NCBI GenBank assembly: GCA_043228905.1 | Contig: JBHGNT010000011.1 | Location: 8,370,001 to 8,434,000 of the forward strand | Direction of reading: 5' to 3' | DNA from: Azolla caroliniana | Taxonomy: Eukaryota; Plantae; Polypodiophyta | Length of the DNA: 64,000 bases | Shown: positions 1 through 64,000 of the stretch, in pieces | How the letters are laid out: every line of letters begins with the position of its first letter | Position numbering within the stretch: the stretch's first letter is position 1 | Translations under genes and position numbers: made by a program | The notes under the pieces: model-generated | Told to the model about the DNA's origin: nothing | Seen by the model: only the letters and a program-made list of their open reading frames with translations | The model's database searches: none

Positions 1-533
1 GGATGGCCAACTGTAAGTCCATCTCGACTCTTCCGGATAGAACCGTCAACCTTCGCCCCGATTCCGGAAAGTTTTGCGACCCGACGAGGTTCCAACAGAT
101 AGTCGGAATCCTTATATACTTGAGCATCACCCGACCAGATCTCAGCTACCCAGTCGGGGTGATTAGTCAGTTCATGGCGTGACCGACTGAGGAGCACCTT
201 CAGTGCGCACAACGCATACTCCGGTACATCAGTGCCACTAACGACCGGGGGTCACTATATTAGACCGATACTGCCGCACAGTTGATCGGTTACACCGATG
301 CTGATTGGGCCGAAAACGCCGGCGATCGCCGATCCATGTCCGGTTTCACGTTCTCTCTTGGGATTGGATCACCGACAGTGGGTTTAGCAGGAAGTAGCCG
401 ACAGTTGCGTTGTCGAGCACCAAAGCCGAGTATAGAGGAGCGGCTATCATGACATGCGAAGCCATATGGCTGAAGCGGCTACTTAAGGATCTGCAGGTGG
501 AGGTATCAAATCCAACGACAATTTACTGCGACA
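1..533 (+). pseudogene. Ty1/copia RT-RNaseH fragment, degenerate, truncated
   Basis: Translates to ..FQQIVGILIYLSITRPDLSYPVGVISQFM..LIGYTDADW..VALSSTKAEY..EAIWLKRLL..TTIYCD with stops; breaks off after IYCD. Confidence 0.9.
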
Positions 534-2790
534 TTCACACTTGGCCAAATGGGTTGTCTCAATCCCGAGGATTCAGAGTAATCAGGACTCCCCTTCTTTA
601 CACTCTCGTTTAACCCTCACACTTTATCAACGTGTATAGAATACTACGGTAAATTCTCACCACATGATATTATGTGGTCATGCCCGTAACATAATCCCCT
701 CCCCCTCTTTAAAACATTGCACTCTTGCAATGGAAAGTTAGGGAAGTTACTTCTAAGCGTATTTTCACGTTCCCATGTGGCATCTTTTATTGACTTATCC
801 ATCGATTTAATTTTAAATTCTCTAATTTTTTTAGAATGCAGATATTTTGTTTTAACATCAAGAATTCTTTCTAGTACATGTGGTTTAGAAGATAATTCTT
901 TAGAAGTAACCAGAGTTTTAGTTGTCATTGTATTGTCACCAGAACCTAGAAGTTCTTTTAGACGACATACATGAAAAACTAAATGGACTTCAACGCCATC
1001 ATGAAGAGCGAGATGATAGGTTGATGAAACAATGCATTTGGGGACTATAAAAGGTCCACAAAACCGTGGGGCTAACTTAGGGCACTAATTGTAGACAATG
1101 TGTTAGAATTGTGAGGTACACGTAAAAATACCTTTTGTCTAGGGTTGAATACACGAGGTTGCCTATTATGATCAGCATAAAAACACGCTCTATCTTGAGC
1201 TATTTTTATATTCTCTCATGTAGTGTGCAACATATCTTGCATATCCCGAAAAAAGTTTTGCGTACTTTGCAACTTATCATGATGTATATTAACATCAATC
1301 AGGGCTCATGGTGGAAAACCATACATCAACATAAAAGGACTATATCTCGTCGATGTATGCTTGAAGCTGTTATAAGCAAACTCCAAATTTGGGATATAAC
1401 GTTCCCATTTTGTTGGTTTTGTACCAACATATGCACAAAGCATGTCCTCAATAATTTGATTTACTCGTTCTGTTTGTCTAGCGAATTGAGGATGATCCAT
1501 GGAGCTCATGCTCAATATAGTTTCTAACTTCTTAAAGACTTGTCCAAAAGTTGCTAGTAAACTTTGGATCTCAATCACTCACGCTATTCATCGGTAACCC
1601 ATAAAAATGAAATAACTCCTCAACGAATTGGCAAGCCAATTCCGGAGTTGTTACCGTGGTTTTAGTAACAATAAATCTGGCCATTTTAGTTAGTCGATCA
1701 ACCACAACCTAGATGGCATCATGGCCTTTTTGAGTGTGAGGAAGGCTAACAATAAAATCCATGGATATACTTTCCCACTTATTATTGGGAATGTCCAAAG
1801 GATGTAAAAGTCTTGCGGCTTTAAGTTGCTTAGTTTTGTTAACCTGACACTAGTGACATTTAGTCATATAGCTATGTATGTCAGGACACATCTTGGACCA
1901 ATAGAATTGAGTCGAGATGAGAACAAGAGTACGATATATTCTAGGGTGCCCTACTGAGGGTGCATCATGGCATTAAAAAAGAATTCTCTTTTTGACCTCA
2001 GGAAAATCTGGAACACAAACCTTCCCATTACGGTAGAGCAGACCGTTGGAAATGTGGAAGTATTCCTTCGAGGATGTGGTGGTGTCTGTTCCAGACTCAA
2101 CTCTTGCCCAATATTTTACAAAATAACTCTCATTAGGATACTTTCATCGAAGGTGATAATAAAGATCTGATGTTATTTCAGTGAAGTTAAGCATGTTAAA
2201 CTTCACGGATGCGACTTAGTGCATCAGCGTGTCGTGTTCATGGAACCTTTAAGATATCGTATTTAAAAATCAAAGTCCTGGATGAGATCTGCCCATCATG
2301 CCTTATGACCTTTAAGGTCTTGTTGGTCACAAAAATATTTCAAGGACTCGTGATCTGTAGTTACCACAAAACGATTTCCATAAACATAATGACGTCATTT
2401 CTTGAGCGCATGAATAACTACAAATAATTCCTTTTCTTGCGTGGTATACCGACACTGAGCAGAATCTAGTTTCTTACTCTCAAATGTTATTGGTTTACCA
2501 TCTGGATATAAGACAACACCTATAGCATAATCACTTGCATCGGTTTTAACCTGAAAAGGTTTTAAAGGATCTAGTAAAAGAAGAGAAGGATCCTTGCACA
2601 CCAAGTCCTTGAGTTCCTTAAAGGCGTGGTCTAGTGTAGCATTCCACACAATGGGTTTTGTAGACTTACGTGTTTGACCTTTGAGAAGATCAGTAAACGG
2701 TGTCATCAATTGGGAGAAATTACGAAGAGATTTTCGCAAAAACCCGAGAAACCCAAGGAATGATCGAACTTCTCGAATATTACGAAGACA
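534..2790 (-). mobile_element. Ty3/gypsy chromovirus 3' half (RT end, RNaseH, integrase, chromodomain, PPT, partial 3' LTR 534-691)
   Basis: VRSFLG, TDASDYAIG, QEKELF, HPQ..QTERVNQ..EFAYN, chromodomain ERILD..DATWE (644-928); PPT AAGAGGGGGAGGGG at about 696-709 followed by TGTTAC at 691. Confidence 0.88.
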
Positions 2791-3790
2791 TGTTTGTTGG
2801 CTGATGTGGATACTAGCCGATCCATGTCCGGGTAAGTAATGACTTATGCATGGCGAGTCATTTTGGCAGTCGAGGTTGCAGAAGGACGTGACGTTGTCGA
2901 CCACAGAAGCCGAATATATGACCGCAACGGAATCTGGCAAGGAAATCATATGGATGAAGGATTTTATCGGTGAGCTGGGAACTCGACATGAGGAATTCCA
3001 ACTCCATTGCGATAACCAGAATGCCATCCACCTTGCGAAAAATGCCGCCTACCACTCGAGGACCAAACACATTCAGAGAAGATTTCATTGGCTCCAAGAT
3101 CAAGTAGAAGAAAATGAGTTTTCTCTAGTGAAAATCCACACGGCCGAAAACGGATCGGATATGGTGACAAAGGTGCTATCAATGAAAAAGTTAAACGTGT
3201 GCTGACAAGGAGTCGATTTGGTGAAGTACCTCATGTCGGAGTGAAGGGGGAGTTTGTTGGGATCATGTCCCTCTAGATGGGAAGAGGAGGACTGCATTCA
3301 AAACTGAAATCAAAATCAAAATCAAAATCAAAATAAAAAACCGAAATCGTTTCAGAAAACTATAATTGTAAATAGTCAAAAATGCCTCCTAGGGGCTATA
3401 CTTGCAAATAGCTAGAAAGTTGCTTTAGTTTATAAGCAACTAGGGTAAACCTTATAGCTATAGTTGGTGATCATTATTGAACAGTTAGAATGAGGTAGTT
3501 GTCTCTGTAACTGTAAGTGAGAGAGTGAGAGTGTAACTTTGTAGCCGTCTGTTAGACGAAGGAGAACTCGAGGTCGCTGCCTCCGAGTTCCGTATTTGTA
3601 CTTCCTCTCTACTATAGTGATCTATTTTCTCATATGATATCGGAAAAAGAGACACCAATATTTTACGGGTTTTTTCACATAAAATATCGATGTCTCTGCA
3701 TCTTCACGTTTTTCTTGTCTGCATACTAGTTCTTGGTTTTTGCACACGAATACGAACGTGAAATTGCTTGTGGCTGGTCTATTCCTAACA
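2791..3790 (+). mobile_element. Ty1/copia 3' end: RNaseH, PPT and 3' LTR (3255-3790)
   Basis: LSTTEAEY..CDNQNAIHLAKN..HSRTKHI; PPT GTGAAGGGGGAG at 3241-3252; LTR TGTTGGGA...TCCTAACA; RNaseH similar to the copia at 38167-43767. Confidence 0.9.
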
Positions 3791-4160
3791 GAAGGTTATG
3801 GTAATGCTGGTAATTTTGTGTATCCACAATTAAGGTATTGTCGGAATTATATTCTGGCCACAATGACCAAAAATCAGAAAGTTGCTTGAACCTTACATAT
3901 CCTTCTGCTCATAGTTTTTCCTTGTCCATTGACCCTTAAATGGTGTTTCCACCTTCAGAATATTCTCTCCACACACTTCTACACTTTTTACATGGTTTAT
4001 CACTCCAAATAAACAAATCAAAGTATTGCACAACCAAAAACAGAAATTGATTTGCGTCCCTCCTTACTATCATGAATCGCACACTCATAAGGACTTTATC
4101 AAGCTCCAAAATCAAAGCTCTTTTTTCTTTTTCTAATGCTTTTGGTTTTCCGTTCCTGCA
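3791..4160 (-). pseudogene. FCP1/NIF-family HAD phosphatase-like domain, frameshifted, cut by copia LTR
   Basis: Motifs in the NIF order: KRALILELDKVLM, VRRDANQFLFLVVQYFDLFIWS, FKGQWTRKN, FKQLSDFWSLWPEYNSDNTLIVDT; the catalytic DxDxT motif appears as ELDKV. Confidence 0.65.
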
Positions 4161-5021
4161 ACTTAGCATCCATGACACCAACCCTTGGTATCACTCAATC
4201 AATTTCAATCAACTCAAGTTCTATCAGCAAAATTGGTGTCATTTTCCTCTTCTCACCCTTGGTTGGTTTGTCTTTCGGTCTGGCTTCACCTTGTTTGGTT
4301 CCTGCACAGTCGAGACCCTTTGCTTGCTTTATGTTTGTTGGCCTACATCACCTCTGGGCTTGCAGATACTTCTGTGGTTGAAATGAACCCAATAGTATTT
4401 GTTGTTGCATTTACCTGCAAAATAAGATCATCTCTGCAACATGTTTGATCTACTTGATTGACCAGATCATCTGTGTCACTGGCTACACACGTAGTGACAT
4501 CATCAATTTCCACATTGCCATTTGCCTTTGGTACCAGATATTCATACCCTTTAGTCTCTACATAATCAGAAAAAACCAGCATATTCACAATGAGAAAGTA
4601 GCTAACAATCTTACAAAACAACATTATGAACATAAATTATTCCGTAGCAAAAACATATTGTTATCTCAATATTAATCGTAGAGTTCCATTACATGATGGG
4701 AACCTACCAATAACTAATAATGGTTTTACATTAATTTTCCCAAGGAAAAATAGTTGCATATCTATTCCACTAAACATTGTGTCCCTAGCTCCTTGACCGA
4801 GTAGCTCGTCTTTTCCCCGATCGAGCCCCCTTCTTTAGTCTTTTTCGATATTGTTGCACATTTTTCCATGCTTCTTTCACCCATTGAGCAAGTGTGGCCT
4901 CTTCCGATTACCTATCCACCGCCTCCTCCAATCGTGTGTCAACAATTTCTTGTGCTAACTGTTCAAGAAGAGTGGGATCTGTTGCATGATTATCAAATTT
5001 TGGGCTTGGTAGGGTTGACTC

Positions 5022-5302
5022 TGTCATAATATGGCAAGAACCCATAACCTTATATTACATGGGTCGAGCTCTTACCATTAGGCTATGTATTGTAATACGA
5101 AGGATATTTTTTTCATTTAAGTTTTACTAGTATATTCCAAATTTCTCTGAAACATTCTAGAAACTTCAAGAGTACTCTTGAGAACACTATAAAAGGAAGC
5201 ACAAAGCATTATTTCGAACCAAATCAGTTCAACGCCAGTCTTAAGCCTCATAGATATTCTTGTACTTACTCTTCATATAATATAATATATTTTTTGTTAT
5301 CA

Positions 5303-5362
<60 letters not shown>

Positions 5363-5455
5363 TCTCTCATGAGTTCTACACCCTTTTCTCTCTCTTAGTA
5401 CTAATTCGCATCTCTTAGTACTAATTCCCTCTCTATCTTAGTACTGTTCCTGACA
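5022..5455 (+). repeat. 5' LTR (434 bp) of the gypsy at 5022-9898
   Basis: Direct repeat of about 9503-9898; TATAAAA at 5188; (CT)n tract. Confidence 0.93.
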
Positions 5456-6216
5456 GTTTGAACCAATTTTCTCTCCCTCCTTTCTTTCATACTAATCCTC
5501 TTATCCTCCATAGTAAAATGGCAACTGGTAGCGCTCAGGAATACCAATCTGTTTTCTCGGCGCTCTAGTGCTTAAAAGAGATGTTTGTAGCACTAGAACA
5601 AGAAAATCACCGTTTGTTAGGGAATCTTCAACAAATAGCGCTAGAAAACAACAACACGGGGATCTGATGTTACGTGTACAGCAACTTGAAGCAACTATTA
5701 CATCACTACAAGAACATGGATCAAGCACTCAAGGGATTCACAAAGAACCCAAGATCGGTCTTCCTATGAAATTTGATGGGACCTGATCACAATTTAGAGG
5801 TTTTCTTAATCAGGTACGTTTAGTGATTCAAATGCATCGTTCTCGATATCCCACCAATGCATCACGGGTGGGACTAGTAGGCACTCTACTTAGTGGCACG
5901 GCTTTGGCATGGTTCGCCCCCCTATTAGAAAAAAGCTCTCCCTTGTTAAATAATTTTGAAGAGTTTATTACCGAGTTTAAAGCCTGTTTTGGAGATACCA
6001 ACAATATTAGGACAACAATCAACAAAATCCGGAGATTGCGCCAAGGTGAGCGGCCAGCCTCGGCTTATGCTGCGGCTTTTCGTCTTCTCACCACCGATAT
6101 TCCCTGGGATGACCAGGAATTAATGGAGCAATTTTATTTTGGCCTACGTAATGATGTTAAGGATAATACTCTTAACCTTCCCTGAAGAGCCAAAGTCATT
6201 GACAGAAGCAATCAAT

Positions 6217-6932
6217 AGCGCGGTGCGATGCGACAACCGCCTTTTCGAACGACATTCGGAACGTCCGTTCCAGATGCCAAGGACAAGATCAAAGCCCACC
6301 TACGCCTCAGTGGTAGCAAAACATTTTTCAAGGGAGTCATATAATGTGTCTCCAGCAAATACTCCAACTCCGATGAAAATCGACACCACACGTCGTCGCG
6401 GGCCATTATCGGAAGAGGAAAAAGAGTGACGCCGAACAAATCGACTATGTCTTTATTGTGGTGGACTAGGGCATATCGCAGTGAACGGTCCTCATAGGTC
6501 AAGAAGACAGGTAAACCAAATAGTCGCTAGTATTAATTGTTCTAAACCCGAGTGTATTTCAGTAGGAATATTTGAGCGCGGTGCGATGTGACAACCGCCT
6601 TTTCGAACGACATTCGGAACGTCAGTTCCAGATGCCAAGGACAAGATCAAAGCCCACCTACGCCTCAGTGGTAGCAAAACATTTTCCAAGGGAGTCATAT
6701 AATGTGTCTCCAGCAAATACTCCAACTCCGATGAAAATCGACACCACACGTCGTCGCGAGCCATTATCGGAAGAGGAAAAAGAGTGACGCCGAACAAATC
6801 GACTATGTCTTTATTGTGGTGGACTAGGGCATATCGCAGTGAACGGTCCTCATAGGCCAAGAAGACAGGTAAACCAAATAGTCGCTAGTATTAATTGTTC
6901 TAAACCCGAGTGTATTTCAGTAGGAATATTTG
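6217..6932 (+). repeat. 358-bp tandem duplication within gag (zinc-knuckle region)
   Basis: 6217-6574 and 6575-6932 are nearly identical. Confidence 0.95.
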
Positions 6933-9502
6933 ATAGTCCTAATAGCCCGAGGAATTTTGCCCAAGCTCATTAGATATCCCCAAGAAAACTCCCGTGTCCA
7001 GCCTCTGTAATAGTCATTGATGATCATCCCATTGCTTCCGGAAATATCATAGAAGAGTCAGAGCCAGTTAATACTGCCCTAGATAACTTAGCATGTGTAG
7101 TAGCATTTAATATAATTAGTATCCCAAAACATGCCATTGTTTTGGGATTACCATGGTTCGAATTACATAACCCAGACATAGATTGGAGAACAAGAGAAAT
7201 CTAGTATTGAAAAACCTGAGGATCTACTCATAAGATTGCAACCATTTGGCTACATCAGTTGCGTGAGGAAGGACACAAGGAAGAAATGTTTCTCTTCGTA
7301 GTATCAATAAAACCCTCCAACATCACTAAAGAGGAGTCCATTGTTCAACTTCCAAAGAAGTATCGTCATTATGCCGATGTGTTCGATAAAGTACAAGCCA
7401 ATACGCTTCCTCACCATCGACCGTATGATTGCCCCATTGATTTACAACCCGAAAAAGAGCCACCATGGGGATCGATCTACAACTTGTCACCAACCGAGCT
7501 AGAAGTCCTTCGAGGCTATATAGAGGAGAATTTGGCAAATGGTTTCATTCGACATTCGAAATCTCCAACCAGCGCACCCATTTTCTTCATCAAGAAAAAG
7601 GATGGATCACTACGTCTCATCGTAGATTACCGTGGGTTGAATAAGGTCACCATAAGGAATAGGTATGAACTTCCCCTTATTTCAAGTCTTTTAGAACGGA
7701 TCAATGTTGCAAGGTTCTTCACAAAGATCGACTTACGAGGACCATATAACTCGTACGGATCCAACCACGAGATGAATGGAAGACTATGTTTCGCACTAGA
7801 TATGGGCACTTCGAGTATACTGTTATGCCATTCGGTCTCACTATTGTGCCAACAATCTTCGAGCACATGGCAAATGATATATTCTAAGATCTCTTCGATG
7901 ATTGTTTGATCATCTATTTGGATGATCTACTGGTTTATTCGAAGACCGAAGAAGAGCATGATTCTCATGTACTGTTAGTACTAAAACGACTTCGACAACA
8001 TGGTCTTTATGCAAAGCTGGAAAAATGTAGTTTCGGGTGCAACCAGGTGGAATTTTTGGGATGTCATCTCCTCGGAAGGCATCTCCATGGATCCTGCTAA
8101 GGTCAAAATGGTGGTAGAGTGGCAAAATCCACGTTCGTTGCGAGATGTGCAATGCTTCTTAGGCTTTGCCAATTTCTACCACAAGTTTATATAGGATTAC
8201 TCAAAGCTTGTTCTACCTCTCACACAGCTTACCAAGAAGGGACAATCGTTCGTTTCGTCTGAAGAAGCAGACATGGCATTTGAGAGTCTTAAGAAGGCAT
8301 TTACATCAGCTCCTATTCTAGCTCATGTTGATCTGGAAAAATTCATCATTGAAGCAGATGCATCAGATTTCGCCTTGGGTAGCATTCTCTCTCAACAAGG
8401 CGATGATGAAAAGCTACATCCTGTGGCTTTCCACTCACGCAAGTTTGACGCCGCTGAAATCAACTATGAAATTCATGATAAGGAGCTATTAGCAATAGTG
8501 GACTCTTTTCCACAATGGAGGCATTTTCTAGAGGGGTCTTCTCATCAAGTCACTATATTCAGTGATCACAAAAACCTTGCCTACTTTCAAAATGCTCGTG
8601 TGTTAAATCGACCTCAAGCTCGAGGGGCGCAATTCCTCACTCATTTCGACTTCAAAATTACACATCGTCCGGGGAAGCAACAAGGGAAGGCAAATGCATT
8701 ATCACGACACTCGTATCTAGCACCGCGTCCTGGTGAGCCTCTTGCGATAACCAAAAGCAAGTAATCCTGGGACCGACACGACTGCAAGCAACGCAGGTCT
8801 TCGGTATGCCCTTGGATTCCCACATTATCGATACCATATGTGAGGACTTGAAGCGAGATGCTTTCGCCCAAGAAATTCTAGAACAAATTGATCCCTCTCG
8901 AGAATGTTGTTCACAGTCGCAACAACCAGGTACGGACTATCGACAATTCGAATGTCTTGATGGATTACTATTCTTTAAGAAACTCTTGTATGTTCCTAAT
9001 GGTACTTGTCGCCTTCAAGTAGTCCAAAACTGTCATGACACATATACAGCTGGGCATTTTGGTAGTACTAAAACATTAGATTTATTACAACGATCATTTT
9101 GGTGGCCCCATATGTGACAATTTGTCGAAGATTTTGTTCACATGGTGCAGAGCAAAAATTCCAAGGCATCATCCATATGGTTTATTAGAACCATTACCAA
9201 TTCCAAGCAAGCCAGGGCAATCCATCGCTCTAGATTTCATCACAGATCTTTCGATCTCTAAGGGATTCGATGCGATCTTAATAGTAGTAGATCGATATAT
9301 GAAGATGGCCCATTTCCTGGCATGTACTAAGGAAATCTCCAGTGAAGAAACCGTTGAAACTGCCATGCGTGAAGTATGCCGGCATCATGGCCTTCCCGAT
9401 AGTATCATCAGGGACCGTGGACCCCGGTTTGTCTTGAAGTTCTGGAATCACCTCTTTAAAATGGTCAAGGTCACATGTAACCTCTCCTCTAGCTACACCT
9501 GC

Positions 9503-9762
9503 GAACTCTTACCATTAGGCTATGTATTGTAATACGAATGATATCATTTTCATTTAAGTTTTACTATAGAAAATTGATGTATATTCCAGATTTCTCTGAA
9601 ACATTCTAGAAACTTCAGGAGTACTCCTGACAACACTATAAAAGGAGGCACAAAACATTATTTCGAACCAAATCGGTTCAACGCCAGTCTTAAACCTCAT
9701 AGCTATTCTTGTACTTACTCATCGTATAATATAATATATCTTTTGTTATCATCATTCTCCCT

Positions 9763-9804
<42 letters not shown>

Positions 9805-9898
9805 TTCTCTCGTGAGCTCTACACCATTTTGTCTCTCTTAGTACTAATTCACATCTCTTAGTACTAATTCCCTCTCTATCTTAGTGCTATTCCTGACA
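9503..9898 (+). repeat. 3' LTR (5'-truncated) of the gypsy at 5022-9898
   Basis: Matches the 5' LTR from CTCTTACCATTAGGC to CCTGACA. Confidence 0.92.
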
Positions 9899-10189
9899 GA
9901 CTCAAGGTTCTGGGACTTGAAGAATTGTTGCATCAGGTGTTCAAAAACATTGTTATTATGCACCTCATATTTACACGTTGGGTCGACCATGTCATTGTTT
10001 TTCACAGACTTGCCCAATTCACTACAATTTTCCACAAGGTAAGGGTGAAGCTGATCTAAAGGAGATGTCTCAGCCACATTGCAAAAACCTCCTCATCCAT
10101 TGCAGCAACATCTCGACCGAACACATCATGCACATGAGTTAATCCCGGAGGTTTTATAACAACATGTATCAATCAATTAGCAGTTGGTA

Positions 10190-10810
10190 ATTCTAGCAAG
10201 CTATAGCTATTTAGCTACCATGCTACTTGTCTTCACGGGAAGCTAATTACCTACCACTCTCACACGGTTTTAGCTAATTAGCTAATAGTCTTCTACTTCT
10301 TCTAGCAATTATAATTAGCTACCACTCTTGTACATCTACAACAATTGTAGCTAATTAGCTACGACAGTTTCCACTACCTTAGTTACCTATCTAGCTTCAA
10401 CTCTTCCTAGTGTGAGCTAATTACTTAGCACTAATTAGCTATTTACCTACAACTCTTTCCAATGTTAGCTAATTAGCTATCACTCTTGTACAAATGTAGC
10501 TTTCTTAACTACACCTTTCAAGGCATAGCTAATTAGCTATCACACTTGCCACTGCCTTAACTATTTAGCTTCTACTGTTCCTAGTGTGAGCTATTTAGCT
10601 ACCACTAATTTTTCATTAGTTATTGCTCTTCCTAGAGTTAGGTAACTAGCTATCACTCTTGTAGAACTATAGCTTTTTAGCTACTCTTTTCAAGGCTTAG
10701 CTAATTAGCTACTAGTTTTCCCAGTTGTTAGCTTTTCAACTTTTAATTTTCTCAGTCTTAGCTTATTAATTACTACTCTCATCGCAACAACTATTACCTA
10801 TTACAACTTA
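10190..10810. repeat. Degenerate array of TAGCTAATTAGCTA-type palindromic motifs
   Basis: Many copies of agctaattagcta and ctaccactct variants. Confidence 0.75.
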
Positions 10811-11074
10811 TGCTTTGTAGAGAGTAGAGTAGCAAACTTTGTAGAGAGGGAGAGTTGTATTGCAATCCTCCAAACACATTGCAGGAGTGTGATAGGCACA
10901 TGCAAAACGAGCGATATGACATGTATGTAGGCATGCTTGTAGGTGTACCGGCATAGTAGTAGTTGTGTCCTCAATGGCTAAGCCACAAGAAATGCACGTT
11001 GCTTGAACACTCATGTACTCTTGTCTCCAACTGCTACTTTTGGTAAGAGAGCAGGAATGTTGAGTTCATTTACA

Positions 11075-11984
11075 CCTTACCACCCCCTCCACAAATTATA
11101 GTTGCTTTTTAAGGCAACTAACCAACTATTCTTAAAATGTGTCCGAAAATTTTGCTGCCATATCATTCATAGAATGAGGAAGAATGAACAACAAGAAACA
11201 ATTACATTGACTTGCTTGGAGGTTTGGACCATCGTTGCTAGTGAAATGTTTGACCCCTAGGAGATCCAGGTTCATTGCAAAAACCTGGATCTCCGTCTCT
11301 AGTTGTATTTTCTGTTGAGGATCCAACGACCCCTCCTTTTCGAGATCACATTGAGCAACCTCAATTTTGCTCCATATAGTTGTGATTGCTATGTTGACCT
11401 TACTTTCCATGGCAGCAACCAATGTTGCTTTATCTAAGCGAGCCTTTGTTGCTTCAAATCAACGTCTCTCGTGTATCATTGACATTGGTTTTGTTGTTAT
11501 GTCTACATCGTCTCTCCTTGCGTCTTTGCTGAGAATCAATAGTTGCATCATCAATCGCCATGCGCTAGAATCTTGTCAGTTTTTGTTGCATGTTCCCCAT
11601 CTTGCAGTAATGTTCTATCCATGCCTCACCTGCAAGAACCCATGCTACCCTATACAATTAAAGGTTAGTTGCTTCATTCATAGGTCAATGCTTTGGCCAA
11701 TACAACTGACAACTCATTCTTGACAGGGATCTCTAGATGTACTTTTTGGTTAAGCCTCGTGCAGTCCTCATACAACTGTGGATGTACGTGCTTCAACTTG
11801 ACCTTACCTTTAACTTTGGTTACTTTATAGACTGACAACCAGTCTTTATCTCTAATCAATTTTTTTGTTACCACTGTAGGGTCAATACCCTCCAGTGACA
11901 GACCATATACCTTGTTGAAATCCTCCTTTGTCTCGTAGAATTTTGCAAAGTTCAGCACCCTTGGATAGGGAGGAACCAACCACC
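11075..11984 (-). pseudogene. Uncharacterised transposon-borne gene, copy 1
   Basis: WLVPPYPRVLNFAKFYETK..KLKHV..NELSVVLAKAL..DPQQKIQLETEIQV..MNLDLLGV; clearly homologous to 62271-63297; starts after an AG acceptor. Confidence 0.75.
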
Positions 11985-12509
11985 TGATTTCAAAACTCAA
12001 TACATGTTAGCTCTCTTGGGACATGTCTAACTCAATCAAATCTTCGCACAACTAGAATTAAACCTTAATAACTGTACCTTGGCAACATAATTTCTAGAAT
12101 CGATTCTAATTAGAGAAATTAATTTCCCATGTTCTTGCTTCCTAAATCAATTTAGTGGTAGAATCTAATTCTAATCGCAAATTTAGAACTTTGAAACATA
12201 GGTTCTAATTCTACCAAAATCTGATATTTAAAATCTGATTTACAACAAATTTATTATATGGTCATTCCAAGTGTTAGAGCTAGATCCTAATGTAAGCCTA
12301 AGATAAGGAAATATATTAGATAGAAAAGAAAGGAGAGAGAGAAAGAAGGGTGTCGATCCACCTAGCCACCCCCGAGCGAAGGGATTGAGATGGACTCGAG
12401 CCTCAATCGGCATTCCATACCACCGTCATGCCGTCGAGTTGTACCTGGTACTAGTGCTTGCTTCAAGAGTTGATCACCACGAGGACAGAGTCTCAACGTA
12501 GTCGATAAT

Positions 12510-12744
12510 GTGTGCACTATGCACGATGTTCCACAATGTGTCTACCCAAATTCAAAATTTTGAGTGTTCCCATATTTCGCTCACCATAATAAATGATATG
12601 TTTTTAATTAGACAATCAAATGAATTTCGTAAACGATTTTTAATATTTGCCCACTAAAATTTAGCTATACAAATAACTAAATAGCTGTGGCCATTTTAGC
12701 TACATGTTAGCTATAATAGTGTTTCCATTCCCATTGTTTCACCG
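12510..12744 (-). repeat. TIR-like terminal sequence of the MULE-like family
   Basis: Reverse complement GGTGAAACAATGGGAATGGAAACACTATTATAGC resembles 24001 and 61363 (GGGTRAAA..GGAAA.A.TATTATA). Confidence 0.6.
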
Positions 12745-12982
12745 GCATCCATTATTAGATATATGGACTCTATTTACGCCAGTTTTTTCTAACAACAAAA
12801 AGTCTACTTTAGGTTACATCTTTCATGATTTGACCATATATGTATTGCATGATGCGTTGGAGCTTGTTTGCATTCGTAATCAGAGTGCTCCATATGTTTG
12901 AATTTTGGTGTAAAACTCAAGATTGGAAGGACTTTGGTGACATTATATTTGAGTTTACATGAGTGGACTATGCCCCATGTTC

Positions 12983-15900
12983 TATTAAGAAAGCGCTACG
13001 ACTCTTCTTAGTGCAACAATGGACATGTGATGTGCAGGATCGTTTAGAGTTCAAGAGAGAAGGAAGGGGGGAAGGCGACTCACCTCTGTAACAGCCCAAA
13101 AACTTCAGTTTCATTATGTAGAAAAAACCTCTCTAGTCTATCTACATATTTTTCTACTCACTCTCACATTTTACCTAAGTGTTGTTAGTGACTTGCATAT
13201 TCAGCTATTTAGCTATTCATAGCTAAATAACTGTGTGTTGCTATTTTACCTATATTTTCTAACAATAGCTAATTTCGTAATAGATACTATGGAAGATCTT
13301 AGTTACCAATAAGCATCACATTGCTTTTGTTGAGCTTGTTTCTTAAGACTCCCCCACAAGCTCAACTTATTCATTCTTGAGATCATCTTCACTCTTCTTT
13401 TCCGTCGTGCTTTCTAGCTATCATATCAATGCTTATAACTCCCATGATGTCCCTAAACTGTATATGTTTTTTTGTGCTTAGTCCCTTTGTAAGAATGTTT
13501 CCACTTGCTGATTTGTACTCACATACAATAGATCTAATTCTCGATCAATCACTTTTTCTCTAACAAAGTGATAATGCACTTCAATGTGCTTTGTTCTTGC
13601 ATGGAACACTAGGTTTTTTGTGAGGTGAATACTACTCTTATTGTCACACTAGATTGTGACTACACCATCTATATACTCTCCCAAATCAGCAAGAAATCTT
13701 ATAATCCATACTTTGTCACAAGTAGATATTGCAACTTCAATACTTGCTAATGCAACAATAGCTTGTTTCTTGCTACTCCATGAAATAGTTGCACTTCCCA
13801 ATGTAAATATATATCCATTCGTGGATCTTCTATCAGTTTGGCTTCCAGCCCAATTTGCATATGTATATCCTTCTAGCTTTATGTCCAGATAAGCCCTATA
13901 GAACAGTCCATAGTTTTGAGTAGCTTTACATACCTCAAAATTCTTCTAATGCAATCCAAATGTGGCTTTGTTTGCGGCTGGATAAACTGGCTAACTAATC
14001 CAACTCCATAATTTCAATCAGGTCTTGTTATAGTCAAGTATCTAAGGTTTCCCACCATAGACTTGTACATGTTCACATCTGCTATTTTCCTTCCCAAATC
14101 AGTTGTCAATTTGTAGTTCTTATCCAATGGTACATCAATGGGTTTGCATCCAAGCATACCATATGTCTTCAACACAATTGTTGCATGCTATTTTTGCAGC
14201 ATATATATTCCACTTCCACATCTAATTATCTCAATGCCAAGAAAGTATTTGAGCTCTCCCAAATCCTTCATATGAAATTGCATTTCTAGATTTTTCTTCA
14301 GCTTGCTTATTTCAACCATAGACTCACCTCTGATGGTTAAATCATCAACCTAATCAAAATCACAATAATGCAGTCATTCATCTTCTTCACATACAATGAT
14401 GGATTAACCTTTGACATTTGAAAGCAATTTTTATCAGAGCTTCTAAAAGTTTCTTGTGCCATGCTCTCGATGCTTGTTGTAGTCCATAGAGAGCCTTTTT
14501 CAGCTTACAAACATATTCTAGATGCTTCTTATCTTCAAACCCTGGTGGTTGACACATGTATACTTTCTCTTCTAAGCTACCATGTAAAAAAAACATTTTT
14601 TACATCCATATTATACAGAAACCATCTTTTGGCTACACTTACAATAGGTAGTGTCCTCAAGGTTGCCATTTTTGTAATCGGTGCAAATGTCTCATCATAA
14701 TCAATTCCTTGCATTTGAGCAATATCCCTTTGCAACAAATCTTGCCTTATGTCTACTTGCCTTGCATATTTCCCACTCCAAGCATTTGAATCATCTTCAA
14801 GGGTTACTACATGTACTCCAGATGTTATGCATCTATTTAGAATATAGTTTGTTGTATTTACATCTTCAACCTAGTAATACAATGGAATTTTTTTTTGTCA
14901 TCAAAGCTCTTGCTATGTTTACCAATGTTCTATTTTTCCTCCCAAGCACTCCATTTTGTTGTGGAATATATCTACATCTAAATTATCTCCTTATTCCTTG
15001 ATTGCATAAAAAATCAGAGAATTCAATTGAGAAGTATTATCCTCCTGGACACCAAGACCTTAAACATTTTATTTTAGTTCCGGTATGCTTTTCTACCATG
15101 CATTTGAACTTATGAAAATACTCAAATACTTCACTCTTCTCTTTCATGAAGTAAATCCATGTTTTCCTTGAGAAATCATCTATGATTGTTGCATAAAACC
15201 TGCAACCACCAATTGCTGCATTTTTTGTCGCTCCCCATACATCTGTATGTACCAAATCTAAAAAAGGTTTTGCTTATATGTCCTTCATGAGGGAAAGGAA
15301 ACCTATTTTTCTTCCCATTGACATGCCTCACATATTTTTCTCATCTTAGAGTCTTCCAACTTCGGTAGTTCAGCCATGACATTTTTTCTCAACATATTTT
15401 GCAAAGTTTGCATACTTATGTGTCCAATTCCTTTGTGCCACATTCCTACATCTACGATTACATTCAATCTTCCTGCAAACATGGTTATAGTCATTTTAGG
15501 CATACTCACATCGAAAACAAAAATTCTTCCTTGGTGTTTTCCTTTTGCTATCAACTTACCATGTTTCTCTATAAAGCAACCACTTTTCGTGAACTTTGAT
15601 TCCAATCTTTAAATGCCTTGATTTGTGTAGCAGTTGCATTTTCTTAAGGGATCTTTGGAGCCTCTTCTATGTCTCCTTCAATGTACTCCCAATACCCTTT
15701 TCCCATCAAGAAATTTGTCATTCTGAATTTTCACACAGGGAAATTGTTTTTATCAAGTTTTTATGTAATTATTTGGCTTCCATTTTCAATGGCCATCTCT
15801 CTTTTAATTTTAGGGCTTTAGCTATGATTAAGCTCAACAAGCAACTCCAATTCAAATTAGCGAATAGAGAGCAACTACGCTCTGATACCATCTTAAGAAA

Positions 15901-16258
15901 GCACTACCGCTCTTCTTAGTGCAACAGTGGACACGTGATATGCATGATTGTGTAGGGTTCAAGAGAGTAGGAAGGGGACAAGAAGACTCACTTCTATAGT
16001 AGCCCAAAAACCTTCAATTTCATTACGTAGAAAAAACCTCTCTCGTCTGTGTACATATTTTTCTACACTCTCACTTTTTACCTAAGTGTTGTTAATGACT
16101 TGCATATTCTGTTTCCATTTAGTTGTAAATAGCTAAATGGTTGTGTGTAGCTATTTTACGTATATTGTCTAACAATAGCTAATTTCCTAATGGATACTAT
16201 GGAAGATCTCAGTTACCAATAAGCATCACATTGCTTTTCTTGAGCTTCTTTCTTAACA
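12983..16258 (-). mobile_element. Ty1/copia element, internally deleted, LTRs 12983-13348 and 15891-16258
   Basis: TSD TGTTC on both sides; PBS TGGTATCAGAGC (15879-15890); PPT at 13349-13361; GAG-pre-integrase, [17 protein letters not shown] and RNaseH remnants; gag absent. Confidence 0.93.
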
Positions 16259-16467
16259 TGTTCCACTATGTGTTTTACCCAAATTCAAAATTTCGAGTGT
16301 TCCCATATTTCCCTCACCATAATAAATTATATGTATTTAATTAAACAATCAAATAAATTTCGCAAACGATCTTTAATATTTGCCCACTAAAATTTAGCTA
16401 AACAAATAACTAAATAACTACTGCCATTTTAGGCTATAATAGTGTTTCCATTCCCATTCTTTCACCC
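16259..16467 (-). repeat. Second copy of the TIR-like end; target of the copia at 12983-16258
   Basis: Direct repeat of about 12527-12744, with the same flanking sequence. Confidence 0.75.
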
Positions 16468-17116
16468 ATCCATTATTAGATATATGGACTCTAATTAATA
16501 TGGACTCTAATTACGTTGGTTGTTTCTGAGAACAACAAGTCTGCTTTAAGTTACATCTTTCAGTTTATGGGAGGTTCCTTCTCTTGGAGATCTGGCCTCC
16601 AAGAATGTACTGTTTTATCTATAATAGTGTTTCCATTCCCATTCTTTCACCCATCCATTATTAGATATATGGACTCTAATTACGTTGGTTATTTCTGACA
16701 ACAAAAAGTTTGCTTTAGGTTATGTCTTTCAGTTTATAGGTGGTTCCTTCTCTTGGAGATCTAGCCTCCAAGAATGTGCTCCTTTGTTCACTATTGAAGC
16801 AGAGTATATTGCACCTAGTGAGGCATGTAAGGAAGGTTGTATGACCTTTTAGACTAGCCTGTGACATGAGCATCCCAAAGCTTGTACCCTGATTGTTTTG
16901 TGACAAAAGGAGTGCCATTGTATTTGCTAAAAATTGGTTTATCATGCAAAGACCAACCACATTGGAGATATCACACCATATCCTCTGAGAATCACAATTG
17001 TTGGGTGCATTATTCTTGAGAAAGTTGTTTCTTGGAAAAACGCTGCATATGCATTGACCATATTTGTATTACATGATGCGTTGGAGCATTGTTCTCACTT
17101 CATGGGAATTACTTAG
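16468..17116 (+). pseudogene. Old copia RNaseH remnant with a local tandem duplication of about 185 bp
   Basis: YMDSNY..KSALSYIFQFMGGSFSWRSGLQEC..EAEYIA..HAKTNHI; 16434-16618 repeated at about 16619-16790. Confidence 0.75.
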
Positions 17117-18644
17117 TTTTCCAGGCTACGCATTTTTCTCTTTGTGTATATTGTGTAACATGTCCATGAGGTAGGAGCTTTAGGTCTTGTACAATCTTCC
17201 TATCAGCTTTGCCATTTTCGGTCTTTAGTGTGAGATTGGTACATAGTGTGAAAGGCTAGAAAGGTAGTTCTCACAAACTGTAGTTTGGATATAGGCCAAA
17301 AGTGTAACGCAAGGGTTAATGCCGCCAAAACTAAATTTGTCTGTGTATGTTGTGTTCCTCTTGTGTGTGTGTGTGTTGTGTTCCTCTGTGTGTCAGCTGC
17401 GTGCATTTTCTGCAGCAGGTCCACAACAGTTGTTTGGCGCCGCTCCCTTTGAATATGCAGCTTCCATCGTTTTGAAAATCATAACCTAATTCGCATAGAC
17501 GTGCGTACAATAAGCTTACATAGTTGGATTGCTATGATTCCAACGAAGAGAGACTAATCAACTCCCCACAGTTCAGCAGAAAATATAGCCACAAAAATAA
17601 ATCAAGAACGTAAATTCATCTAAATCTTTCCTTGTAAGGGATGCAGCTAGTCGTGATTTTGGTAAAGTTTCTAGAAAAGATCTCAAAACTGTGGACGATG
17701 ATGAATTAATTAGTTCAGCCGCGTCGTTTTGCTTTTAAAAAACAACTATACAGGATGTAAAATTAACTGGATAAATCACAATTAACCGATGCGCTCAAAT
17801 TTTACATGCTTTGGATAAAAACATCCACAACAAAAGATAAACATAGTGATACAATAAAATGATATTAAATGACTTCAAGTGAATTCCTACATGCAGTCTT
17901 GCAAATTGCTAATTTGGTATCCATATCGACTATCTATCTACCTATCCATCTAGCGGCTGTAGTAGCCATTAAAAGCCCAGAATTGTAGGAATTTTATTAT
18001 CTACCTTTTATCTATCATGACAATATATATATATATGTACATGTATAGGAAGACAAATATTTTATGTCGTTCTCCTCCATTAGAAGGCAGCCGCAGGTTC
18101 TGGTTTCACTTTGAAGTCGAGGGAAGAGGTTTTTTGGAGTCAAAATATAGCACTGAATTTATATTATAATCACATCCACTTCACACAGCTACGCCAAAGA
18201 ACCAGTGTGCCAAAAACATTTCAAAACAAGAGAATGGGTAAGAGCAGTCAAACTTGAAATAGTGAGCATATTGATTGATCAGCATCATTTCCTAGTAGTA
18301 ATAATTTAACAATAGTAATGTGGATAAAATCATGAAAATGATGTGAAGTACTCCTCATTCCTGAGTTCATATCAAATTAAATCCTTTGGGCAAAGAAACG
18401 TAGTCTCTTTAAAAGGAGGCAATGCCAAAGCCTATTTAATCCAAACCAAATGTGTTGTAGACGAGACCCCCCAGAAACCAATAGCTATGAGGTATGTACA
18501 TTATGAATGTTGTATGATGTTATGTACTTTTGTGTACTACAAAAGTGTGGCGATGATGAAGTAGGAAAGAATGCTGTCGAGCCGCAAGCATGCACACTGC
18601 AAAGCGAAGAAATAAAGGACGTCTGTCCATATATGCATGTGCTT

Positions 18645-18783
18645 ACACATATACATATATATATATATGCATGTGTATATATATATATATATATATATTA
18701 TATTATATGTATGTATGTACACTACTACTCTCAGTACGCTATCTCTCACTGTGTGTGTGTGTGTATGTGTATGTGTGTGTATG

Positions 18784-18810
<27 letters not shown>
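18645..18810. repeat. (TA)n/(TG)n compound microsatellite
   Basis: Seen directly. Confidence 0.9.
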
Positions 18811-18814
<4 letters not shown>

Positions 18815-19519
18815 AAGGTATATAGCAAGTTAACGAGGCCGTCGGTCGCTGTATACGTAGAAGGTCCGATCCTTCTATTAGTGATTACTGATATTTGTTA
18901 TTAAAATTATGTAATGAGAATGAGTCACTCACTCAGTGGTATAGTAGAATGCAGAATGTATGCAATGAAACAGACACAGACAGGCACACACACGCTTAAA
19001 TCAAAACATATTGCACCTGAACGCCAACGCACACGCTTACCCAATCCAATCGTCTGGGGAACCGTGACCAAAACCCATATTGAAATTAACCCTTATTAAA
19101 ATTATTATGGAGTATTATTATATATATAATTTATTGAGAGGGAAGGCACTCGAGTGACTTATTAACGGGAAGGGAAAACGAGCGACATACATGACGGACA
19201 AAACTGATCAGTTGCAGCTCCCCGCCCCCCCGCCCCTCTCCTTTCCCTTATTTAAGTAAGGCTACCTATTTAGGAGTTGATATTTATTTCCGCACAATAT
19301 AATATATGTGCACGCGTCAGACATGCACACATATGGATATTGAATGTTGCGAGAAGTGTAGTTACAAAAGACTATATTTATTATATTGGATTTGCGTGAA
19401 TGAAAGATATTATTGAGTAGTAGACGAGGAAAGTATATTAAGATGAAGAATTAGAGAAAAGAGCAGGAAGGAGAATCATCGTATCTATTTCTCAGCTCAC
19501 TGTTACCTATTATCTCAAA

Positions 19520-19620
19520 GAAGAATCTGCATGGACCTCTGCATGCCAGCTGTTAAGGCTCTCTGCCTATTCACGACAGCCTCCTCAGGTGGCATGCAGG
19601 GAGCCAGGCAGGCAAATAAA
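19520..19620 (-). ncRNA. MIR160: MIR160 precursor hairpin; mature UGCCUGGCUCCCUGCAUGCCA at 19590-19610, opposite arm at 19528-19548
   Basis: 21-mer matches the conserved plant miR160 family (C15 variant); pairs with UGGCAUGCAGAGGUCCAUGCA with 3 mismatches and one G:U; located in a non-TE island. Confidence 0.93.
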
Positions 19621-19940
19621 AATCAACACCAATTTAGTATTTATATATTACCACTACATTTTATTATTATTACAGTCTCAATGATTCCAAAATTAACCCT
19701 TTAATTAACAATAGTACTATAATATGCATATAAATATAAACATTATGCATTCAGCTTTCCTAATGTGAAGCTGTGCTTTAGAATCAACACAGATATACAT
19801 ATACAGTCTCTTGCGTTTCATGTGAAGCCTTACACCACTGCACAAAATGTTCCCCGGGCTCTCTCTGTCTCTGTCTCTCTTTCTCTCTATCTATCTACAC
19901 ATAAATAACCAGCATGGTCTGTAAAATGCAAGAGACCTGG

Positions 19941-19953
19941 CTTTTTATATAAG
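19941..19953 (-). promoter_or_regulatory. Probable TATA box of pri-miR160
   Basis: CTTATATAAAAAG on the minus strand about 330 bp upstream of the mature miRNA, next to a CT-rich tract. Confidence 0.55.
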
Positions 19954-20020
19954 GAGGGGGAGGAGGAGGAGGAGTGGTAGGCAGGCATCTGTTGGAGGGT
20001 CCCTGATGCTGTCATGAGTG

Positions 20021-20024
<4 letters not shown>

Positions 20025-20063
<39 letters not shown>

Positions 20064-20230
20064 CAGATGTTAAGACGTACGTACATGGACAATTTTTATT
20101 TTCCCTATTCTAATCAATTACTTTTACTCGCTACTTTTAACTACTTTACTGTTGCTGCAACTTCAACTACTTTGACCCAAAGAGGAGGGGGAGAGAGAGA
20201 GAGAGAGAGGGAGAGAGAGAGAGAGAGAGA
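20025..20230. repeat. (TG)n(AG)n and (GA)n microsatellites upstream of MIR160
   Basis: Seen directly. Confidence 0.85.
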
Positions 20231-20884
20231 AGCGTAGATGGTTGGAACCCATTCTTCTTTCTCAGCTACTCTGCTACTACTGCTAGCTATAACTACATAC
20301 ATACTACTACCCCTCCTCCTCCTCCTCTACACAACAGCCTCCTTAGCTTAGTTAAAGTTAGCCTTCCTTCCTTCCTTTGGAACTCCCTTAAACCTGCCTG
20401 CATAATTCGAGAATCGTTTCATCTCTCTCGCTCACAATGCGACTCTTGTCTACTCCTGCAATTTCTTGTTATTTATTTATTTTATCTTTCTGGAAAGCTG
20501 GCTTTTAAACGTACTTCCTTCACCTTCCACCTTTTTAGGACGTGTGCCCTGTCGTCCGTCTCCCTTCCTTCCTTGGCCAACTTTGGAGATGCTTGACCCC
20601 AATGTGCTCTCACGATTGTGTGGACAAAGGAAGATATTTAACCAACTCCATTTTTTAGGCCTTTGGTAAAAAAGAAAAGAGAATTCATTTCTTCTCATTC
20701 TCGAGATTCTCCATCTCAAGGTGTGATTTGATAAATATATCCCTTGCTCCCCGGGTAGGAAAAGGTAGTACTTTCGTTGCATTTATAATTATGAACATCA
20801 TCATAAAGTGTAACCACCAAAAAACAATAGAAGACATACAAGGTCCCCACTTTTTATTGGTACACATGCCATAGCACAGAAGAC

Positions 20885-20942
20885 ATTGCAAAGTTTGTGA
20901 TTCCAATTGAAAAATTGCAAAGTTTGTGATTCCAATTGAAAA
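20885..20942. repeat. 29-bp tandem duplication
   Basis: ATTGCAAAGTTTGTGATTCCAATTGAAAA twice. Confidence 0.9.
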
Positions 20943-21699
20943 ATTGTAAATTCTCTAACTATTTAAATGCATAGTTTGATCACATATCCTCCAAACCACC
21001 TATAATAATGATGCATGAAAACTTCTACTATGGACAATATCACGCAGGATCTTTGGGCTAGTATATTTCAAACAAACCTTCAACACCTTATACAAGCAAG
21101 TACTTGGTTAGTTTGCTTGTTCTAGCGGAATGATAGCTTAACTTTTAAAGTGATGTTTCACTTATAATTGCATTCAAAGAGAGAATACACTATTGATTTT
21201 GATAATATTGCTCGCTAGAGAAAATAGATCTATATTTTCTTCTTAATATTGCCAATTCTTCACTCTCATTTTCATTTCAACTAACTTTTCACCACGATCC
21301 ATAACTACTCTATATGTATCCATGAATACACAACTTTCCCATTATGATTATTACACATGCAACATGGCGAAATTCAAAGAACATTGAAGACATCTCGAAT
21401 ATACCAGCAATGTTGTGAATGGGTGTTCTAACCACACATTATTAAATTATTTACATGCTCCATGATGTTACATTAAATGTAATATTGATAAAATATATAT
21501 TAGTAGTACAAAGGTTCATGTTGACTCAAAGAAACTACGTCAAAAAGTAAAAAACGGTTAGCATATTATTTTCCAATTTATATATTAAGCATACAAAATA
21601 TCTTACTTCTTCGGATGAAAGTATAAAGGTAACCTCTTGACATTTTAATAAAAAAGGCCATTAAATTCATGGCCTATTAAATTGGTTTTAGCTCAATGG

Positions 21700-22100
21700 A
21701 ACTATTATCTTGGTCAAATTCTAAAGCTTGATTTGTATATTTCTACTGCAATCTAAGCTAGACCTTTCTCTCGTATACTTGTTGAGGGTTAATTTATTAA
21801 TGGGAAGTCCTATTTAACCAAACCCTTGTCTCTCCTATACCTAAGAATCTACTATTAACCTCATTAATGTTCAAGATCTTGTCTAAGAATTCCATTATCA
21901 CTATTCACACAAGCTTCATATATTTAGCCTCTTTAATGCTCAAACTCTTGTCAAAGAATTCCATTGTCACGGAAGTTGTTATTCTAGGAGGGATATTGTC
22001 ATGATTACCGTGTCATATGCAGACTTTAACCCATGAACTTTTAGAGCATGGCATAAGTTCAAACCATTACGGTTATTCATATGATCAAATCATTAGAGTT
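21700..22100 (+). mobile_element. Highly decayed chromovirus 3' end (chromodomain tail, PPT, start of LTR at 21997)
   Basis: NAQTLVKEFH-like chromodomain tail (duplicated); AGGAGGGATA followed by TGTCATG, as in the element at 29589-33047. Confidence 0.6.
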
Positions 22101-23349
22101 ATTACATTATCAAACTATTAGGTTATTCATTATGAGCCTATATCACGTATACATGTTGACTTGTGGGATGACATGTAGCTTGCATGCTTTCCATGCTCAC
22201 GCATGTGCTCAAGATGTGCGCCAAGTGTTAATATCAAGAATTGATACAACATGTGTAATAATTGGAATGAGCATTGATAAGTTTGCAACAAGGAATGGGA
22301 AATGCAAGTTTGTGGAAAGTATGTGGTGGTCAAGTGCAACAAACTGTGAAATTTCCCCATAGATCGAAGCATCAAGCAAATCAAATTGTCACTACTAATA
22401 TACCCTCTCTTTTTTTTATTCAAAAGATACACCTTGGTATGATAAAATCATAAGCAATACAAAAGTTTATGGCTATTTCGGTGAGAAGAAGAACCCCACC
22501 AAAACAATTGCCACTACTAATATACCTATGTCTAGCTTCTTAGAGATAACTAGTAGTGTTGCTAACCAAAATTACCAAATGGATTAGGATTTTTAAGTCA
22601 TTTAAAAGAGGAGGTAAACAAATAGGTTTAGTCCAAATTGGAGCCATTTGGTTGGACAACATAAGTTACTTGGAGCACATATCTAGAATTACTATTTCAT
22701 CGAAGCAGGTATTATTCATGATGGTTTCCCTATTGCGTTTGAAAATATAGCTGAAGAATCTGAGTCTATATGGATATTCTATGTAACTTTCCATGTGTAG
22801 TAGCTTTCAACATAATTAGTGGCCTTGAACATTAGATTATCCATAGTTGTCCTTGCTTCAAACTTCATAATAAAAAAATTGAGAAATAAAGAGAAGACAA
22901 CCAAATAATCAAGAATTAATCCAATTTATGATATTACAAGGTGAAAGGATCAACCTCACAAAACTTGTCAACTACCCACGGAAAGACAAAATGAGTAAAT
23001 GTTTATTTCTTGTAACAGTGAATCCTTCTAATAACTCTCAAATATGTTAGAGGTCTATTAGGATCATTGCCAAGAACAAGATCAAATGGAAGAAGAGAAT
23101 GAGAAATGGGAGGAGATTGGTAAGGTATTGGTAATAAGAAAAATTGTCACAAAAATATGCCAAACACAAACACATGCATGGAACGAGAATTATTCATGAA
23201 TACTTAAACACATGCTTATATAGCATGATTTAGACACATGCATAATCTTGACCTTACAAGAATTCATGAAATTTGTTGACCATGCATATTAGCCTATATG
23301 CGGTGGTGATATTTCATAATATTATATATATATTCTCAATGATATCTCG

Positions 23350-23560
23350 TGTCATGATATGACCTCAAATAGGAAATAAACCCAAAACCTTATAGTGCAC
23401 GGGTCGATGCCTTACCATTAACATAAATAATGTACTATTAACAAAGAATTCGGCTCAACGTCAATCTTAAGCCTCTAAGTTGATCCTATCCTTGTACTCC
23501 TTTTCATCTAGTGCACTTCATTTTATCAAACTAAGCCTTCTCTACGATTGACCATATCTT
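23350..23560 (+). repeat. Decayed LTR fragment of the 5022-9898 family
   Basis: TGTCATGATATG..CCCAAAACCTTATA..GGGTCGA..CTTACCATTA..TCAACGTCAATCTTAAGCCTC matches 5022-5250. Confidence 0.65.
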
Positions 23561-23569
23561 CACACTTAG

Positions 23570-23990
23570 ATGATTAATTGACCAGACAAAGGCTTGCAAG
23601 AAGAAATCATATTGTTGTTTTGTGGACTTCCGCAAAGCCTTTGACACAGTCCCAGACAACGGTTGTTTGATAGGCTCAAAATCTTAGAGATATCTATGAT
23701 TTATATGAGCAAGTTTGTAGGTGCGTATGATGCCCAGGTGGCTTATCCAATTGCTTAACTAGCATGTTAGTGTAAAACAAGGTTGCCCTCTATCACCAAA
23801 TCTTTTTGGGATCTACATTGATGAAATCAATCATTTTATAGCTCACAAGGGAGGGAATGGAGTAGTCCTTGGGGGTACGCAAGTCAATCTCTTGCTCTAT
23901 GCAGATGACATAGTTTTACTCTCTGAGTCTGAACATGACCTACAAAGGCAACTTAATGCCTTAGATGATTTTTGCTCACAAAGAGAGAGG
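23570..23990 (+). pseudogene. Non-LTR (LINE) reverse transcriptase fragment
   Basis: CCFVDFRKAFDTV, VKQGCPLSPNLFGIYID, LLYADDIVLLSESEHDLQRQLNAL. Confidence 0.88.
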
Positions 23991-24000
23991 ATTGGTAATG

Positions 24001-24111
24001 GGGTGAAATCATGCGAATGGAAATACTATTATAGCTAACATGTAGTTAGTATAATGACCACAACTAAGTAGTTTTTTTATAGCTATTTTTTAGTGGGAAA
24101 ATCTTAATTGA
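24001..24111 (+). repeat. TIR-like end of the MULE-like family, inserted in the LINE and cut by a copia LTR
   Basis: GGGTGAAATCATGCGAATGGAAATACTATTATAGCTAACATGTAG, homologous to the reverse complement of 12700-12744. Confidence 0.65.
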
Positions 24112-24309
24112 TGTTGGGAAATCGGTCCCTCCGGATGGGAACCGGACGAGCAGGATCCAGTGTGAACTAGCAATAGGAACATATTAGTAAATATGTTCGG
24201 ATGTGCCTGTTGAGGCTATTCTTGTAAATAGCCCAAAAGTTATATGAGTATGAATAACTAGGGCAAAACTTATTGTATGTGAGTTAGTTAGGTTGTTGCT
24301 AGTCGTTGT

Positions 24310-24354
<45 letters not shown>

Positions 24355-25974
24355 CAAGAAGTTGTATCTATTGTAACCACTTGTTGGCAAAGACATAGAG
24401 CTCAAGGTCATTGCTTGTGAGCCACTCATTGTAGCCTTCCTCTCTCCTACAATGATCATGTTTTGGAGTCTGCGAACTCCTATGGTTTTGCCTCTCGAGG
24501 TTTTCCATGTTAACATACGGTGTGTCTCATTTGTGTGTAACTACATCAATCTCTATTTCGATTCTGTTTCTTCCATTGTGCGTTTGGAACTCGGTTGTGG
24601 CCGAGAATGTTTCTTGTCAATCTAGTATCAGAGCGAAGTTCTAAAGTTCAAACAAAAACAAAGTGAAATGGAAGATTCATTCAGAGGCATGTTCAAGCTC
24701 ATCAGCTCCAATTACTTAGTGTGGAAGTCAAAGATGAGGGACATGCTAGTTGTAAAGGATCTCTAGCTATTGGTATAGTTTGGTGATAAAAGACCAGACA
24801 AGATTGATGATGCGACCTGGGAAGTAATGCATATGAAGAGCATGGAATACATAAGATGCTTCATCTACATGAGCTTGTACAATAACTTTAATGAGGAGAA
24901 CAAGGCTCATGAACTCTGGGAGAAGTTAGACATTATGTTGGAGAACAAGAATGTTGTGAATCGAGTCTTAGTATTGCAGAAAATAGTGAGACTCAGGTAC
25001 CAAGACGATGTTAACATCATAGAGCATATGAACACTTTTCAGGGGCTAATAAACCAGACTACCTCGCTCAAAGTACCGCTAGCTGATGAGGTACTATCAT
25101 TGTTATTGCTCGGGTTCCTTCCAGATAGCTAGGAGACACTAGTAGTCAATTGGGCAAAACCGGACGAAAATGGAAAACCCTATCCCTGGCAAGAGTAAAA
25201 TCTAGCGTGTTGGTTGAGGGGGCTCGTTGGAAGGACAAGGAGGCAATTTCTGACTCGAAGGCCCTAGTCACGCAAAGTGATATGCATAGAGGAAGAGGTT
25301 GAAATAGAAGTCCCTTGAACAGAGAGAAGTCGGGGACAAGGTCGAACTCAAGGAGGAGGCCCACATGCTTGTATTGTGGGAAGCTGGGGCAGTTCTAGAA
25401 GAAGTGTTGACACTTCCGAAAGGAAAAAAGGGGAGCCGACAATGTTGACTCGAAGAAGAGTTCAGACCGGAAGGGAACGTTGGCAATAGAGACAAGTGAG
25501 GAGGAACTGTTGCTCATAAGTGAGCAGAATGAAGTGAACTTTGTCAACGATGAATTGACATGGGTGGTCAATTCGGGAGAATCATTCCACTTGACCACCG
25601 ACCGGAAATGCTTCTCATCATACAAGGTAGGAAACCATGGCTTTGTAAGGATGGGAGACGAAGGTCCATGACAAATTGTCGGCATCAAAGATGCATGCCT
25701 GGTAACGTTGACTAGGTGTCGATTGATATTGAAAGATGTACAACATGTTCCGGAGGTTCGATTGAACCTGATATCAGTCGGTCGGCTAGATGATGAAGGC
25801 TACACGGGTAACATCTGGAATGGCGTCATGAAATTCAACAAAGGAAGCTTGATTGTGGCCTGAGCTAAGAAGACCAACACACTCTATCTTATGCATGCGC
25901 GGATATGTCGGGAGGAAGCAAATGTGGTAGCCGACACTGCCGGTGGGCTATGGCATAAGAGGTTGTATCATATG
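24112..25974 (+). mobile_element. Ty1/copia 5' half (LTR 24112-24619, PBS, gag, protease, GAG-pre-integrase), truncated by a gypsy LTR
   Basis: PBS TAGTATCAGAGC at 24623; MEDSFRGMFKL..WKSKMRDML; WVVNSG; LWHKRL; same family as 38167-43767. Confidence 0.9.
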
Positions 25975-26495
25975 TGTTGCCACCGGCTGGACAAACTGCT
26001 AACATAGGGTGTCCCTTTAGAACACTTCACCAAAGGGGTGGTACGGTAAGGAATGTGCAAACCGTGATACAGGACCGAGCCTTCCTGCTCATTCTCCTAT
26101 TTGATTAACTTGATACACGCGTATGATAATCACATTAAGCACAAAACGGTACTAACACTATACACAATACGTAAAGGCACAACATCTCTCTATTAATTAC
26201 CTGTCCTCAATTACATCATCTCCGGATCCTTTTATAGGTATCCGGTTGTGCTACAAACCGATGCCAACTGGCAACTTGCTACGAACCGGTCCAGATCCGG
26301 ATCGGCATACCGATTCCGAGACTGCCTGTCCGATCTTATAATTATCATAATTTATCTAATTACAACTCCCAAAACTGACTCCCCTTTCATACTGTGGCCT
26401 AACCGGCCAACACATGGCACGCCCGTGGGATAGTACATTGTACATTAAACCCACGGTTAGCCCCTTCATTCATCTTCCAAAATGTCCAGAATGCT

Positions 26496-29255
26496 CTAGT
26501 CCAGGGTCTCCAACGGTTCATCGAGTAGTTGATCCATCGGTTGCGGTTGTTGCTCCTGAGGTTGTTGTAGTTGTTGTTGTTTTTGGTCTTCAGCCTGCTC
26601 TCCGGCTTGCTCTTCTTCTCCGGCTCTAACCGTATCCGGCTCTACTGGTCTCGGCGCTTCTGGCTCCAGCTCCTCCAGTCTGACTTCTTCCAACTATTCT
26701 ACTCGAGCTTCGTTTGGCTGGCCTCCTCCAGTCTCGGCTACATTCAGTGGCTGCTTTGGAGATTTCTCTCCATCACTGATGTTAATTGTCGTCAACATTT
26801 GCGATGCTATCTGCTATCTTCGCTCCCATTCGTATCGCTCGAGCTGGAGTAGAGTGCCAAGCCGGTCATCATCTAGCTGTTGTACCAACTGCCTTACAAC
26901 CGCCAATTGTTCCCCTACTAGGGACGAGAAATCATCCGAAAACTCCTCCCGGATGGTTACAATACTCTCTGCATCCATCTTGTAGAAGTTGTCACCATCC
27001 TTTCTCCGATTTTCCGCATCCGCTTGCAGCGTCTGTAATTCCGCCGCCTGTTGTGCCCATTTTGACCACCATTGCACTGAGCGTTCACCAATCATACGCT
27101 TTGTTCATTCTTTCCATGCCAGCACAATGGCGCGGATCCAACCGAGCCCCATCTTGGATTTTTCCTCCGCAACCTACCTTTCCTCCTTTAACTTCTTTAT
27201 CAGGCCTATGGTTGCCTGTGCCTACACCTCATAGTCCAAGAATTTAGTTTGATAAGTGGTTTGAACTCTGTTCAACACCATCTGTGCTCATTCCATCTCC
27301 TCATAATGTTGTCGGGTGAGCTCCATTTGGTCCCTTGCCGCTTCTTCCAGTGCCTTTGCTATTCGACTGCCTTGGTTTGTTCTTCCGCCAATGCCTCTGT
27401 CACCCTGTTGACTTCCTTTCGGAGTTCCCCTAGCTTCTCCTCCTGCCGGTCACCTTCTGCCATCAAATTCTTGTGCTCCACATCCAAATACTTGTGATCC
27501 TGGTGCAATCGTTCAAAATCCTCCGTCTTCTGCTTCAGCTTTTGGTTTATTTGGCATCGGGCGCGGTCTTCCCAATCTTTCTACTGTCGGAGTTCTTCTT
27601 TAAGCCGCTCGATTTCGGTTTCCGCCGATCGCCGGAGCTTATCCTTCTCTTGTAGTAGCTTCTCCTTTTCTTCCTTCAACCATTCATTTAATTGGCAGCT
27701 TTTCCAGAGATTTTCTTCAAGTCTTCGTTTCTCATTCTCTGTTGCCTTCTTCTGCTCTCGTTCTCTAGTCCTCAAGGCCTCCTGGGCTTCTAATTCTTCC
27801 TTCAGAATGGAGAGTTCTTGCTCCCGTGTGATGCTTGTGTCTGGTTCCGTAGGAGCTACCGGCGTGTTATTTGTTTGCTCAATCACCAACACCACTGGTT
27901 CTAGTCCTGACGGCCCCTGACTGACCTGTCTAGTTGTGTCTGCTTTGGCCTTCTCAATTTCTTCCTCCATGTTCCAGATCCTTGACCGGGCCTTGTCGAG
28001 TTCTTCGGTTATGGTGAACAACCAATCCCATTGTGCTCTCTCTTCTGCTTCAATTTGGCTTACAACCCGGGTCACCTGCTCTCCGATCCATCGCAATCAT
28101 TGACTGTTGGTGCCTTCTTGCCTTGCCGGTTCCGGTTCCGGTGTTGGCTCTGCTCTTGCCACAGCCCCTGGTTGGATTGTCGTTTCTAGCGGCAACTCTT
28201 CTTGTTGTGCCTGTCGACCTAGTGAGATTGGTATTTCCCTTGCCATTATTGGCCGATCAGGCTCCGTTTACTTCGTTGGCTCTAGTTCCTCGGAGCGGTG
28301 TGTCAGTGTGCTGTCTTTTATCGGTCCCGATTCATCCCCCTTCTGCTCTGCATCGCTTCTCTTCTAGCGACGTAGGGGAGTGTCGGCAGGTTCTTCCTCC
28401 GCCTCCTCCTCTTGGGTTCTCATGCTTATCCCTTGAGCCAAGTTAGACGACTCTTGCTCTTGCTGACGCAATTTGATTTTAAGAGGCCTAACTGGTTGCT
28501 CTACCCATGCCTCTGTCTCCACCTGCCTCTTCCGACTGCGCTGCTCCTTCCCTTTCTGTGATGAACCTCCCTCTATCCAACCGGGCGTGTGCTTGGCAAG
28601 GAGTTGTTGCCGCTTTGATGGCTTGTTTGGCGTCATATCGGTCATTCGTCCCTGCGTCTTTGCCTTTAATGTCAGCACCGGTTGTACTAGGAGAGTGAGC
28701 GATTGAGCTACTGTTGTCCACACCCTCTTGCCGTCTACCACCGATTGTTTGGCTGCTCACAAACAATCAGTGATGATTACGGCTCAATCCACCTTTACCC
28801 CTTCGTATGTTGTGATGATGAATCCAACTTTGTTCTTTGGCATTGCCGGGGGTCGGGGATGCACAAACCCATACTCGTGGAGCACATGAGCTACTTCTCG
28901 GAACAAGGTGTCGTCGCCGCCCTGTGTCCGGTACGCTTTGCTGGCTACAGAATACTCCCCGAAGAACTTCATTAGCGTCTCTAGGGACGGATTCTCAATG
29001 GAGTAGATCCCTCCTTTTGGCAATCCGATTAAGGCGCGGATGGCCTCGTCCGTGATTACTTCGCGGTCAATCTTCTTCGCGACCTTTTCTGCTTCTTCGT
29101 GTGGAGGTGCCTTTGCTATCCGTAACAAGCCCTCCAAGCCATGTTGCATGAACCATTTCTTGGCCATCTCGAAAAGCAACATGGGCTCCAGCGTGTCCTC
29201 TGTTTCGGTGGGTGTGGAGAGCTTTGGTGTGCCTGTGGTAGCTTCTGGTGTTCAC
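26496..29255 (-). pseudogene. Extra ORF downstream of pol (globular N-terminal domain plus long coiled coil), broken by stops
   Basis: Consecutive ORF pieces 28784-29182, 28364-28741, 27581-28096, 26814-27095 and 26496-26693; homologous to 45070-46420. Confidence 0.75.
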
Positions 29256-29809
29256 CTAATCACCTGTATCCGCCTCTGTGTGCTAAGTGCTCTGTGTTCG
29301 CAAAATGAGAGAGACTCTGTTATGCGAAGGTTTTGTGTTCCCATTCTTGCCGCCATTTCTCGATTCCCGCACATGTATGTCGTGTGCTTTTAATAGTGGC
29401 TTTGTGACACGTGGTGGGCTTTACGTGACTTACGTCATACCATTTTGACGTGTCCATTCATTTTTTTAATGGCCTACATTCAAGAAAAAAATTAAATTTT
29501 TTTTTGCGTGCATGGTGGCATTACTCCATGTCTTTACTCCTCACCCCTACATGATGGGGTTTTTTTTCTGTTTTATTTAAAACCCTGTGTCAGAACTAAG
29601 GATAAAAGATAGAGTGATGGAAGAAGGATATTAGAGAACACGAGAAGAAAGGAACCAAATACTAAGAGAAGAATGGATGTATAAGATAGAGAAAGAAAGA
29701 GAATGGATACAAGATATGTAATGAGAGCTAAAGACTGGTGTTGATTCGAATTGATTTGAGAATACATGTATGCCCTTATTTATAGGTTCCTATAGAATAG
29801 CTTAGAGAT

Positions 29810-29873
29810 TTCTAGAATGTTCTAGAATGTTCTAGACCTAGAATGCTCTAGGACATTCTAGAACATTCTAGAA
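29810..29873. promoter_or_regulatory. Heat-shock element array in LTR U3 (second copy at 32826-32890)
   Basis: TTCtaGAAtgTTCtaGAAtgTTC (5 phased units) plus TTCtaGAAcaTTCtaGAA, upstream of minus-strand TATAAATA at 29777-29784. Confidence 0.7.
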
Positions 29874-31189
29874 TAATCTAGAGTTTTTACAATAATCAAT
29901 GTAATACAAGAAGTAGCTTTTATTATTTCATATAACAATAAGCTATCTTAATGGTTGAGGTTTTCCCGTATGAATTACAAGGTTCGAGGTTCAAGTCCGG
30001 GTGACGCCATAATGGTCATGTGTTCATGACACTATCCCTCCTTCGAGAACGCTGAGTGGAAGTCGGCGTTAACATTGTTGGGTCGGGCTTGTTTGGATAG
30101 TGACGATGGAAGTCGTTGACCAGAGCTTCAGCATTACAAACGTTATCGATGGGTTCCCAAGTGCGATCACTCGGAGGATAACCAAGCCAATCAACTAGAT
30201 AATAAAGCTTATTGCGCACAATCTTAGAATCGAGAATAGCAGCTACCTCGTATTCGGGGCCGTCCACACGTTGTACAGAAGGCGGTGGTGGCACGACATG
30301 ATTAGGAATTAAGACGAAATGTTGCATCATTAATCTGCGCCATGATGACAAAAGGACCTAAGCGTTGATAGTCAAGCTTAGCACACGGTCGGGTAGTCTT
30401 GATGTGAAGACGAAGCAACCATACACGGTCACCAACCTTAAACGGAGACTTAAGACGATGTCGATCAGCATTGGTCTTATGGTGTGCTTGCGCTTTCTGA
30501 AGATGTGACGATAACTTGAACTGGATTTGTTGTAGTCGGTGGAGGTGATGCGCCGCACTAGGGTTTCATGACACCTCGGGAAGATCCAGTATACACCATC
30601 GAGGGTTGTTGCTGGTGTAGGCAAAGAAAGGTGTAACTTTGGTAGAAGAGTGGACCATGTTGTTGTATGCAAACTCGTCAAGATGTAAAATATTACTCCA
30701 ATCATCTTGTTGATAACTAATGAAACATCGAAGATATTGCTCGAGCGTTTGATTTGTGCGCTCTGTTTGTCCGTCAGTTTGTGGATGATAAGCCGAAGAG
30801 AGTTTGCAAGAGATTTTGAGGCTTGCCCATAGGTGCTTCCAAAAGTGTTAGATAAATTGAGGACCTCGATCGCTAATAATATCATTCGGGAGACCATGAT
30901 GGCGAAACACTTCACGCATAATGAGATCTGCAGTTTCTTCACTATTGATGGTCTTTACACATGGTACAAAATGTGCCATCTTGGTGAACCGATCCACTAC
31001 TGTTAAAATAGTATCAAAGCCTTTGGAAGGTGGCAGATCCGTAATGAAATCCATAGAAATAGACTGCCATGGCTTGTTGGGAGGGGGTAATGGTTGTAGT
31101 AAGCCATAAGGGTGATGCCAGGGTATTTTGGCGTGACAGCAGGTGTCACAAGTGCGAACATAATCTTCGACAAATTTTTGCAAGTGAGG

Positions 31190-32713
31190 TCACCAAAACG
31201 AACGTTTCACCAGCTCAATGGTCTTGGAAATACCAAAATGTCCAGCCATGGGGGCATCATGACAATGTTCCAACACTTGAAGTCGGGGTGATCCGTCGGG
31301 GAAGTAAAGGAGATTCTTGTAGAAGAGTAAACCATGTTGCCACTTGAAGTCCTGATAATGTTGAGATGACCCTGGCAATGTGGAGCAAGATGGACGACTT
31401 GAACCACAGTGGGCTAAGACATCCTTAGCAAAATCATCCGAATGAAGTTGTCGCCGAATAGTGTCAAGAAGGGTAGAATCAAGTAGTGTGGCATAAATTG
31501 TTGTTAACTGTAGCTTTGATGGCCTGAGGAGAGTTTGCTTTTGATTGTCAAAGGCCGGATCTCCAGGTCGAAGTGCTAGATATGAACGCCGAGACAGAGA
31601 ATCTGCTTTCCCTTGTTGTTTTCCGGGGCGAAAAATGATCTTGAAATCGAAATGCGTTAGAAATTGGGCCCACCAAGCTTGTCGTCTATTTAATACTCGA
31701 GCTGTTTGAAAATATGTGAGATTTTTGTGATCACTATAAATGATAATCTGATGAGGTGATCCTTCTAGAAAATGACGCCATTGCTCGAATGAGTCGACCA
31801 CAGCTAGTAACTCCTCGTCATGCACCTCATAGTTTATCTCCGAAACAGTAAATTTTCTCGAGTGAAACGCGACTGGATGTATTTGCCCGTCCTTGCCTGG
31901 TTGCGATAGGATACTCCGCAATGCAAATTCTGATGCATCCGCCTCAATAGTAAATGGCTTTTCAGGATCAATATGTGCTAGGATGGGTGCTGATGTGAAT
32001 GCCTCTTTCAGCTGCGTAAAAGCCTTGTCCGCTTCGATACTCCAAAAAAATGCTTGATTTTTCTTGGTGATTTGAGTAAGGGGCAACACAATGCTTGAAT
32101 AATTATGTATGAATTTGCGATAGAAGTTCGCAAATCCCAGGAAATACTGGACATCCCAAACTGAGCATGGGGGTTTCCATTCCAATATTGTTTGGACTTT
32201 TGCCGGGTCCATGAAAACACCCTGGGATGAAATAGTGTATCCCAAAAATTCGACTTGTTTGCAATCAAAACTGCATTTCTCAAGTTTGGCGTAAAGACCA
32301 TACTTCCTTAGGCGTTCAAGTACTTGCCGCACATGTATATCATGCTCCCCCTGTGTTTTAGAGTAAATCAATAGATCATCTAGGTAGATGATTAGAAAAA
32401 TATCCAAGAAATCCCGGAAGATGTCATTTGCCATATGTTGGAATACGGCAGGTGCATTTGTGAGCCCGAAAGGCATGACTATATACTCGAAATGACCATA
32501 CCGAGTACGAAATGTTGTTTTCCACCCATCTCCCGGCCGAATTCGAACAAGATTATATGCACCCCTTAGATCAATTTTGGTAAAATGTTTTGCCCCACCA
32601 ATGTGTTCTAAGAGATTGGAGATTAAAGGTAAAGCATACCTATTCCTTATGGTGACTTTATTTAAGCCTCGATAGTCCACGACCAAACGAAGGGAGTCGT
32701 CCTTTTTCTTCAC
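31190..32713 (-). CDS. Gypsy Pol fragment (RT, RNaseH, start of integrase), 507 open codons
   Basis: LRLVVDYRGLN, KIDLRGAY, MPFGLTNAP, YLDD, ADAS, HDAPMAGHFG. Confidence 0.85.
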   Translation of the reverse strand: MKKKDDSLRLVVDYRGLNKVTIRNRYALPLISNLLEHIGGAKHFTKIDLRGAYNLVRIRPGDGWKTTFRTRYGHFEYIVMPFGLTNAPAVFQHMANDIFRDFLDIFLIIYLDDLLIYSKTQGEHDIHVRQVLERLRKYGLYAKLEKCSFDCKQVEFLGYTISSQGVFMDPAKVQTILEWKPPCSVWDVQYFLGFANFYRKFIHNYSSIVLPLTQITKKNQAFFWSIEADKAFTQLKEAFTSAPILAHIDPEKPFTIEADASEFALRSILSQPGKDGQIHPVAFHSRKFTVSEINYEVHDEELLAVVDSFEQWRHFLEGSPHQIIIYSDHKNLTYFQTARVLNRRQAWWAQFLTHFDFKIIFRPGKQQGKADSLSRRSYLALRPGDPAFDNQKQTLLRPSKLQLTTIYATLLDSTLLDTIRRQLHSDDFAKDVLAHCGSSRPSCSTLPGSSQHYQDFKWQHGLLFYKNLLYFPDGSPRLQVLEHCHDAPMAGHFGISKTIELVKRSFW

Positions 32714-35700
32714 AAAAAAGATAGGAGCACCAGCTGGAGACTTTAAATGTCGAATAAACCTATGTGCAAGACCTAGAATACATGTATGCCCTTATTTATA
32801 GGTTCCTATAGAATAGCTTAGAGATTTCTAGAATGTTCTAGAATGGTCTAGACCTAGAATGCTCTAGGACATTCTAGAACATTCTAGAATAATCTAGAGT
32901 TTTTACAATAATCAATGTAATACAAGAAGTAGCTTTTATTGTTTCATATAACAATAAGCTATCTTAATGGTTGAGGTTTTCAAGTATGAATTACAAGGTT
33001 CGAGGTTCAAGTCCGGGTGACGCCATAATGGTCATGTGTTCATGACACCTTGTATCCAGCAACACCGGATCCGTTGTATGTTCCTCCTCTTGGTTGCTAG
33101 TTATCCGCTTGCCGTTTCCGGTTTCTGCTTCGGCAACCGGTTGTTTAAACAAGTTCCGTGGCATTGGTCCATAATACGGTTTTAGTCGGAAACCGTTTAC
33201 CCATTTTTCCACGACCTTGCCGGCCAATGTTCCTAGCTGATATGAGCCATTAAACTCTCGTATTATCCATTATGGTTCGGTCCACCAGAACCATAGCTTT
33301 CCCTACATATTGCCCATATGGGTTTGAAATACTAACACCGGCTTGCCGATTCCGAACATTTTCTCATTCCCTTTCCGGTACCGGTCGATGAACGCTTTCC
33401 ATCGTTGTTGCTCGAGTTCCAACTACAGAATGCTGGCTATCCGGTGTTCTTCTAATTCACACAATGTCGTTAGTCGAATTTTCTCCGATTCCTTCTCACT
33501 TAACCTTTCCCGTACTTGAATCCGCAAACTCAAAATTTGAAACTCTATCAACATGATCGCTTCTAATCCAAAAGCTAAATGGAATGGTGTTGTCCGAATA
33601 CTTGTTTTGTATGCGGTTCGGTAAGTCCACATTGCACTTTGCAGCTTTGTGTCCCAGTCTGTGCAGTTTTCATTGACTATTTTCTGGAGGATGTTTTGCA
33701 AGGTTTTGTTGGTGGATTCGGCCAATCCGTTGACTTGTGGATAATAGGTTGTACTCCGCTTGTGTATGACCGCATAAAACGTCGTCAAGCTCTCTACTAC
33801 TAGACCGAGGAAATGTCCTCCTTGATCATTGATCAGTTGTATCGGTCATCCATATCGGCACCAAATGTACTCGTATAGGAACTTGGCCGTTGAGGCCACG
33901 GGATTATCCCGGAGTGCCTTTGCTTCCACCCATTTGGTGCAATAGTCTGTTGCTAGAATGATATATCAGTTCCCAGTTCGCATTGTTGGAGGTTTGAACG
34001 GTCCAACGAAGTCCAATCCCCATTTTTGAAACGGCTCCAGTGGTAACACCGGTTGGTGTGGCATCCTTGCTTGTTTTGTTGGTTGGCCCATCCATTGACA
34101 TAAGTCACATTCCTTTGCATACCGAATTGAGTCCTTCATTGTTGTAAGCCACCACAATCCGCTTTGCCATATCATCTTTGTCGTTGCTTCACAATGAGCT
34201 TCCCATAAAATTGTCTCCTTTTCGTCGCTCCGAACCGCTCTTCGCCATATACCAACCCTAAACCCTTGTGGTACAGCGTATCTTGTAGTAAACAAAAATG
34301 TTGGCTTTGTGGTATGCCTTATCCTTCGGTTCTGTGCATTGGAAAGGTGTTCAGTGTACAACTACGTGTAGTGGTGTCGCAAGATCTGCCAAGTATCGGA
34401 GCATTTGGCTATGCCACCGGATTTTCCCTAAAAGCCGACTGAAAGCTTTGGTAGTTGTCGGTGCCGGTGCTTCCAAAATGGCTTTTAACTTTATCCGGGT
34501 CCACCACAATGTCGTCCTTAGTCACAATATTGCCCAGTAGCGTGCCGCTGGTTACTCCAAATACGCATTTCGTCAGGTTCAGACTTAGCCGGTAACCTCT
34601 ACATTTCTACAGGCATAACTGGAGACAATCAAGAAGTTCCCCTTTCCTGCTATACACCACAAAGTCATCCAGGAACACTTGCATAAACGTTGGGATAAAT
34701 TCCCCGAAAATTTCCATGATGATTCGTTGGAACGTTGCCGGTGCCATCTTCAGTCTGAACATAATCACAACCACTACAAAGACTCCCCATTCAATGACGA
34801 ACGTTGTTTTCTCTTGATCGTCCTGGTGCATCCTGATTTGATTATACCTGCTGAATCCATCGTGGAGGCTATACACCTCGTGGGCTGCTACTGCATCCAA
34901 GACCCCATCCGTGAATGGGAGCGGGAATGCATCAGTGACATTGGCAACATTCAATTTCCGGTAATCCACACAGACCCGAATCTTTCCATTTTTCTTCGGT
35001 ACCACCACGATCGGAGTTAGCTAGATGGCTCTCTGCACCAACCGGATGAACCCAACCCGCAACAACTTGTCGATCTCTTCTTTTACTTTAGTCACATAAT
35101 TCGGATTCATCCGGTAACATCTCTGCGCTACTGGTTTCGCATCCTTGCTTAAATGAATCTGGTGCTGATATAATTGCGGGTCCAATCCCCACATGTCTTC
35201 ATATGACCACGCAAATACGTCCCGAAATTCTTTCAATAATGTGATCATTGCCGATTTCTCCTCCCATGTCATTTCTTTGGCCACTTGCACCGGTCTTGCT
35301 TCTTCATTGGTTCCCAAATTCACTTCTTCCAATTGTGATGTTTTCACCTGTTGTGATACCACCATCTCCTACTCTAGGGCCTCTTGTGCTTGTCGTAGGT
35401 CCCAGATTGCATTCCTATCTGGCCCCTCACCAACATTGTCCGGTTTCCCAATATATGGGGACATCGCCTTTGCGATGTCTACTTCAAACAGAGGGACTAT
35501 CCTTGGGTTTTCATCAAGGTAGCGATCTACCTCCTCATTGGCGAGCCCTTCCAGCATATTCACGCTTTTGGCATATAACGGTGTTACTTCTTTGCCTAGG
35601 CCCGCTTGAGGGTGCGTGGGTACTCTTACCTTAGTTTTCCCCCTTCGAAACATAATGTTTTCTTCTGCCAATTCTGTTTGATGTGGGCGGTCTGGAACCA

Positions 35701-36795
35701 TGGTCGTCCTAGCAACAGTGGGTATGCACCCTACACATTCAATTGGAGGACGACGACAGAAATCCGGAAGGCATGGCCTCCAATTGTTACCTCCAAATCC
35801 CGGATCAATCCGGCTAGTCGTACTGAGCTGGTGTCTGCCATTCGAAGCTAGAACGGGCATGGTTCCCATTCTTGGATTCCAAGAGTGTTGCATGTTCGGA
35901 GGCTAATTACGTTTACTCCCGATCCGCCATCGACGATCGTCCTTGGTACTTCCCGTCCTTTGATAATGGTGGTGATTGCGGGACTGTTGGTATCGACCAT
36001 TGCTGGCCCTTCCTCCGGGTTTGAAACGAACTCCGAAGCCGGTGTGGGGTTTGGTGGGGCCCATGCTGATTTTAAACCATCGGTGAATCGGGGCACCAAT
36101 TGAAGTAACCGACCCAATGGTAGCATGATCTGGCATTCCTATAATGCCCAGCAGGTGGGGTTGTCCTACTGCGTCGTCTTTGTAGGTTCCTCCAATGTGT
36201 TCCTTTGCTCCTTCAGCTCGGTGACATTCTATTCATTTTCCTTTTCGATCCACTCCGTAGTTTGTTTGTGGATAGCTTCCTGAGCCTCCCATTCAACCAT
36301 CTTTCCCTTCGATCTAGTGGTGACTTGTTGGATGTCCACCACTTCCGCGACCACCATGTTGACCGCCAGTCGTTTGTCGTGATTCTTTACCGGACATTGG
36401 TTGTTGTAGTGTCCCTCATGGCGGCAATAGTAGCAATACGCGTTCCGTGTATTGCTAGACTCTGCTTTTTGCATGTTACCCGATAGGAATCCGGATACTA
36501 CCCGGTTTGGCTCCTCTACTCTTCTTTGTTCCGTTTGAGCACTAGTAATGCTTCTGTCCGGCTCTCGTTGGTAATCCTTTGCTAGTTCCTGAAGATCCTT
36601 TTTCCGAGCATTCCATTTTTTATTATAGCATCGGTTTTTCTAGTATCCTTGCCGACGTTGGTCTTCATAGTCTTCCCGTTGATCCTCTCTTCTACGATCA
36701 TAGTGGGGGGAGTAATCTCGATTATAACGATCGCCCTTATAGTCGCGGCTTCTCTCGCTCCGGTCCTGGTCATAATCGTCCCGTCGGTCATAGCG

Positions 36796-37811
36796 TTGAC
36801 CGGTTCTGTCAGCTTGTTCTTTCATTCGACTCTGTCGGTTGAACAACTCCGTCGAATGATGGGCTTCTGCCGACTCATCGATGGTTAGTCCCATTGATTT
36901 TCGCCTGATGTCCTTTGTGAGGACTTGGCTGGTTGTTTTGTCCAAATTTAGGATCGGTCGACTATTGGTGTATGTCGTACAGAATACCTCCCAGCTCGCC
37001 GACAAGCTTGATAGGAGGGCAAGGGCTTTCACTTCTTCTTCAAAGTTAATCCCTTGTGACAAGAGCTCTAACAACACCCGATTGAAGGTGTTGATGTGGG
37101 AGGTCACCGGATCAGTCTCTTTCATCTTCATATTGAACAATTGTTTAATCAAAATTAATTTTGAAGATGAGGACTTGTTCTCATAGACTGCCTGTAGTTT
37201 CTCCCACAATGAGAACGTTGTCGTCTCTTTCACCATTCTGAAGTAGACGTTTTCGGCTAGGTGCATTCGGATGGTGGATCATGTTATTTCGTCCACTAAT
37301 CTCCACTCTTATGCTGTCATTGAAGCAGGCTTTTCGTTGTGCCGAATGGCTTCAACCTATCTTCGGATGATCATCACATCCTGCATCATCTCCTTCCATA
37401 GAGCAAAAATTTTGTCGTCGAACTTTTTGATTTCAACTCCTGTTCCAGATGTTGAAGCTATATTCCTTTTATGAAAGTAAGATTTCTAACCTGGCCTTTT
37501 CCTCTCAGCTTCTTCTGTTGTTTGTTGCTATCGTGCAACAAGGTTGCTCTGATACCAATTGTCGGATATATATCTATAGTACATACGTATGCGGAAACGT
37601 TTGAGGACCTATTCGCTTATGCTCAGAAAACAACACACACAGAAAATACAGTGAATGAAGACTTAGATGGTAGATCGAGCTTTAATGGACAACTTCTTAT
37701 TTCTTCGTTCTCACTGAGAGATACAATCCTCTTCTCATCATCACTCATTACAATGTTAGGTATTCGCTTATATACTAAGCCCTAACTTATTAACGAGTTC
37801 ACACTCGGACA
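36796..37811 (-). mobile_element. Ty1/copia 5' end (LTR about 37560-37811, PBS, gag), truncated and fused to B1 gag
   Basis: PBS TGGTATCAGAGC at 37546-37557; UBN2-type gag MASTSGTGVEIKKFD..LWEKL..ALALLSSL..SWE. Confidence 0.85.
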
Positions 37812-38166
37812 GATACAATTTAGTACAATCAAGCTCTTGTTTGTGGGTTGTAGCAGTAGTCATGGTCAATTCCTCTTGGATGGTGATAGTCACCTCTTTC
37901 TTAAGACCACCATGCTCCCCTTCTTGGGAGGTCTTTATTGGTTGGTCCTCATGGCTGATGCTAGTATGCTCGTTCTTAGTATAATCAGGCTCCTCTTCAG
38001 TACTAGCAATATCTTTCCAAGCTCCTCGTGGGCTTCTATAGAAAAATTGTTGTTTGTACATTCCTACTCCTCTTCCAATATGAATGCTTCCTTCTTTTCA
38101 CAATCCTCATGTATGGAAGAGGTGCTTCCAGAGTCCGCCTTTGTGCAAAGGATAGTCCCAGAATCT
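37812..38166 (-). other. Uncharacterised coding-like sequence, continuous with 43768-44990 once the copia is removed
   Basis: Shared TSD AATCT; acidic low-complexity ORF pieces on the minus strand. Confidence 0.35.
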
Positions 38167-38625
38167 TCACGGGAAGCTCCCTATACGCAATGCTCGGCCA
38201 CAACCGAGCTTAGAATCATACACAAAAAACGGGAAATGAAACGCACGACACAAAGAAGAGAAGAGTACACAAGATGTTTACGTGGAAAACCCAAACTAGG
38301 GAAAAACCACGGCAGCCCATAGGCTGCAAACTATCACTATGCTAGAATGTACAATAGTGAGTTCACGGAGGCAACAACCTCGTGCTCACGATCTTCGCCA
38401 TAGGTAGCGGTTACAACAGAGGCAACGACCTCTTCCTCTCTCCCTTCCTCTCTATACACTGTTACACGCTATATTCTTGTGCAAAAGCAAAAACGACAAC
38501 AACAACTAAAAGTTTGCCCTAAGTCATATTTATACTAATATGACTTTTCGGCTATTTACAAATATAGCCTCTATGGACTCTCAGAAACATATTTACGAAT
38601 ATGTCTCTTCATCCGGTGAGTACTC

Positions 38626-38841
38626 CTCACCGGGTCTTCACCATCTGGCTCTCCGTAGCCAGGTACTCCTCATCCGGTTCTCACCGGGTCTGCACCATCC
38701 GGCTCTCCGTAGCCGGGTACTCATCATTCGGTTCTCACCGGACCTGCACCATCCGGCTCTCCGTAGCCGGGTACTCCTCATCCGGTTCACACCGGGTCTG
38801 CACCATCCGGCTCTCCGTAGCCGGGTACTCCTCATCCGGTT
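38626..38841. repeat. 54-bp tandem repeat, 4 copies, in the 3' LTR
   Basis: Unit CTCACCGGGTCTGCACCATCCGGCTCTCCGTAGCCGGGTACTCCTCATCCGGTT. Confidence 0.93.
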
Positions 38842-38904
38842 CTCAACAGCACTGTTCTCCTCCCTTCCCATCCGGAGGGACCTGTCTCCCAACAAACTCC
38901 CCCT

Positions 38905-41900
38905 TCACTCCGGCATGGGGTGTCTTACTAGTCCGATCCTCTTCGGGCATGCGTCCAGCTTGTCGGGTATCAACACGTTGGTCAGCATATCTGACCCGTT
39001 CTCGGCCGTGTGTATCTTCTTCAGTGCGAACTCCTGGTCATCTACTCTTTCCCGGATCCAATGATATCTTCGCTGGATATGCTCCGTCCGGGAATGATAG
39101 GCTACATTCTTAGCAAGATGGATGGCACTTTGACTGTTGCAATAGATTCGGTATTCATCTTGCCGGATACCGAGCTCTTCGATGAAGTCCTTCATCCATA
39201 ATATTTCCTTGCCAGCTTCCACAGCCGCCATGTACTCCGCCTCCGTGGTTTACAATGCAACCGTCTTCTGCAGCCTTGACTCCCACGAGACAGCTCCCCC
39301 TGCATATGTCATTACATACCCGGATGTAGACTGGCTGGTATCCACATCAGCCGACATGTCTGAATCGGTGAAACCGTCAAGTTGAGGTTTTCCGGAGCCG
39401 AATCGGAGACACATATTTTAAGTACCCTTCAAATAACGGAGTATCCATTTGACCGTGTTCTAGTGCTCCTTGTCGGGATTGCTCATAAACTGGCTCACCA
39501 CTCCGACTGCGTATCCTATATCCGGTCGGGTACACACCATTGCGTACATCAAGCTCCCTACAGCAGAGGCATATGGGATCTTCATCATATCCACCTTCTC
39601 TGCTTTCTTCTTCGGGCTTTCCTTACCAGATAACCTGCAGTTTGCCGGAAGTGTCGATCCAACCGGTTTCGCATCTGACATGTTGAACCGGCAAGCACCT
39701 TTGTCACGTACTTCTCCTGTGACAGCCATAATTGCTTCATTGACCGGCTTCAGATAATATGCATCCCCAGCATCTGTCTTGCCGGACCCAAGTCTTTCAT
39801 TGAGAAGGTTCGGTTGAGGGCCTTCTTCAGCATCCGTATTTTGACTTGGTCCCGTCCGACGATCAACATGTCATCCACGTACAGAAGGAGTATCAGGAAG
39901 TCGCCTCCTTCAAACTTCTTCACAAACACGCAGTAATCGGCCTGCGTCTTGTGGTACCCTTGATCAGCCATGAAGGAATCGAGCTTCTGGTACCATTCCC
40001 GGGGGGCCTGCTTCAACCCGTAGAGGCTCTTCTTCAACCGGCATACCAGGTTTTCCTTCCCTGTCTCCACAAATGCCTCTGGTTGCTGCATGTAGATCTC
40101 CTTTTCGAGGTCGCCGTGAAGGAATGCTGTCTTCACATCTAGTTGCTCTACCTCGAGGTCCATGCTTGCCGCTATAGTCAGCACCGTCCGGATGGAGGTC
40201 ATCTTTACTACCGGGCCAAATATCTCGTCAAAGTCCACGCCCTTTTTCTGTTGGAACCCCTTCACCACGATCCTGGCTTTGTATCTCGGGGGGTTGCCGG
40301 CATCTCCTGGTTTCAACTTGTACACCCACTTGTTTCGGAGTGCCCGCTTTCCTTTCGGTAACTCCACCAATTCATACGTATGGTTCTCATGCAGGGAATC
40401 CATCTCATCCTGCATGACACTTAACCATCTGCGGCTGTGGGTGTCATCCTTCGCTTCTTCGAAGCTTTCCGGCTCCCCCTCATCGGTCAGTAGAACATGC
40501 TCTGCATCCGGAAATCTCCGGGGCACCCTTCTCTCTCTGAGAGGATATCTCCGTCTTCGGGCTTCGGTAACCGGCTCCTCCATTTGCTCTTCATCCGAAT
40601 CCGATTCGGGGTCTTGGCCGGTTCCGGTTTCAGTTTCCTCTACTTCTTCTTCAGTCTATTCGGTATCCTCACCGTAACCGGCTGGTCCCTCGAGTGCTAA
40701 CCGGTCTCTTGCCGGTTGGATCTGCTCATCGTAGAGTCGATCCTTACCGGTCGACTCGGAGTTCATTATCGTCTTCTCTGACTCCCAGTCGGCGAGCGTC
40801 TTGTCCTCCATGAAGATAATATCTCAACTCCGGAATACCTTCTTGTTGACCAGGTCCCACACTCGGTAGCCGAACTCATCGTCATCGTAACCGAGGAATA
40901 TGCATGGCCGGGTCTTTGGATCTAACTTTCCTCTCCGGTCCTTAGCTACATGCACGTACGCGAGACACCCGAACACCTTCAGATGTCCGTAGGATACTTC
41001 CTTACCGGTCCATACTCTCTGAGGCGTGTCTTCGTCCAAGGGTACTGAGGGTGATCTATTTATCACATATGTCGCCGTCGACAATGCCTCAGCCCAAAAC
41101 TTCTTGGGTAGTTTTGCATGCGCGAGCATACTCTGAACCCTCTCCATTATGGTCCGGTTCATCCTCTCGGCCAGTCCGTTTAGTTCCGGCGTCTTCGGCA
41201 CGGTAAATTCAAGCTGGATTCCCTTCGAGCGGCAGTACTCCTCGAACTGCCCCCGGTATTCTCCTTCGTTATCTACTCGAACCGCCTTCAACTTCCGGCC
41301 GGTTTCTCTTTCCACTCTCGCGTGGAGCTCTTTGAAGACGGATAGCACCTGATCCTTCGTCTTCAACGGTGTGGCCCACAACTTCCGGTTGTGGTCATCT
41401 ATGAATGTCACGAAGTACTGCGCTCCGGCATGTAACTTCGTGTCTACCTGACACACATCTGTTTGCACCAACTCTAGTGGTGCATTACGTCTCATCGGTG
41501 GCCTTGGTCGGAAGGAGGTCCGGTTTTGCTTACCGGCCAGACAATCAGTGCACTTCTCCAAGTGCACGTTCTTCAGTGGAATGAGGTTGTCGTCTGCAAG
41601 CCTCTTCATCCCCTTCTCGCTCATATGACACAACCTCTTGTGCCACAGCTCACCGGCAGTGTCGGATGCCACGTTCACTTCTTCTGGACATAACTGGGCA
41701 TTCATCAAGTACAACGTGTTGACCTTCCGGGCCTGAGCCACAATCAAGCTCCCTTTGCTGAACTTCATGACTCCGTTCCGGATGCTACCCGTGTAGCCTT
41801 CATCATCTAGCAGACCGGCTGATATCAGGTTCAGACGAACCTCCGGAACATGTTGGACATCCTTCAGCAACAACTTGCATCCGATTGATGTTGTCAGCCA

Positions 41901-42950
41901 CACGTCTCCTATGCCGACAATTCGGCATGTACCTTCATTCCCCATCCGGACACAGCCGTGATCATCGGCTGCGTAGAATAATAAGCATTTCCGGTCCGGA
42001 GTAAGGTGGAGCGACGCTCCGGAGTCTACCACCCAGGTCATCTCGTCGCCGGCAAGGTTTATCTCACTCTCCTCGGTGATGAGCATTAACTGTTCTTCAC
42101 TTGCCGCGATTGCCTTCGTTCCCTTCCGGTTCAGCCCCCTCCGGTCTTTACTGTTCCAGTCCGGGGTCCGCTTTGAATCGGTACCGTCGGTTTCCTTGTC
42201 TTTTCGGAAATGCCGACAGTTCTTTTGGAAGTGTCCCGGCTTGCTGCAATAGAAGCAAGTAGGCCTCCCCCTTGACTTTGACTGTGTCCCTGACTACTCC
42301 CAGTTCTGGGGACTACGGTTTCTATGTCTTCTGCGTTATGATTCGGTCAGAAGTGCTTTGGAGTTGGAGCTCGTATCTTTATCTTTCCGACGCGCCTCCT
42401 CATCTAGCAAGCTCGACTTTACTCTTGCTAGGGATAACCGATTTCCTTCCGGCCCGGTGTTGCCCAAAGTGACAACCAACGTCTCCCTGCTATGCGGGAG
42501 GGAACCGAGCAAGAATAGCGCTAGTACCTCATCGGCGAGAGGTACTTCCAATGAAGTTGCCTGGTGTATCAGCCCCTGGAAGGCATTCATGTGCTCCGCC
42601 ATGCTGGAGCCATCTTGAAACCGGAGTCTAACTAGCTTCCGGAATACCGAAACCTGATTAACAACATTTTTGTTCTGAAACATAATGCCGATCTTCTCCC
42701 AGAGCTCATGAGCCTTGCTCTCTTCATTGAAGTTGTTGTATAGGCTCATGTCGATGAAGCACCGTATGTACGCCGTTGTCTTCGTGTGCATCACCTCCCA
42801 TACCGTGGCATCAATTTTGTCCGGTCTCTTATCCCCAAACTGAACCGTCAACCAAAGATCTTTAACCACGAGCATGTCCCTCATCTTCGACTTCCATACC
42901 GAATAGTTGGAGCCGGTGAGCTTGAACATGCCTCCTAACGAATCGTCCAT
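38905..42950 (-). pseudogene. Copia gag-pol polyprotein with a few frameshifts and stops
   Basis: MDDSLGGMFKL, CFYCSKPGHFQKNC, WVVDSGAS, TPELNGLAERMNRT, QLDVKTAFLHG, SLYGLKQAP, LYVDDM, HIQRRYHW. Confidence 0.92.
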
Positions 42951-43444
42951 TTTCTGTGTCGTTTCGCTCTGATACGACTTGACGGGAACTGCACGCTCCC
43001 TATACGCAACGCTCGGCCACAACCGAGCTTAGAATCATACACAGAAAACGGGAAATGAAACGCACGACACAAAGAAGAGAAGAGTACACAGGATGTTTAC
43101 GTGGAAAACCCAAACTAGGGAAAAACCACGGCAGCTCACAGGCTGCAAACTATCACTATGCTAGAATGTACAATAGTGAGTTCATGGAGGCAACGACCTC
43201 GTGCTCACGATCTTCGCCACAGGCGGCGGTTACAACAGAGGCAACCACCTCTTCCTCTCTCCCTTCCTCTCTATACACTGTTACGCGCTATATTCTTGTG
43301 CAAAAGCAAAAACGACAACAACAACTAAAAGTTTGCCCTAAGTCATATTTATACTAATATGACTTTTCGGCTATTTACAAATATAGCCTCTATGGACTCT
43401 CAGAAACATATTTACGAATATGTCTCTTCATCCGGTGAGCACTC

Positions 43445-43714
43445 CTCACCGGGTCTTCACCATCCGGCTCTCCGTAGCCGGGTACTCCTCATCCGGTTCT
43501 CACCAGGTCTGCACCATCCGGCTCTCCGTAGCCGGGTACTCCTCATCCGGTTCTCACTAGGTCTGCACCATCCGGCTCTTCGTAGCCAGGTACTCCTCAT
43601 CCGGTTCTCACCGGATTTGCACCATCCGGCTCTCCGTAGCCGGGTACTCCTCATCTGGTTCTCACCGGGTCTGCACCATCCGTCTCTCCGTAGCCGGGTA
43701 CTCCTCATCCGGTT
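43445..43714. repeat. 54-bp tandem repeat, 5 copies, in the 5' LTR
   Basis: Same unit as 38626-38841 with one extra copy. Confidence 0.93.
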
Positions 43715-43767
43715 CTCAACAGCACTGTTCTCCTCCCTTCCCATCCGGAGGGACCTGTCTCCCAACA

Positions 43768-44990
43768 AATCTGACTCTTCACTTGTGCTCCATATAGTTC
43801 CCGATTCTTTTGATTGTAGTTGGGAATCAGCCTGCTCTTGTAAACCTAAATAATGAGATCCCAGAGAATATTAGTATCAACTCACATACTCACAAGTTTG
43901 CAAACATACTAGTAACTATAAACATAGGAGGTTAATAGCCACACTTTTACCTACTGTCACATCGTCATACTGTACAGCCATAGACAACCCATTACAAGTG
44001 GTAGGGTCAGTCATCTTCTCTACAACATCTAAGTGTTCATCAGATTTAGGGATGGTGCCAATTGTAGGTTGGGGCTCATCATCAATAGAAGATTTCATAA
44101 TAGTATCTATAGAATGCACCAAAATCACCACTATACTAGGGTAGTTATGATCTAAATAATTGTTTTGTTAGAGGGCTTTTGACGTGTACCTGGGAGTGTG
44201 ATAAATTCGTCTTCATGATCAAGGTTTGGACTCGTATCTCCCTCTCCTAGGATCATTTTGTCATCAACTAGTAACATAACTACATGGTATTCGTCAATGC
44301 ATTAGGTTCACAACTCTCCAGACAGGTGAGAACATATATGACTCACCATTGCATTCAACTCTGCCTTTCTTGCCCTTTCCATACAACTTCCTTGCAACAT
44401 TCCTCTTCTTAGTGGGCTCTTTTTTAAAGACATCAGGCATTTAACATACACACACAAATCAGAAATAAGATGTGAAACCATAGTTTGTGTTACCTGGATT
44501 GTTGTGATGTTGACCAGAGCTTGGGGAATTTGTTTGCAGAAGCACATGTTCCACTGCTCCAATGGCCCTTCTCATACATTCATCTTCATCATAAAACTCA
44601 TAGGTTACTGGTAATGAAGGTCCTTGAACCTTGGAATGTGTAGCAGATACCGAGGGTTTAGGCACAGAGCTGGTTGTTCCATTACCTTCCCTGACGTGGA
44701 GTTGATTGACACTACAACATTCATTGCAAGAAACAAAAAAAACCTTCAAGGTTAGTACCTTGACATAAAAAAATACAATGTAGGTCACATCTTTAGTCTG
44801 TTTCGAGCCTAATACAACTAAACTACCAAGAGCTGCAGTACTAAATCATTAGTAAACACCTAGTTCCCATATTACAAAACTAGTACTAATTCGTGAACAA
44901 TGTACTACTCACCTAATTTCCAAATTACACAACTAGTACTAATCGTGAACTGTATACTACAAGTATAGTGTGTACTACACTAGTATTGGG
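43768..44990 (-). other. Uncharacterised exon-like fragments and ACTAGTACTA-rich tract, possibly internal to the DNA transposon ending at 54879
   Basis: ORF pieces 44459-44788 and 43916-44131 separated by T-rich intron-like stretches. Confidence 0.3.
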
Positions 44991-45059
44991 CATCCTTCTG
45001 TCTCCGGGGTCTTATTCTTCTATACATCCACTGGACTCATCGGTGCTTGGATCTGTGTT

Positions 45060-48000
45060 GTGGTTAAGGCCATTTTGGCCATCTCTCATGTGATCCGATC
45101 CAAGTCTTGTTCGAGGCACCGGATCCTTGACTAGGCCATCTCCAGTTCATCGGTTGTGACGAGCAACCGTTCCGTTTGCGCTCTTTCCTCCGCCTCTATG
45201 CATCCGACTACTCTAGCAATTTGGTCTCCTATCCACCAGAGCCATTGGCTGCCGGTGCACTGTTGTTGCGCTTGCACGGAGAGTTGGCTGATGGGTTCAC
45301 TCGCCGGTGGCTGGTCCCGCCATTCTACATCAAGCTGCGCTTCTGGTTCTGCCAACTAACCACTTTGTCGTTTTGTCTGCTTGTTCTTGGCCGACTGGGG
45401 CGGTTGGCCTTTGTATCTCCGGCTCTTGGGTGACGGGGCTTGCTGGTGCTGCCTGTTGTGCCAGGACTTCTGTGACCGGTTCCATCCGAACCGGTTCCGG
45501 TGCCTCCCTTGGCGTGGGTTGCTCAGCGTGAGTTGCAGGTGTTCCATCCTTCTGTGGGTCCGAACGCTTCCCGGCTGATTCCGCGGTGCTCTTCACCGGT
45601 CGCCGCTGGAGGTGCTTCGTGGGTTCTTCCTGCATCTCTTCTGCCTAAGTCCCAACATTCATTCTTGCCGCCAAGGTGTCCGTTTCCTGTTGCCCCGGTC
45701 GGTGGAGTGGGCTCTTCAGGGGCCGTACCGGTGTCTCCTCGTGCGTGTCCGTCGGCCGCTTCCGGCTGGCGCGCTCCTTCACCGTCCTCTCTACTTCGGC
45801 AGTCTTCCCCTTAGTGGCCTTGGAGGCCAACAGTTGTTGCCATTTCGAAGCAGGTTTCGGGGTGCCGTCCGTTGCTCTTCCACGCTTCTTGGTTTGGACG
45901 GGCTCGACCGGTGGCGCCAACAGGGTGAGCCATTGTGTCACCGCATGCCATATTTTCCGGCCTTCCTTGCCGTCCTTTCCTCTTACTATATCAATGGTCG
46001 TACACAGCCCGTCGGTGATCAGCACCGGCCAATCTACCTTGACCCCTTCGTACGTTGTGATGATCAAGCCTGTTCGATTCTGAGGCATGACGGGGGGTCG
46101 AGGGTACACGTGGCCGAACTTGTGGAGCACATGGGCAATTTCACGGAATAGCATATCTTCGCCGCCCTATGTCCTATAGCCCTTGCTGGCTAGAGAGTAC
46201 TCACCGAAATATTTGATGAGTTGCTCGGAGGTAGGATTGTCGATCGTGTAGATACCTCCCTCCGGAAGGCCTATTAACGCATGGATCGCCTCCTCCGCGT
46301 CGATTTCTTTTATAATGTTCTCGGCCTCCTTGTGTGGCGCCGCCTCTATGATCGTTAAGAAACCCTCCAGACCGTGCTACCGTAACCATTTCTTGGCGGC
46401 TTCAGACAACGTTTGGCAGTCCATCTTTGCGTCGAGGTCGGAGAGCGTTGGAGAGGTTTGATGGTGGGGAGAATGTGAGAGAGAAAGTTTTGAGGGAGGG
46501 GGTTCTATGTGTGCGAGCTCTCTACGATTTATCTTCACGCTTCGCTCTACATTTGTTCTCCTTGGTTCGCGATAGGAGAAGGTCTCAATGGGTGGGGGTT
46601 TTTCTGTCTACATCTTGGCGCCTTTTTCGAGCCTCCGCATGTGCACGTGTACTATAATAGCATTGCGTGCCATGTGGCGATGTTTTAATGTCCTATTCAT
46701 AGCTCCTCGTACCTTTTCTACGTGCCTCTTTACTCCTCATGTGCATGACCGTTTCCATCACTCCTTTCCATGATTTATTTGATTCGCTCCTTTATTCTCT
46801 TCTTCTTTTTTTTCTTTTTTTCTTTTTATAACTTGTGTGGTTATTTTTTCTCCGGTCCTGTCGGACCTTTGCCCGAAGCGTGCAACTTGCCGGCCTCTTG
46901 ACAGTTTGCCGTCTTTCTGCTCTCCTCGGTTGCCGGCTCATGCTCCTTACTGGCTTGGTGGTAGCCGTCGTCTTCATCGGTTGCCATTATGGTTGGCCTG
47001 CCGGCGTCTGATTCGGTGGCGGCCTTTCGTTCAAATGGGTTCTTAGGAATAGGTCCTTTGTATGGTTTTAGTCTAAATCCGTTGACCCATTTGCCCAACA
47101 CTTCTCCGACAAGTGTCGACAAGTGGTAGGACCCATTGAACTCGCGTGTGATCCAGTACGGTCCGGTCCATCTAAACCATAGTTTACCTGGCATTTTGCC
47201 CATCCGGGTCTAGAACATGAGTACCGGCTTGCCGGTCCCGAACATCTTTTCGTTTCCCTTCCGGTGCCGATCTACAAATGGTTTCCGTCTCCGTTGTTCC
47301 AATTCCAGGTGCATAATGCTCGCTAGTCGGTGTTCTTCCAGTTCGCACAGAGCCTTTAACCGAATTGCCTTCGATTCCTTTTTGTTCAATCGTTCCCGAA
47401 TCTAAATCCGTAAGCTTGGTACGTGGAACTCGACCGGCATGACTGCCTCCAATCCGAATGCTAACCGGAACGGTGTTGTCCGGATGCTTGTTTTGTACGT
47501 TGTCCGGTAAGGCCAGAGCGCACTGTGCAGCTTTGTGTCCCAATCTGTCCGATTTTCATTGACAATCTTCCGGAGGATATTCTGGAGCGTTTTGTTCGTC
47601 GACTCAGTTAACCCATTTGCTTGCGGATAGTATGGTGTGCTTCTTTTATGTACTACCGCATAGAACGTCGTCAAACTTTCTACCACCTATCCAAGAAAGT
47701 GCCCTCCTTGGTCGCTTATCAGCTCTATGGGGCATCCGTACCGGCACCAAATGCATTCGTATAAGAATTTCGCTGTTGACGTCGCGGTGTTGTCTTGTAG
47801 GGCTTTCGTTTCCACCCACTTAGTGCAGTAATCCATCGCGACGATCACGTACCGGTTGCCGGTTCTCATTGCCGGTGGTTTAAATGGCCCGACAAAATCC
47901 AGCCCCCATTTCTGGAATGGTTCTAGTGGTAGGACTGGCTGGTGTGGCATCCGAGCTTGTTCCGTTGGCTGACCCATTCGCTGGCATAGATCACACTCCT

Positions 48001-51000
48001 TCGCATACCGAACTGCATCCTTCAATGTGGTCGGCCACCATAGGCCACTTTTCCATACTTTCCTTGCCGTCGCATCTCCGGCATAATGGCCTTCGGCGAC
48101 TCCGCAGTGTGCCTCCCGTAGTATTACCTCCTTCTCGTCGTTGCGCACCGCTCGTCGCCAGATACCATCCGCACCTTTGTGGTATAGCGTGTCCTGTAAT
48201 AAACAAAAGTGCCGGCTCTGTACCGCCAGGCGTTTTCTCTCGTCCCGGTTCATCTCCTCCGGAGGCAATTCGGTACTCAGAAACTGGTGCATATTAGTTA
48301 GCCACTTATCTTCTTGTGCCACTGTTTCATCTGTTGCCAATTCCGTGGTGACTCGAAAAAGCTCAGCATCCGGAAACTCGTCCGGTACTCCGTCGCCTGT
48401 CTCCCTGGATTCTAACTGGCTTAGATAATCTGCTACCGTATGCTGTATGCCGGGTCAGTGGAATATCTCGAATTCGAACTCTTGCAACAACAAAGTCCAC
48501 CAGGCCAACTTACCGGTAAGTGACGCTTTGGATACTAGGTAGAGGAGTGCCGAATGATCTACATGGAAGGAGAACTTTCATCCCAATAAATAATGCCTGA
48601 ATTTTGTTACACTGTAGATCACTCCTAAAGCTTCCCTTTCCATGGTAGAATAATTTCGTTCCGCTTGGGATAGCTTCCGGATGGCATAGTACACTGGCCG
48701 GTACCACCTTGGCTCGGTAAGCTGCATGAGCGCGCTGCCGATTGTGATATCGGAAGCGTCCACGAACACATGAAACTCTTTACTCCAATCGGGAGGCTGC
48801 ACTACCGGTGCTTGTGACAATAACAACTTTAGTGCCCGGTACGCCTTGTCCTCGATGTCGGTCCATTGGAACAGTGTTCAGTGTACTGCCACATGCACAG
48901 GTGTAGCCAGGTCTACCAAATATCGGAGCATACGTCTATGCCAGCGGATTTGTCCTTGGAAACGGCTCAATGCCTTTGCCGTTGTTGGTGCCGGTGCTTC
49001 TAGGATTGCTTTCACTTTGTCCGGATCTACGGCAATGCCTTCCTTGCTCACTACACCTGCATAAAAGCCGGTATGTATTCGCCAAAGATCTCCATGATGA
49101 TCCGTTGGAATGTTGTTGGTGTCGTTTTCAACCCGAACATCATCACCACCGCAACAAACACTCCCCATTCGGTGACGAAAGCCATTTTCTCTTGATCCTC
49201 AGGGTGCATCCGGATTTGATTATACCCGCTGAATCCGTCTAAGAAACTGTAGACTTCATGGCCGGCGATGGCATCCAAAACTCCATCCGTAAACGGAAGT
49301 GGAAATGCATCCGTTACCATTGACGCATTGAGCTTCCGGTAGTTGACACAAACTCTAATTCTGCCATTCTTTTTCGGTACGACTACGATCGGGCTCAGCC
49401 ATGTAGATTTCTTTAAGGGACGGATGAAGCCAACCCTCAGTAATTTGTTGATCTCCTCCTTGACTTTGGCGGCGTAGTTTGGGTTCATCCGATACCGACG
49501 CTGTGCTACCGGCTTGGCGTCTTTGCTCAGATGTATCTAGTGCTGATACAACTGAGGATCCAGGCCTCTCATATCCTCGTACGACCAGGCAAAGACGGCG
49601 CGAAACTCGTTGAGGAGTGTAATTATCGCCGTTTTGTTCTCTGCATTCATTTCTTTGGCGATATGCACCGGTTTTGCCTCCTCCGCCGTTCCTATATTTA
49701 CCTCTTCTAATTGGGACGCTTTTACGCGCTGGGATACGGCCATTTCCCTTTCCAACGCCTCCTGCGCATGCCGTAATTCCCGGAATGCTTCTTTATCCGG
49801 TTCCGCTTCGGTTCCGTCCGGTTGCAGTAAGTAGGGTGATACCTCTTCCGCGACGTCAATTTCGAATAGGGGTACAATCTTCGGGTTCTCCATCAAGTAC
49901 TGCTCTTCCTCTTCGTCTGCTAATCCTTCTAGCATATTGACACACTCCGCATATAACAGTGTCAGATCCTTACCGGTGCCCTTCCTTGGTTGTGTTGGTA
50001 CCCGTACCTTCGCTTTTCCCCGCCGGAACGTAATCATATTCCTCCTCCAATTCTGCTTGATATGTGCCGTCTTTAACCAAGGGCGTCTCAACAATAATGG
50101 GTACGCTCCTTCAGCCTGCAATTGGAGAACTACGGCTGAGATTCGGAATGTGTGGCCCCCGATGGTTACTTCCAAGTTCTGTATTAAACCTGTCGGTCGC
50201 ACCGAGCTTGTGTCCGCCATTCGGAGCCAGAACGGACTTGGCTCCCACTCTTGGATTCCTAGAGCATCGCACGTCCAGAGGCTTATTACATTAACACTAG
50301 AGCCTCCGTCTATTATCATGCCGGGGAGTTCTTTCCCTTTCACAATGGCCGTAATTGCCGGACTACTGGTGTCCACCACCGCCGGTCCCTCCTCCGGGTT
50401 TGAGAAGAATGCCAGAGCCGATGGTGTTCCGCCTGTCGTCATACCTTCCTTGAGTCCTTCTGTGAATCTTGGTACTAGCTGCAAGAGTCATCCTAACGGC
50501 AACGTCATCTGGCATTCCTGCAATACCTGCCATGTCGCATTTTCGGACTGACTGCCGCCGGCGAGCTCTTCGGTGTTCTCCTTCTGTTGCGCGAGTTCTG
50601 CTACGTTTCGCTCATTGGCCTTTTTCACCCATTCCGTTGCCTGTTTCCAGATGGCCTCTTGTGTCTCCCATTTCGTAGTCTTCCCCTGCGACCTTGTGGT
50701 GACCTGCTGGAGGTCTGCGACTTCGGCGACTACCATGTTTACTGTCGGTCGCTTATCATAGCTCTTTGTCGGGCATTGATTACTATAATGTCCTTCCTGC
50801 CGGCAGTAATAGCAATATGCTTTCCGGGTGTTGCTGGATTCGGCATTGTTTCTTGTACCCGGGTGAGGACTTGTGGTAACCGCGGGGCTCTGGTCTGGTT
50901 GGCTGCTTGAGGCGCCTTTTTCTGGTTCACGTGGGTGGCTCCCGTTTTTGAAATGCCATTTTTTATTAAAGTTCTTTTTGTTGTGGTACCCTTGCCGGGG

Positions 51001-52967
51001 TTGGTCGTCATACCTCCCGTAATCTTCCCGTCGTTGGTGATACCCGGGGGAGTGATCCCAGTTGTGATGCTCGTACCGTCCATTGTAATCTCGGTACTTG
51101 TCGTATCTCTTGTACCGGTCGTAGTTGTCTCGCCGATTGTCGTACCGGACATCTTGTGTCGGTCGATATCGCTCCTCTCGTTGCCAGCGTTCACTTCTTC
51201 GTCTCGGCTACTACGTGGCTCGATTTGCCGGACTGGTGGAGCTTGCCGATTCAATAAGTTATATTCACACCGGTCCATCGTGTGGCTCGTAGATTGGTAG
51301 AGTAAGCAGTGCGTCCGCATGGTGCACTCCAGTGACGAGTGTCCGGAATTCAAGCAGGTCGTGCATCAGATTGCTTGCCGGAAACGGAGATCCTCATCGG
51401 TTGGTAATGCTCGTTGGAGGGCTCCCATTGTTAGCCAAGAGCTCGTTTTTTTCATTTCTCTAACTCGGTCGATGACCTGGTCGACGGTGCCTGTGCGAAA
51501 GTCAATGACCATACTGTTCGTAGAGGTTCCCGGAGCGCGGCTAAAAATATAGCCCGTGTTTCTTCTTCCGAAGGTGCATGGGTAAGCTAACTGTGCATCC
51601 GTTGAAACCGGATGACAAACTGTGGGATGCTCTCGCCGGGGTCCTGCCGAATTGTATAATATAAGCCCACCATTTCTCGTTGATCCACCTCCTTCTGGAA
51701 GAAGTGCAAGAATTTGTCTTTCAGGTCCTCAAAGGTGGTGATGGTGCTGCGATCCTGCGTCCGGTGCCATCTGGCGGCCGGTCCTTCTAATGTCACGCCG
51801 AATTCGGCTATCTTAGATCATTCCTCTTCTGCCGCGGTTAACCGTTGTGACCGATGGTTTGCTTCCCATGTTTGTTCAAATGCATGAACATGAGCCTCCG
51901 CGTCTAGGTCATCCCGATACTTGGAGTACTGGAACGACATATTGTCATCCGGTGTCGGTACGCAGGCTAGCGGTGTCGGTGGTCTTTCTTGCTGTTCCGT
52001 CGGCATCTGAGGTCTTAGCCGGTCTTCCTTTGGTGTTGCCGGCTCGACTTCCGGTGCTGGAGGTTTTTGCCGGTGTACTTCCGTCTCCGGAGGTTGCTCC
52101 ACGACGAGTGCCGGAGGTTCTTGGTCTGCCAACTTTGGTTCCGGTGTCGGTAAAGTATCCGACTCCTCGTCCTCCGGTCCTCCTGGGGTGTCGTTATTGC
52201 TGCGATAGTTCGTATGCATGCTGTAACCCCCTTCCGAATCCGATTCTAGCGCTGAAAATGCTTCGGATTCGCCGTCTCTTCCGGCCAAGGCCTAGAGAAG
52301 GGTTTCCGCTTCCCGGAGGCTACTTAAGCTGCTTCCTTCGTCCGGGTAGGCGTTTTGTTGCAGACGGAGCGACTCCTCCGCCACTTTCCGGATCACTTTG
52401 GAAAATGATCGATCCGTTCGGATTTCTTCCGCTGCTTGCTGGAAAGCCTCTCACAGCCGTCTCCGTTCAGCAAGTCTTCGTGCTCTCTTCGTAACCGGGT
52501 CGTCTGTTGGCCTAGTCATCCATTCCTGCCGCTGTTCACTGCGATAATGCAGGAATCATGGTTGCCAAAAACTGTGTTATTGCTAGGGCCGGACAATAGC
52601 CTAACACAGGGTGTCCACTTAAGACACGTCACCAAAGGGTGGTACGGCAGAATGACTTACGACACAACGCTTACTTAGACCTTAATCGATTACTTAACCA
52701 TCCGTAATTAACACGCGTAAGATATAACAATGAATATAGAACGGTAATCAACACTGGAAGATTAAGACAATAAAATTTATTAATTATCCGCTCTTGATTA
52801 CATTGTAACCGGACCTTTATATAGGTTTCCGGTGCGAAATACAAAACGGTGCCAACCGGCACCTTTACGGAATCTTTCCGGATCTGGATCGGCATACCGA
52901 TTCCAGTCTGTCCGTCCACATCTTTTTATATAATAATATGTATATATTAAGACCACTAATTACAACA
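45060..52967 (-). mobile_element. Athila/Tat-like non-chromovirus gypsy (copy B2): 5' LTR about 52578-52967, gag-pol, partial extra ORF; 3' end lost
   Basis: LTR starts TGTTGTAATT; PBS-like TGGCAACCAT; gag LEGPAARW, PR IIDGGSSVN, RT, RH FVDASD..EREAL, INT with WTGPY; homologous to B1. Confidence 0.9.
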
Positions 52968-54879
52968 GTTCCCGAATAACTATTCCTTTCACACTTTGGT
53001 TTGGACCTCCTTAAGCCTTCTTTGCCTGCCGGTAAAATTGAGTTCATGGAAGCTATGGAACCGGCCATCATTTGTTCATGCTTTTCAGTCATTGTGGCCC
53101 TTACTTTTGCTAATTGAACTTGGTGGACAAGTGTCCTAGCTGGAATATCCATATGAGAGGTTCCCTCCGACTTCAAGCCAATGTTGGTACTAGAGGACCC
53201 TCTATAATGTTTTGATCAGTGACGATTAAAATATTCCCAATCAACGTCGATGCCACCCTGAACTTCACATGCAAATGCACGTGCAAAAACAGTACCCACC
53301 TCATTGCTACAGATTTGATTAGTATCATAAACATGTTCATATCTCGTCTTCAATAAGTTCACATGTTCCTTCTTCAACCCACTTATGTGGAATCCTCGCC
53401 TTGTATCGGGATGTGGTGACCCCCAGGTTTTTATCAACCACTCTCTCAGCTCTTCATAACTTTAAGTTGTGCTCAAAGGAAATAACATCATCCAAGAGGT
53501 GTGCCTCGAATGATGGAGTGACACATCTTCTTCCTCTGAGTTGATGAATTCATCACCCTTTCTCTTGTGGGCGTCTTCTTGCTTTCTTTGATAGGCATCC
53601 TTCTTCTTTCCTTCACTAGTGGCTTCACTTTCTCTTTCACCAATGTCTTCTTTATGGGTGTCCTTGTCGTCATTGTCCTGATCTTCGCTCGTCTTGTTGA
53701 AAGAATATGTGTGTAAAAGAATCAGAGAAGAAAACTCATCAAAATACCATCAACAACTAGCAAATCATCATAGCCAATTCAATATTGGTTGCATGTACAA
53801 GCCTCTTCTTGGATAGAGGACAAAAACTCATCCAATAGAAACACACACAAAATCAAAACAGTCGGACATGAAACATAGAGAATACCAAAAATCAAAATAA
53901 TTGGACATGCAGCACAGAGAATATGAAAAATCAAAACATATCGTAAATACAACACAAAGAATACCTGGAGGTCGTACAAGTTGTAGATAGAACGATGCGA
54001 GCCAAGGTGGAGGTAGAGGTACCACACCGGGTTGATGTCTTCACCTTGGGAGCACATCAAGCCGAGGAAATCATCTATATGCAAGAGGTCATTGATGAGG
54101 TTGTGTAGAGGAGACAAAAATTGTCGTTGTTCAGTCATTGCAGAGGAGTTCACAATAGGCAACACAACAACGCAGAGGATTTTTGTTTCCTGCAGAGCAA
54201 TCCCCGCATATACAGAGTTCAGAGAACGTAGGGAAACAACAAGAACAACGAGCACAGAGGGGAAACAACAATCTCTGGATATACAGAGTTCAGAGAACAT
54301 AGGGAAACAACAAGAACAACGAGCACAGAGGGGAAACAACAATCTTTGCATATACAGAGTTCAAAGAACATAGGGAAACAACAAGAACAACGAGCACAAA
54401 GGGGAAACAACAAGAACAATGCGGGGTAACAAAGAATTAAAGGTGGAGTGAGAGAGAGCAAGAGAGAAAGAGAGAGATAGGTAATATGTGCAATAGAAAC
54501 TTTCTATCATTGTCTGACTCACAACTTTGAGACAGAAGAGAGAGAGAGAGAGAGACTAACAGACTGACCAACTAACATGTTGGAGATATCCTCCAGCTCT
54601 ACTTCTGTACAACTCTACCTAGAAGAATGAAGTTATAATTAATGTATTAAATTCAATCGAGACACTTCGACTGTGACCTCATTCATTGGATGATGATCCA
54701 TTGTTTTCTATAGTAATTGTTTTATTTTTAATTTTTAATGTTTATTTTCTTCCTTGATTTAGTACTAAATTTTTTGGCCAAAAGTTGGTACATTGTAGCA
54801 TGCTTCCACCCTTAGGTAACTTTGTCTATTTACATAATTGGCCTAAGTGGGCTCAACTCAAAACCTATTTCCATTTTCC
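52968..54879 (-). mobile_element. Putative DNA transposon end with an uncharacterised ORF (53216-53437)
   Basis: Reverse complement begins GGAAAATGGAAATAGG at the junction with a copia remnant; ORF motif YEHVY..NEVGTVFARAFACE..VDW resembles the 11.7 kb and 62.4 kb gene. Confidence 0.4.
54206..54420. repeat. 71-bp tandem repeat, about 3 copies
   Basis: ATATACAGAGTTCAGAGAAC.TAGGGAAACAACAAGAACAACGAGCACAGAGGGGAAACAACAA recurs at a period of 71. Confidence 0.88.
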
Positions 54880-55369
54880 GGATACTCATCCGAACTTTAT
54901 CCTATTCCGGATCGAATCCATTCGATCCGTGTCAAACTTCTCCGGCTTCCCACCGGGCCTAGCATTCGACCCATCCGAAAGGGACCTAATTCTCAATAAT
55001 AACCGCTCCTCTGTATTCAGCCTTGGTGCTTGACAATGTTATTTTCAATTGCTTCTTACTACTCCATGTGACCGCCATGCTCCCAAGAGTGAATGAATAT
55101 CCTAATGTGGATCAGTGATCGCCAGTGTTTCCGGCCCAATCAGCATTCGTATAGCTAACAAACTATTCAGCTATGCCGACCCGACACTAAAACGCACAAT
55201 CCTTTATGCCACTAACATAACACAATATCTTGTGGAGCACACTGAAGGTGCTTGGCGGTCAGCTTCGACATTAACTAACTAATCGATGTGATCGGATAGC
55301 TAAGATCTAGGTGGGTAATCGTTAGGTAAATGAGGCTTCCGAGAATTTTTCGGAACTGTTTCTCTACAT
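54880..55369 (-). pseudogene. Decayed copia RT-RNaseH remnant, same family as 1-533
   Basis: Reverse complement shows GSLIYLTITHLDLSY, KHLQCA, YTNADWAGNTGD. Confidence 0.75.
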
Positions 55370-56357
55370 TGTTGGGATAAAAGTCTCACTTTGCCCATAT
55401 TGTATCCTAAGTATGAACACATAGTTAACCTAACTATAAAAGTAGGAAACGGACTCTTGTAAAGTAAGTTTGTGGGTAATAGAAAAGTTGAGTCTCTTGA
55501 GCAAAACTTTCTCTATGTGTGTAACTATCAACTTCATCTTGTTGATCTCTGTCTATTCTGTAACAATGCACAAATCTTCTCTCCTATTGCATCTTCTTGA
55601 TGTTTGGTTGACTCAATAATAGATCCTACTTGCTTCCTACAACTAGTCGGCTCTCCAACAAAAGTAGCTAGCTAAGACAACCTTATTGTCTTCAATTGGT
55701 ATCAAAGCCACTTGAGTCTGACAACAACAACATCATCAACAAGGAAAGAAATCGATTGAAAGAAAAGACTAGGTCAAAAATCTCACTTCCTACAGAACAT
55801 GGTTTCAACATCCGGCACAAGAGTCGAAATCTAGCACATCAACACCTTTAGCTGGGTGTTGGCCAAACTCTCCTCGCAAGGATTGAACCTTAAAGAGGAA
55901 ATCAAAGCCCTTGCAGTTCTCTCAAGCATGCCACCAAGTTGGGAGGTCTTTTGCACCACGTTCACGAACAAATCTCCGAAGTTGACATTGGATGAGTTTA
56001 TCGGGATAATACTGTCGGAATATATCTAGTGCAAGTCAATGGGACTCACCATTGACAACAACACAGAAGCCCACTTCTTGGTAGAAATTTCTTAGAGAAC
56101 TAACTAAAGTCAAAGCTGACCGAGGAGGAGTGATTGCCCATGGTCAAAGTTGTAGAATGGGAAGCCCAACGCCTTCAACACACATTGCAGAAATGTTGGC
56201 CATAACGTTGTCGACTGCTCATCGATCAAAAAAAAGTGGAGTGGACAACAATTTGATTGGATTTCAGGATCGACCGATTCGAACCACCTCCAAATTGATA
56301 ATTAAGTCAACGTTGCCGAATCCCGATTGGGAGAAGTCCTCACCCCGGGGGCTTCAC
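55370..56357 (+). mobile_element. Ty1/copia 5' end (LTR 55370-55694, PBS, internally deleted gag)
   Basis: TGTTGGG..CTTCA followed by TGGTATCAAAGC; MVSTSGTRVEI..EEIKALAVLSSMPPSWEVFCTT; gag related to 36796-37811. Confidence 0.8.
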
Positions 56358-56523
56358 TGTCAAAACTTGTATGATAGCACGTGAGTTCATCAAAAGGGGC
56401 TTACATTAATCAGTGAGATACATAATATATATATAAGGGTATTAATAAATATTTGAAAATATATTTACATAAGGGTATTATCAATTATTCTTGAAATTTC
56501 TTTTACATAAGCCCATGAAATAT

Positions 56524-59500
56524 TGTAATGTACACCTTAGAACCAAATTCTGTCCTCTTTCCATTAACCATTAGCTCTATTTATACATTCATGTTCCTTT
56601 AGTTACATTCTTGATTCAACCTCCAACTAACTCTAGTGCTTTCTTGATGTGTCTTGGTTCAACTTGGGACCAAACCAACATGGTTCGGTCCCGATACATG
56701 ACACTTCCCCCTTTGAGAAAATGAAAGCCAAGCTCTTAGGTGTTTCCCACCAAGTGGCCCAAAAAGTTGAGACATTGAAAAAAAAATGAGATTTTTGACT
56801 TTCCCCCTTTTCACAAAATGAAATATCATTATTTAAACATCTACTAGTGCGTAGTGGACTGTGTGTTCTCTCCTATTGTGATTGTGGTTTCTCCTATTTC
56901 GACTCTGTTTTCTCCTATTTTGACTGTTTTTCCTCCTCTTTCGACTGTTTTTTCTCCTGCTGTGTTGCGACTACATGGCTCACCGAACTGGGGGAGACCG
57001 TGGACTGTGCCGCCACACTACCTACGGTCGGTGGAACGGTCGACATGCTTGATCCAGGTATCTTTTTTATCCGTGAAGTGTGTGCAACAGTCTGGGATGA
57101 TGTATCCATTCTCTGTAGTCGATAGGTGTTAGCCCTAATGCGGTGTGTGACCTCATAAGGACCAAGCCAACGATGCATAAAAGACTCGCATAGTCCTTTG
57201 CGGCGGATAGGGTAATAAACCCTCACTTGGTCCCGATTTCCAATTCTCTTGGTTGATGTGTGGCATCGAAATGTTCTTCTGGCATTGTTGTGCCTTATTA
57301 AGGTTGTATTGGAGTGCCCGTCGAAGGAGAGGAATGTTGGATTGCAGGTATAACCACCATGACATTGTATCCGTGTGATTGGTGTGTATCTTGAGGACTT
57401 GTGGGTCTGGTGGAAGTCGTGGATCTGTAGTTGATTCTTGAACCGAAGTGTTGTAAGCATGTACCGCAAATGGAAGTACCTGATCCCATGATTGGTGCAA
57501 GGGATCAACATAAGTGGTTATCACTTGTTTTATAGTTTTGTTCATCCTTTCTGTGAGCCCATTAGTTTGGGGATGGTATGGTGAGGTAAATAATTGCTTG
57601 ATCCCCAAACTTTCTGCGAGTACTTTGAGAACTTCACTTCGAAATTGAGATCACTGATCTGAAAGGAGTTGTTGTCGACACCCGTGGGGAAAAATGATGC
57701 ATTACAGTACCGCACTTGCTACTATACTTGCCGTTGAATCAAGTAGAGCAACGGCCTCACACCAATGAGTCAAGTACTCGGTGGTCACTAATATGTATCT
57801 GTTTCCCTATACTGAAATTGGAAATGGGCCCATGAGGTCCCAACCGACCATCTCAAAGGCTTCCGTCACAGTGATCAGTGTCAGTGATCCGCCTAGGGAT
57901 TGCAGATTCTTCACAGCCTGGCACGTGAGACATGATTGGAGGAACGCCGATATGAATTGTCGCAACTTCGGCCAATAGTACATGGTGCGTATTCAATGGA
58001 GAAGTTTATGGAAACCGAAATGGCCAGATAGTTGGTGGTTGTGATAGAAATTAAGGTATGTCACTCGCAATGTTGCGGGGACATACAATCATGGTGGACA
58101 TCCCTGACTTACATAATATAGAATATTGTCAATCATGATAAAATTTAGATTTAATTGTGCATCATGACTTGCCTGAATTTTTAGGATAATTTCTTTGATT
58201 GTTGGGTCCTGTTGTTGCATCTTTTTTATTTGATGTTGATGTAGCAGATATTTTTACTTGAGCAGCTTGATATTCCATCCGTGAGAGGGCAACTGCCACG
58301 ACATTGGATTGGCCACGTCTATAGATCATCGTGAATTTGTATTCTTGCAAAGCAAGAGCCCAACGAAGTAGTCTTCCTGGTGGCTGTGTCTTTTGAATTA
58401 GGGATATCAATGGCTGATGATCTGTCTCCACCTGCACCTTTGTACCGTGTAGGTATGGATGGAATTTCTGAAATGACCATACTACGGCTAGAAACTCCTT
58501 TTCAGTTGTATTTGTTGCTAGACGGGGACAAATCTTAGTGAAAAATTCACTAATCCTAGAAAATTCTGTAGGGACTTGATGTTGAATGGCTTCGGATATT
58601 CCATGGCAATTCGTGTCTTTGCTGGATCTAGTTGTATTCCTTGTTCTGATATCATGAACCCTAAAAATCGTAGTGTTGTTGCAGCCCACTTGCATTTCCT
58701 GAATTGCAATTGTAGGCTATATTTTTGAATGCGAAGGAGGACTTCATGTAATATCTTAATGTATTTTGGCCAGATATCTATGTGAATCAATATGTCATCT
58801 AGATAGACCAAAACAACACCTTGAAAAATCAAGTCTTGGAAAATATTGTTTGCCATCCTCTGAAATGTGTTGTTAGCATCTGATAGTCCAAATGGCATGT
58901 GCTTAAACTGATACAGTCCGTGTTGTGTTTGAAATGTTGTTTTGTGCTTGTCTTCTTTGCGTAGGGGAATCTAGCAGTAGCCGGAAGCTAGGTCTAAGGA
59001 TGTGAAATATCTGGAATGTCCTAACTGGTCTAGTAAGTCATTAATCCTAGGAAGTGGGTACCTGTCATGCTTCGTCACCTTATTTAACTTCCTGAAATCA
59101 TTGCAAAACCAGAATGATCCATCTTCTTTGTGAACTAAATGGGGTTTTGATACCCACTCGTTGGTTGATGGCTCAATAATATCTTTTCCTAGCATATCTT
59201 CGATTCTTGTGGCAGTCCTTTGGTGGTCAAGAGGGGATCACCGCCGCATTGCCATCCGAACTGGAGGAGCGTCGGTTGTCGGAATGGCATACTGAACTGG
59301 TACATTTACTTGTGCTCTTTTTTTAGTTTTACAGAAAATTGATGGAAACGACTTGATTAAGTGTCGTAGATCTGCTAGACGTGACTCTGATGGTTCGACA
59401 TGGATCCGATAAGTTCTTTTTTGTATTAAACTGAGCATTCTGCACATCAATCTCCATTGGAGTTATTGTGGGTTCCATTGGAATTTTCTGGCTGCTTTGT

Positions 59501-60520
59501 TGTGATTGTGTAGGTGCATGTTGCAATTTGATGTAGCTTAGAGACTCTATGTGTTGCACAATCTATACCGCCATTTGAAATGTTGTTGGTCCTTGATCTT
59601 TCACTCGCCTGGATATATCATGGCGTAGCCTAGGTAGTAAGAAATAAAGTTTCATAGTCTCTTTCATATGTGGATCTACCCTTAACAATAGTTGCTTTAA
59701 CTTGACTGCAAATTGTGCCACTGGTTCATGTGGTTGTTGGCGTAGAGTGTCCAATTGTTGCAGTGCTATTTGAGTGACATCATTGTTGGCGAATTGCTGC
59801 ACTAATTGCTCACGTAGGTATGGCCAATCACGTTTTATCTCTTTAAGTTGCTGGATGAACCAAGTTGCAGCCACATGCTCTAAACCGTGCGGAGCTCGAG
59901 TGTTTTCTGTCCGTCGTCCCACGCATGATATCCTACTACATGCTTGAAATGATCCAACCAGGCTAGAATGTCCTCCGTTGGAAGTCTAGAGAAAGATCGC
60001 GAACGGATTCTTGAATCTTTTTGTTTCTAAAGTTTGGCTGTTAACTATGACTGATTAGTTAACCAATTCATTAGTGTTTGATTTGTATGATTTACCTGCA
60101 TCATCATGGTAGTTATGGCTTGAAACATTTGGTCATTTGCAGGGCTTGAAGAATGTTGTTCCACGAACTTTGGTTGCATTCTCATGCTGCTATCGAACTC
60201 TGATTTCTGCATCTCTGTGCGCAGATTTGTTGCACTATCGCGTGATTTGGGCTCACTGTTCTGCTATGGCAGTGAGTTGTTCCAGATCTTTGTTCTGCTA
60301 CATCGACGACTTTTTGTGAATTGCCCATCAGTTCCACCAATGTAATCTACACCTTAGAACCAAAGTATGTCCTCTTTCGATTAACCATTAGCTCTATTTA
60401 TACATTCATGTTCCTTTAGTTACATTCTTAATTCGACCTCCAACTAACTCTAGGGCTTTCTTAATGTGTCTTGGTTTGACTTGGGACCGAACCAACTTGG
60501 TTCGGTTCCGATACATGACA
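56524..60520 (-). mobile_element. Ty3/gypsy element with 180-bp LTRs (56524-56703, 60341-60520), degenerate
   Basis: TG..CA LTRs; flanks ATAT/ATAT (4-bp TSD); PBS TGGTGGAACTGATGGG; PPT AAAGGGGGAAG; RT DFRKLN..YPLPRI..LDLASGY and YLDD; INT YHPQTNGLTERMN and GPY; no chromodomain. Confidence 0.92.
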
Positions 60521-60589
60521 ATATTAGATATTTCAATGAGATAGTAAAGAATATATTATACAAACAATACTCAAATTTGGAGTAGCATA

Positions 60590-61361
60590 TATACATACAT
60601 ACATACATACATATACATGCATGCATATATACTTACATTCAAACATTACATCCAGGAATATGTATATACATACATTACACCCATTTATACATGCATACTA
60701 ACTAAACATAAATATATGTACAAATATATATTACCATATGTAAATATGTACATACACATACATGTTACATGCATTACATACTACATACATATTAGAATCG
60801 GCCATATATATTGACATACATATATACATAATACACACATAAAAATTACATATTACATATATACATACACATTCTTACAAACATATTTTATATATTACAT
60901 ATTACACACATATATTATTATGCACACAATTATATACAAATGCAAATATACAAACCAAACACAAAAAAATAAATTACATATTATATATATACAAATACAT
61001 ACACATATACATACATTCCATACATACAATACAATACAATATGTACTTACATACATACACACACAAACATAACACACATCACACATGCATACCACACACA
61101 TGAATCTATACCTACATTCATATATCACACATCACACATGCATATATGCCTACATTCAAACATTACATCCATGAATATGTATATACATACATTACACCCA
61201 TTTATACATGCATTTTGACTAAACATAAATATATGTAGAAATATATATTACCGTATGTAAATATGTACATACACATACATACATGCATACATATTAGAAT
61301 CAACCATATATATTGACATACGTATATACATAATACATACAATAAAATTACATATTACATA
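60590..61361. repeat. AT/CA-rich low-complexity region with an internal duplication of about 200 bp
   Basis: TACATTCAAACATTACATCCA.. at about 60634 and 61151. Confidence 0.85.
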
Positions 61362-61362
61362 T

Positions 61363-63297
61363 GGGTAAAAGCATGCGAGTGGAAACAATATTATATTTAA
61401 TTCACTACTAAAATGGACACAACTAATTAGCTATTTGTTTAGCTAGTTTTTTGTGGGCAAATCATAAGGATGGTTTACTAAATTTTATGTTTTATTAGTT
61501 AAATACATATCATTCAATTTATGAGAATACTCAAATAGTTGAACTTTGGTTTTTGACGTAGTGGAACTTGGGGAATAGTGCCATCATCTAAGGTCGACTT
61601 GAATGTCATCAAATTCCTGATAATCCTGAGTTCGAGTTCGAACTCCAATCAGATGGAGTACTCTAAGCACGAATGCAGACGAAGCTCACGCAGCAGCACA
61701 AAAACTCTAAGATCGACATTGCACCTTCAGAGCTACAACACACGACCAGTTCAATCCTCGTCCAAGTATGTATCAGTTACATATTTTAAAAAATCAATTT
61801 TTTCCTTTCTGATTACTATTTGTAACTTTGGTGCCTGTTCATCTATCCCAAAAATCAAATAGGGCAAAGTCATTGGAGTCCCAAACAAGGATGTCTCAAA
61901 GATCGGGGTGTAGTAGCAGGTGGGTTTCTGATTGATAGAATTTCATATTACGATTGATTTCTACCTTTAGTGATGATTAGGGTTTGTGTTTTCCTTAAGT
62001 GGTTTAGGGTTTCTGATTACAAATTTCAGATTACAAGTTTCTGGTTACAAATTTCTGATTACTGTCGCAATGTGTTGTAATTTTGCACCAATTGTCATGA
62101 CAAATTCTTATTAGGGTTTCAAAATTTTTAAGTGGTTGATTTCTAATACATGTTGAAAAGGACAGATTACACATTTCAGATTACTATCTCAAAGTGTTGT
62201 AATTTTGCACCAAATTCACATTAAAAATTATGTTTTTGCACCAATGCTGATTACTGATTTTCTATTTCAGGTGGCTCGTTCCTCCCTATCCTAGAGTGTT
62301 GAACTTCGCAAAATTTTGCGAGACAAAGAAGAACTTTCACAACATATATGGTCTATCGCTCAAGGGTATTGAACCTGTTGTTCTAACAAATAGATTGATT
62401 AGTGATGCAGACTGGATGTCAGTATATAAAGTGCCTAGAGTGAAAGGCAAGCTCAAGCTCAAGCATGTACGACCGACCGGACTTGGACGACGACTGCATG
62501 AGACTGCACCAAAAAGTACATCAAGAGATCCCGGTCAACGAGTTGTCCGTTTCATTTGCCAGAGTATTGCAAAACAACGAAGGAATCTCGTGACCCTGAA
62601 ACGTACAGGGTAGCTTGGGCAATTTGGTAGAAAGATGCCGGAAGATGGGGAGCTTGCAACAAAAAATGGCAAGATTTTGGAGCATGGCAGTTGATGATGC
62701 AACTACCAACTCCCAACAAACCCACAAGTATACGCCACACCGACACACAATGAAAGCCAATGTCGATGATACAGGTGAGACATTGATTAACTATATGCTA
62801 AAAAATGTCCAGGAAGCCTGTGAGACATTGGAGTTTTTTAAGACTGATTTAGAGAAAGCAACATTGAGCAGAGTCACTTTGGCAATTACAACAATAAAAA
62901 ATAAGCTTCAGGTACCTATTGTTTTGTTAGTATGTAATATGTTATAAATAACTTGTACACGAAAATGTGCTAGTGAGGCATTATTTGGAACAGGTTGCTC
63001 CACACGAGCTTGAAATTGAGGGGTTGCAGGATCCCCAACGGAAAATTCAACTGCAGACAGAGATCCAAGTTCTTTCAATGAACCTAGACCTTCTAGGTGT
63101 AAATATTGTTGCTAATTACAATTTGGACAAGCTACAAGTCAATTAATGATTCTTGTTTCTTGTTGTTGTATCTTCCTCATTAAGAAATAATTAATTGGTA
63201 AATTTCTTAGCTGCATTGAAGGAACAATACTCCCGTCAAGAATAGGTAGTTAGTTGCCTTAAGAAGAAACTACATTTTGTGGAGGGGATGGTAAGGA
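61363..63297 (+). mobile_element. Putative MULE-like DNA transposon (copy 2): TIR-like end plus cargo gene, truncated
   Basis: GGGTAAAAGCATGCGAGTGGAAAC terminus; colinear homology with the reverse complement of 11075-12744 up to GGTAAGG at about 63297. Confidence 0.6.
62271..63147 (+). pseudogene. Uncharacterised transposon-borne gene, copy 2, with intron 62912-62993
   Basis: TTTCAG|GTGG acceptor; WLVPPYPRVLNFAKFCETK..; GT..AG intron; DPQRKIQLQTEIQVLSMNLDLLGV. Confidence 0.75.
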
Positions 63298-64000
63298 GCA
63301 GACAAGATTTGGACCTGAAGATTCTTGCTCCCTTACGAAATGAAGGAGAACCAAGAAATGATATAAGAGTTGGAATGAATCGGAGGCACCCTATTCGGAA
63401 GAGGCCTTTGATTCGAAGGAGTTGAATCAACAGAAGGCCAAACGAACTAGAAGGTAGTGAAAGTTGACACCGAGACGGAGGAACCAACGGGTCGAGAAGC
63501 GCCAAAGTCACAACAACGAAGGAGCTGAGATGGGCCTTATGAACAGGCAAGCGGACTGAGAAGGTCAAGGTTTGCGGAATCGGATGGGTCGTGGAAAGCA
63601 GGACCGGACGTGTCGAGGAGCGCGAGCAAGGCGAGAAGATGCTAGGAGGAGCCGGAGGGAGGGACCGGCAAACACTAACACCACGATCCAAACTCAAGTT
63701 GAGCTTGATGGGGAGTGTTGAGCGAGCATGCTCAACCTGATCCGGATCAGTATTTGGAACGAAGAGCCCGATCGGTGTCCGAAACGAAGTGTAACTGGTA
63801 GACCATTAGAGGCCTATGACCCTAGCCTAATAAGTAGGCATATTTTTGGGAGTCTATGTCTAATGCTCTGTACGAGCATTGAAGTTCATGTCAGTACTTC
63901 TATCAGTCCTTTTAAGGACTTGTATAAAAGTGCTCACTAAGCACATTGTATGTAAAGAGTAATATTGTTTTGAATTTGAGTCTATGTTGTTCTACTCTCT

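What the first reader, a model, noticed from the sequence alone, without database searches (positions are those of the whole stretch)
29944..30009. Antisense tRNA-like Pol III module (A box, B box, CCA) at the start of chromovirus LTRs
Seen: antisense to the element, U3 reads TATCTTAATGGTTGAGG...GGTTCAAGTCC..GACGCCA, with the T8-to-G53 equivalent spacing at the canonical 45 nt. The same module sits at the same LTR position in diverged relatives: reverse complement of 5032-5085 (TAGCCTAATGGTAAGAGC..GGGTTC..GCCA), about 22020-22075, about 23375-23425, and 32960-33025. The boxes persist while the sequence between them diverges. Known parallel: Cassandra TRIMs carry a 5S-derived Pol III unit in their LTRs. 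Inference: a captured tRNA-derived promoter that fires outward from the LTR, or a TFIIIC-binding insulator or anti-silencing device. I do not know of a description for this lineage.
Basis: partly seen in the sequence, partly recalled or inferred. Interest (0 to 1): 0.8.

Follow-up and report, generated by a model that had tools for sequence, protein, structure and literature searches.

The report
Retrotransposon carries backwards tRNA promoter
A lineage of plant jumping genes, likely from mosses, keeps the two promoter boxes of a former tRNA gene back to front at the outer edge of its end repeats while the rest of that gene has decayed, so it likely carries its own docking site for the RNA polymerase III factor TFIIIC, which would shield it from silencing.

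Summary
An A box and B box lie antisense at the U3 tip of a self-priming Tcn1-type chromovirus LTR. In 77 metagenome loci fetched by the chromodomain protein alone, 29 of 38 non-redundant LTRs have a B box within one mismatch (shuffles: mean 1.1, max 5). A-to-B spacing is 44-45 nt in 27 of 29. Box positions change 1.5-2 times per site, like chromodomain codon position 2, against 7-10 for spacer and flanks. No cloverleaf pairing survives and no tRNA finder scores it. The 'CCA' is not the tRNA tail. The elements are protein-coding and prime themselves, so this is neither a Helenus/Cassandra template promoter nor, likely, a Ty3-type tRNA-pairing site. Selaginella SM-Tcn1 and Physcomitrium RLG1 lack it (read by eye). 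Best reading: a selected TFIIIC site (about 0.8) that likely acts as a built-in barrier for the element's Pol II promoter (0.4). Binding, transcription and barrier activity are untested. This scan noted LTR-borne tRNA boxes before in fungal genomes; their 'landing pad' role found no support here. I found no description in print.

The parts
29588..30031 (-). 3' LTR (444 bp, TGTCA...TGACA) of a Tcn1-type chromovirus
   Evidence: target-site copies 29583-29587 and 33048-33052 agree in 4 of 5 letters
29944..29954 (+). A box (tRNA positions 8-19), antisense to the element
   Evidence: 1 mismatch to TRGYNNARYGG
29980..29984 (+). tRNA variable-loop vestige (positions 44-48), the upstream extension of the B box
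   Evidence: conserved although not used for anchoring: 2.5 changes per site, 91% column identity; a GTC signature 5-7 bp before the core is part of the tRNA-gene B box in PMC3159450
29988..29997 (+). B box (positions 52-61), perfect match to GGTTCRANYC
30007..30009 (+). CCA at tRNA-equivalent 71-73; acceptor-stem vestige, not the CCA tail
   Evidence: 9 of 30 modules have it at this place
29810..29873 (-). U3 array of TTCTAGAA repeats (heat-shock-element-like; label recalled) between the module and the Pol II TATA box
29777..29784 (-). predicted Pol II TATA box of the element, about 160 nt inward of the A box
29740..29752 (-). self-primer segment at the start of R, complementary to the PBS of the family
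   Evidence: family members L001, L002, L005
30032..30044 (-). polypurine tract
30037..30357 (-). integrase C-terminal chromodomain (group I, aromatic cage Y36/W57/Y60)
   Evidence: (PF00385 on homologues)
31190..32791 (-). RT, RNase H and start of integrase
32775..33047 (-). 5' LTR remnant (U3 part), 269 of 273 letters identical to the 3' LTR; joined to RT by an internal deletion
32960..33025 (+). second copy of the module, in the 5' LTR
5032..5085 (-). module in the 5' LTR (5022-5455) of related element A (5022-9898, target-site duplication GACTC); perfect A box, B box cut short
9502..9522 (-). A-box half of the module in the truncated 3' LTR of element A
22022..22074 (-). diverged module in an LTR that starts at 21997 after a PPT
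23373..23425 (-). diverged module in an LTR that starts at 23350

Best explanation
The outer edge of the LTR of a protein-coding, self-priming Tcn1-type chromovirus lineage carries, back to front, the A box and extended B box of a former tRNA gene, kept while the rest of that gene has decayed; these likely bind TFIIIC and seat TFIIIB inside U3, which would give each copy a built-in tRNA-gene-type barrier that keeps its own Pol II promoter open after insertion into heterochromatin. Shown here: position, orientation, fixed spacing, selective conservation of the promoter letters, loss of the cloverleaf, self-priming, intact chromodomain cage. Inferred from known type 2 promoters: TFIIIC binding (about 0.8) and TFIIIB assembly upstream of the A box, which here means on the inner side, between the module and the element's enhancer/TATA region. 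Inferred from yeast work and not tested: barrier or chromatin-opening activity. A short outward Pol III transcript may be a by-product.
For: Loci were chosen by protein only. Antisense B box within 1 mismatch in 29 of 38 LTR representatives, shuffles mean 1.1, max 5. A box within 1 mismatch in 20 of 35, shuffles mean 1.8, max 6; spacing 44-45 in 27 of 29, while the distance from B box to LTR tip runs from 11 to 63 nt. On a tree from chromodomain DNA (42 LTRs), changes per site: A invariants 1.5, B invariants 2.0, variable loop 2.5, codon position 2 1.6, codon position 3 6.7, spacer 7.4, upstream U3 10.2, 3' part 9.8. The pattern is that of the promoter consensus: of 42 modules, position 57 is G in 23 and A in 19, C56 stays C in 38 although both lie in one CpG, and position 59 takes all four bases. 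No stem is paired above controls, so DNA recognition fits better than an RNA fold. In yeast, tDNA barriers need TFIIIC, an intact A box and the full complex, work in either orientation, and depend on box distance (PMC2040200; PMC12409998). The chromodomain keeps the cage linked to heterochromatin targeting, and the window copy sits inside another gypsy element.
Against: No binding, chromatin or transcript data. Position 10 of the A box is T in 21 of 42 and G in only 13, and C61 is lost in 9 of 42; C61 to T reaches 12% and 18% of contig depth in two of four runs. CAA before the A box is at chance level (8 of 27 against 6.0), and the AT-rich peak (25 to 16 nt before T8) lies closer than the -20 to -35 region given for plant tRNA genes. 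SM-Tcn1 and RLG1 lack the module by eye, and RLG1 is abundant and expressed in heterochromatic islands, so a barrier is not needed by all such elements. [quoted passage not shown] The conservation figures come from rows chosen for having a recognisable module, which flatters the box columns. The 77 loci come from 16 assemblies with neighbouring numbers, so host breadth is unknown.
Confidence: 0.4

Rival explanations
1. The module is an active outward Pol III promoter and its short antisense RNA is the product that selection keeps (a decoy or regulator, as foamy viruses make Pol III RNAs from the LTR).
For: Both boxes are kept at fixed spacing, which is what TFIIIB placement needs. A T4 run lies within 60 nt after the B box in 16 of 27 representatives against 6 of 27 for A4; T4 is rare inside the module, 2 of 30 against 9.9 in shuffles. 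Foamy virus parallel from abstract starts only.
Against: The would-be RNA has no conserved sequence outside the boxes (spacer pairwise identity 41%) and no conserved fold. 8 of 27 have no T4 within more than 250 nt, so transcript ends would differ widely. A4 is also rare inside the module (1 of 30 against 5.5), so the depletion is not strand-specific.
Confidence: 0.17
2. TFIIIC binds the module on unintegrated cDNA, 11-63 nt from the U3 tip, and tethers or protects the integration complex; or the module makes LTRs into landing pads for Pol III-targeting elements.
For: The module always lies close to the cDNA end. Ty3, DGLT-A, TRE5 and the chromovirus Skipper-2 use the Pol III machinery for targeting. 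Two unreviewed notes of this scan describe landing pads in gut-fungus LTRs.
Against: Of 72 LTRs examined, 7 break from their nearest relative, at scattered places (-37 to +92 nt from T8), none at an LTR terminus; 4 had no comparable relative. Only 1 of 77 loci holds tRNA genes, and not at an LTR end. The cage is intact, unlike in tRNA-targeting Skipper-2. Many contigs are collapsed repeats with little flank, so the test is weak.
Confidence: 0.13
3. An unrelated host DNA-binding factor now reads the relic, so the likeness to TFIIIC boxes reflects origin more than present use.
For: Columns outside the textbook boxes are as fixed as the boxes (T47 in 34 of 35, T16 in 32 of 35), and the spacing is stricter than TFIIIC needs (32-93 bp in yeast).
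Against: The kept and free letters match the A/B consensus point by point over two boxes 45 nt apart, and the T47 region belongs to a published tRNA-gene B box signature.
Confidence: 0.1
4. The sense RNA pairs with the T and D arms of a host tRNA through these U3 segments, as in the bipartite primer site of Ty3.
For: It explains the antisense orientation and the U3 position; Ty3 does this (PMC5371799).
Against: The lineage primes itself: 17 5'-LTR junctions carry a PBS of self-priming type, with the complementary R segment seen in 15, and the two change together between families while the B box does not. Wobble-neutral changes are absent (T54 and T55 never C, G53 never A in 42) while position 59 takes all four bases, which no single tRNA would allow.
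Confidence: 0.06
5. It is a neutral relic of a tRNA or SINE capture, carried along by descent.
For: RT cores of module-bearing families are still 85-100% identical, so shared ancestry is recent at protein level; row selection favours the boxes; a similar backwards relic in a fungal LTR was judged a passenger in an unreviewed note.
Against: Box columns change 4-6 times less than neighbouring columns on the same tree, and the variable-loop columns, never used for selection, are also slow. CpG decay is one-sided. The module is intact in 38 of 42 contigs with coverage 5 or more, against 18 of 25 low-coverage ones.
Confidence: 0.06
6. The antisense RNA folds as a tRNA mimic.
For: Colinear with real tRNA genes, with the single gap at D-loop position 20a.
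Against: Pairing 56.2% against 55.2% in shuffles; RNAalifold predicts 0 pairs; acceptor 36% and anticodon stem 44% paired; no ARAGORN or Rfam call.
Confidence: 0.03

Closest known systems
Helenus (TRIMp3; Kojima 2024, PMC10886601; parts 1-4 of 6 of the text, passages and supplement passages read)
   Same: tRNA-derived sequence inside LTRs; boxes A and B conserved; mostly no functional tRNA; one plant family (Selaginella).
   Different: Helenus is non-autonomous (311-1263 bp), tRNA-primed, and the LTRs seen in the supplement carry the tRNA in sense, proposed to make the template RNA. Here the elements code Gag-sized and Pol ORFs, prime themselves, keep a Pol II TATA box, and the boxes point outward. 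The paper argues that autonomous partners must use Pol II and are unlikely to share such LTR sequence; it also says that other Repbase LTRs resemble tRNA but follows only TRIMs.
Cassandra TRIMs (as summarised in PMC10886601)
   Same: Pol III control elements captured in a plant LTR.
   Different: 5S-derived (type 1), non-autonomous, transcribes the element itself.
Tcn1 clade chromoviruses: Selaginella SM-Tcn1 (PMC2864245; passages and supplement S3 read) and P. patens RLG1 (PMC7466625; passages, first 400 letters of the transcript)
   Same: Group I chromodomain, 5-bp target duplication, self-priming (PMC6317226); SM-Tcn1 has the same R-start/PBS motif and an RT about 79% identical by eye.
   Different: Neither LTR shows the module by eye, so it marks a sub-branch.
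tDNA and ETC chromatin barriers of yeasts (PMC2040200, PMC12409998; passages) and B2 SINE boundaries of mouse (PMC8136502; passages)
   Same: A/B-box or B-box sites that bind TFIIIC and limit the spread of chromatin states; B2 is mobile.
   Different: Those are host genes or SINEs; here the site is a fixed part of an autonomous LTR, and its activity is untested. Not described in plants (PMC13578239).
Ty3 bipartite primer-binding site (PMC5371799; passages)
   Same: U3 segments complementary to tRNA T and D arms.
   Different: Ty3 is primed by tRNA and matches one tRNA; this lineage is self-priming and follows a promoter consensus.
Foamy virus LTR Pol III miRNA cassettes (PMC7104284, PMC7693620, PMC3993851; search listing and abstract starts only)
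   Same: Pol III units inside the LTR of an autonomous retroelement.
   Different: They make conserved hairpin RNAs; here no fold or RNA sequence is conserved.

Membership tests
Tcn1 chromovirus clade | chromodomain with aromatic cage | tested here: met
   Y36, W57, Y60 nearly invariant in 54 sequences
Tcn1 chromovirus clade | self-priming PBS instead of tRNA PBS | tested here: met
   17 junctions, complementary R segment seen in 15, co-varying between families
Tcn1 chromovirus clade | 5-bp target-site duplication | tested here: met
   element A 5 of 5, main element 4 of 5
Tcn1 chromovirus clade | RT-RH-INT phylogenetic placement with reference elements | tested here: inconclusive
   no tree with references; about 79% RT identity to SM-Tcn1 counted by eye
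Helenus / TRIMp3 | tRNA-derived sequence with boxes A and B in the LTR | tested here: met
Helenus / TRIMp3 | short, non-coding element | tested here: not met
   11 of 13 long loci hold both a Gag-sized ORF and a Pol ORF of 1183-1235 codons; 10 of these have a scored intact module
Helenus / TRIMp3 | small-RNA unit in sense, able to make the template RNA | tested here: not met
   perfect B box 17 of 38 antisense, 0 of 38 sense; Helenus-1_SMo is sense
Helenus / TRIMp3 | tRNA-complementary PBS | tested here: not met
   self-priming
tRNA gene | scores as tRNA (ARAGORN, Rfam) | tested here: not met
tRNA gene | cloverleaf stems with covariation | tested here: not met
type 2 Pol III promoter | A box consensus | tested here: met
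   20 of 35 within 1 mismatch, shuffles mean 1.8; position 10 often T
type 2 Pol III promoter | B box consensus | tested here: met
type 2 Pol III promoter | usable A-B distance | tested here: met
   32-33 nt between the boxes; 32-93 bp in yeast
type 2 Pol III promoter | upstream AT-rich/TATA and CAA signals | tested here: inconclusive
   AT peak 25-16 nt before T8; CAA 8 of 27 against 6.0; these signals are weaker in non-flowering plants
type 2 Pol III promoter | downstream T-run terminator | tested here: inconclusive
   T4 within 60 nt in 16 of 27; none within 250 nt in 8 of 27
type 2 Pol III promoter | TFIIIC/Pol III occupancy and transcript | not testable with these tools
   only contigs were available
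tDNA/ETC chromatin barrier | blocks spread of heterochromatin in a TFIIIC-dependent way | not testable with these tools
   needs reporter or chromatin data
Ty3-type bipartite PBS | tRNA-primed minus strand | tested here: not met
Ty3-type bipartite PBS | U3 segments fixed to one tRNA, wobble changes allowed | tested here: not met

The most novel reading that the evidence does not exclude
A heterochromatin-targeting retrotransposon lineage has built a tRNA-gene-type chromatin barrier into its LTR: TFIIIC and TFIIIB sit at the outer edge of every copy and keep its Pol II promoter open. That would be the first TFIIIC barrier in plants, and it would scatter mobile boundary elements through moss genomes.
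Probability: 0.33. Interest if true: 0.87.

Novelty: new variant of a known kind. Interest (0 to 1): 0.7.

Why it matters
Small-RNA-gene promoters in LTRs were described for tiny non-coding elements, where they make the element's own RNA. Here a coding, Pol II-type element keeps such boxes pointing away from itself, at a rate of change like its protein's conserved codon positions, so they must do another job. If that job is a barrier, it suggests how a chromodomain-guided element stays expressed in heterochromatin. It would also make testable whether TFIIIC barriers exist in plants: the module-less RLG1 of the model moss gives a natural control. If TFIIIC does bind, the many LTR copies would be a large set of extra TFIIIC sites in these genomes.

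Tried and rejected
No whole genome is held, so no genome-wide count. Viral and prokaryotic collections gave no relatives. Rfam gave no tRNA hit on the window or the module; ARAGORN at relaxed thresholds gave only scattered noise (142 calls at -ps80). Phage blastn: 3 of 4 records hit by the window module lie on tRNA genes but at E 2-8, and the L025 module showed no tRNA among the 15 rows listed of 29 records: too weak to count. The module profile picks the two real tRNA genes of L024 only at E 0.25 and 3.8; identity to both is about 50%, so the source tRNA is unassigned. Expression: no RNA holder listed; four guessed-RNA runs are contigs, one probably DNA, one empty, and cannot show strand or ends. 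Within-family variants: 8 rows at 7 places, 1 in a box invariant: little power. Idea that the B box is a second copy of the self-priming PBS: rejected, since primer and PBS change together while the B box does not. Landing-pad test: no support, weak. B-box scan of other repeats in the window: no perfect match, 1-mismatch hits expected at those lengths. The protein atlas gave no answer. Origin (SINE/tRNA-gene insertion into U3, or read-through of a tRNA that misprimed near the U3 tip) could not be told apart.

Full report
Setting. The window is a nest of LTR retrotransposons with a MIR160-like hairpin, so a land plant. The element type points to a moss or other non-seed plant (inference); an unreviewed note on the same genome also says moss. 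No whole genome is held. The finding lies in the 3' LTR (29588-30031, - strand) of a recent element: the two LTR parts differ at 4 of 273 letters. The LTR follows a PPT and a chromodomain; RT, RNase H and integrase lie at 31190-32791. The 5' LTR is cut by a deletion that joins it to RT, and the element sits inside another gypsy element.

Observation. The A box (29944-29954), B box (29988-29997) and 45-nt spacing are as described, and so are the four other window copies. The 'CCA' is at tRNA-equivalent 71-73, not 74-76, and is at that place in 9 of 30 modules.

Related loci, chosen blind to the module. An alignment of 54 chromodomain sequences was used to scan metagenome contigs: 205 stretches encode a relative, the best 80 were kept, giving 77 loci from 16 assemblies. 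An LTR start was found by a PPT rule in 68 and by a relaxed rule in 3 more; 6 had none, and 4 were dropped as shorter than 120 nt. With 4 window LTRs this gives 71 sequences, 38 representatives at 80% identity. A B box within one mismatch lies antisense in the first 100 nt of 29 of 38 (17 perfect). On the sense strand the counts are 9 of 38 (0 perfect; the core is near-palindromic), in the next 100 nt 0 of 37, and in 200 shuffles mean 1.1, max 5. Of 35 representatives with a B box within two mismatches, 20 have an A box within one mismatch 30-60 nt upstream (shuffles mean 1.8, max 6). Among the 29 with an A box within two mismatches the spacing is 44 in 12, 45 in 15, 43 and 52 once each; ties in that search were broken towards 44. 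An unanchored MAFFT alignment of 29 LTRs that I chose for intact modules, plus the two real tRNA genes of L024, gives the same register, with the only common gap at D-loop position 20a. The distance from B box to LTR tip varies from 11 to 63 nt.

Selection. A tree was built from chromodomain DNA of 42 LTRs (61 representatives at 97%; 46 with a canonical module; 42 with an ungapped chromodomain). Changes per site: A invariants 1.5, B invariants 2.0 (C61 alone 7), variable loop 44-47 2.5, spacer 7.4, upstream U3 10.2, 3' part 9.8; codon positions 2.2, 1.6, 6.7. Choosing rows by box match flatters the boxes, but the variable-loop columns were never used for choosing, and they match the GTC signature of tRNA-gene B boxes in PMC3159450 (passages). 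In 42 modules at 90% clustering, position 57 is G 23 / A 19 while C56 is C 38 / T 2 / A 2, although CpG decay should hit both alike. T54 and T55 are never C, G53 never A, and 59 takes all four bases. Against: A-box position 10 is T in 21 of 42 and C61 is lost in 9 of 42; a C61 to T variant reaches 12-18% of depth in two of four runs.

Not a tRNA. ARAGORN and Rfam do not score the module. Acceptor, D, anticodon and T stems are paired no more than with swapped partners; the tool count is 56.2% against 55.2%; RNAalifold predicts no pair. What is kept is what a DNA-binding factor reads.

The carrier. The elements prime themselves: 17 5'-LTR junctions show a self-priming PBS, the complementary R segment is visible in 15, and both change together between families while the B box does not. 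This matches Tcn1 (83% self-priming, 5-bp duplications; PMC6317226, passages and supplement rows). 11 of 13 long loci hold a Gag-sized and a full Pol ORF, 10 of them with an intact module; RT cores of 18 module-bearing elements are 85-100% identical. SM-Tcn1 of Selaginella shares the self-primer motif, is about 79% identical in RT, and shows no B box in its LTR (PMC2864245, supplement S3, read by eye). The first 400 letters of the RLG1 transcript show none either (PMC7466625, cell cut at 400). So the module marks a sub-branch. It is held in close form by runs under five organism labels.

Mechanism. Type 2 promoters bind TFIIIC at the B box and use the A box to place TFIIIB upstream (PMC12409998, passages). 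With the module pointing outward, TFIIIB would land inside U3, between the module and the TTCTAGAA array and TATA box. It cannot make the genomic RNA. In fission yeast a tDNA barrier needs the A box and the full complex and works in either orientation; in budding yeast it depends on box distance (PMC2040200, passages). The chromodomain keeps the cage linked to heterochromatin targeting. I therefore favour a built-in barrier or chromatin opener (0.4; TFIIIC binding itself about 0.8). These steps are inferred. Against it: RLG1 thrives without the module, the function is not described in plants (PMC13578239, passages), and upstream CAA/TATA signals are inconclusive. An RNA role has some support from T runs after the B box (16 of 27 against 6 of 27 for A runs), but 8 of 27 have none and no RNA sequence or fold is conserved. 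A landing-pad role, suggested by unreviewed notes on fungal LTRs, found no support: 7 of 72 LTRs break at scattered places and none at an LTR terminus; 1 of 77 loci holds tRNA genes. A Ty3-type tRNA-pairing site (PMC5371799, passages) fits the orientation but not self-priming or the substitution pattern.

Known and new. Closest is Helenus (PMC10886601; parts 1-4 of 6, passages, supplement passages): tRNA-derived boxes in LTRs, but of short non-coding, tRNA-primed elements, in sense in the LTRs I saw. That paper notes other Repbase LTRs with tRNA likeness without describing them, so the sequence may be deposited but not analysed. Searches for a description in autonomous or moss elements returned none in their listings; some searches sought parallels. 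Also read as passages: PMC8136502, 10.64898/2026.03.01.708851, PMC5006619, PMC6538654. The library lacks most subscription journals, five .DOC supplements of PMC2864245 could not be read, and Repbase was not visible.

Verdict. Real, under selection, lineage-wide in the sample, and not a member of TRIMp3. A new variant of LTR-borne Pol III control elements with an untested but testable role. Interest 0.7.

Noticed in passing
window 19525-19613 (-): MIR160-like hairpin with an intact 21-nt mature sequence (42.8 bits, below the gathering score of 48) in the middle of a TE nest.
   Followed up: no
window 29810-29873 and many loci: Arrays of TTCTAGAA (heat-shock-element-like; label recalled) in U3 of some families (up to 9 overlapping sites) and none in others that have the same module.
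   Followed up: partly
L024 552-627 (+) and 831-906 (-): Convergent tRNA-Asn and tRNA-Thr genes next to a truncated element. The Asn gene is followed at once by a short stretch like the LTR tip, but no LTR body was seen; probably chance.
   Followed up: partly
L023, L036, L047, L060 LTR starts: The first 15-35 nt of the LTR are duplicated in tandem, pushing the module inward without changing its spacing.
   Followed up: no
R start of most LTRs, e.g. window 5221-5245: The self-primer segment of most families itself resembles a B box core in sense and sits in a short inverted repeat; it follows the PBS, not the module. SM-Tcn1, reported to lack a priming signal in PMC2864245, shows the same complementarity by eye.
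   Followed up: partly
L004 612-665, L009 541-591, L048 about 140-193, L077 1199-1216: Further module-bearing LTR types outside the scored set; L048 has a 12-nt A box with position 17, closer to a real tRNA gene.
   Followed up: partly
window 32773-32783: The deletion that removed R-U5, PBS, gag and protease joins the 5' LTR to RT; element A's 3' LTR is likewise cut, inside the module at 9502.
   Followed up: no
window 38572-38950 and 43391-43823: 54-nt tandem repeats inside the paired repeats that flank a copia element.
   Followed up: no
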